Shown here one piece after another: positions 1 through 47,494 of a stretch of DNA of 47,494 nucleotides. A program made the position numbers and the translations under genes. Within the stretch, counting starts at the first letter, position 1. Each line of letters opens with the position of its first letter. The DNA comes from Candidatus Rifleibacteriota bacterium (GTDB lineage Bacteria; Muiribacteriota; Ozemobacteria; Ozemobacterales; Ozemobacteraceae): NCBI GenBank assembly GCA_051747585.1, contig JBNJGH010000013.1:1-47494 (forward strand), in the 5' to 3' direction. The notes beneath the pieces are model-generated. The model was not told the origin of the DNA, made no database searches, and saw only the letters and a program-made list of their open reading frames with translations.

Positions 1-85
1 AATCTGGCGGTTTATACATATCCCGAGAATTATTAATCCTTGTTAAAAGCAACAGTAGTTCTTTATTTGATATTCTTGGCTGTAT

Positions 86-195
86 AGAGATTGCTTCGCT
101 TTGCTCGCAATGTATTCTGGTTCACTATATAATGACAATTTGGGTCTGTCATTGCGAGGAGCAGAGCGACGAAGCAATCTAAAAACTTGAAGCGC
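86..195. repeat. Inverted pair of GTCATTGCGAG...GAAGCAATCT palindromic repeats (family B)
   Basis: Plus-strand copy gtcattgcgaggagcagagcgacgaagcaatct at 148-180 and a shorter minus-strand copy at 86-112; 131-195 resembles 41768-41845. Confidence 0.85.
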
Positions 196-241
196 TTTTT
201 ACGAGTAAACGTAGATTTATGAAAAATTAAATATCTACTCG

Positions 242-294
242 AAAAAAAATAGTGCGATTGATCGGTTAAAAGCCGATCAGTCGTTGCTTTTTTT
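242..294 (+). terminator. Intrinsic terminator-like hairpin
   Basis: 14-bp stem gcgattgatcggtt/agccgatcagtcgt (254-284, three G-U pairs) followed by a T7 run and preceded by an A run. Confidence 0.6.
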
Positions 295-319
295 CGGGTT
301 TTGAAATAGATTAGTTCCG

Positions 320-676
320 ATGAACATAAAATACAGAATTTTATCGGTCGGTTTGTTGCTGATCATTTTAATTTTATCGGTCAGCAATGTTATGGCGTGG
401 CCGAAAGATTACGTGCTCGAGTTAACGATTATTACAGACAAACAGGAAGAGTTTGTTTCGATCATAGAATTAGATGACCGACAGTTCCGTGATTTAAAAA
501 ACGATACCAATTTTCAGATAAAGCCTTATCTGGTTCAAGCCCGAAAAGACTACGCCGATGAAATAGGCTACAGAAAAGAAATCTACGGTAAAGATAACTA
601 CAAAATGGTAAATATAACTAATTACAGTTTTGTAGTTCGAGATAAATCAAGCGGCAGAGTGCTGCTTAAGAAATAA
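320..676 (+). CDS. Hypothetical exported protein (118 aa)
   Basis: Sec-type signal peptide (basic N-terminus, hydrophobic core, VMA cleavage-like site); co-oriented with the downstream gene. Confidence 0.75.
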   Translation: MNIKYRILSVGLLLIILILSVSNVMAWPKDYVLELTIITDKQEEFVSIIELDDRQFRDLKNDTNFQIKPYLVQARKDYADEIGYRKEIYGKDNYKMVNITNYSFVVRDKSSGRVLLKK

Positions 677-714
677 ATTCTGCAATTTTGCATGACCAGC
701 TATTGGAGGAGGCC

Positions 715-3327
715 ATGAATATTATAAAAAAATACTTGTTAGTTATTGCTGTTTTTTCGATCTTGTTCAGTTCAACAGGTGCTTATGCCTTAATCAAGTC
801 TCCTCCGGAAAAAGCCATTTTGCCAAATGGTATGCGGGTAGTAGTGGTTGAAGATAAAAGTCTGCCCATGGCCGCTGTAGGACTGATGTTCGATACTCAG
901 GTCGCTGCTGCTACAAATTGCAACAGAGGTTTGGGGCAAATTTATCAGCATCTGCTAAGAAATTCAGGTTTTGCTGATCAGACAAGATATGGTTTTAATG
1001 CCGAACTGGAAAAAGTCGGTATCATGACCGAATTTGCAGCAAATTCAGAGGTTTTTTACTCAGCCTGTCAGGGTAATGCCGACCAGCTTTTAACCATGCT
1101 TGAAGCTGTAAAAAAACTTGGGTTTTTATTGAAGCCTGATCCAGAAGATTTTGCGACAGCAAAAAATGAGGCGATTCGTTTTTTAAAAAACTCAAAGAGG
1201 TTTCCTCTTTCGTCTGGTCTGATGACAAGAAAAATGTGGAAAGATATTTATCCCGGGCTTAACTATGAATGCCATGGGCCTATCAAAAATAACAAACTTA
1301 ACCGAACTCAGTTTAAAGATCTTGAAGCATTTGCTCAAGAGGTTTTTGTGCCTAACAATGCAGTATTGGTAGTAGTTGGTGATGTTAATGCTACTGATGT
1401 GTTTAAAGAGTCGGTTAAAGTTTTTGCTGAGCCGAAGGCTGCTCAGCTTAAAAAAGCCAAAATTACCAGAGATGATCATGCAAGGTCTCGTAAAAAAGAA
1501 GCCATAGAGTTTTATGATATAGACAATACCAACGTATTAATTGGTTTTGAAGCCCCGGGACTCGCATCTACTGATATGCCGGCAGCCGGTTTGTGGCAGG
1601 CTCTTTTTGATGGAATAAATAATTCATGGCTCGATATGGTTGTTAAAAAGGAATTTCCTGATTTAACCAATTTGAGCGCTTCTTATTTGCCGGGTAAAGA
1701 CAAAGGGCTTTTTGTAATTGGTTTTACCAGCGAAGATTCAGATGTGAACCGGCCGGTAAATTTTATTCTTTCGTCTCTGGCCAACATGCATTCAAATCCT
1801 CCCAGGGGAGCCAAGCTGAGTCGTCTAATTGACATGCAGCAGCTTAAAGACCTGGAAAAAAGCGAAATGAGGCTTGAACGGGTTTACGATCTAGGTTATG
1901 CCGAAATTATAGATTCTTTTAGAATCGCTGACGGTCTTGTTGCCGCCTATAGCAGAGTAACCCCCCGGGATATGAAAATGGTAGCCAGACAGATGTTTAC
2001 CCAGAGCAGATATGCTGTAAGAATAGGCTATCCTCTTGCAATGCAGAAGGCTGAAAAAACGCCGTTACAAATGAAAAAGCTTGATAATGGTCTGAACTTA
2101 ATGGTTCGCAATTATTCAGGTAGTGAAATCGTTGGCTTGAGTATTCTTTTTGGCATTGATTCATGTTCAAACAACGAAAAAGATAAACGCATGGCGGCAA
2201 TTGTTGCTGAAATGATTGCAAACTATGTTAATGACAGAGAAAATCGGCACCTTAACATGGAACTCGATAAAATCGGAGCAAGTCTGAACTCGGTTTATGT
2301 GAATGATTTTTTATTGATAAATGCTCGAACCCGGAAGTCAAATGTTGAAGATCTAGTTAAACTTTTGGGCAATCTTATAAGGAATCCGGAGTATTCTATT
2401 CCGTTCTTTAAAAAATCAAAAGAAAAATTGATCTCTCGTTTAAAAAATAAAGAGAATGCTCTAGCGGAAAATTTAAAACAGAAGGTTATCGAAAAACTTT
2501 ATCCCGGCTTGAATATATATTCGGCTGTGTCAGATAAAGACAATATAAAAAGCATAACTTTCGAAGAAGTTCAAAAATTTTATAAATCATGGGCTGTAGG
2601 TAGAAATATGCATGTCGCAGCTGTAGGAAATTTTAATGAAGAAAAGATTATGAAAGAGCTTTCGCTGGCATTTGCTGGCCTTCCGACCGGTGTGGTTAAT
2701 GCAAAAAGCCAGTGTCCGCCTTGGGTAGCCAGTCCTTTGAGCGAAACTTCCGTCGAAACAATTTCTTTGCCGGAACTGGAAGACAGTGCTGTTATATTGA
2801 CTGCTTTGCGTATGAAGCCATTTTTGCTTATTAATCAAAAGGTGGGCTTGAGGGAAGACTTTGGGGCCAATGTAGCGATTGGACATGTTTTGTTTTCAAG
2901 TAAAAATGCTATGTTAGTTAAAGAATTAAAAAAAATCGGGGCTTATCAGGGATTGGAAGTTAAATATCTGACTAACCTAACTTACTCGCTGTTTTTCTTT
3001 AAAGTTCAAGTTCCATACGAAAAGCTTGAAGAAGTAAAAAAAGTTATTAGGAAGCTTCTTGGTATGATACCAGAATTAAAAGTTTCAAAGGAAAACATTG
3101 TTGCGGCGGGCTTGAGTCTCAGGTCCATGTTAAATCGACAGTTGGAAAAATCTGATGCCCAGGCAGCAATGCTGGCAAGCTATATGTACAATGGCCTGAA
3201 TGAAAACTTTCTTAATGATATACTTGATGTTTACAGCTCTCTTAGTGTTGAAGACGTGAAAAACGCAGCAGCAAACAATTTTAAAAACTATTATATGCTG
3301 ATCGGTGTTCCGGAAGATAAAAAATAA
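715..3327 (+). CDS. Exported M16 (insulinase/pitrilysin) family protein with two M16 halves, probably catalytically inactive
   Basis: LPNGMRVVVVED and KLDNGLNLMV M16 starts, FVPNNAVLVVVGDV motif; GGAGGAGG RBS before ATG 715; signal peptide; the HxxEH position reads QIYQH. Confidence 0.85.
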   Translation: MNIIKKYLLVIAVFSILFSSTGAYALIKSPPEKAILPNGMRVVVVEDKSLPMAAVGLMFDTQVAAATNCNRGLGQIYQHLLRNSGFADQTRYGFNAELEKVGIMTEFAANSEVFYSACQGNADQLLTMLEAVKKLGFLLKPDPEDFATAKNEAIRFLKNSKRFPLSSGLMTRKMWKDIYPGLNYECHGPIKNNKLNRTQFKDLEAFAQEVFVPNNAVLVVVGDVNATDVFKESVKVFAEPKAAQLKKAKITRDDHARSRKKEAIEFYDIDNTNVLIGFEAPGLASTDMPAAGLWQALFDGINNSWLDMVVKKEFPDLTNLSASYLPGKDKGLFVIGFTSEDSDVNRPVNFILSSLANMHSNPPRGAKLSRLIDMQQLKDLEKSEMRLERVYDLGYAEIIDSFRIADGLVAAYSRVTPRDMKMVARQMFTQSRYAVRIGYPLAMQKAEKTPLQMKKLDNGLNLMVRNYSGSEIVGLSILFGIDSCSNNEKDKRMAAIVAEMIANYVNDRENRHLNMELDKIGASLNSVYVNDFLLINARTRKSNVEDLVKLLGNLIRNPEYSIPFFKKSKEKLISRLKNKENALAENLKQKVIEKLYPGLNIYSAVSDKDNIKSITFEEVQKFYKSWAVGRNMHVAAVGNFNEEKIMKELSLAFAGLPTGVVNAKSQCPPWVASPLSETSVETISLPELEDSAVILTALRMKPFLLINQKVGLREDFGANVAIGHVLFSSKNAMLVKELKKIGAYQGLEVKYLTNLTYSLFFFKVQVPYEKLEEVKKVIRKLLGMIPELKVSKENIVAAGLSLRSMLNRQLEKSDAQAAMLASYMYNGLNENFLNDILDVYSSLSVEDVKNAAANNFKNYYMLIGVPEDKK

Positions 3328-3331
3328 AAAT

Positions 3332-3371
3332 AAAAAAAGCCTGCTCATTATTTTATGGGCAGGCTTTTTTT
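3332..3371. terminator. Bidirectional intrinsic terminator
   Basis: aaaaaaagcctgctcat...atgggcaggcttttttt between convergent genes. Confidence 0.85.
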
Positions 3372-3381
3372 ATTTTAAAAC

Positions 3382-4245
3382 TCAGCTTGTAAGATAGTTG
3401 AGCAGATCATCTGATCTGCGTGGGTTTCGTAATTTTGACAAGGCTTGCGACTCTATCTGGCGAACTCTTTCTCGGGTTACCCCCAGAAGTCTGCCAATCT
3501 CTTCGAGAGTGTGAGATTTGGTCTCATGAAGCCCGAATCTGTGCATCAGCACAATCCGCTCTCGCTCTGTCAGTGATGTCATAATGCGGTTTAATTCCTG
3601 CTCTAAGGAGCGTTTTTCCGCTTCGGCAAGAGGGTCTGATTCGTAGTCTGTGATAACATCGCGCAAATACAAATCTTCTTCCGGATCCACGGGGGTGGTA
3701 TCCATTGATACAACCGAAGGAATATCTCTTAAAAATTTGCGCAAATCTTTAGGTTTCATAAAAGCTGCTTCTGCAAGCTCTTCAAGTGTGGGCTTGCGGT
3801 TCAGCTTTTTTTGCAAAGTATCTTCGAGCTTTCTGATTTTCAAGCCGGTATGTACGCGGTTCAATGGCAATCTGATTGGATTACCGTGGCTTGAAACTAT
3901 CTGAATCATTGCTTGACGTATCCACCAGACAGCGTAAGAAATGAACCTGACATTTTTGTTGCAGTCGAATCTTTTTGCTGCCCGCATAAGACCAAGATTT
4001 CCGACGGCAATGAGGTCTTCAAAGGGAACGTCGTTGATGTGTCTGTATCTTTTGGCCACTGCAACGACAAATCTAAGGTTAGCCAGTATCAGGCGTGCCT
4101 GAGCTCGAGAATCACCGGTTTTAACCCTCTTTAGTAGTGTTATTTCTTCTTCTTTGCTTAAAGGTGGATATTTCTTCAGGTCCTTGAAGTAATTCTTAAG
4201 AAGCAGATTATCTTTATCAAAGTCATGTTTTTGAATACTAGCCAT
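3382..4245 (-). CDS. RNA polymerase sigma70-family factor (RpoD/RpoS-like group 2, no region 1.1)
   Basis: Region 1.2 YFKDLKKYPPLSKEEE; region 2 NLRFVVAVAKRY...FISYAVWWIRQA; region 4 TLEEIGRLLGVTRERVRQIE. Confidence 0.92.
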   Translation of the reverse strand: MASIQKHDFDKDNLLLKNYFKDLKKYPPLSKEEEITLLKRVKTGDSRAQARLILANLRFVVAVAKRYRHINDVPFEDLIAVGNLGLMRAAKRFDCNKNVRFISYAVWWIRQAMIQIVSSHGNPIRLPLNRVHTGLKIRKLEDTLQKKLNRKPTLEELAEAAFMKPKDLRKFLRDIPSVVSMDTTPVDPEEDLYLRDVITDYESDPLAEAEKRSLEQELNRIMTSLTERERIVLMHRFGLHETKSHTLEEIGRLLGVTRERVRQIESQALSKLRNPRRSDDLLNYLTS

Positions 4246-4339
4246 TTGAATCTCCGTTTCTTTTCTGACTGCTCAGCTCTTTGTCGTGTACATAATTTTG
4301 TTCCTCCTGAACGTCATTATGTACGGCAGGCTGATCTTA

Positions 4340-4366
4340 CAATCGGAACTTTTTTATAATTTTTTA
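4340..4366 (-). promoter_or_regulatory. Putative sigma28-like promoter of the sigma70 gene
   Basis: Minus strand TAAA-N15-TCCGATTG versus consensus TAAA-N15/16-GCCGATAA. Confidence 0.5.
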
Positions 4367-4535
4367 ACTGAAACAGGAAAAATTTTTGTTACCTTAACAG
4401 TTTCTGGTAGAAAAACTGCTAAACCTCTCTCTGGTTAACAATTTGTTAAACTCTTTAATTTTTTACTTTACTCTCTCTCAAATCCATCATAGCATTTTTT
4501 TGTTGGAGTTGCAATACTTGGTTACTAAAAAAGTA

Positions 4536-6530
4536 TCAATTTGTGCCAGGCTTATAATGATGGATTAGCTCATTAAGCAAGCCGCTGGTTCCTCGTCTTT
4601 TGCTGTAAAACAGCGGCGTAGAAATATTTCTAATTTTTTTTGTTATTTCTCTTAATAAAGTATGAGAAATTTGTTTAATTATTATTATAATTAAATCGTA
4701 ATTTTCCAGTCTGGATAAAAATTTTCCGGAGCTTTCAAAACCGCTTACCCAGGTCACATCAAGGTTAAAATTTTTCAGCGATTCAACATAATCGGTTCCA
4801 ACATAATCGCCGCCTAAAATAATTATCTTTCGGCCTCCAAAGTCGTATTGAGGTAAGTTTGATTCCGGGGTTTCAATTTTTCCACAAACCTGGCATTTTT
4901 CGTTAGCTCGCAAATCTCTGGCAAGTTGATTTTGCTCGAGTTTGTCGAAACATTCAGGGTCTGAACAAACTCCTGTGAGTGGCAGACGCAATCTTGCAGA
5001 ATTTAAAGCCTGGCGATAATCATTTTCAAATTTAATTTTGTTCGAGTTAACCGGCTCTGCTTTTATCGAAATCTTTTCTAACTCCTTAAGCAGGCGGCTC
5101 CTGCTGTAATTCTTTAAACGTAAAAATTTAAGAATTGTTGGAAGGGCGACTGTGTTTATTACGTTTTCGATATCTGTTCTTTGGTTTTCTAAAAGTGAAA
5201 AACCATAGATGCCGGGTTCTCTATTGCCTTGTCCTGCTAGATATATGGCCTTAACCGGTAAGAGTAGATATTTTTCTTCAACTTCACAGAACACTTGATA
5301 ATCTTTTTCAGGTCCAACCAGAACAAGATTGTTTCTGTCGTTGTTGAAATAACCTGAAATTATTTTTTTGCCTTTTTCGAGGCTGAGAAGCTTTTTGATT
5401 TGCTTTCGATCATCTAGATATGCGCAGCAGTATTCGTTTAAAGCAATCTGGTTTTTAACTAACAATTTTTCCGGCAGTTCCAGTAATTCACCCCCAAACT
5501 CGTCGAGCAGCCATTGAAGGGAATTTGAGTCTGTCTCAAAATTAATGATCTGACCGTAAGTATTTTGGTAGGCTCCTTCATCATGGTTTTCATTCAAAAG
5601 GTTCTGCAGGTTTGAAATTTTTCTTTCCTGGTCTTCAAAATTATGTTGTTGAGCTTTCAGAGATTTAACTTTATCTTCAAGACGTTGAATGAGCCGGTCT
5701 TTTGTGTCCAGTTGCTTCTTGAGTTCTTTGAGCCGGCTTTCATTTTTATTTAATGCCTGAGACAGAGAATTGAGTTTGTTGGTAAGCTCGAGCTTTTCGC
5801 TGACTCTAATTTCGGTTATTTCGGGATCTTTGTTTTCGTTGGTAACAAGTTGGCGATTGAGCTCTTCGATCTGTTTTTCAAGATCGGATACAAAGTTCTT
5901 GAGCTTTTGGATTTTTTTGTCTTTATCTCTGAGATTATTTTGTAGAGCTTTGACTTCGTTCGAATTTTTCTTAAGGCTCTGCCTTAAATCTTTCAGCTCA
6001 AAATTCAATTGCTCGTTTTGTTTTTGCAGGTTATTAAATTTTTCAAATTTTACTGTTTTTTCTTCAGCTGGTTGGGGGGCAGTATTTTCTTGCATGGCTT
6101 CACTCAGCTGCCTGGTTTCGAAATATTTTTTATAAAATTTATCCATGCCTGGCCTGGGGTCAATAAATGATAAGATTTCTATTTTTTCTTTGTTTCCAAA
6201 CTCTCCTGAAAGCAGTTTTTCAAAAGCAGCGTCATCTGAACGAAGGCCGGTAAAAGCCATGGTTTTACTGTTTTTTTCTACCCAGTTAAAAAAAATAATT
6301 TTGCGCAAGTTGGCATCTTTTCTGGCAAAGTCAATAATTTTTTCAATTAATCCATTTTTATTGGTAATTTTTTTCTTTCTGATAAAGCGGGCGCAGCTTG
6401 TCCAGAGAAAGGGATTTGGTTTTAACCAGGATATTAGATCCTGGTCTGAGGTGTCATGGCAGATTAGCTTCAAAAGCTCAATGTTTTCGTGCAACTTTGC
6501 AAAAACCGGTCCCCAGAAATCGTTATTCAT
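4536..6530 (-). CDS. Coiled-coil protein with C-terminal DUF2325-like domain and a Cys cluster
   Basis: Long heptad-rich region; CSDPEC...CQVC; C-terminal IIILGG...DLIIIIIKQISH...RGTSGL pattern typical of DUF2325; overlaps the end of mutS by 8 nt. Confidence 0.65.
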   Translation of the reverse strand: MNNDFWGPVFAKLHENIELLKLICHDTSDQDLISWLKPNPFLWTSCARFIRKKKITNKNGLIEKIIDFARKDANLRKIIFFNWVEKNSKTMAFTGLRSDDAAFEKLLSGEFGNKEKIEILSFIDPRPGMDKFYKKYFETRQLSEAMQENTAPQPAEEKTVKFEKFNNLQKQNEQLNFELKDLRQSLKKNSNEVKALQNNLRDKDKKIQKLKNFVSDLEKQIEELNRQLVTNENKDPEITEIRVSEKLELTNKLNSLSQALNKNESRLKELKKQLDTKDRLIQRLEDKVKSLKAQQHNFEDQERKISNLQNLLNENHDEGAYQNTYGQIINFETDSNSLQWLLDEFGGELLELPEKLLVKNQIALNEYCCAYLDDRKQIKKLLSLEKGKKIISGYFNNDRNNLVLVGPEKDYQVFCEVEEKYLLLPVKAIYLAGQGNREPGIYGFSLLENQRTDIENVINTVALPTILKFLRLKNYSRSRLLKELEKISIKAEPVNSNKIKFENDYRQALNSARLRLPLTGVCSDPECFDKLEQNQLARDLRANEKCQVCGKIETPESNLPQYDFGGRKIIILGGDYVGTDYVESLKNFNLDVTWVSGFESSGKFLSRLENYDLIIIIIKQISHTLLREITKKIRNISTPLFYSKRRGTSGLLNELIHHYKPGTN

Positions 6531-9132
6531 TTGCCATTTCCTTGAGTCGCTGCAAAAGATTCAGAGCCTCCAGAGGGGTAGTATTGTCGATATCCATTTG
6601 CTTGAGAGTGTCGACAACTTCATTGGTGGGGCTGAAAAGACTTAATTGAACCGGCTCAGGGCTTTCGCGCAGCGATCTGGTTACTCTGCTCAACTCTTGT
6701 TGCTCAGATTTTTCCAGCTCAAAAAGAATTTCTTTGGCTCGATCTATTACGTGACCAGGCAATCCTGCAAGACGCGCTACTTCTATGCCGTATGATTTAC
6801 TTGAGGGGCCATTGTTAATTTGATGAAGAAATATCATTTCACCGGTCTCTTCGTTGTTGCTTATGCCGACATTCAGGTTAAATATGCCATGATGCACAGT
6901 GTCAAGGTCGGTAAGTTCATGATAATGTGTAGCAAACAGTGTTCTGGCTTTCAACTCGATGTTTATAAATTCAAGAATAGCCCAGGCAAGCGACAGGCCA
7001 TCAAAAGTAGAAGTTCCCCGACCTATTTCATCTAAAATCAAAAGACTTCTGGAAGTGGCATTTTTTAAGATTGCCGAGGCTTCCATCATTTCAACCATAA
7101 AGGTAGATTGCCCTCTTACAAGGTTATCTGAGGCGCCCACTCTGGTGAATATGCGATCGACAATGCCTATATCAGCCTGCTGAGCGGGTACGTAAGAACC
7201 AATCTGGGCGAGTAAAACTATAAGGGCTGCCTGGCGCAGATAGGTAGATTTACCGGCCATATTTGGCCCGGTTATAATGGCCTGGGTGGTGTTAGAGTTG
7301 AGTTCTATGTCGTTGGGGTTAAAGTCACCCTTTTCCAAAAAGGCTTCTACTACCGGGTGTCTGCTGGCGTTAATTCTAATTTCGCTATCTTCATTAATTT
7401 CAGGGCGGCAATATTGTTGATCATGTGCCAGTTGAGCAAGAGCAGAAAGAACATCAATTCGGGCAAGCAGTTCTGCATTGAGCTGAATTTCTTTTATAGC
7501 CTCAGAAACATCTTCTACCAGTTGATCAAAAATTTCTTTCTCTATTGCAAGCGCTTTTTCGCTTGCTGAAAATGCGCGGTTTTCAAAATCTTTGAGTTCA
7601 GCGGTAATGAACCTTTCGCCGTTGGTTAAAGTTTGTTTTCGAACATAGTTTTCGGGAGCCTGGTCTGCCAGGCTTTTGGAAATTTCGATAAAATAGCCAA
7701 AAACATTATTTTTTTTGACCTTTAAGGTTTTAATTCCGCTTCTGGCTTTTTCCTGCTCTTCAAATTTTTTGAGCCAGGCGTCACCGTTGCGCATTAGAGT
7801 TTTAAGCTCATCGAGTTCTTTATTAACTCCGGTTTTGATGAAATCACCATCAGATACGGCGGCGGGTAATTCATCCTGAAGATGCGAGTTAATCTTATCG
7901 GTTAATTGACTTAAAGGGGCAAAGCCTTCTCTGACGGGATTCAAAGCATCTTCGACCAAAAGAGATTGAAGAACCGGAATCTTTTCGAGCCCACGAGCCA
8001 AAGCCTGTATATCTCTCGGGTTTCTGCTTCCGAGAATGATTTTGCTTAGAATTCTTTCCAGATCAGGGGTGCCTTTTAATTGTTCCCTTATGTCGGCCAG
8101 CATAAGCTGATTGTTAAAAAAAGCGCTTACCATATTCTGGCGATGATAAATAGCATCTGCCTGAATAAGAGGCTTAAGAAGCCAGCGCTTGAGCAGTCTT
8201 GCGCCCATACTGGTTTTGGTGCGGTTAACTACTTCAAAAAGGTTTCCTCCGGAATTGTTAGAGGAGGGAAGTAGCTCGAGATTTCGTAATGTAGCTTCAT
8301 CTAACACCATGCCATCGCCCAGTTTGTATTCAGAGGGAAGTTTTAAGTGTTTTAGCGATCTTCTCTGGGTGTCAAGCAGATGTTCGCTTAGAATTCCCAG
8401 GGCTTTAAGGCTTAGGGCTGATAGAGATAAAAATCTGGCTTTGTGCTCTTCGGGAAAAAGTCGAGCTAAAGCATCTATTGACTCTCTTTCGCTGATTTTT
8501 GCCGGATGCACCTCTGCGTTTATGAGTGCCCATGGTGGATTCTTCATGTCAACTTCAGGTTTATCACTTAATACAAGTATTTCTCTGGGTTGAAGTCTGG
8601 TAAATTCTTCTGTTAAGAAACGGCTTTCGTTGCTATCGCCTTTGCTAAAAATGAATTCGCCGGTACTAAGTTCAACGGCGGCCAATACAAAATTATCGTT
8701 TTTTTGAGCAAATGCTGATAGATAATTGTTGCTGCTATCTTCAAGCATTTGCGGATCTGTTACGGTTCCGGGCGTAATTATGCGTACTACTTCTCGTTTA
8801 ACCAGACCTTTGGCTTTTTTAGGGTCTTCGACCTGCTCGCAAATTGCAACGGTAAAACCTTTGCCTACAAGTTTGGCAATATAACCGTCTATACTGTGAA
8901 AAGGAACGCCGGCTAGAGGAACCGGGTTGCCGCTGGCTTTTCCTCTCGCTGTGAGTGTGATTTGCAGCTCTCGGGCAACCAGCACCGCATCTTCGAAAAA
9001 AGTTTCGTAAAAGTCGCCGCACCTGAATAGCAATACTGCAGAAGGATTCTCAGCCTTGATATCTTTATATTGCTGTAATAAAGGCGTTAAACCTTTTTCG
9101 CTGTTTTTGTTTTTCTCTGCTTTTCCAGGCAA
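6523..9132 (-). CDS. mutS: DNA mismatch repair protein MutS
   Basis: GDFYETFFEDA mismatch-binding motif, ITGPNMAGKST Walker A, STFMVEM, LDEIGRGTST, SYGIEVARLAG. Confidence 0.97.
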   Translation of the reverse strand: MPGKAEKNKNSEKGLTPLLQQYKDIKAENPSAVLLFRCGDFYETFFEDAVLVARELQITLTARGKASGNPVPLAGVPFHSIDGYIAKLVGKGFTVAICEQVEDPKKAKGLVKREVVRIITPGTVTDPQMLEDSSNNYLSAFAQKNDNFVLAAVELSTGEFIFSKGDSNESRFLTEEFTRLQPREILVLSDKPEVDMKNPPWALINAEVHPAKISERESIDALARLFPEEHKARFLSLSALSLKALGILSEHLLDTQRRSLKHLKLPSEYKLGDGMVLDEATLRNLELLPSSNNSGGNLFEVVNRTKTSMGARLLKRWLLKPLIQADAIYHRQNMVSAFFNNQLMLADIREQLKGTPDLERILSKIILGSRNPRDIQALARGLEKIPVLQSLLVEDALNPVREGFAPLSQLTDKINSHLQDELPAAVSDGDFIKTGVNKELDELKTLMRNGDAWLKKFEEQEKARSGIKTLKVKKNNVFGYFIEISKSLADQAPENYVRKQTLTNGERFITAELKDFENRAFSASEKALAIEKEIFDQLVEDVSEAIKEIQLNAELLARIDVLSALAQLAHDQQYCRPEINEDSEIRINASRHPVVEAFLEKGDFNPNDIELNSNTTQAIITGPNMAGKSTYLRQAALIVLLAQIGSYVPAQQADIGIVDRIFTRVGASDNLVRGQSTFMVEMMEASAILKNATSRSLLILDEIGRGTSTFDGLSLAWAILEFINIELKARTLFATHYHELTDLDTVHHGIFNLNVGISNNEETGEMIFLHQINNGPSSKSYGIEVARLAGLPGHVIDRAKEILFELEKSEQQELSRVTRSLRESPEPVQLSLFSPTNEVVDTLKQMDIDNTTPLEALNLLQRLKEMANE

Positions 9133-9158
9133 AATTTATCCTTTCAATACAAAAAGAT

Positions 9159-10232
9159 TTAATCAAAAAGCTTTAATTGCCGGTTATCAGTTTCTATATG
9201 TTCCGGAGGTTTTAAACCAAGGTATTGCCAGGCTGATCTTGTTGCAACCCTGCCGCGGCTGGTACGAGTCAAAAATCCGATTTGAATTAGAAAACTTTCA
9301 TATACATCATAGATAGTGTCGGCTTCTTCGCCTACAGAAACCGATAAAGTATCGAGGCTTACCGGGCCACCGCCAAAACGTTTAAGTAAAACCTCGAGTA
9401 TTTTTCGGTCAATGTAGTCAAGCCCGTTGCGGTCAACCTGAAGCATGTTCATTCCCGATTCGACCGTGTTGATATTCACGCTGGGTTGCCGGTTTACCTG
9501 GGCAACATCTCTCATTCTTTTAAAAAGCCTGATTGCCACCCTTGGGGTTCCGCGTGCCCTCTTTGCAACTTCAATTGCAGCCCGATCTTCTACGGGGTAG
9601 TCCAGGCGTTTGGCTACAGACTTGATTAGTGTAGACAGCTCTTGGATTGAGTAATAATCTATTCTTGAAACAACACCGAACCTGGTTCGAAGCGGGGCAG
9701 CAACATCGCCTTCCCTCGTTGTTGCGCCAATAAGGGTGAAGGGCGCAACTTTCATTCTAATACTGCGGGCGGTTGGCCCTTTGCCGATTAAAACATCGAA
9801 ATGGTAGTCTTCCATGGCTGGGTAAAGAATTTCTTCGACATTTTTACTTAAACGATGAATTTCATCGATAAAAAGAACATCGCCTTTTCGCAGATTGGTC
9901 AGTAATGCCGCCACATCGCCTGCTCTGTTCAGAACCGGGCCTGAAGTAATCTTTATCTGGACTCCAAGTTCGCTGGCAATTACATTCGCCAGAGTTGTTT
10001 TGCCAAGACCTGGTGGCCCAAGCAGCAGCGTGTGATCCAATGGCTCGTTTCTTTCAAGAGTTGCAGCAATGAATACCTTTAACTTTTCGACTATGTTTTT
10101 CTGGCCCACAAATTCATTAAATTTGCAGGGGCGTAAACTGGGGGTAATGATTTCTTCATCGCCGGGAAGAGGGGTTCTTGAAAGTATGCTTTCTTCCTGA
10201 TCGTTGTCTATATCTGAAAAATTGTTATTCAT
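9159..10232 (-). CDS. ruvB: Holliday junction branch migration helicase RuvB
   Basis: SLRP..FVGQ, GPPGLGKTT, FIDEIHRL, GATTR, RGTPR. Confidence 0.97.
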   Translation of the reverse strand: MNNNFSDIDNDQEESILSRTPLPGDEEIITPSLRPCKFNEFVGQKNIVEKLKVFIAATLERNEPLDHTLLLGPPGLGKTTLANVIASELGVQIKITSGPVLNRAGDVAALLTNLRKGDVLFIDEIHRLSKNVEEILYPAMEDYHFDVLIGKGPTARSIRMKVAPFTLIGATTREGDVAAPLRTRFGVVSRIDYYSIQELSTLIKSVAKRLDYPVEDRAAIEVAKRARGTPRVAIRLFKRMRDVAQVNRQPSVNINTVESGMNMLQVDRNGLDYIDRKILEVLLKRFGGGPVSLDTLSVSVGEEADTIYDVYESFLIQIGFLTRTSRGRVATRSAWQYLGLKPPEHIETDNRQLKLFD

Positions 10233-10240
10233 AATAAATC

Positions 10241-10849
10241 TTAACTTGAAAAAGACTTGAGAACTGCTTCAATAATGTCTTCTATGTCGGCATCGTCGCC
10301 TATTTGTTTGCTTACTTTTTTAAGGCTCTGATTAATTTCTTTGCCGGTATAGCCAAGGTTCTCAAGAGCTTCTCTTACATCTGATTCAAAAGGAAGTGCC
10401 GGAGGCTTTTCTCTGGGTTCGTTTTCCAGGTCACCGCTAAGTCCAAGTTTAGAAACAGGTTCTTTTAACTCTACTATCAGCCTCGATGCAAGTTTTGGCC
10501 CAATGCCTTTGAGAGAATTAAGTCCCGATTTGTTTTCTTGAAGAATCATCGACGAAAGGGACTCGGGGGTAGTGGACGACATTATGTTGATTGCCAGTTT
10601 GGGGCCTACTTTGTTTACTTTGGTTAATATTCTGAAAAATTTTCTTTCGTCTTCAGAAGCAAAGCCAAAAAGCTGGGGGCCATCATCCCGCCATTGTAAA
10701 TGACATAGAATTTTCGTTTCATTACCGGCAGCAGGAAGCTTACGACTGGTTGAAAAAGGAACCTGAACATCGAAAGCTATTCCTGACACTTCAACTACCA
10801 CTCGGTGGGGAAGTTTATTGATTAGTTTGCCGGCAAGATATTCAATCAT
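10241..10849 (-). CDS. ruvA: Holliday junction DNA-binding protein RuvA
   Basis: Start revised to MIEYLAGKL (10849); LFGF, KVNKVGPKLA and LKGIGPKLASRLIVELK HhH motifs; ALENLGY. Confidence 0.93.
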   Translation of the reverse strand: MIEYLAGKLINKLPHRVVVEVSGIAFDVQVPFSTSRKLPAAGNETKILCHLQWRDDGPQLFGFASEDERKFFRILTKVNKVGPKLAINIMSSTTPESLSSMILQENKSGLNSLKGIGPKLASRLIVELKEPVSKLGLSGDLENEPREKPPALPFESDVREALENLGYTGKEINQSLKKVSKQIGDDADIEDIIEAVLKSFSS

Positions 10850-10865
10850 TGATTCTTTGGGAAGA

Positions 10866-11627
10866 TTATTCTCCCATCGCTGCTTCCATTTCTTCGTCCG
10901 ATATTTCGTAATTGGAATAAACATCCTGAACATCATCGTGATCTTCGAGGTTGTCTATGAGATTGAGAAGCTTTTTAACATCACCACCGGTAACCTTTAC
11001 GGTTGTTTTGGGCAGGTTGGTAACTTTTGCTTCTTCAACCTTTATTCCTTTGTCTTCCAGGGCCTGGCGAACATCGCTGAAAGATGTAGGGTCGCAAAGA
11101 ACTTCAAACCCGTCATCGAGGGGTTTCAGGTCTTCTGCGCCGGCTTCAAGAGCAGTGTCCATCAGACTTTCTTCGGTAACTTCGGGGTTTCCCTCTTTGG
11201 GAACAAACATATAGCCGGTTGTTTCGAACATAAAAGAAACGCAGCCCGGAACACCCATGTTTCCGCCGCCTTTGCTTAGAATCTTGTTGATTTCTGATAC
11301 GGTGCGGTTGGTGTTATCGGTTAAGCATCTAACCATAAGCGCTACTCCACCCGGAGCATACCCTTCGTAACAGACGTCTTCATAGTTTACGCCTTCAAGT
11401 TCGCCTGTGCCTTTTTTTATGCCTCTTTCTATGTTGTCTTTAGGCATGTTTACATCTTTTGCTGCCTGAAGTGCCGTTCTGAGTCTTGGATTTGCATCGG
11501 GGTCGCCGCCGCCTTCTCTGGCTGCAATAGTAATCTCTTTAATTACCTTGGTAAACTGACGACCTTTGATTTTGTCCATTTTGGCCTTAACGTGTTTTAC
11601 TTTGGCCCACTTGTTATGCCCTGACAT
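10866..11627 (-). CDS. yebC: YebC/PmpR family protein
   Basis: MSGHNKWAK, GGGDPDANPRLR, YEGYAPGG, LEDHDDVQDVYSN; AGGAGG RBS. Confidence 0.96.
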   Translation of the reverse strand: MSGHNKWAKVKHVKAKMDKIKGRQFTKVIKEITIAAREGGGDPDANPRLRTALQAAKDVNMPKDNIERGIKKGTGELEGVNYEDVCYEGYAPGGVALMVRCLTDNTNRTVSEINKILSKGGGNMGVPGCVSFMFETTGYMFVPKEGNPEVTEESLMDTALEAGAEDLKPLDDGFEVLCDPTSFSDVRQALEDKGIKVEEAKVTNLPKTTVKVTGGDVKKLLNLIDNLEDHDDVQDVYSNYEISDEEMEAAMGE

Positions 11628-11724
11628 AATGCCTCCTGATTTGGAAAGTGGTCATGAAAGTATAGCACGACTTAGGCTCTATACCAAGCAGGATTTCGCT
11701 GATTGCAAATTTTTAATGTATTTT

Positions 11725-12058
11725 TAGCAATTCCTGGTTGTCGACTATCAACCAGCTTCTGAAAAGAATTTGTTTCACACTAAGCCTCAAAGCCACTAAG
11801 AAAGTAATCACAGAGCTCTCAGAGAATCACAGAAAATCTTTTTCAGCCATTGTTCCCTTGGTCAGCAAGCCTTCAGAAAAGCACAAGTGTTTTTCTGAAG
11901 GCTTGCTGACCAAGGGAAAGCCAGGCGGGGAGACCGCCGGCTGATTGTCCATCGGACAATCCAAGGCTGAAAAAGATTAAAAAATCATCTCGGTGCACTC
12001 TGTGCTCTCCGTGGTGAAAATTTGATATTTGACTGGAAGAAATAAAACCAGAACTTTT
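11725..12058. repeat. ~330 bp structured dispersed repeat, copy 1 (family A)
   Basis: Shares both ends (tagcaattc...cacacYaagYctcaaagccac...cacagag; agccRggcgg..ccgccggct..ttgtcc..ggacaa..gaaaaagattaaaaaatca...aagaaataaaaccagaa) with 13863-14188. Confidence 0.85.
11853..11918. repeat. Perfect 28-bp inverted repeat with 10-nt spacer
   Basis: ttcccttggtcagcaagccttcagaaaa / ttttctgaaggcttgctgaccaagggaa. Confidence 0.95.
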
Positions 12059-12078
12059 GAAAACCAGCTAATAGAGGT

Positions 12079-12125
12079 TTGCTGAGAATTGCTGAGAATT
12101 GCTGAGAATTGCTGAGAATTGCTGA
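12079..12125. repeat. 10-bp tandem repeat (GCTGAGAATT) x ~4.5
   Basis: Read directly from the sequence. Confidence 0.95.
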
Positions 12126-12144
12126 TGTAATTTCGCTTAAAGAA

Positions 12145-13083
12145 TTAGGCGCCGCCGGCAAGGTCCGGGTCCTGGGCTTGAACATTGGTGAAACACAGCT
12201 CGTCTACGAGATTAAGAACTTCAAAATATTCTTTGCTGCTCAATGGTCTGTTTATTTCAGGAAAATCGGATGCTTTAAAGGTAGGAAAATATTGGCACAT
12301 GATGCTTAAACAAACGCCTTTTCCGAGATTGTTTTTAAGCCATAGCAACGATCTTTCGGTATCTGCAATTCTATCAGGAAGAACCAGGTGTCTTATTGCA
12401 AGGCCTTTTTCAGCCAGTCCGGATTTGTCGATTTGCAAATTACCCACTTGTTTGTGCATTAAAAGAAGAGTTTTGCGATTTTTTTCCACATAATCCGGGC
12501 ATTTGCTGTATTTCTTTGCTTGAATGTTGTCTGCATATTTTATGTCAGGTAGATAAATATCGATAATTCCATCTAAAAGTTTCAGCACTTTTTCAGATTC
12601 ATAGCCGGAACAATTATACACCAGCGGAAGAGAGCGAGATTCAACTGACGAGTTTAACCAGGCTTCAAGCAGAAGATGAATGTAATGGGTGGGGGTTACA
12701 AAATTGAAGTTATGTATTCTTTTGGAGGAAAGCTGATCAAGTTTTTCGGCAAGTTCAGCCGGTTCCATAGTCAGTCCGTTTCCCAGCTGGCTGAAGGGAA
12801 AGTTCTGGCAAAAACAGCAAGCTAAAGTGCAGTGCGATGCAAAAATAGTGCCCGAACCATATTGCCCCGATATAAAAGGTTCTTCGCCCTTGTGTGAAGA
12901 CCAGGCAGCTATTTTCAGCTTGCTATCTGCTTTGCAAAAACCTGTCTCCCCGCTGCTGCGCTTTGCCATGCATTCTCTGGGACAGAGTCGACATGGGTCG
13001 GAGAGTTTTTTCAGCTTCTGGAGATTATTTTTTACCAGTTCGGTTTTTCTGGCAATTGCATCGTTGGCGAGGTTTTTTTGCAT
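12145..13083 (-). CDS. Radical SAM protein, PflX-like
   Basis: CRLCPREC N-terminal cluster, HKGEEPFISG..GSGTIF, CTLACCFCQN (CxxxCxxC), NFVTPTH, DIYLPDIKY, IRHLVLP, MCQYFP. Confidence 0.88.
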   Translation of the reverse strand: MQKNLANDAIARKTELVKNNLQKLKKLSDPCRLCPRECMAKRSSGETGFCKADSKLKIAAWSSHKGEEPFISGQYGSGTIFASHCTLACCFCQNFPFSQLGNGLTMEPAELAEKLDQLSSKRIHNFNFVTPTHYIHLLLEAWLNSSVESRSLPLVYNCSGYESEKVLKLLDGIIDIYLPDIKYADNIQAKKYSKCPDYVEKNRKTLLLMHKQVGNLQIDKSGLAEKGLAIRHLVLPDRIADTERSLLWLKNNLGKGVCLSIMCQYFPTFKASDFPEINRPLSSKEYFEVLNLVDELCFTNVQAQDPDLAGGA

Positions 13084-13114
13084 TTAAATACCGGAAAATT
13101 ATCTTTGATTATGG

Positions 13115-13810
13115 TTAACCGGTTACTATGGCTACACCGAGTTCTTCTGCTGTTTCTTTTGCCAGGTCTGTGATAACCGCCTTAGCGGACACTTTCAGTG
13201 GGCCAAGAGACTCGGCAGCAACAAGAATATCGTCGCGGGTAATAAATTCGCGGCTGTTCTTATCATGTAAAAGACTGTTGTTGTTACTGGTTTTATTTCT
13301 GAGTATTTTTGCTGTAACTTGCTCCAGGTTGTCAAAATTGAAACCGGCAATTGTGCCGGAGGTAATTGTTTCCCAATGTTGGCGGTAAACCCTTATTAAA
13401 TGTGGGTTCATGCTGCTGTCGGCTTCGGGTAAAAACTGATCGTTGAGTAAAACGGGTTTGCCCAGTTGGGCTGCTTTTTGCAAGATTTTACATGGATACG
13501 AGTCTTGAAGACCGAGAGCAAATTTGGCAAGAGTGTTTAAACTAAGTGGGTAAACAATAAATATGTCGAAAGTGTTTAACTTTAAAAGAAAACTTTCGCC
13601 ATTTGCTTCGACATGAGTTTTGTATTCAAAATTCAACAATCTTGCCCAGCCCTTTAGCTCGGCCGATTTTGACAATGCAATCTCGGGGCGGTCAAAAAAG
13701 CGGGGAAAATGAGAAGCCTCTACCGGAAAATAAGTTTCAGATTCCGGGCAGCAATATATTATTAACGGCTTGAGTTTTAAATTTGTTGAATCTTTGTCTG
13801 TGGCCATCAC
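13115..13810 (-). CDS. Flavoprotein-family (HFCD-like) protein
   Basis: PLSLNTLAKFALGLQDS...GKPVL motif; C-terminal FITRDDI...KAVITDLAKETAEELGVAI. Confidence 0.65.
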   Translation of the reverse strand: MMATDKDSTNLKLKPLIIYCCPESETYFPVEASHFPRFFDRPEIALSKSAELKGWARLLNFEYKTHVEANGESFLLKLNTFDIFIVYPLSLNTLAKFALGLQDSYPCKILQKAAQLGKPVLLNDQFLPEADSSMNPHLIRVYRQHWETITSGTIAGFNFDNLEQVTAKILRNKTSNNNSLLHDKNSREFITRDDILVAAESLGPLKVSAKAVITDLAKETAEELGVAIVTG

Positions 13811-13862
13811 GTTGATAAAATAACCTCTAATCTAGTTTAAAGTCAATTCTTTTGAACTTATC

Positions 13863-14188
13863 TAGCAATTCTCGGTCAGAGACCATCAGTTGGTTTCAGA
13901 AAAGAAAATTCCTCACACCAAGTCTCAAAGCCACAAAGGAAATAACCACAGAGGAAGGCAGGAAATCTCGCAAAGATCGCAAAGGGCGCAGAGAAAAATT
14001 AGAAAAAGATTAAAGCAAGCCAAAGAAAATAATAAAGATAGAAGAAAAAGCCGGGCGGTGAAACCGCCGGCTATTTGTCCACAGGACAAATCCTGGCCGA
14101 AAAAGATTAAAAAATCAACTCTGTGCCCTCGTGGCCTCAGTGGTTTAAATTCTATATTTGACAGAAAGAAATAAAACCAGAATTTTTT
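13863..14188. repeat. ~330 bp structured dispersed repeat, copy 2 (family A)
   Basis: Direct-orientation homolog of 11725-12058 with a different, purine-rich central segment. Confidence 0.85.
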
Positions 14189-14264
14189 CTAAAAGTTGAA
14201 GGAAATTCTCGACTGCCTGTGTTATATTTAGGCTTGTAAAAGCTATTTATTAGAAGGAATTGAA

Positions 14265-15146
14265 ATGAAATCAGAATTTTTAAAAGGTTCATGGGTTGCT
14301 CTTGTAACACCATTTAAAGATGATTTAAGTATAGATTTTGCGGCGGTTGAAAAGTTAGTAAAGCTTCATCTCGAAGCTGGTACCGATGGCATATTGGTTT
14401 GTGGAACAACCGGAGAAGCCGCTACCTTGTCTCTTCGTGAAAAAACCGATTTAATGCATGAGATCAAGAAGCTTGTCGGTGACAAGGTCCCGCTGATGTT
14501 CGGCACCGGATCAAATGATACCCAACAAACAATTGATCTTACCGCAAAAGCCGAGTCTTTTGGCGCTGACGCTGCCCTTGTTGTGACGCCTTATTACAAT
14601 AAACCGCCGCAGGCAGGTTTGAAAGCTCATTTTAAGAAAGTGGCACAGGCTACTGAACTTCCTGTGGTTTTATACAATGTTCCGGGCAGAACCGGTTGTA
14701 ATCTTTTGCCTGAAACCGTCCTCGAATTAACTACTGTCGAAAACATAGTCGGAATAAAAGAAGCTTCAGGCAAGCTGGATCAGGTAATGGAGATAGTTCG
14801 CCGAGCTCCTTCCAATTTTATTTTATATTCCGGCGAAGATTGCTTGAATCTGCCAATTATGGCCTGTGGAGCATCTGGAACCATATCAGTTTCAGCCAAT
14901 GCTGCCCCTAAAATGATGAAAAAGTTTAATGACTTTGCCAATGATGGCAATCTTGAGGCTGCAAGAGAAATTCATTTTCGCCTGCTTGATCTTCATAAAA
15001 ATTTATTTTGTGAAACCAATCCGCTCCCGGTTAAATCGGCCCTTAAACAAATGGGGCTTATAAGCGATAATGTGCGGCTTCCATTGTATAAACCTTCTGG
15101 TAAAACTGCTGAATTAATAAATAAAACAATAGTTGGTCTGGAGTAA
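14265..15146 (+). CDS. dapA: 4-hydroxy-tetrahydrodipicolinate synthase
   Basis: GTTGE, VTPYYNKP, LYNVPGRTG, GIKEASG, ETNPLPVK. Confidence 0.95.
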   Translation: MKSEFLKGSWVALVTPFKDDLSIDFAAVEKLVKLHLEAGTDGILVCGTTGEAATLSLREKTDLMHEIKKLVGDKVPLMFGTGSNDTQQTIDLTAKAESFGADAALVVTPYYNKPPQAGLKAHFKKVAQATELPVVLYNVPGRTGCNLLPETVLELTTVENIVGIKEASGKLDQVMEIVRRAPSNFILYSGEDCLNLPIMACGASGTISVSANAAPKMMKKFNDFANDGNLEAAREIHFRLLDLHKNLFCETNPLPVKSALKQMGLISDNVRLPLYKPSGKTAELINKTIVGLE

Positions 15147-15149
15147 AAA

Positions 15150-15959
15150 TTGCAATCGTTCTTTGATCTTGTCTTATCCATATTGAGAGATATAACTCTT
15201 ATTGATATTCTGGATATTGTCATGGTCAGTTATGGCATATACAGGGCTTTGCTTTTTATTGAAGGGACAAGAGCTTTTAACCTTCTAAAAGGCCTTGGAA
15301 TAATTCTTATTTTTTTGATTATTACCAAGGACATGGATTTCAATACCGTAAGCTGGATTTTGGCAAATGCCCTGCCCACAGGTTTTCTTGCGCTGGTCGT
15401 GATTTTTCAACCCGAATTAAGAAGAGTTCTTGAAGATATTGGCCGTGGTGGTTTTCTTTTTGAACAATTCTCTGCAGATGAATCCATATCCGATATGGTT
15501 GAAGAGGTTTGTAAGACAATTGAAAATTGTTCAAAAAAAAGGATCGGAGCAATTATTGTTTTTGAACAAAAAATTGGTCTGAAAGACTTTATTAACAAGA
15601 GTGTAATTTTACATAGCCGTATAACTTCCGAACTTTTAAATACAATTTTTATGCCTTTTACTCCTTTGCACGATGGTGCCGTGATTATCAGAGGCCCTTA
15701 TGTAGAGGCGGCGAGCTGCTTTTTGCCAATGACTACTAATTACAACGAAATTGCCAAAGACCTTGGCTCCAGACATAGAGCCGCCATAGGTATAACCGAG
15801 ATTACGGATGCTCTGGTGCTGGTGGTCAGTGAAGAAACCGGACAAATTGCAAAAGCGAGCAATGGAAAGCTTACTCGGGATCTATCTATGGATAAAGTTA
15901 AGAAACTTGTTACCGGATCTTTCAATAGAGTCAGGCGTAGAAACAGGGTGCTAAATTAA
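15150..15959 (+). CDS. cdaA: Diadenylate cyclase CdaA/DacA
   Basis: Three N-terminal TM helices, IFQPELRR, catalytic LHDGA and GSRHRAA motifs, VSEETG; TTG start. Confidence 0.95.
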   Translation: MQSFFDLVLSILRDITLIDILDIVMVSYGIYRALLFIEGTRAFNLLKGLGIILIFLIITKDMDFNTVSWILANALPTGFLALVVIFQPELRRVLEDIGRGGFLFEQFSADESISDMVEEVCKTIENCSKKRIGAIIVFEQKIGLKDFINKSVILHSRITSELLNTIFMPFTPLHDGAVIIRGPYVEAASCFLPMTTNYNEIAKDLGSRHRAAIGITEITDALVLVVSEETGQIAKASNGKLTRDLSMDKVKKLVTGSFNRVRRRNRVLN

Positions 15960-17249
15960 ATGAGTAACAGATCTGCCATAAAACTTATATCTGTGCTATT
16001 GGGTATTTTTGCCTGGACCTACGTTAATATTATTGTTCCGTCTCAGGTGAGGCGAACTATCAGCACTAAAATTGAATACCGTAATATGCCTGAGTTAATG
16101 AAAGTAACTCCTGAAGAACCAAGAGTAGAAGTAGAGCTTGAAGGAAATCGCCGCGATTTTATTCTTTCAGGGCCTGAAAAATTGCAGGCATCTGTAGATT
16201 TATATAATTTAAGACCAGGCAAGGCCATCTTGCCGGTGAAGGTTACCTCTGCAACCGGCTTGTCGGTCAAGTCAATAAATCCTCCCCAGATTAGAGTAGA
16301 GGCTAGGGCTCTTACCCGAAAAGAATTCCCGGTCGAAGTTAAGCTTTTAGGCCAGCCGGCAGATGGCTATATGGCGGATAAACCCAGGATTACCCCGGAA
16401 AAAGTTGTTCTGGAGGGCGCGAAATCTGTAATAAGAAGAGTTGAAGCATGTCAGATTGAAGTTTCGCTGGTTCAACTAAGAAACTCCATAAGCGATAGCT
16501 TCCCGGTTAAAGTTATTGTTGATGCCGGGGGAGAAAATAGCGATATAAAGGTTATTCCCGAGGAAGTAAATGTTGACGTTACCGTTAAGCGAGGTTATCC
16601 GGAAAAAGAAGTTCCAATTTCGAAGCCTGCTTTTCTTAATAAGCTGCCCGAAGGAAAAAAACTTTCAGGCTTTAAAATTATTCCAAAAACAATAAAAATT
16701 ACAGGACCTGTAAGATTGCTCGAGCAGATTAAAGAATTGAGTTTTTCCCCGGTCGATTTGTCTGAAATACATGAATCTGCTTCTTTAACTCAAAATCTCG
16801 AGCTTCCGTTTGACAGGGTAGAGCTTGTGGGTTCTTCGGCTTGTATCCTTAACTTGCAATTAACTGATGTTAAAGTAACCCGTGTTTTAAAGGGGCTTTC
16901 ATTCAATCTCGTAAAAACGGAAAATCAACATACCGGCGTTTCTGTATCTTCTTATTCTATGAAGGTGAAAGGCTACTTGAAAGAGTTGAAAAAAATTAAA
17001 GCAGCCGATCTTAAAATTGTTCTGAATATTTCTGAAATGAAACCGGGGGTTTATGATGTTCCACTTTCGGTTCCTGCAGGTTTGCCTGCTGGAGTAGAAG
17101 TAGTTGATATAAACCCTGATGAAGTCGAGATCGAAATTTCTCTATTAGAAAAACATGAAGATGAGATTAAAGAAGCAAATCAAAATTCCCAACCGGAAGA
17201 CGCAGATAAGGATTCTTCTAATTCTCTACCAGACGGGAGGGAGCAATAA
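15960..17249 (+). CDS. cdaR: CdaR (YbbR-repeat) regulator
   Basis: Single N-terminal TM followed by repeated beta-rich YbbR-like units (P..V.V.G); directly follows cdaA. Confidence 0.85.
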   Translation: MSNRSAIKLISVLLGIFAWTYVNIIVPSQVRRTISTKIEYRNMPELMKVTPEEPRVEVELEGNRRDFILSGPEKLQASVDLYNLRPGKAILPVKVTSATGLSVKSINPPQIRVEARALTRKEFPVEVKLLGQPADGYMADKPRITPEKVVLEGAKSVIRRVEACQIEVSLVQLRNSISDSFPVKVIVDAGGENSDIKVIPEEVNVDVTVKRGYPEKEVPISKPAFLNKLPEGKKLSGFKIIPKTIKITGPVRLLEQIKELSFSPVDLSEIHESASLTQNLELPFDRVELVGSSACILNLQLTDVKVTRVLKGLSFNLVKTENQHTGVSVSSYSMKVKGYLKELKKIKAADLKIVLNISEMKPGVYDVPLSVPAGLPAGVEVVDINPDEVEIEISLLEKHEDEIKEANQNSQPEDADKDSSNSLPDGREQ

Positions 17250-19571
17250 ATGGAGACAAACACAACCTATTTAATTGATATTTTCGCCAATTCTTCCAAA
17301 GAAAAAAAATTGGATTTATTAGAAAAAATTGCCAAAGACAAAAATGAGAGGGTTCTGCATTTTCTTGTTAACTGTCTGGCAGATGAGCATTGGATAGTAA
17401 GAAAGCATGCCGCACAATACATAAAAGAATTTAAAGACGAGGCTGTTCCTGTTCTTTCCAGTGCGTTGAATTCATATAGCTCCGACATTCAGCATTGGTC
17501 GCTTCAGATCTTAGGGGAATGCGGAGCCAAGGGTATTCCAGCTATTCTGCGGGCCATGAAAAGCTCAAACGAGGAAATGAGGTTTTTTGCTTGCACAGCC
17601 CTGGGAAAAACACCGGTTGCCCAAGGAGTTACCGCTTTGTTGCGTGCCCTGGGAGATGAAAAATGGCGAGTTAGAAAATCTGCTTCTGATGCTCTGGTAA
17701 AATATGGTGAGGCCATAATAGCTCCATTGCAGCAGATTTTGTCGCGAACTCGTGATGAAGACATTCGATTCTGGGCGATTAAAACTCTGGGGCGTCTTGG
17801 CCCAAACGCGCAGAAATTCTTGCTCGAAGCTCTGAGAGATGGAGACAAGAAAACCAGATATGTTATTGCGGCTGCCCTGGGTGAATCTGGAGACCGAAGA
17901 GTTGTGAAAGTCTTGATAGAATCTCTTGCTGATCCGGACTGGACAATAAGAAAAAGCGCAACCATGGCATTGGCAGAAATAGGCGATAACGCAGTCGATA
18001 TGATGTTGCAATGTGTTCGGGGCCCAAATGAAGACATTCGCGATGGTTGTCTGCGTGCTTTGTTGAAATCGGGTAACAAAGGATTACAGAAACTCCTCGA
18101 TGAGATTATCAAAATGGATGATAACCAGCGATTTTTAATTCGCTGCTCCATGGTCAAGATTGGCTCAAGAGTGGTGGAGCCTTTAATGAGGCTTTTTAAG
18201 TTAAAGAATCCCCATATTCTTTCTTTTGCAGCTTCCACTCTTGGCGAAATCGGAAACCCCAGGGCCGTTCCCGTTTTAATTACAGGCTTAGCCCATGAAG
18301 ACTGGAATGTCCGCAGAACATGCGCTTATGCCCTCACCGAAATAGGAGAAGCGGGCGTAGAAAAAATTGCAGAAGCCTTGCAAAGTAAAAATGAAGATGT
18401 AAGATACTGGATTACCAGAATTCTTGAAAGCATAGGCGAACCGGGAGTTCCTTATCTTGTAAGAGCATTAAAAGACCCGGCTCGCGAAATAAGATTTTTT
18501 GCTGCCAAAGCTTTGTCTGGCTCTTATAACCCTGAGGTTGTCGATCATCTTATTGAAGCCCTGGGTGATGAAGTATGGAGCGTAAGAAAAGTTGCTGCAG
18601 AAAGCATTGAAAAACACGAAGACCTTGCTTTTAAAGACATTTTAAAGCATGTCGCCAGTGATAATGCTGATATTAGATACTGGATAAGCCAGATCATTGA
18701 AGAGATAGGCCCGGATTATCTGCCCGATCTTATTGAAGTTATGCGCAAAGGCGAACCGGAATTAAGGCTTTTTGCAGTTCAGGCAGCCGGGTTGATCGAC
18801 TCGAATGAATTGATAGAACCATTAATTGGCGCATTGCGAGACGACAGCGAGTGGGTAAGAACCTATGCTTCAATTTCTCTTGGCCAAACCGGCGATCCAC
18901 GGTCTATTATACCGCTGATTCGAAGCTTTTCCGATCGCAATACAGATGTGCACAGAAATATTATTCAATCGTTTGAAAAATTGGGAGATGAGGTTTATAA
19001 AGAGCTTGTGAAATGCATCGAAGGCGATGATACCGAGCTGAAAAGAAATGCGGCAATAGCTTTCGCCGAGATGAAAGACGAACGAGGGCTGGATCATATT
19101 ATTTTACTGCTTCAGGAGGCAGATGCGAAGGTAAGAGCCGATGCCGCAAGAGCCCTGGGTTTTTTCCCCGGTGTTAAAGCCAGAACAATGCTGTCTGAAT
19201 GTTTGCGGGACGAATCGTTAGATGTTCGCCTTAGTGTGGTGAGAGCACTCGGACGAATGGGAACAGAAAAAGACGTGCTGCTACTTATGGAGCACATGGG
19301 AAAAACCAAGGACAGCCGCGAAGCTCGTACGGTTAAAAGAACTCTCGCCGAAATCGCAGGTGAAAATCCCGATTTGTTTGTTAATTTGTTTGCTCATGAA
19401 CACAATAGTATTAAAAGCTTTGCTCATGAAGCGCTGGTTGCAGCAGGAATGGATGTTATGGCTAAACTGACTCAGGTAGCTGCTGAAAGCCAGGACGAAA
19501 CCGTGGTCTTCTGGTGTAAAAAGACAATTAAGCAGATCAAGGCACCCAGGGAGAACTTTTTCTATGGCTGA
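17250..19571 (+). CDS. HEAT/PBS-lyase repeat protein (773 aa)
   Basis: More than 20 tandem ~31 aa repeats of type L..AL.D..W.VR..A..AL..IG. Confidence 0.9.
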   Translation: METNTTYLIDIFANSSKEKKLDLLEKIAKDKNERVLHFLVNCLADEHWIVRKHAAQYIKEFKDEAVPVLSSALNSYSSDIQHWSLQILGECGAKGIPAILRAMKSSNEEMRFFACTALGKTPVAQGVTALLRALGDEKWRVRKSASDALVKYGEAIIAPLQQILSRTRDEDIRFWAIKTLGRLGPNAQKFLLEALRDGDKKTRYVIAAALGESGDRRVVKVLIESLADPDWTIRKSATMALAEIGDNAVDMMLQCVRGPNEDIRDGCLRALLKSGNKGLQKLLDEIIKMDDNQRFLIRCSMVKIGSRVVEPLMRLFKLKNPHILSFAASTLGEIGNPRAVPVLITGLAHEDWNVRRTCAYALTEIGEAGVEKIAEALQSKNEDVRYWITRILESIGEPGVPYLVRALKDPAREIRFFAAKALSGSYNPEVVDHLIEALGDEVWSVRKVAAESIEKHEDLAFKDILKHVASDNADIRYWISQIIEEIGPDYLPDLIEVMRKGEPELRLFAVQAAGLIDSNELIEPLIGALRDDSEWVRTYASISLGQTGDPRSIIPLIRSFSDRNTDVHRNIIQSFEKLGDEVYKELVKCIEGDDTELKRNAAIAFAEMKDERGLDHIILLLQEADAKVRADAARALGFFPGVKARTMLSECLRDESLDVRLSVVRALGRMGTEKDVLLLMEHMGKTKDSREARTVKRTLAEIAGENPDLFVNLFAHEHNSIKSFAHEALVAAGMDVMAKLTQVAAESQDETVVFWCKKTIKQIKAPRENFFYG

Positions 19572-20706
19572 TAACAAAAGCCTTAAAGAGTTGAATGTCT
19601 GGCTCAAATTTGCCGGGATATCCTGGCTTGGTGCAACAGTTAAGGCTGGATTAATAAAGAGGTTCGGAAATCCCGAAAGAATTTTTACTGCCAGTAAAGC
19701 TGAGCTGGCAAAGGTAAAAGGCTGGGACTTCAATCGTCTCGATAGGTTTATGACCCGGGGCAGAAATCAAAAACCGGTTTGCCCTCCTGAATTGCTTGAA
19801 AAAAAAGGCATACGACTGGTTTGTTTCAATGATGATGATTACCCGCCTTTACTTAGAGAAATTCCCGACTCGCCGGTTGCTCTCTTTGTTCAAGGAAGAA
19901 CAAAACTTGAACAAAAGCCTGCAATTGCTATAGTGGGCGCTCGAAATGGCACACAAATGGGTTATGATGTTGCAAAAGAATTCGCTTTTTCTCTTGCAAA
20001 AGCCGGATTCGTTATCATTTCCGGACTCGCCCTCGGCATAGACACCTATGCCCACAGAGGAGCGGTTGAAGCCGGTGGTCAAACATTTGCCGTGCTGGGC
20101 TGTGGTCCTGATATTATTTATCCAAAATCAAACCAGAAAATTAGAAAAAAAATTCTCGATAATGACGGAGCATTGATTTCAGAATACGCACCCGGCGTCG
20201 TTGCCCGCCCATGGCACTTTCCGGTGCGTAATCGTATAATTTCCGGTATCTGTATAGCGACTCTGGTAATAGAAGCAAGCTCGAGAAGCGGTTCGCTTAT
20301 TACAGCTCATCTGGCAGTAGACCAAGATCGAGAAGTTTTTGCCGTTCCGGGTAATATCCGTTCTTCTCTTGCCGAAGGCACTCTGAATCTGATCAAAGAT
20401 GGCGCAAATCTGGTTACAGACCCCGGTGAAATAATCGAATATTATTCTCATCTCCTGCCCGAACAGAAACAAAACAGCATTGATGCTGATTTTGAATCTG
20501 AAGATCTGACAAATGAAGAAAAAAAACTGTTAAAATACTTATCTAAAGAACCGGTTAATATTGATAATCTATTAGAATCCGGTTCCTGGAAAAGAGAAAG
20601 ATTGTTTTCTTTACTTTTGACTCTCGAAATGAGAGATTATTTGATAAAGCTGCCAGGTAATTATTATCAGGCAAAGAGAAAATTGTTGCATGAAGGTAAT
20701 TTATGA
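19564..20706 (+). CDS. dprA: DNA-processing protein DprA
   Basis: YPPLLREIPD.P, AIVGAR, ISGLALGIDTYAH, FPVRNRIISG, SGSLITA, REVFAVPG. Confidence 0.96.
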   Translation: MADNKSLKELNVWLKFAGISWLGATVKAGLIKRFGNPERIFTASKAELAKVKGWDFNRLDRFMTRGRNQKPVCPPELLEKKGIRLVCFNDDDYPPLLREIPDSPVALFVQGRTKLEQKPAIAIVGARNGTQMGYDVAKEFAFSLAKAGFVIISGLALGIDTYAHRGAVEAGGQTFAVLGCGPDIIYPKSNQKIRKKILDNDGALISEYAPGVVARPWHFPVRNRIISGICIATLVIEASSRSGSLITAHLAVDQDREVFAVPGNIRSSLAEGTLNLIKDGANLVTDPGEIIEYYSHLLPEQKQNSIDADFESEDLTNEEKKLLKYLSKEPVNIDNLLESGSWKRERLFSLLLTLEMRDYLIKLPGNYYQAKRKLLHEGNL

Positions 20707-21209
20707 ACAGGATTAAGACCCCTCTAACCAATATAATGGAAATTATGGATATCGTAATCAAACAAATGGAAGCCAAGGGCGCCGAAGAGACCGAAAAAAG
20801 CCCCATGGTTACAGACTTGCTGGAAAAAGGATTCAAGCTCGAAGATATAGAAACTGCTTTGAATCTAATTTCTATGATGAACACCCAAATTAACCCAATA
20901 GTAGATGTGGGTTCACGAGATTTTAATGGCGATGGCACTCCTTGCGGAGTAAGGCATCTACATTTTATTGAATCAGTAAGATTTTCTGCTGATGCTCAGC
21001 AATTCTTACTGCAGATGGTAGAAGAAGATCTTATTTCATCACTTCATTTTGAAAAAATTGTTGAATATGTCTGGAAAAATGATCTTAGAAGAGTCTCTTT
21101 GACAAGGCTGGAGCTGATTGTGATGATTACCAGACCCGAAAATGAAATAGATAACCAGGAAGAGGCTGAGGCTGTTGAAACCTTTCCTCATTCCCTTATG
21201 ATGCATTGA
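20703..21209 (+). CDS. DUF494/Smg-like protein
   Basis: L.EKGF...DIETAL motif, ends in MH; conserved dprA-smg-topA position. Confidence 0.7.
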   Translation: MNRIKTPLTNIMEIMDIVIKQMEAKGAEETEKSPMVTDLLEKGFKLEDIETALNLISMMNTQINPIVDVGSRDFNGDGTPCGVRHLHFIESVRFSADAQQFLLQMVEEDLISSLHFEKIVEYVWKNDLRRVSLTRLELIVMITRPENEIDNQEEAEAVETFPHSLMMH

Positions 21210-21235
21210 TTGACCTAAGATAATCAGGAGGTTAA

Positions 21236-23563
21236 ATGGCAAAGAATTTAATTATAGTAGAATCTCCGGGTAAAATTAAAACCTTGTCGAAATTTCTGGG
21301 CAAGGATTTTGTTGTAGAGGCTTCTAAGGGGCATGTGATCGATTTACCTCCGTCAAGGTTCGGGGTAAGCACTGAAAATGGATTCGTGCCGGACTTAAGA
21401 GTAGTTAAAGACCGTAAAGACGTTATTTTAAAACTACAAAGAATTGCCAAGGGAGCAAAAAAAATATATCTCGCTCCTGACCCTGATCGCGAAGGCGAAG
21501 CAATAAGCTGGCACCTGGCTAATGTTTTAAATATAGATCCTCTCTCTGATTGTAGAATTACCTTTAACTCGATTACCAGAGAAGACGTTTTAAAGTCGTT
21601 AGAGCATCCGAGAGGTATAAACTTCAGTTTGGTGAACGCCCAGCAATCGCGTAGAATTCTTGATCGCCTCGTGGGTTATCGCCTTTCTCCGCTTTTGTGG
21701 CAGAAAATTTGTCTTGGTCTTTCTGCAGGCCGGGTTCAATCTGTGGCCGTCGCATTAGTATGTCTGCGCGAAAAAGAAATTATGGCTTTTGAGCCTGAAG
21801 AATACTGGACAATTGCCGCAGAAGTAAATAACGATGATAAACAGAATTTCAATATAAAGCTTGCCAAAATCGATGGCAAAAAGGCGGTTGTACCTGATGG
21901 CGAAAAAGCTGCAGAAATAGTTAAGGCTCTAAAAAACAATAAACTAGAGGTTGCTAAAGTAGAAAGCAGATCTAGAAAGCAGTCACCTCCTCCGCCATTT
22001 ATAACAAGCACTTTGCAGGCTGAAGCCGCACAAAAGTTCAGCTTTACACCCCGTCGCACCATGTCGGTTGCTCAAAAGCTCTATGAAGGAATAGAACTGG
22101 GCGATGAAGGTCAGGTCGGGCTTATAACCTATATGCGTACCGACTCGGTCAGAATTTCTCCCGAAGGCTTTAAAGAACTCAACAGCTATATAAAAGACAA
22201 CTTCTCTGAAGAATACAGGCTTGGTAAAAATAGAGCATTTAGAAAGAAAAAAGGTGCTCAGGACGCGCATGAGGCCATAAGACCCACATCGGTTTTCAGA
22301 ACTCCCCGGATCATGTCATCTTACCTGAAACCTGAGCAACTCAAACTTTATAGACTTATCTGGAATCGTTACGTTGCCTCGCAATTGGCAGAGGCCAGAT
22401 ATAAAGTGGTTACAGCCGATGTTCAAGTTGAAAACTTCCTTTTTCAGGCTTCCGGTACCACCATGGTATTTGACGGTTTTACTAAATTGTATTCTACCGA
22501 ATTAAAAGGCCGCAAAAAAGAAGATGAAGACGGTAAACAAAAACTACCAGCCTTAAATAAAGGTGATAATGTGAGTTTACTCGATGTCGATTCTCAACAG
22601 AACTTTACCAATCCACCGCCACGTTATAATGAATCCTCGCTGATTAAAACCCTGGAAAAAGAAGGCATAGGACGCCCCAGCACCTATGCGACCATTGTCG
22701 ACACAATACAGCAGCGCAAATATGTAAAAAAAATCGAAGGGAAATTTCATCCCTCAGATGCAGCATTTGTTGTTACTTATATTCTGGAAAAATGCTTTTC
22801 AGATATAATTAATCCGGGTTTTACTGCCAAAATGGAAAATTCGCTCGACAAGGTAGAAGAAGGCACAGTTGACTGGATAGATCTTTTAACTGAATTTTAT
22901 CAGCCATTTATGGATGACTTGAAAAGAGCGCAGGAAACAATCGATAAGGTTCGGATAGAGTCAGATATGACATGCGAACAATGCGGCAAAAAAATGCTGG
23001 TAAGATTGGGTAGAACCGGCAAGTTCCTTGCCTGCAGCGGTTATCCCGAGTGTAAGTATACGGTAAACATTCCCGATGATATACTACTTTTTTCAAAAGG
23101 AATTCCAGAGCCACCTTTAAAAATTGCATCCATGCTGGAAAATATCCAACAGCAGGTTGAGCGCGAATATGAAGTGGTTGATGAGAAGTGTGAAAAATGT
23201 GGTGCCGATATGTGTATTAAAGATGGTAGATTCGGCAAGTTTATTGCCTGCACAAATTATCCTGAATGTAAAAATACACGTCAGTTGGTTAAAGACACTG
23301 GAATAAAATGTCCCGCCGAAGGATGCGATGGAAAAATACTTGAAAAGAAATCAAAACGTGGCCGATTATTTTATGGGTGTTCAAAATATCCTGATTGTAA
23401 ATTAACTACCTGGGCACTTCCAACCGGAGAGCTCTGTCCCGAATGTGGTGCTCCGCTGGTCTGGCATAAAACCAAAAAACTTGGCAGGCATATTAAATGC
23501 TCAGGTAAAGGGTGTAAATATAGAAAGTTCCCCGAAGAGGAAGACAATGGCGACGCAAAATAA
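21236..23563 (+). CDS. topA: DNA topoisomerase I
   Basis: LIIVESPGK, DPDREGE, SAGRVQS, LITYMRTDS, QDAHEAIRPT, GIGRPSTY; C-terminal zinc ribbons. Confidence 0.98.
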   Translation: MAKNLIIVESPGKIKTLSKFLGKDFVVEASKGHVIDLPPSRFGVSTENGFVPDLRVVKDRKDVILKLQRIAKGAKKIYLAPDPDREGEAISWHLANVLNIDPLSDCRITFNSITREDVLKSLEHPRGINFSLVNAQQSRRILDRLVGYRLSPLLWQKICLGLSAGRVQSVAVALVCLREKEIMAFEPEEYWTIAAEVNNDDKQNFNIKLAKIDGKKAVVPDGEKAAEIVKALKNNKLEVAKVESRSRKQSPPPPFITSTLQAEAAQKFSFTPRRTMSVAQKLYEGIELGDEGQVGLITYMRTDSVRISPEGFKELNSYIKDNFSEEYRLGKNRAFRKKKGAQDAHEAIRPTSVFRTPRIMSSYLKPEQLKLYRLIWNRYVASQLAEARYKVVTADVQVENFLFQASGTTMVFDGFTKLYSTELKGRKKEDEDGKQKLPALNKGDNVSLLDVDSQQNFTNPPPRYNESSLIKTLEKEGIGRPSTYATIVDTIQQRKYVKKIEGKFHPSDAAFVVTYILEKCFSDIINPGFTAKMENSLDKVEEGTVDWIDLLTEFYQPFMDDLKRAQETIDKVRIESDMTCEQCGKKMLVRLGRTGKFLACSGYPECKYTVNIPDDILLFSKGIPEPPLKIASMLENIQQQVEREYEVVDEKCEKCGADMCIKDGRFGKFIACTNYPECKNTRQLVKDTGIKCPAEGCDGKILEKKSKRGRLFYGCSKYPDCKLTTWALPTGELCPECGAPLVWHKTKKLGRHIKCSGKGCKYRKFPEEEDNGDAK

Positions 23564-24881
23564 TAATAATGTAGAACAGGTTACAGTTATAGGTGCCGGC
23601 CTGGCCGGTGCAGAAGCCGTATATCAACTTATAAGAAGACAGATTCCGGTAAAATTCTGTGAAATGCGGCCAAACACCACCACCGGTGCGCACACAACCG
23701 ATTTATTTGCAGAGTTGGTCTGCAGTAATTCGATAGGCAGCAATTTGCCTGACCGGGCCCCGGGCCTTTTAAAAGAAGAAATGCGCCTGTTGGGTAGTTA
23801 TTTTATGGATGTTGCCTATAAATACAGGGTGCCGGCCGGCAATGCTCTGGCCGTCGACCGTGGTGCTTTTGCCCGTGAAATAACCCGTTATTTAAAGGGA
23901 CATAAGTTTGTCGAATTTGTAAACGAAGAAATTACCGAAATACCTGAAAAAGGCTATGTAATTATTGCTACCGGCCCACTTACTTCGTCAAAGTTTATGA
24001 AAAGCCTGGAGAAGCTTATCGGCAAAAAGCATCTGGAGTTTTTCGATGCAATTGCACCAGTAGTAACTACAGAAACCATCGATAAAAAGATCGCTTTTAG
24101 AGGCGATAGATATGGAGAAGTCGGTCAGGGCGATTATCTTAATTGCCCGATGAATAAAGAAGAATACCAGGCATTTGTAAAAGCCTTAACCGAAGCCGAA
24201 AGAATTGCTTTGCCCGAGTTCGAAAAGTCTGCTCGCAAAAAGTTTTTTACTGCCTGTCAGCCGGTTGAAGTTATAGCAGATACCGGAATCGACTCGTTAA
24301 GGTTTGGGCCAATGAAACCGGTTGGTTTTGTCGATCCCCGCACCGGCAAAAGACCCTGGGCAATAGTTCAGCTTAGGCAGGATAACCTGCTGGCCAGCCT
24401 TTATAATATGGTTGGTTTTCAGACCAACCTTAAACACAGCGAGCAAAAAAGGGTTTTTAGAATGATACCCGGATTACAAAATGCAGAATTTGTTCGATTG
24501 GGCCAGATGCATAGAAATTCTTATATAAAATCGCCTGATTTGCTGCTGCCGACCATGCAGCTTAAAAAAGATCCGCGAATATTTTTTGCCGGGCAGATAT
24601 CAGGAGTGGAAGGCTATGCAGAGTCTGCAGCCACGGGTATGATTGCCGGGTTGAATGTTTCAAGACTGATTCAAGACAAAGAATTGTTGGTAATGCCGCC
24701 GCAAACTATAATTGGTGCCTTAATTAGTTATATAACCTATGGCGGTCATAAAAAATTTAACCCCATGAATGCAAATTTTGGCCTGTTTAAAACCGACTCA
24801 AAACTTAAAGGCGAATTAAGACGCGAAATGATCATCAGAGCAGCAAGAAAAAAACTGCGCGAATTCTACGACAATATGTAA
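23547..24881 (+). CDS. trmFO: Methylenetetrahydrofolate-tRNA-(uracil-54) methyltransferase TrmFO
   Basis: Start revised to MATQ (23547); GAGLAGAEA, AELVCSNS, ALAVDR, LRFGPMKPVG, NMVGFQT, FAGQISGVEGY. Confidence 0.96.
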   Translation: MATQNNNNVEQVTVIGAGLAGAEAVYQLIRRQIPVKFCEMRPNTTTGAHTTDLFAELVCSNSIGSNLPDRAPGLLKEEMRLLGSYFMDVAYKYRVPAGNALAVDRGAFAREITRYLKGHKFVEFVNEEITEIPEKGYVIIATGPLTSSKFMKSLEKLIGKKHLEFFDAIAPVVTTETIDKKIAFRGDRYGEVGQGDYLNCPMNKEEYQAFVKALTEAERIALPEFEKSARKKFFTACQPVEVIADTGIDSLRFGPMKPVGFVDPRTGKRPWAIVQLRQDNLLASLYNMVGFQTNLKHSEQKRVFRMIPGLQNAEFVRLGQMHRNSYIKSPDLLLPTMQLKKDPRIFFAGQISGVEGYAESAATGMIAGLNVSRLIQDKELLVMPPQTIIGALISYITYGGHKKFNPMNANFGLFKTDSKLKGELRREMIIRAARKKLREFYDNM

Positions 24882-24890
24882 AAACGCAAT

Positions 24891-25087
24891 GGTGATTGAG
24901 CGTAGTCGAAATCACCTGATGCCGAGAGTAATTTCGCTATCGCTATCATTCTTCGTTATCGTTGTCGTTGTCGTTGTCGTTATTGTTGTCGTTATCGAAA
25001 TTCAAATCTAAATCATAAAAAAAAACAGTCATCTCGATGCTTCGACTCCGCTCAGCACAAGCGCTCGCGCAGCGCAGGCGCTTGTGC
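24891..25087. repeat. Mosaic of small palindromes (TTCGACTMCGCTCA family) and TCGNNN hexamer tract
   Basis: ggtgattgagcgtagtcgaaatcacc (24891-24916); TCGTTG-type tract 24934-24997; ttcgactccgctca (25041-25054); gcacaagcgc/gcgcttgtgc hairpin (25055-25087). Confidence 0.8.
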
Positions 25088-25109
25088 CGCGTGTCGCTCG
25101 CATTGACAA

Positions 25110-25236
25110 GCCCCCAAATTGTCATTGCGAGGAGAGTAGCGACGAAGCAATCTTTGCTATGCTAAATTTTAGTAACATAACCAAAATACAAAAATGTCTT
25201 GAAACCCGCTAATATTAATAAATGGTTAATTACTGA
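25110..25236 (+). repeat. ~125 bp family B element (GTCATTGCGAG core plus AT-rich tail)
   Basis: Highly similar to the reverse complement of 41658-41784. Confidence 0.9.
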
Positions 25237-25237
25237 T

Positions 25238-25283
25238 AAAAAAACCGGGTCATTTCGACTACGCTCAATGACCCGGTTTTTTT
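25238..25283. terminator. Bidirectional terminator built around a TTCGACTACGCTCA repeat
   Basis: aaaaaaaccgggtcatt-tcgactacgctc-aatgacccggttttttt between convergent genes. Confidence 0.85.
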
Positions 25284-25295
25284 AATGCCTTAGTT

Positions 25296-28200
25296 TTAAG
25301 GGTGAATCCAGTCGCTTTCACCACTTCTAATAATTTGCAGGCGGGTGCTTTCAAGTATAAACAGGTCTTTGCCGGTGCAGAATATGCTTACCGGGCCGTT
25401 AAATTCACCGGCTCCTGTGCCATCACCGCCAAAGGTCATCAATTCTTTCTGGTTAAGTGGTTCGTAGAGGGTTATATTACTGTTATTCTGACTCAAAGAC
25501 ATTATATAGCTATCGGTAAAAGCAACATCGTAAGGTGAATCTGCGGTAACCGAATATGGGTTAGCCGGGCTTGGGTCTTCATAAACCACGATGCGATTAT
25601 TCCCATTGTCTGTAACAAATACTTGTCCGTAATCTTCATTGCTGTATCTAAGCCTGTAAGGATTGTTGAAGGATACATTATTTGCTTGACTAATTGAGCT
25701 TGTTTGATTTTCTGTATCCGGATTAACTGTAATAATTGTGTTGTTACCGGTATTGCTTATATAAATCAGGGTGTCATTTGAGGAAATTGAAGAAGCCAGG
25801 TTAAGTCCAGGATTATAGGTTGGTTGCGTATTCTCGTCTTCATATCTAAGTATTTTTTCTGTGCCATCCGAGCCAAGAACAGTAATGTCACCACTGACAG
25901 GCACGGCTGCAAGAGCATCAACGAATGAGGCAGTCGCAACCAGATCGTAATTGTCGGCTTGAGTGAAATAATGTGCTCCAACATCATCATTGTAGCTGTA
26001 TTTTCTTACTCTTGGCTGATTAGCATTGTTAAAAGTTATATACAATGTGGCATCACCTGTGCCCTGCCCTTGAATAAAGCGACCATCAGACAAAAGATTG
26101 TTGGTTCCGAAGTCATAAGTAGTGCTTTCCCATACGCCCACACTTGTCGAATAGGTTGCGCTTGCTTGATTGGTAAACTCAGGATACATGCTGTCGTAAA
26201 TTCTAACCGTAATAGTAGAAACGCCCAGAGGAAGTTCATGACTCAGAGTTCTGCCAGTACCTATAAGCTGGGTTTCAGGGCAATACCATTTGATGTTTTC
26301 GGGCTCGTAGCTTTCTATGGTGTCGCCTATTTCTTCGTCAAAAGTGTCTATGCTGAAATCTATAGATAGCAATTGTGAATTTGATAAAAACACAGGTATA
26401 TCTCCGGGGGCGGTTGCATACTGGGGAGTGGACCAGCTCAATGTTCCTGTGGGGAGGGTATTAACCAGTACAGATATGGATGCAACATTTGTTATGCCTT
26501 GCTGGTCGGTAACTTCGCAGAATATATTGTGATTGCCTGAGGCAAGAGTACTGGTCGAGTATTCTTCGCCAGTGCCCACTTCAGTTCCGCTTACACCACC
26601 ATCAAGCCAGCGAATTGATAAAGAATCGGTCGGGTCTTCATCTGTTGGTATGGCTTTGAAAGTTATTGTTTCACCCGAATCAAACCTTGTGCCCGAAGCC
26701 GGCGAATCTATGGTGACTGTAGGAGTGGCATTCACATAGATAATGTGTTGAGTATAACTTGAGTTTCCATATTGATCTTCACCGGACAGTCTAATGACAT
26801 GTTTGCCTAACTTGTTGGTAAAGGTATGCTTGAACTCTGCTACACTTGTTTTGAGCGTAGAGGTTGCGCCGCCGAAACCGTCTTCCCAGATCATGGTAGA
26901 AGATGCTACCGTGCCGCTTTCAGTTGTGCCTGAGCCAGAAAAGGTGAGCTCCGTATCGGGGAATAAATAAGAACCGTTGGCAGGACTGCTTATAGCCATT
27001 GTCGGGCGTGGATTGATGATTACTCTGGTAGTATCAGAAGCGCTTTGCCCTTGCGTATCTGTTACCATGACTTTTACGTCATAAGTTCCCGCAGAAAGAG
27101 TGCTTACATCGAGTTTGTAGCCGTTGCCCAAAGTTGTTCCTGAGGCTGTCCAGACAATGCTCGCCGTGGCAATCTGTTCGTCGGCGTCATTGATGCTGAC
27201 TTCAAACGGTATTGGATCGCTTGTCAAGTAGTCAGAGCCACTGGTGGGCTTAATATTTGTAATAGTTGGTGGCGAATCTATGTATACAGTTATACTCGCC
27301 TCATCAGAATATACATTTAAGCTGTCTTTTGCTTTGAGCTTAATTGTATTTGTTCCGGGATTGAGATTGCTGATTATCTGTGATGAACCGGTTTTAGTTG
27401 AATTGGGGAATATCCAGATCAGATCCGTACCGTCGATATTGCCATCCTCAACGTCAGTTGCAGAACCGGAAAAAGTAACGGCCGCATCTTTCAAGAAAAC
27501 ACTGTCATCAAGCGGAGAATTTATAGTTGCTACCGGTTTTGAGTTAATTCTGAAATCTACCGAGTCCTGATTGCTTAAACCTTCTGAATCAGGGGCAGAG
27601 AGAGTTACAGTATAAGTCCCCGGGTTGGTAATGCTAAGATTAAAACTTGATCCTGAGCTGGATTCATTAAAGGCACTCGGGCCTGTAATTGTCCATGAAA
27701 AATCGTTGCCGTTTATAGTTCCATCTTCAGGATCATTTACAGAGCCTGCAAAATTGACATAGCCGGGTATATGAATTGAATTTTCTGCCGGACTTGAGAT
27801 GTTAACAATAGGAGCCTGGTTTTCATCAGGATTCGGATTGTCGGTTACTCGGAAGGTCTTTGAAATGCTGACCGGCTCTCCCTCACCATCGCTGACTTCA
27901 AGAGTTATTTTAGCATCTTGGTTGGTGGATGGGGTTGTCCATTCAGGGGTTTCGACGGTTGAGCTCGATAAACTGCCTGTATCTGCCGTCCAATTGTAAG
28001 TTAGCTCGTCATCGTCTTTGTCAGAAGCATCTGAAGACAAGACATAGCTTGTAGATGGACTGAGATAAATGGTTGTAGATGCGTTTGCAAATATATTCGA
28101 AAGCTCAGGAAGATTATTTGCTATCCCACCTGCTCCGATTTTAATGGTAACTTTTGCAGAAGAGTTAAGCCCGGAAGGATCTATTGCTTTAAAAGTAATT

Positions 28201-29078
28201 GTTGCAGTTGTATCTGTGTCAGGCGCTTCCCAGGTAGAGGTTTTTGAGCCGCTTATAGCAGTGGTAAAAGTGCCTGTGGTTGCTGACCACTCGTAATTTA
28301 AGCTGTCGCCATTGGGATCGTTTGCTTTACCGGTCAAATATACTCTTGATCTTTTGTAGACTTCGTAGTCGTTAGCAACTAATGAAACAACAGGGGCACG
28401 GTTGTCATCGCTGGTAGATGTTAAAGTATGCTCTATGACCAGAGGGTTTTCGGTTTCAAAATCATGTTGAAAGGTTTCAGTATGGCGCCCGCTCAAAGTT
28501 ATTTTAAGCTCAGCCGTTTCATTATCAGGCATCAGCGGAGAAGTTATAATTCCATCGCCATCGGTATCTGACTTTGTTTCACCCCAGATGGTGAGACTTC
28601 CGCCAGGGAGGGAATTTCCGCTTGTGTCTAAAAGGCTTACTTTAACATGACTGTTGGCTTCTTTAAGATATGCCGGATCTTCCATTTCTATCATTGAGTT
28701 AGAAAAAGTGACTGTCTGAGTCGCAGTTCTTAACTTAAAAACTCTGTTGGAGCTTTCTAGCACAGCAATTAATCTGTGGCTGCCTTCGGTTACCGCTAAA
28801 GAAAATTGGCCATTATCATCGGTTGTAGTTGTAACAGATGGATTGGATTCCAGATAAACTCTAACTCCAGGCGCAGGCACAGTTGCTTTTCTTATATTTT
28901 TTCCCGAGCTTAAAAGATTCTTGTAATCGTCATCTATTTTAATTGTTCCAGATATTTCATAGCTCCTGGCCGGTATCGGATCTGAGGATGAGCCGCCGCT
29001 ACAGCCAAAAAAGACCATTGTGCCTACCAGGGCGCAAGCGAGCAACATAATACTGGTGTTGCGATATTTATCTGACAT
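25296..29078 (-). CDS. Large lipoprotein with carboxypeptidase-regulatory-like, repeated Ig/PKD-like and C-terminal NHL-like beta-propeller domains
   Basis: Lipobox FFGC followed by SGGSS linker; repeats N..P.V.I.SP...F.G...D.EDG....W; DNGNNRI and G.G.GEFNGP NHL-like motifs. Confidence 0.8.
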   Translation of the reverse strand: MSDKYRNTSIMLLACALVGTMVFFGCSGGSSSDPIPARSYEISGTIKIDDDYKNLLSSGKNIRKATVPAPGVRVYLESNPSVTTTTDDNGQFSLAVTEGSHRLIAVLESSNRVFKLRTATQTVTFSNSMIEMEDPAYLKEANSHVKVSLLDTSGNSLPGGSLTIWGETKSDTDGDGIITSPLMPDNETAELKITLSGRHTETFQHDFETENPLVIEHTLTSTSDDNRAPVVSLVANDYEVYKRSRVYLTGKANDPNGDSLNYEWSATTGTFTTAISGSKTSTWEAPDTDTTATITFKAIDPSGLNSSAKVTIKIGAGGIANNLPELSNIFANASTTIYLSPSTSYVLSSDASDKDDDELTYNWTADTGSLSSSTVETPEWTTPSTNQDAKITLEVSDGEGEPVSISKTFRVTDNPNPDENQAPIVNISSPAENSIHIPGYVNFAGSVNDPEDGTINGNDFSWTITGPSAFNESSSGSSFNLSITNPGTYTVTLSAPDSEGLSNQDSVDFRINSKPVATINSPLDDSVFLKDAAVTFSGSATDVEDGNIDGTDLIWIFPNSTKTGSSQIISNLNPGTNTIKLKAKDSLNVYSDEASITVYIDSPPTITNIKPTSGSDYLTSDPIPFEVSINDADEQIATASIVWTASGTTLGNGYKLDVSTLSAGTYDVKVMVTDTQGQSASDTTRVIINPRPTMAISSPANGSYLFPDTELTFSGSGTTESGTVASSTMIWEDGFGGATSTLKTSVAEFKHTFTNKLGKHVIRLSGEDQYGNSSYTQHIIYVNATPTVTIDSPASGTRFDSGETITFKAIPTDEDPTDSLSIRWLDGGVSGTEVGTGEEYSTSTLASGNHNIFCEVTDQQGITNVASISVLVNTLPTGTLSWSTPQYATAPGDIPVFLSNSQLLSIDFSIDTFDEEIGDTIESYEPENIKWYCPETQLIGTGRTLSHELPLGVSTITVRIYDSMYPEFTNQASATYSTSVGVWESTTYDFGTNNLLSDGRFIQGQGTGDATLYITFNNANQPRVRKYSYNDDVGAHYFTQADNYDLVATASFVDALAAVPVSGDITVLGSDGTEKILRYEDENTQPTYNPGLNLASSISSNDTLIYISNTGNNTIITVNPDTENQTSSISQANNVSFNNPYRLRYSNEDYGQVFVTDNGNNRIVVYEDPSPANPYSVTADSPYDVAFTDSYIMSLSQNNSNITLYEPLNQKELMTFGGDGTGAGEFNGPVSIFCTGKDLFILESTRLQIIRSGESDWIHP

Positions 29079-29117
29079 ACTAGATTAATCCCCCATTGAT
29101 TATACTTTAACGACGCT

Positions 29118-29147
29118 ATTATCAACTGAATCGGGAGTGTATGTCAA
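29118..29147 (-). promoter_or_regulatory. Putative sigma70 promoter of the lipoprotein gene
   Basis: Minus strand TTGACA-N18-GATAAT. Confidence 0.5.
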
Positions 29148-29183
29148 CAGTTAGGCGGCAAAAAAGCCTTATTTTTTGAAAAA

Positions 29184-29951
29184 TTATTGGAAAATCGAAA
29201 AAACCGTCGATTCGTAATTAAAGAGTTCTTCAAAAATAACCCTGAATAGATTTTGCCTGGTAAAACGGTGGAGATTTTCAGATGATCCGGAAAATCTTGC
29301 TTTTGCCATTTCTGTTGCTTCTTGCACCAGGTGCATATCATCTTTTTGTTCGTCATTAAAATGTTTCAATACCCGAAAATAAAAAGGTATCAAGGCACAG
29401 CCTACAATCTGGCAATAGACACCCAGCCTTATGTTGGCAAATTCAGAGAGATTTTGCGGCGTCAGTGTCTGATCAAAAAAATCTGCTTGAGCTTTTTGAA
29501 TTTCTTCTTTTGGTATCTCGTAATTATTGAGTTTGCTAAGTTTAATCTTCCCTGAAAAATTTTTTACCGAAAACTTACCTATCCCGAAGCCGCTGGCAGC
29601 AACCCCGTTTATTATGCTTACTAATCCGGGCAGGCCCGGTTCGTATTCAAGAAAAGTGATGAAAAGTCCTTTAAGAAGCTTGGCTTTGGTTTTATCTATG
29701 GCAGGTAAATGCTTTTGGGTTATAAATTCGATTTCATCGTTGATAGGGGTTTTGTCGAATTTTAAATTTATAATATGCTTCAAAAACTTTACCAGGTTGA
29801 CTGCTTTTAGACCCGGTGATAACTCTTCATCTATTTTAAACTCTGCAAACTTTCGGCAAATAAGCTCGAGCTCATCTTCATTGATCTCAAGTTTCAAGGC
29901 GAGCTTTGCCGGCCCCTGTGGTTGATAATTTACATTTTCCGCCAGATTCAT
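29184..29951 (-). CDS. Hypothetical protein (255 aa)
   Basis: Open frame filling the gap, co-oriented with neighbours, AGAGGA-type RBS; no motif recognised. Confidence 0.7.
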   Translation of the reverse strand: MNLAENVNYQPQGPAKLALKLEINEDELELICRKFAEFKIDEELSPGLKAVNLVKFLKHIINLKFDKTPINDEIEFITQKHLPAIDKTKAKLLKGLFITFLEYEPGLPGLVSIINGVAASGFGIGKFSVKNFSGKIKLSKLNNYEIPKEEIQKAQADFFDQTLTPQNLSEFANIRLGVYCQIVGCALIPFYFRVLKHFNDEQKDDMHLVQEATEMAKARFSGSSENLHRFTRQNLFRVIFEELFNYESTVFSIFQ

Positions 29952-30028
29952 TCCTATATCCTCTGAAAATCTTTTCTTTTAATACTTTCAACAATAAAAT
30001 ATTTTAAATTCACTTATTATGCAACCAT

Positions 30029-30063
30029 AAAAAAACTACCCCTTAAAAAAGAGGTAGTTTTTT
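30029..30063 (-). terminator. Intrinsic terminator after the EF-G-like gene
   Basis: aaaaaactacc...ggtagtttttt inverted repeat 20 nt past the stop codon. Confidence 0.75.
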
Positions 30064-30083
30064 GTTTTTTTACTAAATAGTTA

Positions 30084-32165
30084 TCAGGCTTCTGCTTCTT
30101 CTTCCGTTTTGTATTCTTTAATAACGTTTTCAGTAACATTGGCCGGAACTTCTTCGTAAGTGCTGAAGTTCATGGAAAAGTCAGCTCTGGATTGTGTCAT
30201 AGATTTCAGGTCGGTCGCATATTTATACATTTCAGCCAATGGGACCAGTGCCTTAACAACTTGGTTGCCTTCGTTGGGTTCCATTCCGAGTATTCTGCCA
30301 CGGCGTGAGTTCAAATCACCGATAATTGAGCCCATATATTCGTCTGGAACTTCAACCGCTACTTCGTATATAGGTTCAAGCAGAATGGGTTTGGCTTCTA
30401 CAATACCTTTTTTGAAGGCAAGGCTTGCTGCAACTTTAAATGCCATTTCTGAAGAGTCTACGTCATGGTAAGAGCCAAAGTCTAGGATTGCCTTGAAGTT
30501 GATGGTCGGGAATCCGGCTAGAACGCCTTTTCGTCTTGCTTCCTGCAAACCTTTTTCGACTGCAGGAATATAGCCTTTTGGCACAACTCCGCCGACGATT
30601 TCATCGACAAATTCAAATTCAACACCCGGGTTAGGCTCAAAGCGAATGGTTACGTCACCATACTGACCACGTCCGCCGGATTGTTTTTTATGTTTGCCCT
30701 GAACTCTGGATTTTCCCTTGATTGTTTCTCTATAAGGGATTTTTGGTTTGGTAATATCTACATCAACGCCCCATCTTGCTTTAAGCTTGCTGATTGCTAC
30801 ATCTATATGGGTGTCACCAAGGCCCGAGAGCAGTCCCTGGCTGAGTTCCGGATCAAATTTGTAGGTTAAAACACCGTCATCGTTGCAGAGAGTAAATAAT
30901 CCTGTTCCCATTTTTTCCTGATCTTGTTTTGTTCTCGGGTTAACTGCATAGGTGAGTTTGGGATCAGGAAGTCCGGGTACATCAATTACCAAGGGGTTGC
31001 TTTTTTCGCAAAGCGTGTGGCCCCTGCTGGTGTACTTGGGTTTAACCAGAACAGCGATATCGCCGGCTACGATGCTCTCGAGATCAATTTTAGTTTTGCC
31101 TCTAAGTGTTGAAAATGAGCTGAATCGTTCAAAGTTCTCAGCGGCCGGGTTAAAATATTCAGTGCCGGTTTTGAATGTCCCGCTAACTGCTCTTAGATAA
31201 ATCATATCGCCGGCTTGTTCATTAATTTTCTTGAAAATAAAACCTGCTGTAGGTCCATCAGGGTTTACTTCGAGCTTGACTTCTTCTTCAGAGTCAGGTT
31301 TGTGTGCCGGTAAAAGGCGGGATTCGTTGGGGGCGGGGCAGCAATTGATAATAAAATCGAGTAACTGCTCTGTTCCAATATTTTTAAGTGACATGCCGCT
31401 TATAAGAGGTTTAATTTCATTGTTGGAAATGCCGGTTTTGATTGCAGCCTTGAGTTCTTCGTTGCTGAGCTCTTCGCTTTCGAAAAATTTGTTCAAAAGT
31501 TTTTCGTCACATTCAACAATTGATTCTATCATCGGTTCGCGAAGACTATCTACAAGGTCTTTTTGATCGGCCGGAATATCCTGCACTTCAAAAGTTTTAC
31601 CTTTTGGATCGGTAAAAGCATAGGCTTTGAGGTTCAAAAGATCGATGACACCTTTGAGATTTTCATGGGTGCCCCAGGGAATGATCAAAGGAGTGATTTT
31701 ACTGTCAAATTCTTTTAATTCATCAAGAATCTTAGTGAGATTGATGTTTTCTTTGTCGAGTTTGCTTAAGTAAACAAATCTTGGCACATTGTTCTGGTCA
31801 AGTATTTTCCAGTTCTTTTCAGCGCCCACTTCAAGGCCTGATGCTGCGCTTATAACAACCACAGCTACGTCAACGGCTCCAACAATTTTATGTACTTCAC
31901 CGAGAAAATCGTCAAAACCTGGCGCATCAAGAAGATTAATTTTGTGGTCTTTATATTCAAGCGCTGCCAGAGAAGTGCTGATGGTTGATCGTCTTTTCAT
32001 TTCTTCTGGGTCATAATTCATCACCGAAGAGTCATCATCCACTTTTCCTATTCGCGAATTTGCTCCGGTATGAAAAAGAGCGGCCTCGGCAACAGATGTC
32101 TTGCCTGAGCCTCCGTGGCCAAAAAGACCGATGTTGCGAATTTTTTCGGTGGTATAAAGTTTCAT
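30084..32165 (-). CDS. fusA: Elongation factor G paralog (EF-G2 type)
   Basis: IRNIGLFGHGGSGKT, DAPGFDDF, KKQSGGRGQYG, GSYHDVDSSEMAF, LLEPI; stands alone outside an str operon. Confidence 0.93.
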   Translation of the reverse strand: MKLYTTEKIRNIGLFGHGGSGKTSVAEAALFHTGANSRIGKVDDDSSVMNYDPEEMKRRSTISTSLAALEYKDHKINLLDAPGFDDFLGEVHKIVGAVDVAVVVISAASGLEVGAEKNWKILDQNNVPRFVYLSKLDKENINLTKILDELKEFDSKITPLIIPWGTHENLKGVIDLLNLKAYAFTDPKGKTFEVQDIPADQKDLVDSLREPMIESIVECDEKLLNKFFESEELSNEELKAAIKTGISNNEIKPLISGMSLKNIGTEQLLDFIINCCPAPNESRLLPAHKPDSEEEVKLEVNPDGPTAGFIFKKINEQAGDMIYLRAVSGTFKTGTEYFNPAAENFERFSSFSTLRGKTKIDLESIVAGDIAVLVKPKYTSRGHTLCEKSNPLVIDVPGLPDPKLTYAVNPRTKQDQEKMGTGLFTLCNDDGVLTYKFDPELSQGLLSGLGDTHIDVAISKLKARWGVDVDITKPKIPYRETIKGKSRVQGKHKKQSGGRGQYGDVTIRFEPNPGVEFEFVDEIVGGVVPKGYIPAVEKGLQEARRKGVLAGFPTINFKAILDFGSYHDVDSSEMAFKVAASLAFKKGIVEAKPILLEPIYEVAVEVPDEYMGSIIGDLNSRRGRILGMEPNEGNQVVKALVPLAEMYKYATDLKSMTQSRADFSMNFSTYEEVPANVTENVIKEYKTEEEAEA

Positions 32166-32311
32166 GTTCTTCTCCTAACATACATACTGTAAAAGGGGTG
32201 AGTGAGAATTTATCTGCTATTTATACAGGAAAATTGTTATAATTGCAATCAATTAATATTAGTTGCAAAAAATATAAACAATTGATAAAAAGAGCGCTAG
32301 GAGTATCTGAA

Positions 32312-34342
32312 ATGAAAAATTTACATAGAATAATTATTGCCTCGTTTTTACTGCTTTTCATAAATTCTTGTCTGTTTGCCGCCCGTTTTGATAACAATCT
32401 CAGTCGAATTTCATCTCTGCGAAAAAACAAAAAATATGACTTATTAGTAAAATTTCTTGAACGAAACAAATCTTCTGCAGATCTTTCAGATTTACGCTTG
32501 TTTCTTCTTGCAGAGGCAAATAAAGAAGCTGGCAATAAAAAACAGGCTCTAAAGTATTATAATAAGTTACTTGCCGGTTACCCCTCCACTGAATCTGCAT
32601 ACAGAGCAAGATTGCCACATTTTTTATTGAAGCTTAAGGTTGATGGCAGGCAGAAGTTGATACAACTCGAGGGGCTGGCTAAAACGCTTCCGACTTCCTG
32701 GCAGCGAGGCACTGCATTCGCTCGCCTTGCCGAGCAAGATTATGTAAGTTCGAGTAGAAAAGCACGTTTTCTGCTGAAATCTCTAAGGGAATTTCATTCC
32801 GAAAAACCTTTTTATAAAAAAATTGAAGATTCTCATGAAGTAATAGAAGAACTACTTAAAAATGTATCTAAATATAGGCTTTCTGACGACGAATGGCTTG
32901 AAGTATTCGTCTATGCGGCGGATGAGGGCCTTGTTCATAAATTTTTTACGCCCGGCTGGGAAAAATCACGCAACTTGCTGGGCAAGCATGGCCTGGCTAT
33001 GCTCGAAATTTTCAGAGCTGTTTCCCTGGCGGAAAAAAAACGCCTTTCTCGAGCTGATAAGATTTTAACCCGCTTAATAGGCTCGTCACCATTAAATTCC
33101 ACGGTAAAAGGTTATGCGTTGCAGCACCGTGCTTATTTGAATTATGGAGCCTTGAAATATGAGAAGGCGCGAGCTGATTATTTCGGAGCGCTGAAAATTG
33201 CAAAGTATCCGGTTAATAGCCGGGCTTGCCTCTACCGTTTAATGAGAAGTTCGTTTAATTTAAAAAAAGATTCTGAAGTTCTTGAGTTGCTGGGGAGGCT
33301 TTTAAGAGAAGGAGAGCCAGAATCACTCCTGCCATATCATATCTATCATATGGCTCTTGAAAACTATGATAATAAACGATACCAGGCTGCAGTTCCATTG
33401 TTTATGTTTCTTACCCGTAATTTTCCAGGCTATTATCGTGCCGATGATGCTATAGGGTACTCCATAAAAGCTGCAGGCTCTCGCACTGATGAGGGAAAAG
33501 CGCTTGTCAAAATTTTGCGCAACAAATACCCGAACTCATTCTTTATCTACTGGTTGGCACCTCAATATAAAGACGCAGCATTGCCCAGCTCAGTTAAAGA
33601 AACGGGAACAGTTCCCTCAGAGGCGTTAAGAAGAATAGCAGCCTGGAAAAAACTGTGGAAATCGGATTTTGCTGACTTTGCACGTGAAGAGGCTCGAAAG
33701 CTGACAAATAAATATCCTGTCAACTTTCCTCTGTTCAAAAGAATTATAACTATTTGTGAAGACAATCGCGATTATGCTCAGCTTACTGCCTATGGAGAAA
33801 GGCTGGCCAGACAAATTCTCGAAGAAGGTGGCTCGCTTAAACAAATGCCCTTGTGGGCCTGGCGGGCATATTACCCTAAGGCCTATTTTAATCTGGTTAA
33901 CAAAAATGCAAAAAAATATAAAATTGATCCTTACTGGATACTTTCAATTATGCGCGAAGAAAGTCATTTTAAAACAGACACTCTTTCACGCAGTAATGCT
34001 ATGGGTCTAATGCAAATTCTTCCGCCAACCGGAAAATGGATCGGACAAAAAGTAGGTCATAGAAATTTTCGCAAGAGCCGGCTCTGGCGTCCGGAAATAA
34101 ACATAAAATTTGGCAGCTGGTATTTAAGTTACCTTAAAAAATTGTTTAATGGTGATCTATTCCTGGCGTCTGCTTCATACAATGGGGGACAGGGTAATAT
34201 ACAAAGAAAGGTCGAGCAAGGACCTTATAAAAACCTTGGGGTTCTAGAGAGACTTGACCACGTGCCTATGTCAGAAACCCGAGACTACTACAAAAAGGTT
34301 ATGGGAAGTTACTGGAACTATCTTCGCCTCTACAAACAGTAG
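32312..34342 (+). CDS. Soluble lytic transglycosylase (Slt70-like, TPR/helical N-terminus)
   Basis: Signal peptide from ATG 32312 (AGGAG RBS); IMREESHF, SNAMGLMQILP, ASYNGG, ETRDYYKKV SLT motifs. Confidence 0.92.
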   Translation: MKNLHRIIIASFLLLFINSCLFAARFDNNLSRISSLRKNKKYDLLVKFLERNKSSADLSDLRLFLLAEANKEAGNKKQALKYYNKLLAGYPSTESAYRARLPHFLLKLKVDGRQKLIQLEGLAKTLPTSWQRGTAFARLAEQDYVSSSRKARFLLKSLREFHSEKPFYKKIEDSHEVIEELLKNVSKYRLSDDEWLEVFVYAADEGLVHKFFTPGWEKSRNLLGKHGLAMLEIFRAVSLAEKKRLSRADKILTRLIGSSPLNSTVKGYALQHRAYLNYGALKYEKARADYFGALKIAKYPVNSRACLYRLMRSSFNLKKDSEVLELLGRLLREGEPESLLPYHIYHMALENYDNKRYQAAVPLFMFLTRNFPGYYRADDAIGYSIKAAGSRTDEGKALVKILRNKYPNSFFIYWLAPQYKDAALPSSVKETGTVPSEALRRIAAWKKLWKSDFADFAREEARKLTNKYPVNFPLFKRIITICEDNRDYAQLTAYGERLARQILEEGGSLKQMPLWAWRAYYPKAYFNLVNKNAKKYKIDPYWILSIMREESHFKTDTLSRSNAMGLMQILPPTGKWIGQKVGHRNFRKSRLWRPEINIKFGSWYLSYLKKLFNGDLFLASASYNGGQGNIQRKVEQGPYKNLGVLERLDHVPMSETRDYYKKVMGSYWNYLRLYKQ

Positions 34343-34387
34343 GGGCGGACCACTTGCCCGCCCGCATTAGCGGCGTCATTGCGAGCC
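34339..34387 (+). repeat. GTAG-type REP-like palindrome plus partial family B core
   Basis: gtaggggcggaccacttgcccgccc resembles 46212-46237; cgtcattgcgag at 34374. Confidence 0.7.
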
Positions 34388-34554
34388 TTCGTGCTCGCGC
34401 TCAGGGCCGAAATCTTCGACTTCTTCCCTTTTCGAGCCATTGGTCGTCCTGCCAGATTTTCATTAGCGAAAAAACGGTCTTGCTTAGTAAAAATCCACTG
34501 CCGACTGAAAAACTTAGCAGATAGAAAATTTCTTTTGCTGTTTCACTCATAATT

Positions 34555-34776
34555 TTATAGCAGGTGGGTATTGTCGTTCAGGTAACCTGAAACCTGAGGA
34601 CTTGAGCTTTCTTCAAGTTCGCTCAGCCATTTAAGAACACTGTCAGCTCTGAATCTTACAGAGCGCCCGATTTTGACTGTGGGCAGCCCCATCTTTCTAA
34701 GTGTGTATATTGTATTTCTCTTTACCTGTAGGAATTCCATTAACTCAGGTATGGTCATGAGGCTTTCTTTCTTCAT
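34555..34776 (-). CDS. Small helix-turn-helix protein, excisionase/HTH_17 family
   Basis: MTIPELMEFLQVKRNTIY...LPTVKIGRSVRF..DSVLKWL; GGAGGT RBS. Confidence 0.85.
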   Translation of the reverse strand: MKKESLMTIPELMEFLQVKRNTIYTLRKMGLPTVKIGRSVRFRADSVLKWLSELEESSSPQVSGYLNDNTHLL

Positions 34777-34824
34777 GCAGGTTACCTCCGCTGTTTTTAG
34801 GTCTGAAAATCTTTCGTAACATTT

Positions 34825-34851
34825 TTATCGTCTAAAAGAGCTAAATGATTA
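34825..34851 (-). promoter_or_regulatory. Putative sigma28-like promoter of the HTH gene
   Basis: Minus strand TAAT-N15-GACGATAA. Confidence 0.5.
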
Positions 34852-34888
34852 AGGATTAAATTTTTTTTATAAAAATTAAAAAAATTAC

Positions 34889-34916
34889 TAAAGTTTTCAA
34901 TAATTTGGGCCGATTA
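34889..34916 (+). promoter_or_regulatory. Putative sigma28-like promoter
   Basis: TAAA(GTTT)-N16-GCCGATTA, including the extended -35 TAAAGTTT. Confidence 0.6.
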
Positions 34917-34922
34917 ATATGT

Positions 34923-35034
34923 TGAAGTTCAAGTAAGGTTTTACTTCAAGTTTAAGTAAAATCTTATGAGGATGGACAACCAAATCCCTAACTCCCTTTC
35001 AATGTGTCGCTAACAACGGCACATTTTTTATTTT
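34923..35034 (+). ncRNA. Candidate small RNA (or attenuated leader), ~110 nt
   Basis: Promoter match, 13-bp hairpin (34934-34966), GGA motifs, CU-rich tract and intrinsic terminator; ends are approximate. Confidence 0.45.
35001..35034 (+). terminator. Intrinsic terminator
   Basis: aatgtgtcg-ctaacaa-cggcacatt followed by ttttatttt. Confidence 0.7.
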
Positions 35035-35129
35035 AGTTTGAAACTTAACAGCAAGCTCAAGACAATACAAAAAGATTGATTAAAGGCGGCTAAATCAGTT
35101 AGTATAAGTGCCAATTCACTGGAGGTAAT

Positions 35130-35483
35130 ATGTATCAGCAGTTTTCTTTTGACTCAGAAACAAGTGATCTTGTTGAAATAGTACGTTTGAAAGGATACCT
35201 CGAAGATACGGGGGGCAGCTCTCTTAAAGATTATATAGAAGAAGTTCTCGAGGCAGGCCGAACAGATTTTGCCCTGGATTTGAGCAAGATTGAGCTTATC
35301 TCAAGCCCGGGAGTTGCAGCCCTTTTAGATATCAGTACCATGATAGTAGATGATTATGCCGGTGAGATAGCTTGCTGGGGGCTTGACAAACATCATTCAA
35401 CCGTTCTTGAAATGTCGGGCTTCTTTTTTATGGCAAATCAGGTTGCCGATGAAGCAGAAGCATTGAGCTTTTTTAAAGAATAG
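35130..35483 (+). CDS. STAS-domain protein (anti-sigma factor antagonist-like)
   Basis: IVRLKGYLE, LDLSKIELISSPGVAALL, TVLEMSGF, DEAEAL; GGAGGT RBS. Confidence 0.88.
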   Translation: MYQQFSFDSETSDLVEIVRLKGYLEDTGGSSLKDYIEEVLEAGRTDFALDLSKIELISSPGVAALLDISTMIVDDYAGEIACWGLDKHHSTVLEMSGFFFMANQVADEAEALSFFKE

Positions 35484-35522
35484 ATTCTAGCTTTATTTAT
35501 AAAAATCAGGGGAGTGTAGATC

Positions 35523-37133
35523 ATGAGCCTTATAAACCAATCCGGGCCTATTAAGGTAGTTTTATTCCTACTTTTGTTTTGTTGTAGTTCGCTATTGGCG
35601 CAAAATCTTATTCCAGAACTTTTAGGCCAGGGCTTACAACTCTATTCAGCAAAGGATTATAGAGGGGCTGCCGATTACCTTGGTCAGGTGGTAGATATGC
35701 AGCCTGAACATAATCAGGCAAGGTATTATCTTGTCTTCAGCCTTTCGATGTCAGGACAACACGAAGCTTCTCTAAAACATGCCAGGTACCTTGCTAAAAA
35801 ATTTCCGCAACAAAAGCAGTATGCAAGCCTGGTAAAGCAGCTAAAAAAAACTCTGACAGATCAACAAAAGAAAAAAGCCAATAAGCAGCAGGCCCACAAT
35901 ATACCCGATGAGGTTGTTTTTGGAGGGTATGAATCACGTGCCACAGAAGTTAGAGAAGCAAAAATGGCAACCGCACCAAGGGATCTAAAGCCCGCCAGAG
36001 AGCTCACTCCACTGGAAAAAGCAATTAGAATGATAGACGAAGACCACTATGCTTCTGCAACCGCCTCTCTTGAAAATATATTGCAAAAAGAGCCTGATAA
36101 TGCCATGGCTCTTCAATATCGGGGGGTTATAGAATTTAACTCAGGCGATTATCAGAATGCAAAGAAATGGTTTAAAAAAGCCATAAAAGCAGATCCAAAA
36201 ATGTTTCAAACTCATTTCCTTCTTGGTGACTGTTATCGGGCAGAGCTCGACTATGAAAAGGCAGCAGAAGAGTTTCAAAAAGCTCTTGAAATTAAAAAAG
36301 ATGTTTTTGCACAGCTTAATTTAGCTGATTGTTTTATGGAGATGCAGGAATTTAAAAAAGCTGAAAAGATTTTTACTGAAATCATCGATAAAGACAAAAA
36401 TATTTCTGAAGCTTTGCTGGGAATGGCTCAGATAAAATTGTACAACGGCTATGTAAACGAGGCTATGCAGAAAGTAAATGAAGTTTTGACCGTTGAGCCG
36501 CAGAGTGCTCAGGCCCATTATCTTAAAGCTCGAATCCTCATGGAAAACGAACTTAATAAAGATGCTGTCGAAGAAGCAAAAATTGCCTTGAACAATTATC
36601 CGGACAATCTGCAATACAAAACTTTGTATGCTCTGGCATTGGTTCGTTCCTACCAGACAGCCAAAGGTCTCGACGAAGCTTCTCAGATTATCAAACAAAA
36701 TCCCGATTTTGTTCCTGCAAGACTTGCTATTGCAGAAGGGCTTATCATGAGCGGTGCCTATGCAGACGCCGAAGAGCATCTGCGTGAAGTAAGCAAAAAT
36801 GCTCCTCATCCACAAGTCTTTAAGCTCAGAGCTATCAAAGCAGTTAAAAATGCAGAATACGAAAAAGCCGATGAATTTTATAAGAAATACATTGAATTGG
36901 CGCAGGGGCAGCCAAAAGCTTATATGGACTACGCTGCTTTCCTTGAGACTTCTCAAAACTTTACAGATGCTTTGAAGGCTTATCAGGAAATTGCTGAAAT
37001 GTTTAAAAAAACGGCTTATGCTGAAGTTGCTTCGCGCAAGGTTGAACAGCTTGAAAGTAAGTTGTCTGCCGAGAGTGACTCCGGCCAGGGCAACACCAGC
37101 TCTGAATATCGCAAAGGTAAAGTAAAATACTAG
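35523..37133 (+). CDS. Exported tetratricopeptide repeat protein
   Basis: Signal peptide and about ten TPR-like repeats. Confidence 0.88.
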   Translation: MSLINQSGPIKVVLFLLLFCCSSLLAQNLIPELLGQGLQLYSAKDYRGAADYLGQVVDMQPEHNQARYYLVFSLSMSGQHEASLKHARYLAKKFPQQKQYASLVKQLKKTLTDQQKKKANKQQAHNIPDEVVFGGYESRATEVREAKMATAPRDLKPARELTPLEKAIRMIDEDHYASATASLENILQKEPDNAMALQYRGVIEFNSGDYQNAKKWFKKAIKADPKMFQTHFLLGDCYRAELDYEKAAEEFQKALEIKKDVFAQLNLADCFMEMQEFKKAEKIFTEIIDKDKNISEALLGMAQIKLYNGYVNEAMQKVNEVLTVEPQSAQAHYLKARILMENELNKDAVEEAKIALNNYPDNLQYKTLYALALVRSYQTAKGLDEASQIIKQNPDFVPARLAIAEGLIMSGAYADAEEHLREVSKNAPHPQVFKLRAIKAVKNAEYEKADEFYKKYIELAQGQPKAYMDYAAFLETSQNFTDALKAYQEIAEMFKKTAYAEVASRKVEQLESKLSAESDSGQGNTSSEYRKGKVKY

Positions 37134-37160
37134 ACCTGAATTGAAAGGACTAATCATAGC

Positions 37161-38993
37161 ATGTGTGGAATTATAGGTTATATCGGCGATAAAGCTGCCA
37201 ACAAGGTAATTTATGATGGACTTACCCGACTCGAATACCGTGGTTATGATTCTGCCGGTATTGCGGTAGTAGACGACAAAAAAATTCACGTTAAAAAAGA
37301 CATTGGCAAATTAAGAAATATCAGCAAAATGCTGCTTGATGAATTTGGATCCGAATCAAACATCGGCATAGGACATACCAGGTGGGCAACCCATGGGCGC
37401 CCAACTACCTTTAATGCGCATCCTCATGGTGATTGCAAAACAACTCTCATGGTCGCTCATAATGGAATTATCGAAAACTTTATGAAGCTGAAAAAGAAGC
37501 TGGTTGCAGAGGGACATGAATTTAAATCCGAAACGGACTCTGAAGTTCTTGCTCATCTTATTGAATCTCATTATGAAGGAGAGCTTAAAAAAGCGGTTGT
37601 TGATGCTTTAAAAGACGTTGAAGGCGCTTACGCCATTGCGGTAATCCATAAAAATCATCCCGAAGAGATAATTTGCGTTCGTAAAGAAAGTCCCCTGATT
37701 ATTGGGTTGGGTAAAGGCGAAAACTTCGTCGCCAGTGATGTGACCGCAATTTTGCGATATACAAGATCAGTTGTTTATCTTGATAATTTCGAAGGCGCAG
37801 TCGTAAAAAAAGATGGTATTGAATTTTTTGATTTGCTGGGCAGGCCTGTCGAAAAAGAACCGGTTCAGGTTGATTATAATCCTGTGGCTGCAGAAAAAGG
37901 CGGCTTCTCGCATTTCATGCTTAAAGAAATATTCGAACAGCCTCAGGTTATTAGAAATACTATTGGTGGCCGAACTTCAGAAGAAGAAGGCAAAATCTAC
38001 CTTGATGAACTCAAGCTCACAGGGCCTGATATTTATCGCACCCAGAGAATAGTTATAGTAGGCTGTGGCACGGCTTTTTATGCCGGATGCGTCGGCAAGT
38101 ATCTTTTAGAAGAGCTGGTAAAGATTCCGGTTGAATGTGACCTGGCCAGTGAATTTCGTTATCGCTCACCGCTGGTTGACGCTAATACTCTGGTAATTGC
38201 GATCAGTCAGTCGGGTGAAACCGCCGATACTCTGGCCGCAGTAAAAGAGGCCAGAAAGCGTGGCGCAAAAGTTCTTGGAGTAGTAAACGCCAAAGATTCT
38301 TCGTTAACCAGAGAGGTTGACGGACTTGTTTATATTCATGCCGGTCCTGAGATCGGAGTTGCCTCTACAAAAGCCTACATTGCAATGCTTACAGCTCTTA
38401 CCCTGCTTGCCCTAATGCTTGGAAAAATCAGATCTGTTCTGGAGCCGGAATTTGTTCAGCAGAAAATAAAAGAGCTTAAAATTCTGCCCCAACAAATTGA
38501 AAGGGTTCTTGAGCGCAAAGACGAAATAAGAGAACTGGCTGCGCATTACCAACATGCACAGAGTTTTTTATATCTGGGTAGAGGCTTAAATTACCCAACC
38601 GCTTTAGAAGGAGCTTTGAAGCTCAAAGAAATCAGCTATATACATGCAGAAGCCTATGCCGCCGGAGAACTGAAACATGGGCCTATCGCTCTTATAGATG
38701 ATCAAATGCCTGTTATGGCTATAGCGACACAATCTGTCGTATACGAAAAAACTCTTTCCAATTTAAAAGAAGTTCAGGCCCGTTCCGGAAACCTTCTGGC
38801 AGTAGTTACTCAGGGCGATACTGAAATCTCTGCACTGACTGAAAGTTTAATCGAGGTTCCTGAGGTTTCTGAAATTTTCTCACCCATCATAAATGTAGTG
38901 CCTTTGCAGCTGTTTGCCTATTATGTGGCAGATTTGAGAGGTCTCGATGTAGATCAACCCAGAAATCTGGCAAAATCTGTGACAGTAGAGTAA
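37161..38993 (+). CDS. glmS: Glutamine-fructose-6-phosphate transaminase
   Basis: MCGIIG, LEYRGYDSAG, GHTRWATHG, SQSGETADT, EGALKLKE, PRNLAKSVTVE. Confidence 0.98.
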   Translation: MCGIIGYIGDKAANKVIYDGLTRLEYRGYDSAGIAVVDDKKIHVKKDIGKLRNISKMLLDEFGSESNIGIGHTRWATHGRPTTFNAHPHGDCKTTLMVAHNGIIENFMKLKKKLVAEGHEFKSETDSEVLAHLIESHYEGELKKAVVDALKDVEGAYAIAVIHKNHPEEIICVRKESPLIIGLGKGENFVASDVTAILRYTRSVVYLDNFEGAVVKKDGIEFFDLLGRPVEKEPVQVDYNPVAAEKGGFSHFMLKEIFEQPQVIRNTIGGRTSEEEGKIYLDELKLTGPDIYRTQRIVIVGCGTAFYAGCVGKYLLEELVKIPVECDLASEFRYRSPLVDANTLVIAISQSGETADTLAAVKEARKRGAKVLGVVNAKDSSLTREVDGLVYIHAGPEIGVASTKAYIAMLTALTLLALMLGKIRSVLEPEFVQQKIKELKILPQQIERVLERKDEIRELAAHYQHAQSFLYLGRGLNYPTALEGALKLKEISYIHAEAYAAGELKHGPIALIDDQMPVMAIATQSVVYEKTLSNLKEVQARSGNLLAVVTQGDTEISALTESLIEVPEVSEIFSPIINVVPLQLFAYYVADLRGLDVDQPRNLAKSVTVE

Positions 38994-39030
38994 ATTCAAC
39001 TGGCCGGCCGGCGTAATTTTAAAGATAGTC

Positions 39031-41472
39031 ATGGAACAAAAATCATTAAGTAACCTGGAATTTGAAAAAATCCTGCGGCTGATCTCAGAATTTGCAGGGT
39101 CTAAGGCAGCTCAAGAGCAGATTTGTGCCTTTCATCCCATGGTTGATGAGGAGCAAATTCAGGAATGCCTTTCAGAGATCGACGAATATCTGGATTATTC
39201 AGAAGCAGGTGTCAAAATTTCGATTGGCGGCATTAGAGATTTACGCTATATATTCAGTGCCTTGCATAATAACGACAGTGTGCTTGAGGCTGAAGATTTT
39301 ATTAAAGTTAAAGCTGATCTTGAAGTTATGGCCGGCCTGAAAAAAACTTTCAGCGATTCTGATTCTTCATGGGTTATTAAAGGCGGCGAAAAAATATCCA
39401 GACGTATCAATCAGGCACCGTCTTTAAAGAATATTACTCAAAGAATTGAAGATTGTCTCGATGATCAGGGTAATTTAAAAGCAGGGGCATCGCCTGCGTT
39501 AAATTCTATCAGAAGAGATTATTCCCGAACTCAGAAAGAAATAGAAAAACAGCTCAATGCTTATATTTCATCACATTCAGATGATGTTCAGGATAATTTT
39601 TTTACCATAAGAAATGATCGATATGTCATTCCGGTTCAAGCCTCTGGCCAGAGTCGAATTCAGGGTATAGTACATGATCAGTCTGCAAGTGGCCAGACTG
39701 TGTTTATCGAACCCCTGGCTTTTTTGCCTATGAACAACAGACTTGCGCAATTAAAGCTTTCCGAGCGAGAAGAAATCAAAAGAATTTTTCGAGCTCTGAC
39801 TCAACTACTTGTTAAAGAAATTGATAGTCTTGAAAACATTTTTGCTTTGCTCGTCTGGCTTGATGTAATAAAAGCCAAAGTAGAGTTTGCCATAAAATAC
39901 GATGCGGGGCGACCTGAAATTTCGAAAAAGGGGCGTCTTCTTATAAAAGAGGCGCGACACCCTTTGTTGCATCCTGAATGTGTTCCTCTCGATATAGAAA
40001 TGAACGAAAAGCTCAGGGCTGTAATTATAACCGGCCCAAACGGTGGTGGTAAAACGGTTGCACTCAAAACCCTGGGCATAAATTCCTTGTTAATGCAGAC
40101 CGGCAACTATGTCCTTGCCCGCAATGGATCAGAATTGCCGGTTTTTGATCAGGTTTTTGCCGATATTGGCGAAAGTCAAAGCATAGAAAATCATTTGTCG
40201 ACTTTTACTTCCCATTTACAGCGTCTGAAAGAAATTCTTGAATTTGAGTCTGGTAAATGGCTGGTTTTGATTGATGAAATTTGTGTCGGAACCGACCCCA
40301 TGGAGGGCGGGGCCCTGGCAACCGGTATTTTAAAGGAATTTTATCGGCGCGGAGCATTTTGCCTTGTTACTTCACACTACGATTCTTTAAAGAGGTTCGC
40401 TTTTACCGCCGAAGGTTTCTGTAATGCCTCAATGGAATTTGATTATGAAAACTTTAAACCTACTTTCAGGTTTAATATGGGTTTGCCCGGGCGAAGTAAT
40501 GCCCTTGCAATGGCCAGAGTTTTTGCTTTGCCCAATGAAGTGCTTGTAGATCTGATCGATTTGCAACAAAATCAAAAAAAAGATGAAAAAGACCTTATTG
40601 AGGCAATTGAACGTGAAAGATACAGGGCTGAATCTTTAAGGCGCACTTATGTCCGGAAAATAAATGAAATTCGTTCACGTGAAGCTGAGAGCGAAAAGTT
40701 GCTAAAACAATTACGCGAATTTAGAAAAACTCGAAGAGATAGACTTACAGAAGAGTTTACCGAAAAACATCGTAAAAAGCTTAAAGAGCTTGAAAGAATT
40801 ATCAGCAAGCTGAAAAAACAGGCAGAAACAACTGGCGCTGCTTCTGCCAAAGAGCCGCTGGATACAGCTCGCAAAGCATTGTCTGATAGCAAAAAATCAA
40901 TTGATGAATTGGAAAAATCATCGGATCTAAACCAGGATTTTGAATCAACTGCTGAAAAGATTAGTTGTAGCGACCAGGTGTTATGGAAACGCAATATGGC
41001 TCAGGGTGAGGTCAAAAAGCTTATCGATGGCGGAAAGCGGGCCGAGATCGATTTCGATGGAATGGTTTTTAATCTTCCGGTATCTGAGCTTAAGTTAAAA
41101 AAATCTGCCGGCAAAAACAAAGTAAAGAAAAAGCAGAATACCGGCAGCGTTTATGTGCCGAGAAATCCGGTAAAAGGGCAGGTTGATCTTAGAGGCATGA
41201 GAGTAGAAGAAGCCTTATTGGAAGTCGAAAGCTATTTGCAATCTGCTGCCCAGTCGGGTTTGCCCAAAGTTTTTCTTGTCCACGGTAAGGGAACCGGAGC
41301 TTTGCAAAGAGCGATAACCGAATTTCTCCAGTCCGGGCCTTACCGCAAAAAATTCAGACCAGGACGCTATGGCGAAGGCGATTCGGGGGTAACTGTGGTT
41401 GTTTTCAATGAACAGGCCGACGAACAAGACAGACTCGATGAACTCGAAAAACGCCGCACCCCCGGTCGCTAA
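39031..41472 (+). CDS. mutS2: Endonuclease MutS2 with C-terminal Smr domain
   Basis: LEFEKI N-terminus, GIVHDQSASGQTVFIEP, TGPNGGGKT, LSTFTSH, DLRGMRVEEA, VHGKGTGAL. Confidence 0.95.
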   Translation: MEQKSLSNLEFEKILRLISEFAGSKAAQEQICAFHPMVDEEQIQECLSEIDEYLDYSEAGVKISIGGIRDLRYIFSALHNNDSVLEAEDFIKVKADLEVMAGLKKTFSDSDSSWVIKGGEKISRRINQAPSLKNITQRIEDCLDDQGNLKAGASPALNSIRRDYSRTQKEIEKQLNAYISSHSDDVQDNFFTIRNDRYVIPVQASGQSRIQGIVHDQSASGQTVFIEPLAFLPMNNRLAQLKLSEREEIKRIFRALTQLLVKEIDSLENIFALLVWLDVIKAKVEFAIKYDAGRPEISKKGRLLIKEARHPLLHPECVPLDIEMNEKLRAVIITGPNGGGKTVALKTLGINSLLMQTGNYVLARNGSELPVFDQVFADIGESQSIENHLSTFTSHLQRLKEILEFESGKWLVLIDEICVGTDPMEGGALATGILKEFYRRGAFCLVTSHYDSLKRFAFTAEGFCNASMEFDYENFKPTFRFNMGLPGRSNALAMARVFALPNEVLVDLIDLQQNQKKDEKDLIEAIERERYRAESLRRTYVRKINEIRSREAESEKLLKQLREFRKTRRDRLTEEFTEKHRKKLKELERIISKLKKQAETTGAASAKEPLDTARKALSDSKKSIDELEKSSDLNQDFESTAEKISCSDQVLWKRNMAQGEVKKLIDGGKRAEIDFDGMVFNLPVSELKLKKSAGKNKVKKKQNTGSVYVPRNPVKGQVDLRGMRVEEALLEVESYLQSAAQSGLPKVFLVHGKGTGALQRAITEFLQSGPYRKKFRPGRYGEGDSGVTVVVFNEQADEQDRLDELEKRRTPGR

Positions 41473-41519
41473 ATTAAAAAAACAGCACCCGGACCTTTTA
41501 GCCACAGGTGGTAAAATAT

Positions 41520-41594
<75 letters not shown>

Positions 41595-41657
41595 ATTTTT
41601 TTTTCGGTAATTATTTATTCAGGCATAAAAAAACAAACGGTGAACTATTGCTTTACT

Positions 41658-41870
41658 TCAGTAATTCTCCATTTACTAATATTAGCGAGTTTCAAGACAT
41701 TTTTGTATTTTTTGTTATGTACTAAAATTTAGCATATAAAAGATTGCTTCGTCGCTAAGCTCCTCGCAATGACAAATTTGGGGCAGTCATTGCGAGGAGT
41801 TCTGCGAAGCAGAGCGACGAAGCAATCTAAATGTCTTGAAACGGTTTCTACAAACAAATGGAGAATTACT
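41658..41870. repeat. Head-to-head doublet of family B elements (~210 bp imperfect inverted repeat)
   Basis: Left arm agtaattctccattt...gtttcaagacattt...agattgcttcgtcgct..ctcctcgcaatgac mirrors right arm gtcattgcgaggag...agcgacgaagcaatct aaatgtcttgaaac...aaatggagaattact. Confidence 0.9.
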
Positions 41871-41888
41871 AGCTTTACATTACCCTGT

Positions 41889-41918
41889 TTGACTAAACTC
41901 TTTGTATATGGTTATTAT
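41889..41918 (+). promoter_or_regulatory. Putative sigma70 promoter of rpoN
   Basis: TTGACT-N18-TATTAT. Confidence 0.4.
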
Positions 41919-41972
41919 TGAACTTAGTGTTTTAGTAGTAAATTTCAGTATTTTCAGCCAAAGGTGCCCTTT

Positions 41973-43436
41973 ATGGATAATTCTCTAAGACTTGGGTTGT
42001 CGCAAAAACTTACGCAAACCCTTAAAATGACCCCTGAAATGCAGCTGGCGATCAAAATTCTCCAGCTCAACAGCTTTGAGCTGAAAAACCAGATTTTAGA
42101 AGTTTTGGAAACTAACCCGGTTGTGGAGCTTGACGAAAAAAAATCGCGTGACAACGAAATTCCTCTCGATAAATATTCAGAAGCTTCTGCCACTGAAAAA
42201 GAAACTGTTCCTGCTTCCAAAGAATTTAAAGAGTCGGGGCGTGATGATTTTGGCGTCGATTGGCAGAAATATATTCAAGATAGTGAGAATAGCGAATATC
42301 GTGTTTCTTCAGGTAGCTACAACAAAGACGAAGAAAGCTCCTTTGAAAACTTTGTTTCTAAAAAAACTACCCTGCGCGAACATCTCACAACTCAATTACA
42401 CGAAGTAGATTTAAATCCTACCCGAAAAAAAATTGGTGAATATCTTATTGGCTTGATTGATAAAAATGGTTATTTACGAAACACTGCTGAGCAGATCGCT
42501 GAGCTTTTAAAGATAGATGTAAGCGTCGTAAAGAAAATGAAACAAATCATCCAGAAAATGGATCCATTAGGAATAGGAGCCTATGACCTCAAAGAATGCT
42601 TGATGATTCAGGCGCGTGAAGAAGGTTATTCTAACGACGCAGTCACTAAAGTGATCGACAGCCATCTTCAAGATCTGGCAAACAATAAGATTCATAACAT
42701 AGCCAAAGTTACCGGATATGACCTGGAGGAAATTCAGGCTGCCGCCGAAGTTATAAGAAGTTTTAACCCGAGACCGGGGGCAAGCTTTCCCGGCGGCGAA
42801 GATGAAATTTATGTTTCTCCCGATGTTTTTGTCGATAAAGTCGGCGGTGAATATGTAGTGACCGTTAACGAACGAGATCTGCCCAGCTTGAGAATTAACA
42901 ATCTTTATCGCGAAGCGATAATGCATAAAGATAAAACAGAAAAAGAGACCTATGATTTTATTCGTAATAAGCTTGAGTCGGCCAGATCTTTTTTGAAATA
43001 TGTAGATAAAAGAAAAGATACAATATTGAATGTAACCAAGGCTATTTGCGAAGTGCAAAAAGATTTTCTTGATTTTGGTATTTTGCATCTGAAACCTCTG
43101 ACTCTGCAAGACGTAGCTACCATGGCCGGTGTTCATGAGTCGACCGTAAGTCGTGCCACCAGCGGAAAATATGTTCAAACCCCTCGGGGGCTTTTTGAAT
43201 TGAAATTTTTCTTTTCCGGTGCAGCCCGAACTCAAGGTGGTGAAGATGTCTCAACTTTAGCGGTTAAGCAGAGAATCGATGATCTTATTAAGCAGGAAGA
43301 TCCCAAAAAGCCACTTTCAGATAGCCATATAGTTAAAATTTTAAAGCAGGAAGGGATTTATATCGCTCGCAGAACTGTTGCCAAATATAGAACAGAACTG
43401 AATATTCCAAGTTCTTCATCCAGAAAACAACATTAA
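41973..43436 (+). CDS. rpoN: RNA polymerase sigma-54 factor
   Basis: Q/L-rich region I, NPVVE, HESTVSRA, ELKFFF, PLSD, RpoN box ARRTVAKYR; ATG 41973 preferred (GTG 41964 possible). Confidence 0.97.
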   Translation: MDNSLRLGLSQKLTQTLKMTPEMQLAIKILQLNSFELKNQILEVLETNPVVELDEKKSRDNEIPLDKYSEASATEKETVPASKEFKESGRDDFGVDWQKYIQDSENSEYRVSSGSYNKDEESSFENFVSKKTTLREHLTTQLHEVDLNPTRKKIGEYLIGLIDKNGYLRNTAEQIAELLKIDVSVVKKMKQIIQKMDPLGIGAYDLKECLMIQAREEGYSNDAVTKVIDSHLQDLANNKIHNIAKVTGYDLEEIQAAAEVIRSFNPRPGASFPGGEDEIYVSPDVFVDKVGGEYVVTVNERDLPSLRINNLYREAIMHKDKTEKETYDFIRNKLESARSFLKYVDKRKDTILNVTKAICEVQKDFLDFGILHLKPLTLQDVATMAGVHESTVSRATSGKYVQTPRGLFELKFFFSGAARTQGGEDVSTLAVKQRIDDLIKQEDPKKPLSDSHIVKILKQEGIYIARRTVAKYRTELNIPSSSSRKQH

Positions 43437-43438
43437 GC

Positions 43439-43466
43439 TAAACTAATGGGTAATAGTTGCCGATGG
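43439..43466 (+). promoter_or_regulatory. Putative sigma28-like promoter
   Basis: TAAA-N16-GCCGATGG in the 64 bp gap after rpoN. Confidence 0.5.
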
Positions 43467-43500
43467 TTTTTGCAGCCTAAACTAAATTTCATGGGATAAT

Positions 43501-44355
43501 ATGAAAAAACAACAGTGGTATTTTATTTTTATACTAAGCCTTTTCGCCTCTTCTTTGCTGTATGCTTCGTCAGGAACCATAAAATCAGGCGATATTATCA
43601 GCATCTGGGTTAAAGGTGAATCGGATCTTACTGTAAATCGACAGGTAGACGCCAATGGCAGCATCGATTATCCTTTGCTTGGCTCTATAGGAGTTAAAGG
43701 TCTTGAAACCTCCGACGCAGCCTCTCTTGTTAAGCAGATGTTGCAGGATGGTTATCTTAGAAATCCTCAGGTCAAAGTTGTAATAAAAAAGAGAGGCAAC
43801 ATATCAGCTTCATCTTCAAGTAGAAATTCTACTTCTACTGAACCATTAGGCTCAAAAAATCAGCAATCAGTTACTACTTCGGAACCCGTTCTTATAAAGG
43901 TGGTTGACGCCCAATCCGGAAAAGGCATTGATCAGGCTGCATTGTTGCTTGCTAATAGAGTTTACCAGTCAAACAAACTTGGGCAGATACTGGTAGATTC
44001 TACCAGTGGCAGATTTGTTCTTATTGCTGACGGCTATGAAATAATGAATTCTAATATGGCAAAAGAGCTTAAATCCGGTAAGCCTCAAAGAATTGAACTG
44101 GCTAAAATTCCTCTTGCAGACCAGATAATGTTTCGGGTTCTCGATGCTTTTACCAGAAAACCATTGAACGGTGTTTCTGTAAGCCTGGATAATATGAAAG
44201 TAAAGACTAATAGAAATGGAATCTTTAAAATCAGAAAGTTGAAAAGAGAGTTTGGTGAAGTTAAACTGAACAAAAGGGGATATAAATCACACCGGTTGGT
44301 TGTTGATTTCAAAGGCCCCAAAGAACAACTAATTCTGATGGTGCGCGATGAATAA
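43501..44355 (+). CDS. Exported protein with Poly_export (OPX/Wza N-terminal) domain and two carboxypeptidase-regulatory-like repeats
   Basis: IKSGDIISIWV...VDANGSIDYPLLGSIGVKGL...YLRNPQVKV; Ser-rich linker; V.DA.T/S.K.I/L repeats. Confidence 0.8.
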   Translation: MKKQQWYFIFILSLFASSLLYASSGTIKSGDIISIWVKGESDLTVNRQVDANGSIDYPLLGSIGVKGLETSDAASLVKQMLQDGYLRNPQVKVVIKKRGNISASSSSRNSTSTEPLGSKNQQSVTTSEPVLIKVVDAQSGKGIDQAALLLANRVYQSNKLGQILVDSTSGRFVLIADGYEIMNSNMAKELKSGKPQRIELAKIPLADQIMFRVLDAFTRKPLNGVSVSLDNMKVKTNRNGIFKIRKLKREFGEVKLNKRGYKSHRLVVDFKGPKEQLILMVRDE

Positions 44356-44776
44356 AAACAGGTCGGGTTTTACCCTGATCGAAATAATGATTGTAGTTGC
44401 AGTTATAGCCGTCCTTACCGGGGTCGGCTTCAATTATTATCAAGATTCCCTGGTTGAAGCAAGATTAAACACCGTTAAACTTAATTTAGATACGGTTAAA
44501 GAAGCAATTTCCAGATATTTCAAAGATCACATGACTTACCCGGTTTCTATAAACGAGCTCAAAGGCCCTTACCTGCAGCAGTCTGTGCAGGAGCTGATTT
44601 TGAGTCCTTTGCAACCACTCGACAGCAATGCTCGTATTGAAATCAAAGTGTCAAATGTTGCAGAAGACAATGTTTATCACGTTGACGAGTCTGACACTAC
44701 CTGGACCAGCAATCTAACGAGCGGAAAACAGTTTAAAGATATTCGGGTCAGATTTCAGGGTAATTACCTTGACTAA
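44348..44776 (+). CDS. Type IV pilin / GspG-like pseudopilin
   Basis: Prepilin cleavage motif RSG|FTLIE followed by a hydrophobic helix; AISRYFKDH..YP. Confidence 0.9.
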   Translation: MNKNRSGFTLIEIMIVVAVIAVLTGVGFNYYQDSLVEARLNTVKLNLDTVKEAISRYFKDHMTYPVSINELKGPYLQQSVQELILSPLQPLDSNARIEIKVSNVAEDNVYHVDESDTTWTSNLTSGKQFKDIRVRFQGNYLD

Positions 44777-44795
44777 ATTGTGAGGAGGCCGGCCC

Positions 44796-45992
44796 ATGCC
44801 TGATGATATGAAAAACAGCTTAGACACTGAAGACCTTAACCTGCCTAAGGAAGGCCCGGGTGAAGAAAACAGATCAATTCTTTCTTACATTAACCCCTTT
44901 TATGGCCATATTGGAATCAGTGAAAAACTGTTGTTTACCAAATATTTCGCTACTTTAACCAAGGCCGGCATTTCTGTTTTAAGATCACTTTCGACCCTTT
45001 CGCGCCAAATGAAAACCTGGCGTTTTAGAAAAATGATCTGGGATATGAAAGAAGAAGTCGAGGGTGGTATGCCTCTTAACGTATGCTTTAAACGCAATGA
45101 AGATGACTTCGGTATGCTTTACCCCAATCTTATAAAAGTGGGCGAAGAATCGGGGCGCTTATTTATGGTGCTCGATCGACTTAGCAGCCTTTTACAAAGA
45201 CAAATTGTTCTAAGACGAAGAGTTCTGTCGGCACTTACTTATCCGGCTATTATCTCTCTGGTTGCAGCCGGAGTCGTCTTGTTTTTAATGCTGTTTGTCA
45301 TCCCTCAGTTTTCAAATCTTTTTGAACAGTTTGATCAAGATCTCCCCTGGCTGACTCAAAAGGTTATCGATATTTCAGGTTTTATCGGCAACAATGTTTT
45401 GAATTTACTCGCCGGGTTTATAGCATTCTTTATTGTAATCTATCAGATTAATCAGACTGCTTCAGGTCACAGGTTTTTCGATTGGTTAAAACTCAAAATA
45501 CCCGTATTTGGCGGATTGCTGCAAAAATATGTTATTGCTATGTATGCAAGAAACCTTGCTACGCTTTTTGAATCAGGGATCAACATAATCTCGGCAATGA
45601 AAATTAGTAACGAATCCGTCGAAAATGTTATTATTCAAGACGCCCTCGTGCAAGTTGTCCATGAGGTCGAGGGCGGTGTTCCAATTGCCCGGGCCCTTGC
45701 CCGCATCGAAATAATGCCCGAATTGTCAACCCAGATGATTGAAGTTGGCGAAGAATCCGGTAATTTAGATGAAATGCTCGAAAAAGTCGCTGACTTTTAT
45801 GAAGAAGAAATAAACTTCCTTATCGATCAGATCACTGCTCTGGTTGAGCCGGCTTTTATTGTTATAATCGGTACAATTGTGGGCTTTATCGTCCTTGCCA
45901 TGTATTTGCCAATTTTCCGAATGGCCAAAGTGGTCACCGGCGGCGGAGGTGCCGGCGGAGGTGTCGGCGGAGGTGTCGGCGGCGCAATGTAA
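44796..45992 (+). CDS. PilC/GspF family inner-membrane platform protein
   Basis: KVGEESGRL, SALTYP, FVIPQF, KLKIPVFG, VGEESGNLDEML, LVEP, AMYLPIF; GAGGAGG RBS. Confidence 0.93.
   Translation: MPDDMKNSLDTEDLNLPKEGPGEENRSILSYINPFYGHIGISEKLLFTKYFATLTKAGISVLRSLSTLSRQMKTWRFRKMIWDMKEEVEGGMPLNVCFKRNEDDFGMLYPNLIKVGEESGRLFMVLDRLSSLLQRQIVLRRRVLSALTYPAIISLVAAGVVLFLMLFVIPQFSNLFEQFDQDLPWLTQKVIDISGFIGNNVLNLLAGFIAFFIVIYQINQTASGHRFFDWLKLKIPVFGGLLQKYVIAMYARNLATLFESGINIISAMKISNESVENVIIQDALVQVVHEVEGGVPIARALARIEIMPELSTQMIEVGEESGNLDEMLEKVADFYEEEINFLIDQITALVEPAFIVIIGTIVGFIVLAMYLPIFRMAKVVTGGGGAGGGVGGGVGGAM
45941..45982 (+). repeat. 12-bp tandem repeat (CGGCGGAGGTGY) x3.5 encoding a Gly-rich tail
   Basis: Read directly from the sequence; encodes GGGA/GGGV units. 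Confidence 0.9.
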
Positions 45993-46034
45993 AGCAGGCG
46001 TTCTTGGCAACCCCATCGCCCGAATGAAATATTG

Positions 46035-46313
46035 GTAGGGGTTCAAAATTTTGAACCCCTGAATTACGCAACGATAATTTTTATCCGTGTAATACAGAAT
46101 CTCGACGACGATTACGATGACGGGCAGGATGCCCTAATGCTGGGGCGCCTGAAGATGCAGCGCGACCCAGTGCAACGATTACGACAACGAGCACGTTACA
46201 CATTTCATTGCGTAAGGGCGGACGCATGTGTCCGCCCGCTTTTGTCCAGTCATTGCGAGGAGCAAAGCGACGAAGCAATCTCTCCTCGTCATGCCTGTGA
46301 AAACAGGCATCCA
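46035..46313. repeat. Cluster of GTAG- and GTC-tagged palindromes and hexamer tracts
   Basis: gtaggggttcaaaattttgaacccct (46035-46060); gtaagggcggacgcatgtgtccgccc (46212-46237); family B core (46249-46281); cgtcatgcctgtgaaaacaggcatcca (46287-46313); acgattacgacaacgagcacg (46175-46195). Confidence 0.85.
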
Positions 46314-46390
46314 GGGTTATAATACAAGGCAATGCCGGCTTACGTGCCAGAAATATACCAGCGCAAACACCTTTTCTTATCGATTATTGC

Positions 46391-46417
46391 TAAACATTCC
46401 TTAAATAATGCCGATGA
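46391..46417 (+). promoter_or_regulatory. Putative sigma28-like promoter of the secretin gene
   Basis: TAAA-N15-GCCGATGA, one mismatch to consensus, 52 nt before the ATG. Confidence 0.62.
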
Positions 46418-46469
46418 ATAAATAGGGAATCCCATCCCTTTATCAGCAAAGACTCATAAGGAGCAGTTT

Positions 46470-47494
46470 ATGAAGATTTTAACGCTAAGAAAGACAGCGA
46501 TTTGCAGCCGAATACTGCTGGCAATGCTTCTGTCTACGGTTATTTTTTGCCCGGCATTCGCAGAAAAGCTAACCGATACTTCTCTGGGAAACTATGGTTT
46601 GAACAGTATAGTTATGTTCCCCAAGCATGAAATTTCCGAATTTAAAGTAGAAGAAAAATTTCCTAATGTAATAAGTATGGACTTTTATGACTGGGAGTTT
46701 CCCGGTGGTAAAGCTCTTGTTCCATCGCCTCACTCACTTGTAAAAGTAATGCGAATCAGCCAGGTCAGTAAGAATCCGAATGTTGTAAGAATTGTGCTGG
46801 TTCTAAATGAACCTAGAAAACTTATGCCTAGAAGAATCGGAAAAAATCTTGTTCTCGAAGCCGGGGCCCGCTCTTCTGAATCTGCTTTTGCCGGAAAAGT
46901 TCATAAACTGCTTGATAATAAAAATAATAGTTCTAAAAAATACAAATCTAACTCTGTAACCGTTCTCGATAAAAAAGTCAGCTTGAGCTTTCAACAAGAA
47001 GACTTATTAACGATTCTAAATGCGTTGGCTGCAAAATTTAATCTTAGAATTTTTGCAGACTCCGGTGTTAAGGGAAAATATAGTGTTCAGGCCCAGGATG
47101 TTCCTTTGCGCGATGTTTTAAAAAATCTGCTGTTGCAAAGAAACTTTCAATACACTTTAAAGGGCCGTGATCTAACCGTTATATCTTTAAATGATGATTC
47201 AGGGCGAATGGCGCGGGAATTGCTCTTTAGAGATTTAAGTTTAAAAGATGCCCTTCAGACATTGTCTAAAATGATGAATATTAATCTGGTTATTCATGAA
47301 AATGTTGAAGATAAACAGGTGAATTTTTATGTAGAAAACCTGAATCTTGATGAGTTACTTGATTTGCTTATTCAAACAAACGGACTGGTTAAAAAGCGCC
47401 ATAACGACAATACCTTCATTGTACTCGAAAAAGAAGGCGCATCGGAATTCGGTAAAAAAATGTATAAAACATTTGAGCTGGTCAATGCAAAACC
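46470..47494 (+). CDS. Secretin (PilQ/GspD-like), N-terminal part, runs off the window; absent from the ORF track
   Basis: AAGGAG RBS; translated by hand: signal peptide (..PAFA), AMIN-like VMRISQVSKNPNVVRIVLVL, two STN/N0-like domains (VSLSFQQEDLLTILNALA; FRDLSLKDALQTLSKMMNINLVI), YKTFELVNAK start of an N domain; no stop seen. Confidence 0.82.
   Translation, partial: MKILTLRKTAICSRILLAMLLSTVIFCPAFAEKLTDTSLGNYGLNSIVMFPKHEISEFKVEEKFPNVISMDFYDWEFPGGKALVPSPHSLVKVMRISQVSKNPNVVRIVLVLNEPRKLMPRRIGKNLVLEAGARSSESAFAGKVHKLLDNKNNSSKKYKSNSVTVLDKKVSLSFQQEDLLTILNALAAKFNLRIFADSGVKGKYSVQAQDVPLRDVLKNLLLQRNFQYTLKGRDLTVISLNDDSGRMARELLFRDLSLKDALQTLSKMMNINLVIHENVEDKQVNFYVENLNLDELLDLLIQTNGLVKKRHNDNTFIVLEKEGASEFGKKMYKTFELVNAK

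Follow-up and report, generated by a model that had tools for sequence, protein, structure and literature searches.

A conserved three-helix leader RNA with a predicted CsrA-binding loop precedes a group-2-like sigma factor gene in Candidatus Riflebacteria

The hag gene of Bacillus subtilis is transcribed from a sigma28-family promoter, and the SigD-tcdR pair of Clostridioides difficile is a precedent for a sigma28 promoter placed before another sigma factor gene. In the rpoS leader of Escherichia coli, an upstream stem sequesters the Shine–Dalgarno (SD) sequence of the sigma gene. Translation of hag is set by the Hag-FliW-CsrA partner switch, in which secreted flagellin frees FliW (PMC7652899); the hag leader combines an upstream GGA hairpin loop with a GGA motif over the SD, and its FliW-type CsrA is encoded beside fliW and flagellin (PMC7652899, PMC13443453). 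In Campylobacter jejuni, whose CsrA system is FliW-controlled, the 5′UTR of flaA has a conserved structure that shows compensatory changes and contains ANGGA motifs; the 45-nt leader has two adjacent hexaloops 21 nt apart, where the optimum is 18 nt (PMC4894983). CsrA also represses sigma factor mRNAs, namely E. coli rpoE, Legionella rpoS and Acidithiobacillus rpoS, the E. coli and Legionella cases being sRNA-controlled (PMC7652899, PMC5338858, PMC13029372). The E. coli gene iraD is preceded by an SD and start codon at a CsrA-type motif; they belong to ORF27 (idlP), which overlaps iraD and is translationally coupled to it (PMC7652899). Leaders of the hag/flaA type and CsrA control of the sigma mRNAs rpoE and rpoS are thus already known.

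We analysed the leader of a sigma factor gene in a window of 47,494 nt (contig JBNJGH010000013.1, Candidatus Rifleibacteriota bacterium). Like hag, it combines an upstream GGA hairpin loop, a GGA motif over the SD and, by prediction, a sigma28-type promoter. Unlike hag, it precedes a sigma factor rather than a flagellin, carries a pentaloop instead of a hexaloop, has a second, sigma70-type promoter and sets its two sites far apart across a three-helix stem, the SD site having no C...G closure. Where flaA has paired hexaloops in a short leader, we found one pentaloop in a leader of about 90 or 235 nt. The rpoE and rpoS cases share with it CsrA action at an alternative-sigma leader, which is predicted for the leader studied here; its predicted inputs are FliA and FliW instead of sRNAs, and its sigma factor is neither RpoS nor RpoE. 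As at iraD, an SD and a start codon at a CsrA-type motif precede the main gene, but neither frame nor stop is conserved, and the start codon lies buried in the fold. The Bdellovibrio FliA regulon offers the same promoter geometry and a sigma28 motif before many non-flagellar, exported-protein genes; its promoters are mapped by transcription start site whereas ours are predicted, and the accessible part of that work describes no group-2-like sigma factor with such a leader (PMC3627812).

Judged by its sequence, the gene product is a group-2-like sigma70 factor: it is about 42% identical to RpoD and stays under the cut-offs of the RpoD, RpoS and RpoH models in a profile search. An RpoS identity was rejected (TIGR02394, 206.5 bits against a cut-off of 378.7; PRK05657, 194 against 394), and RpoE was set aside. 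Of the 51 genomes of its own family, 48 encode an ortholog, while the best matches in 24 genomes from the phylum's other families are at RpoD level (about 38–43%); by these comparisons we regard the factor as specific to its Riflebacteria family. Region 4.2 is RpoD-like (TRERVRQ). Region 2.4–3.0 departs from RpoD (RQAMIQ..IRLPLNRVH versus RQAITR..IRIPVHMVE), and because of this difference an altered −10 preference would be expected. A DUF2325 gene lies upstream in 32 of 45 testable loci. Between 3382 and 11627 the window reads yebC-ruvA-ruvB-mutS-DUF2325 protein-sigma, all on one strand (ruvA and ruvB named from their translations, yebC and mutS identified separately). In proteobacteria, mutS lies close to an alternative sigma gene in the mutS-rpoS region; the resemblance is probably a coincidence. 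Two orthologs, L030 at codon 125 and L052 at codon 180, hold one in-frame stop each (TGA and TAG) past which the frame continues, and are broken genes or assembly errors. A divergent 479-aa sigma factor with a cysteine-rich N-terminus and without the standard region 4.2 motif is encoded at G000:C6:38031-38678.

Table 1. Coordinates of the sigma gene, its leader elements and its predicted promoters in the window.
Feature	Position	Strand	Description
Predicted sigma70-type promoter	4486..4514	minus	TTGCAA-17-(TG)TATGAT; start ~4479, leader of ~235 nt
Predicted sigma28 (FliA)-type promoter	4340..4367	minus	TTAAA-N16-CCGATT = TAAA-N15-TCCGATTG; start ~4334
Outer helix P1	4266..4334	minus	here TCAGC 4334-4330 with GCTGA 4277-4273 and a short extension
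Middle helix P2	4288..4324	minus	GTACATAAT/ATTATGTAC, core GUACA/UGUAC invariant
Apical hairpin P3	4300..4312	minus	GTTC-AGGAG-GAAC; pentaloop on C-G then U-A
Mini-ORF MYTTKS-UGA	4273..4293	minus	present, not conserved
RBS element GAAACGGAGAT	4250..4260	minus	SD GGAG and ANGGA motif (ACGGA); invariant 20/20
Sigma factor CDS	3382..4245	minus	287 aa; regions 1.2, 2, 3, 4; no 1.1
Probable terminator	3340..3366	minus	GC-containing inverted repeat then T run after the sigma stop; read by eye

The sequence-only reading had drawn the leader as a hairpin of nested stems, with a 9-bp GTACATAAT/ATTATGTAC stem, GTTC/GAAC around an AGGAG loop and a TCAGC/GCTGA closure, and folding confirmed this. The leader folds at −24.6 kcal/mol (z = −2.74; one of 200 shuffles was equally good). 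In the partition function the loop bases are unpaired (P 0.99–1.0), and both the upstream ATG, whose burial had been proposed, and the TGA are paired (P unpaired 0–0.13).

The hairpin is present in 20 of the 48 orthologs, from genera g1, g5 and g10 of Ca. Riflebacteria, and absent from the other 28, which include genera g8, g12 and g15. Across 18 distinct leaders five pairs of P2 are invariant and the sixth reads CG, UA, UG or AU; the third pair of P3 varies among UA, AU and GU. The loop follows UC-AGGAN-GA: of the 20 leaders that the protein search yielded, 19 have TCAGGAGGA and one has TCAGGACGA. In ortholog L010 the loop is AGGAC, which destroys AGGAGG and retains the CsrA motif. P1 takes a GGUUGCC/GGCRRCC-like form in other leaders, with variable, wobble-tolerant 3′ arms; an alignment-free test found it significant in 19 of 20, the exception being our own genome, whose TCAGC/GCTGA closure we read as a lineage-specific remodelling of the helix. 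In a model-fitted alignment 93.2% of cells were paired, where slid controls reached 25–50%, and double changes numbered 10, where shuffles gave 3.2; on an unfitted MAFFT alignment P2 and P3 gave 95% and 8 double changes against 2.9. The covariation is moderate evidence, since the double changes fall at two or three pair positions only and the sequences are kin. The strain changes that run X1 shows within the hairpin (4298 and 4314) both fall on unpaired bases, a weak observation. We conclude from these comparisons that the conserved feature is the three-helix RNA structure and not the upstream ORF.

The element is single-copy: all 20 strong matches in 51 genomes lie at the sigma gene, with one 25-bit match elsewhere, and so do 9 of 9 model matches in metagenomes (in the metagenome pattern search, 48 of 57 matches were chance). 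Rfam gave no match at the gathering score (best E 0.5), and a multi-locus riboswitch class was rejected on the single locus per genome. In a quick tree, which leaves out L030, L052 and L056, the hairpin genera and the loop-less g8, g12 and g15 form one clade (SH-aLRT 99), in which g8, g12 and g15 nest with g5 (97). Since the hairpin clade includes these loop-less genera, a single gain of the loop, followed by loss or remodelling, is likely; the 20 hairpin leaders are kin and amount to about one origin. The leaders L012-L018 and L047 (g12), L014 and L016 (g8) and L050 (g15) have no AGGAG loop and retain GTAC(A), in most cases as part of a short predicted stem; those of g12 also have two single-stranded AGGGA motifs close to the SD. 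The invariant GUUGYCGUACA/UGUAC core is not explained by CsrA.

That the GGA loop might serve CsrA-type control had been proposed from the single sequence, and comparison now lends this part support. An A(N)GGAX hairpin loop on C-G then U-A is present in all 20 protein-found hairpin leaders, and the apical AGGAN pentaloop is likely a CsrA site (site 1), as predicted from its form. Stem-loop SL4 of RsmZ, a lower-affinity RsmE site, shares this anatomy, its AGGAX loop of 5 nt having no N and being closed by C-G then U-A; RsmZ is a decoy sRNA with many sites, whereas here there is a single mRNA leader site, and pentaloops bind 10–1000-fold more weakly than hexaloops (PMC4005645). B. subtilis CsrA keeps more than 50% repression on a 5-nt hag loop trimmed 5′ of GGA, and a C-17T change at the hag SD site abolishes its repression (PMC13443453). 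In our leader the ACGGAG at the sigma SD is a possible weak second site. The element that contains it, GAAACGGAGAT, precedes only one of the 3333 called genes of the genome, and this second site (AACGGAGA) lacks the C...G closure that the flagellin SDs have. The two GGAs lie 52 nt apart with the long stem between them.

CsrA itself is widespread in the lineage: 56 of 61 genomes have csrA over the cut-off, and the gene is mostly retained in g8, g12 and g15, which have no loop. In our own genome flgL, fliW, csrA and flagellin are adjacent in a row. The CsrA encoded there, at G000:C11:8236-8508 of our genome, has a C-terminal extension, N55 (residue counted by hand) and K rather than D at 41; N55 is required for FliW control (bioRxiv 2020.07.02.184341). 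Flagellin leaders of the phylum carry a C-ANGGAN-G hexaloop hairpin in 25 of 31 (a count that includes loops ending in U, which the strict count of 11 of 31 misses) and CANGGAGG at the SD in 30 of 31, so the canonical CsrA code holds in the lineage; the pentaloop occurs in none of the 31. Our genome contains no CsrB-like sponge in the sense of a cluster of at least four CA(N)GGANG motifs within 300 nt. At G000:C47:4880-4945 two CsrA-type hairpins, a pentaloop CAGGAGG and a hexaloop CATGGAAG, are adjacent in apparently non-coding sequence and are possibly a small CsrA-binding RNA or a leader. Another genome, G019 (96% complete), has csrA, fliA and a sigma ortholog with a degenerate promoter, and no flagellin match at E 1e-35.

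Two promoters that the sequence-only reading had missed are predicted upstream of the leader. The boxes of the inner one fit a TAAA-like −35 and a GCCGATAA-like −10 at fixed spacing. This sigma28-type pattern (TTAAA-N16-CCGAT, composed after inspecting the ortholog leaders) occurs in 32 of 48 leaders when read strictly and in 37 when relaxed, against 1.25% in shuffles and 0–1 at other spacings save for a one-base-shifted reading; it is also present in genera without the hairpin. FliA (TIGR02479 over the cut-off) is encoded in our genome, and 50 of 51 family genomes have one FliA. A sigma28 promoter class in our genome is, on pattern counts, real: 26 sense against 8 antisense matches stand out among 1887 upstream regions at one spacing, the remaining spacings giving 1–8, and the class includes flgK and flgM, with ddl, murC and pilM added by looser patterns. 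The copy at the sigma gene is one base shorter than this main class; its spacing occurs in none of the 31 flagellin leaders, four of which have the longer one, and TTAAR-N16-CCGAT by itself is not enriched in the genome (5 against 2). The geometry is identical to the start-site-mapped FliA consensus of Bdellovibrio, TTAAG-N16-CCGATA (PMC3627812).

For the outer promoter, 19 of 20 hairpin leaders have an extended −10 at a distance of 237–257 nt upstream; none of the 28 others has one beyond 100 nt. Contigs of six of seven RNA runs (three studies) end at 4462-4471 and the DNA run X1 continues beyond, a weak hint of a long leader transcribed from about 4470; the RNA contigs point only to this long transcript, none ending near 4334. 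Over the DUF2325 gene they gave one 27-nt partial match and over the neighbouring peptidase gene none, which carries no weight. The sigma ribosome-binding site (RBS) is open in short (0.6–4.1 kcal/mol) and long transcripts alike, and in 18 of 19 long leaders its closure is at or below the mean of shuffled extensions, so repression would need a trans factor. A cis-inhibited leader of the rpoS type was rejected on the same opening costs and on the same comparison of long leaders with shuffled extensions. We also rejected the sigma28 −10 box as an anti-SD in the long transcript: the duplex, at −6.0 kcal/mol in most of the hairpin clade, does not surpass cross-genus pairings or the values of 37 control promoters (mean −5.2, sd 2.7), and the long leaders close the RBS no further than shuffled extensions do. 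A LexA box and an autoregulatory −35/−10 were considered too, but the spacing did not fit.

Taken together, these features suggest a flagellin-like gate of sigma28 and CsrA/FliW on the group-2-like sigma gene, acting through the AGGAN stem-loop behind the sigma28-type promoter, a reading that we hold with confidence midway between acceptance and rejection. After export of FlgM, sigma28 would transcribe the sigma gene from the inner promoter, and with this promoter the short transcript would begin at the foot of the stem. CsrA would dock on the AGGAN pentaloop and, in the manner of B. subtilis hag and E. coli glgC, reach with its second surface the ACGGAG that covers the SD. It would hold sigma translation down until inactivated by FliW; secretion of flagellin would free FliW and lift the block. 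The sigma factor would thus be made at completed flagellar assembly, under a transcriptional lock (FlgM/sigma28) and a translational one (FliW/CsrA), and the CsrA lock would also dampen the longer sigma70-type transcript. The sigma70-type promoter and the loop occur in the same three genera, and because they co-occur the loop may gate the housekeeping transcript; the co-occurrence is one evolutionary event and not a statistic.

The mini-ORF had received another interpretation, in which the sigma gene answers to a leader peptide or to UGA readthrough. Its parts are there as described: AGGAGG at 4308-4303, ATG at 4293 and MYTTKS before a TGA at 4275-4273 of the minus strand (codons ATG TAC ACG ACA AAG AGC TGA), from which the frame runs on through nine sense codons (AVRKETEIQ) into the sigma ATG at 4245, whose GGAG lies at 4255-4252. 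The TGA is genuine, for contigs of six runs from three studies (X1, X2, X3, X4, X5 and X9; study labels P1, P2 and P5) bridge it unchanged, which rules out a sequencing error; the contig of run X6 ends 23 nt past it and run X7 has a gap there. An upstream SD with ATG precedes 6 of 1366 genes with a long upstream region in our genome, and one in frame with a single stop precedes 1 of 1366. This confirmed TGA, the continuous frame across it and the open in-frame extension in 3 of 25 relatives would favour programmed readthrough, by which the protein would gain 16 aa at its N-terminus, or stress sensing by a leader peptide MYTTKS, but we find either scarcely credible. Among 25 hairpin leaders (the 20 orthologs from the protein search and 5 distinct metagenome copies from a loop-demanding pattern) the stem is conserved, whereas start codon, frame, peptide and stop all vary. 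An in-frame UGA is found in our own genome only (1/25), within four bases that the model alignment places as an insertion and that form the 3′ arm of the remodelled outer helix; nothing of the peptide is conserved past its first two codons, which the stem imposes. For peptide and readthrough, the orthologs show what the sequence-only reading had itself named as a refutation. SelD was not found in our genome (93.55% complete), nor a UCA-anticodon tRNA among its 36 tRNAs (an incomplete set), and TGA is an ordinary stop that terminates 979 of 2995 long ORFs. We therefore read the mini-ORF as a probable by-product of the P2 3′ arm plus a local insertion. A related and less remote idea, which we nevertheless think unlikely, is that AGGAGG is a real upstream SD at which weak initiation on the NTG of the stem melts the stem or overruns the sigma RBS, possibly in competition with CsrA as at iraD ORF27. 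AGGAGG occurs in 24 of 25 leaders with ATG, GTG or TTG 8–9 nt away in 24 of 25; the 5′ strand, once released, could base-pair around the SD (in most leaders at −5.2 kcal/mol); and CAGGAGGA is a normal SD context in our genome, where a C precedes AGGAGG at 93 of 200 true SDs (TC..A at 22 of 200), which weakens the argument that the flanks fit CsrA over the anti-SD. Against this, the UGUAC arm of itself supplies the NTG, whose first base covaries with the base opposite; the codon is GTG in 14 of the 25 leaders (ATG 9, TTG 1, CTG 1) compared with 19 of 200 genes with AGGAGG, although the gene caller favours ATG; opening the upstream RBS costs 6.6–14.8 kcal/mol in the 20 leaders, against 0.6–4.1 for the sigma RBS; L010 loses the SD; and L056 has CTG. 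The ORF shares the sigma frame in 4 of 25 leaders, overlaps sigma out of frame in 20 (stops +5 to +259), fuses to it without a stop in 3 and stops upstream in 2, in different frames, and because frame and stop are scattered there is no consistent coupling to sigma.

The stem itself invites a different explanation, in which another factor (a protein, an sRNA with Hfq, or a ligand) binds its invariant GUACA core, a double-strand nuclease cuts it, or the stem shields the sigma28 transcript at its 5′ end; the AGGAG loop would then be secondary. We consider this somewhat unlikely, yet it has substance: the five P2 pairs and the 5′ strand are invariant while flanking pairs covary, the loop-less g8 and g12 leaders are predicted to form a short stem whose 3′ arm carries GUAC, the stem begins right at the predicted sigma28 start, and the purine-rich AGAGAG 5′ end is conserved. 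Hfq is encoded in 36 of 37 genomes, with two genes in our own and two paralogs in family genomes. Such a site would, however, leave the invariance of UC-AGGAN-GA unexplained, has no Rfam match and, at a single locus per genome, differs from typical riboswitch classes. It is very unlikely that the inverted repeat acts as DNA instead, as an operator to which a transcription factor binds shortly after the sigma28 start. Its GTACA/TGTAC half-sites are invariant and near the promoter, but within the hairpin clade the distance between them differs by about 2 bases, and in g12 it shrinks to about 7, the G-U-tolerant changes in P1 and the loop covariation fit RNA, and the motif is not repeated elsewhere in our genome.

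To return to the sigma28 and CsrA/FliW gate, if it is true, a global transcription factor and not a filament protein would be under the joint control of sigma28 and the Hag-FliW-CsrA switch. A bolder version, which we regard as rather unlikely, would put this lineage-specific, housekeeping-like sigma factor, with its altered −10 recognition residues, in charge of a second programme, that of the motile phase, as its master switch. The life cycle would have two phases as in Bdellovibrio, the sigma factor would stand under the double lock of FlgM/sigma28 and FliW/CsrA, and the GUACA core would be the input site of a further factor. The stem-loop itself is a real, previously undescribed, lineage-restricted RNA element, probably cis-regulatory: no description of it was found in the literature on Riflebacterial sigma and flagellar regulation and on FliA/FliW-CsrA control of sigma factors (a search outside subscription journals), and in the PMC13443453 supplement Riflebacteria appear only as a tree label. 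Riflebacteria are a phylum-level lineage without a cultured model, for which the element would be a first handle on life-cycle regulation. It is compact (about 90 nt), single-copy, without an Rfam family and testable, a B. subtilis CsrA reporter chassis being at hand, and it shows that an SD-like, putative CsrA loop on a GUAC stem can mimic an upstream ORF.

Some further observations concern the transcripts and the sigma28 genes. In four of seven RNA runs a contig within 4073-4469 of the window ends inside the sigma CDS, at 4073-4105, possibly as a stable 5′ fragment or a premature end; in run X5 the leader-side contig has a depth of 107 against 8 for the 3′ piece. At 4470-4480 and in orthologs, the long transcript starts with a conserved AGAGAGAG and an A-rich tract, a possible Hfq or S1 site. 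The sigma28-type promoters of our genome precede mostly non-flagellar genes, looser patterns adding a STAS protein; regions downstream of them include C11:12105-14105, C11:14778-15158, C4:23044-24141, C48:352-1767 and C23:28463-29602, and, inside the window, 35130-35483 and 43501-44355. Signal-peptide-like N-termini are found in 17 of 26 genes behind such promoters, against 687 of 1861 others in a crude test, and the gene set resembles the Bdellovibrio FliA attack-phase regulon. One flagellin (G000:C265:1428) has, by eye, a sigma54-like −24/−12 motif instead of a sigma28 one, and relatives hold tandem arrays of up to 12 flagellin-domain genes (G014:C2:1044424-1089764).
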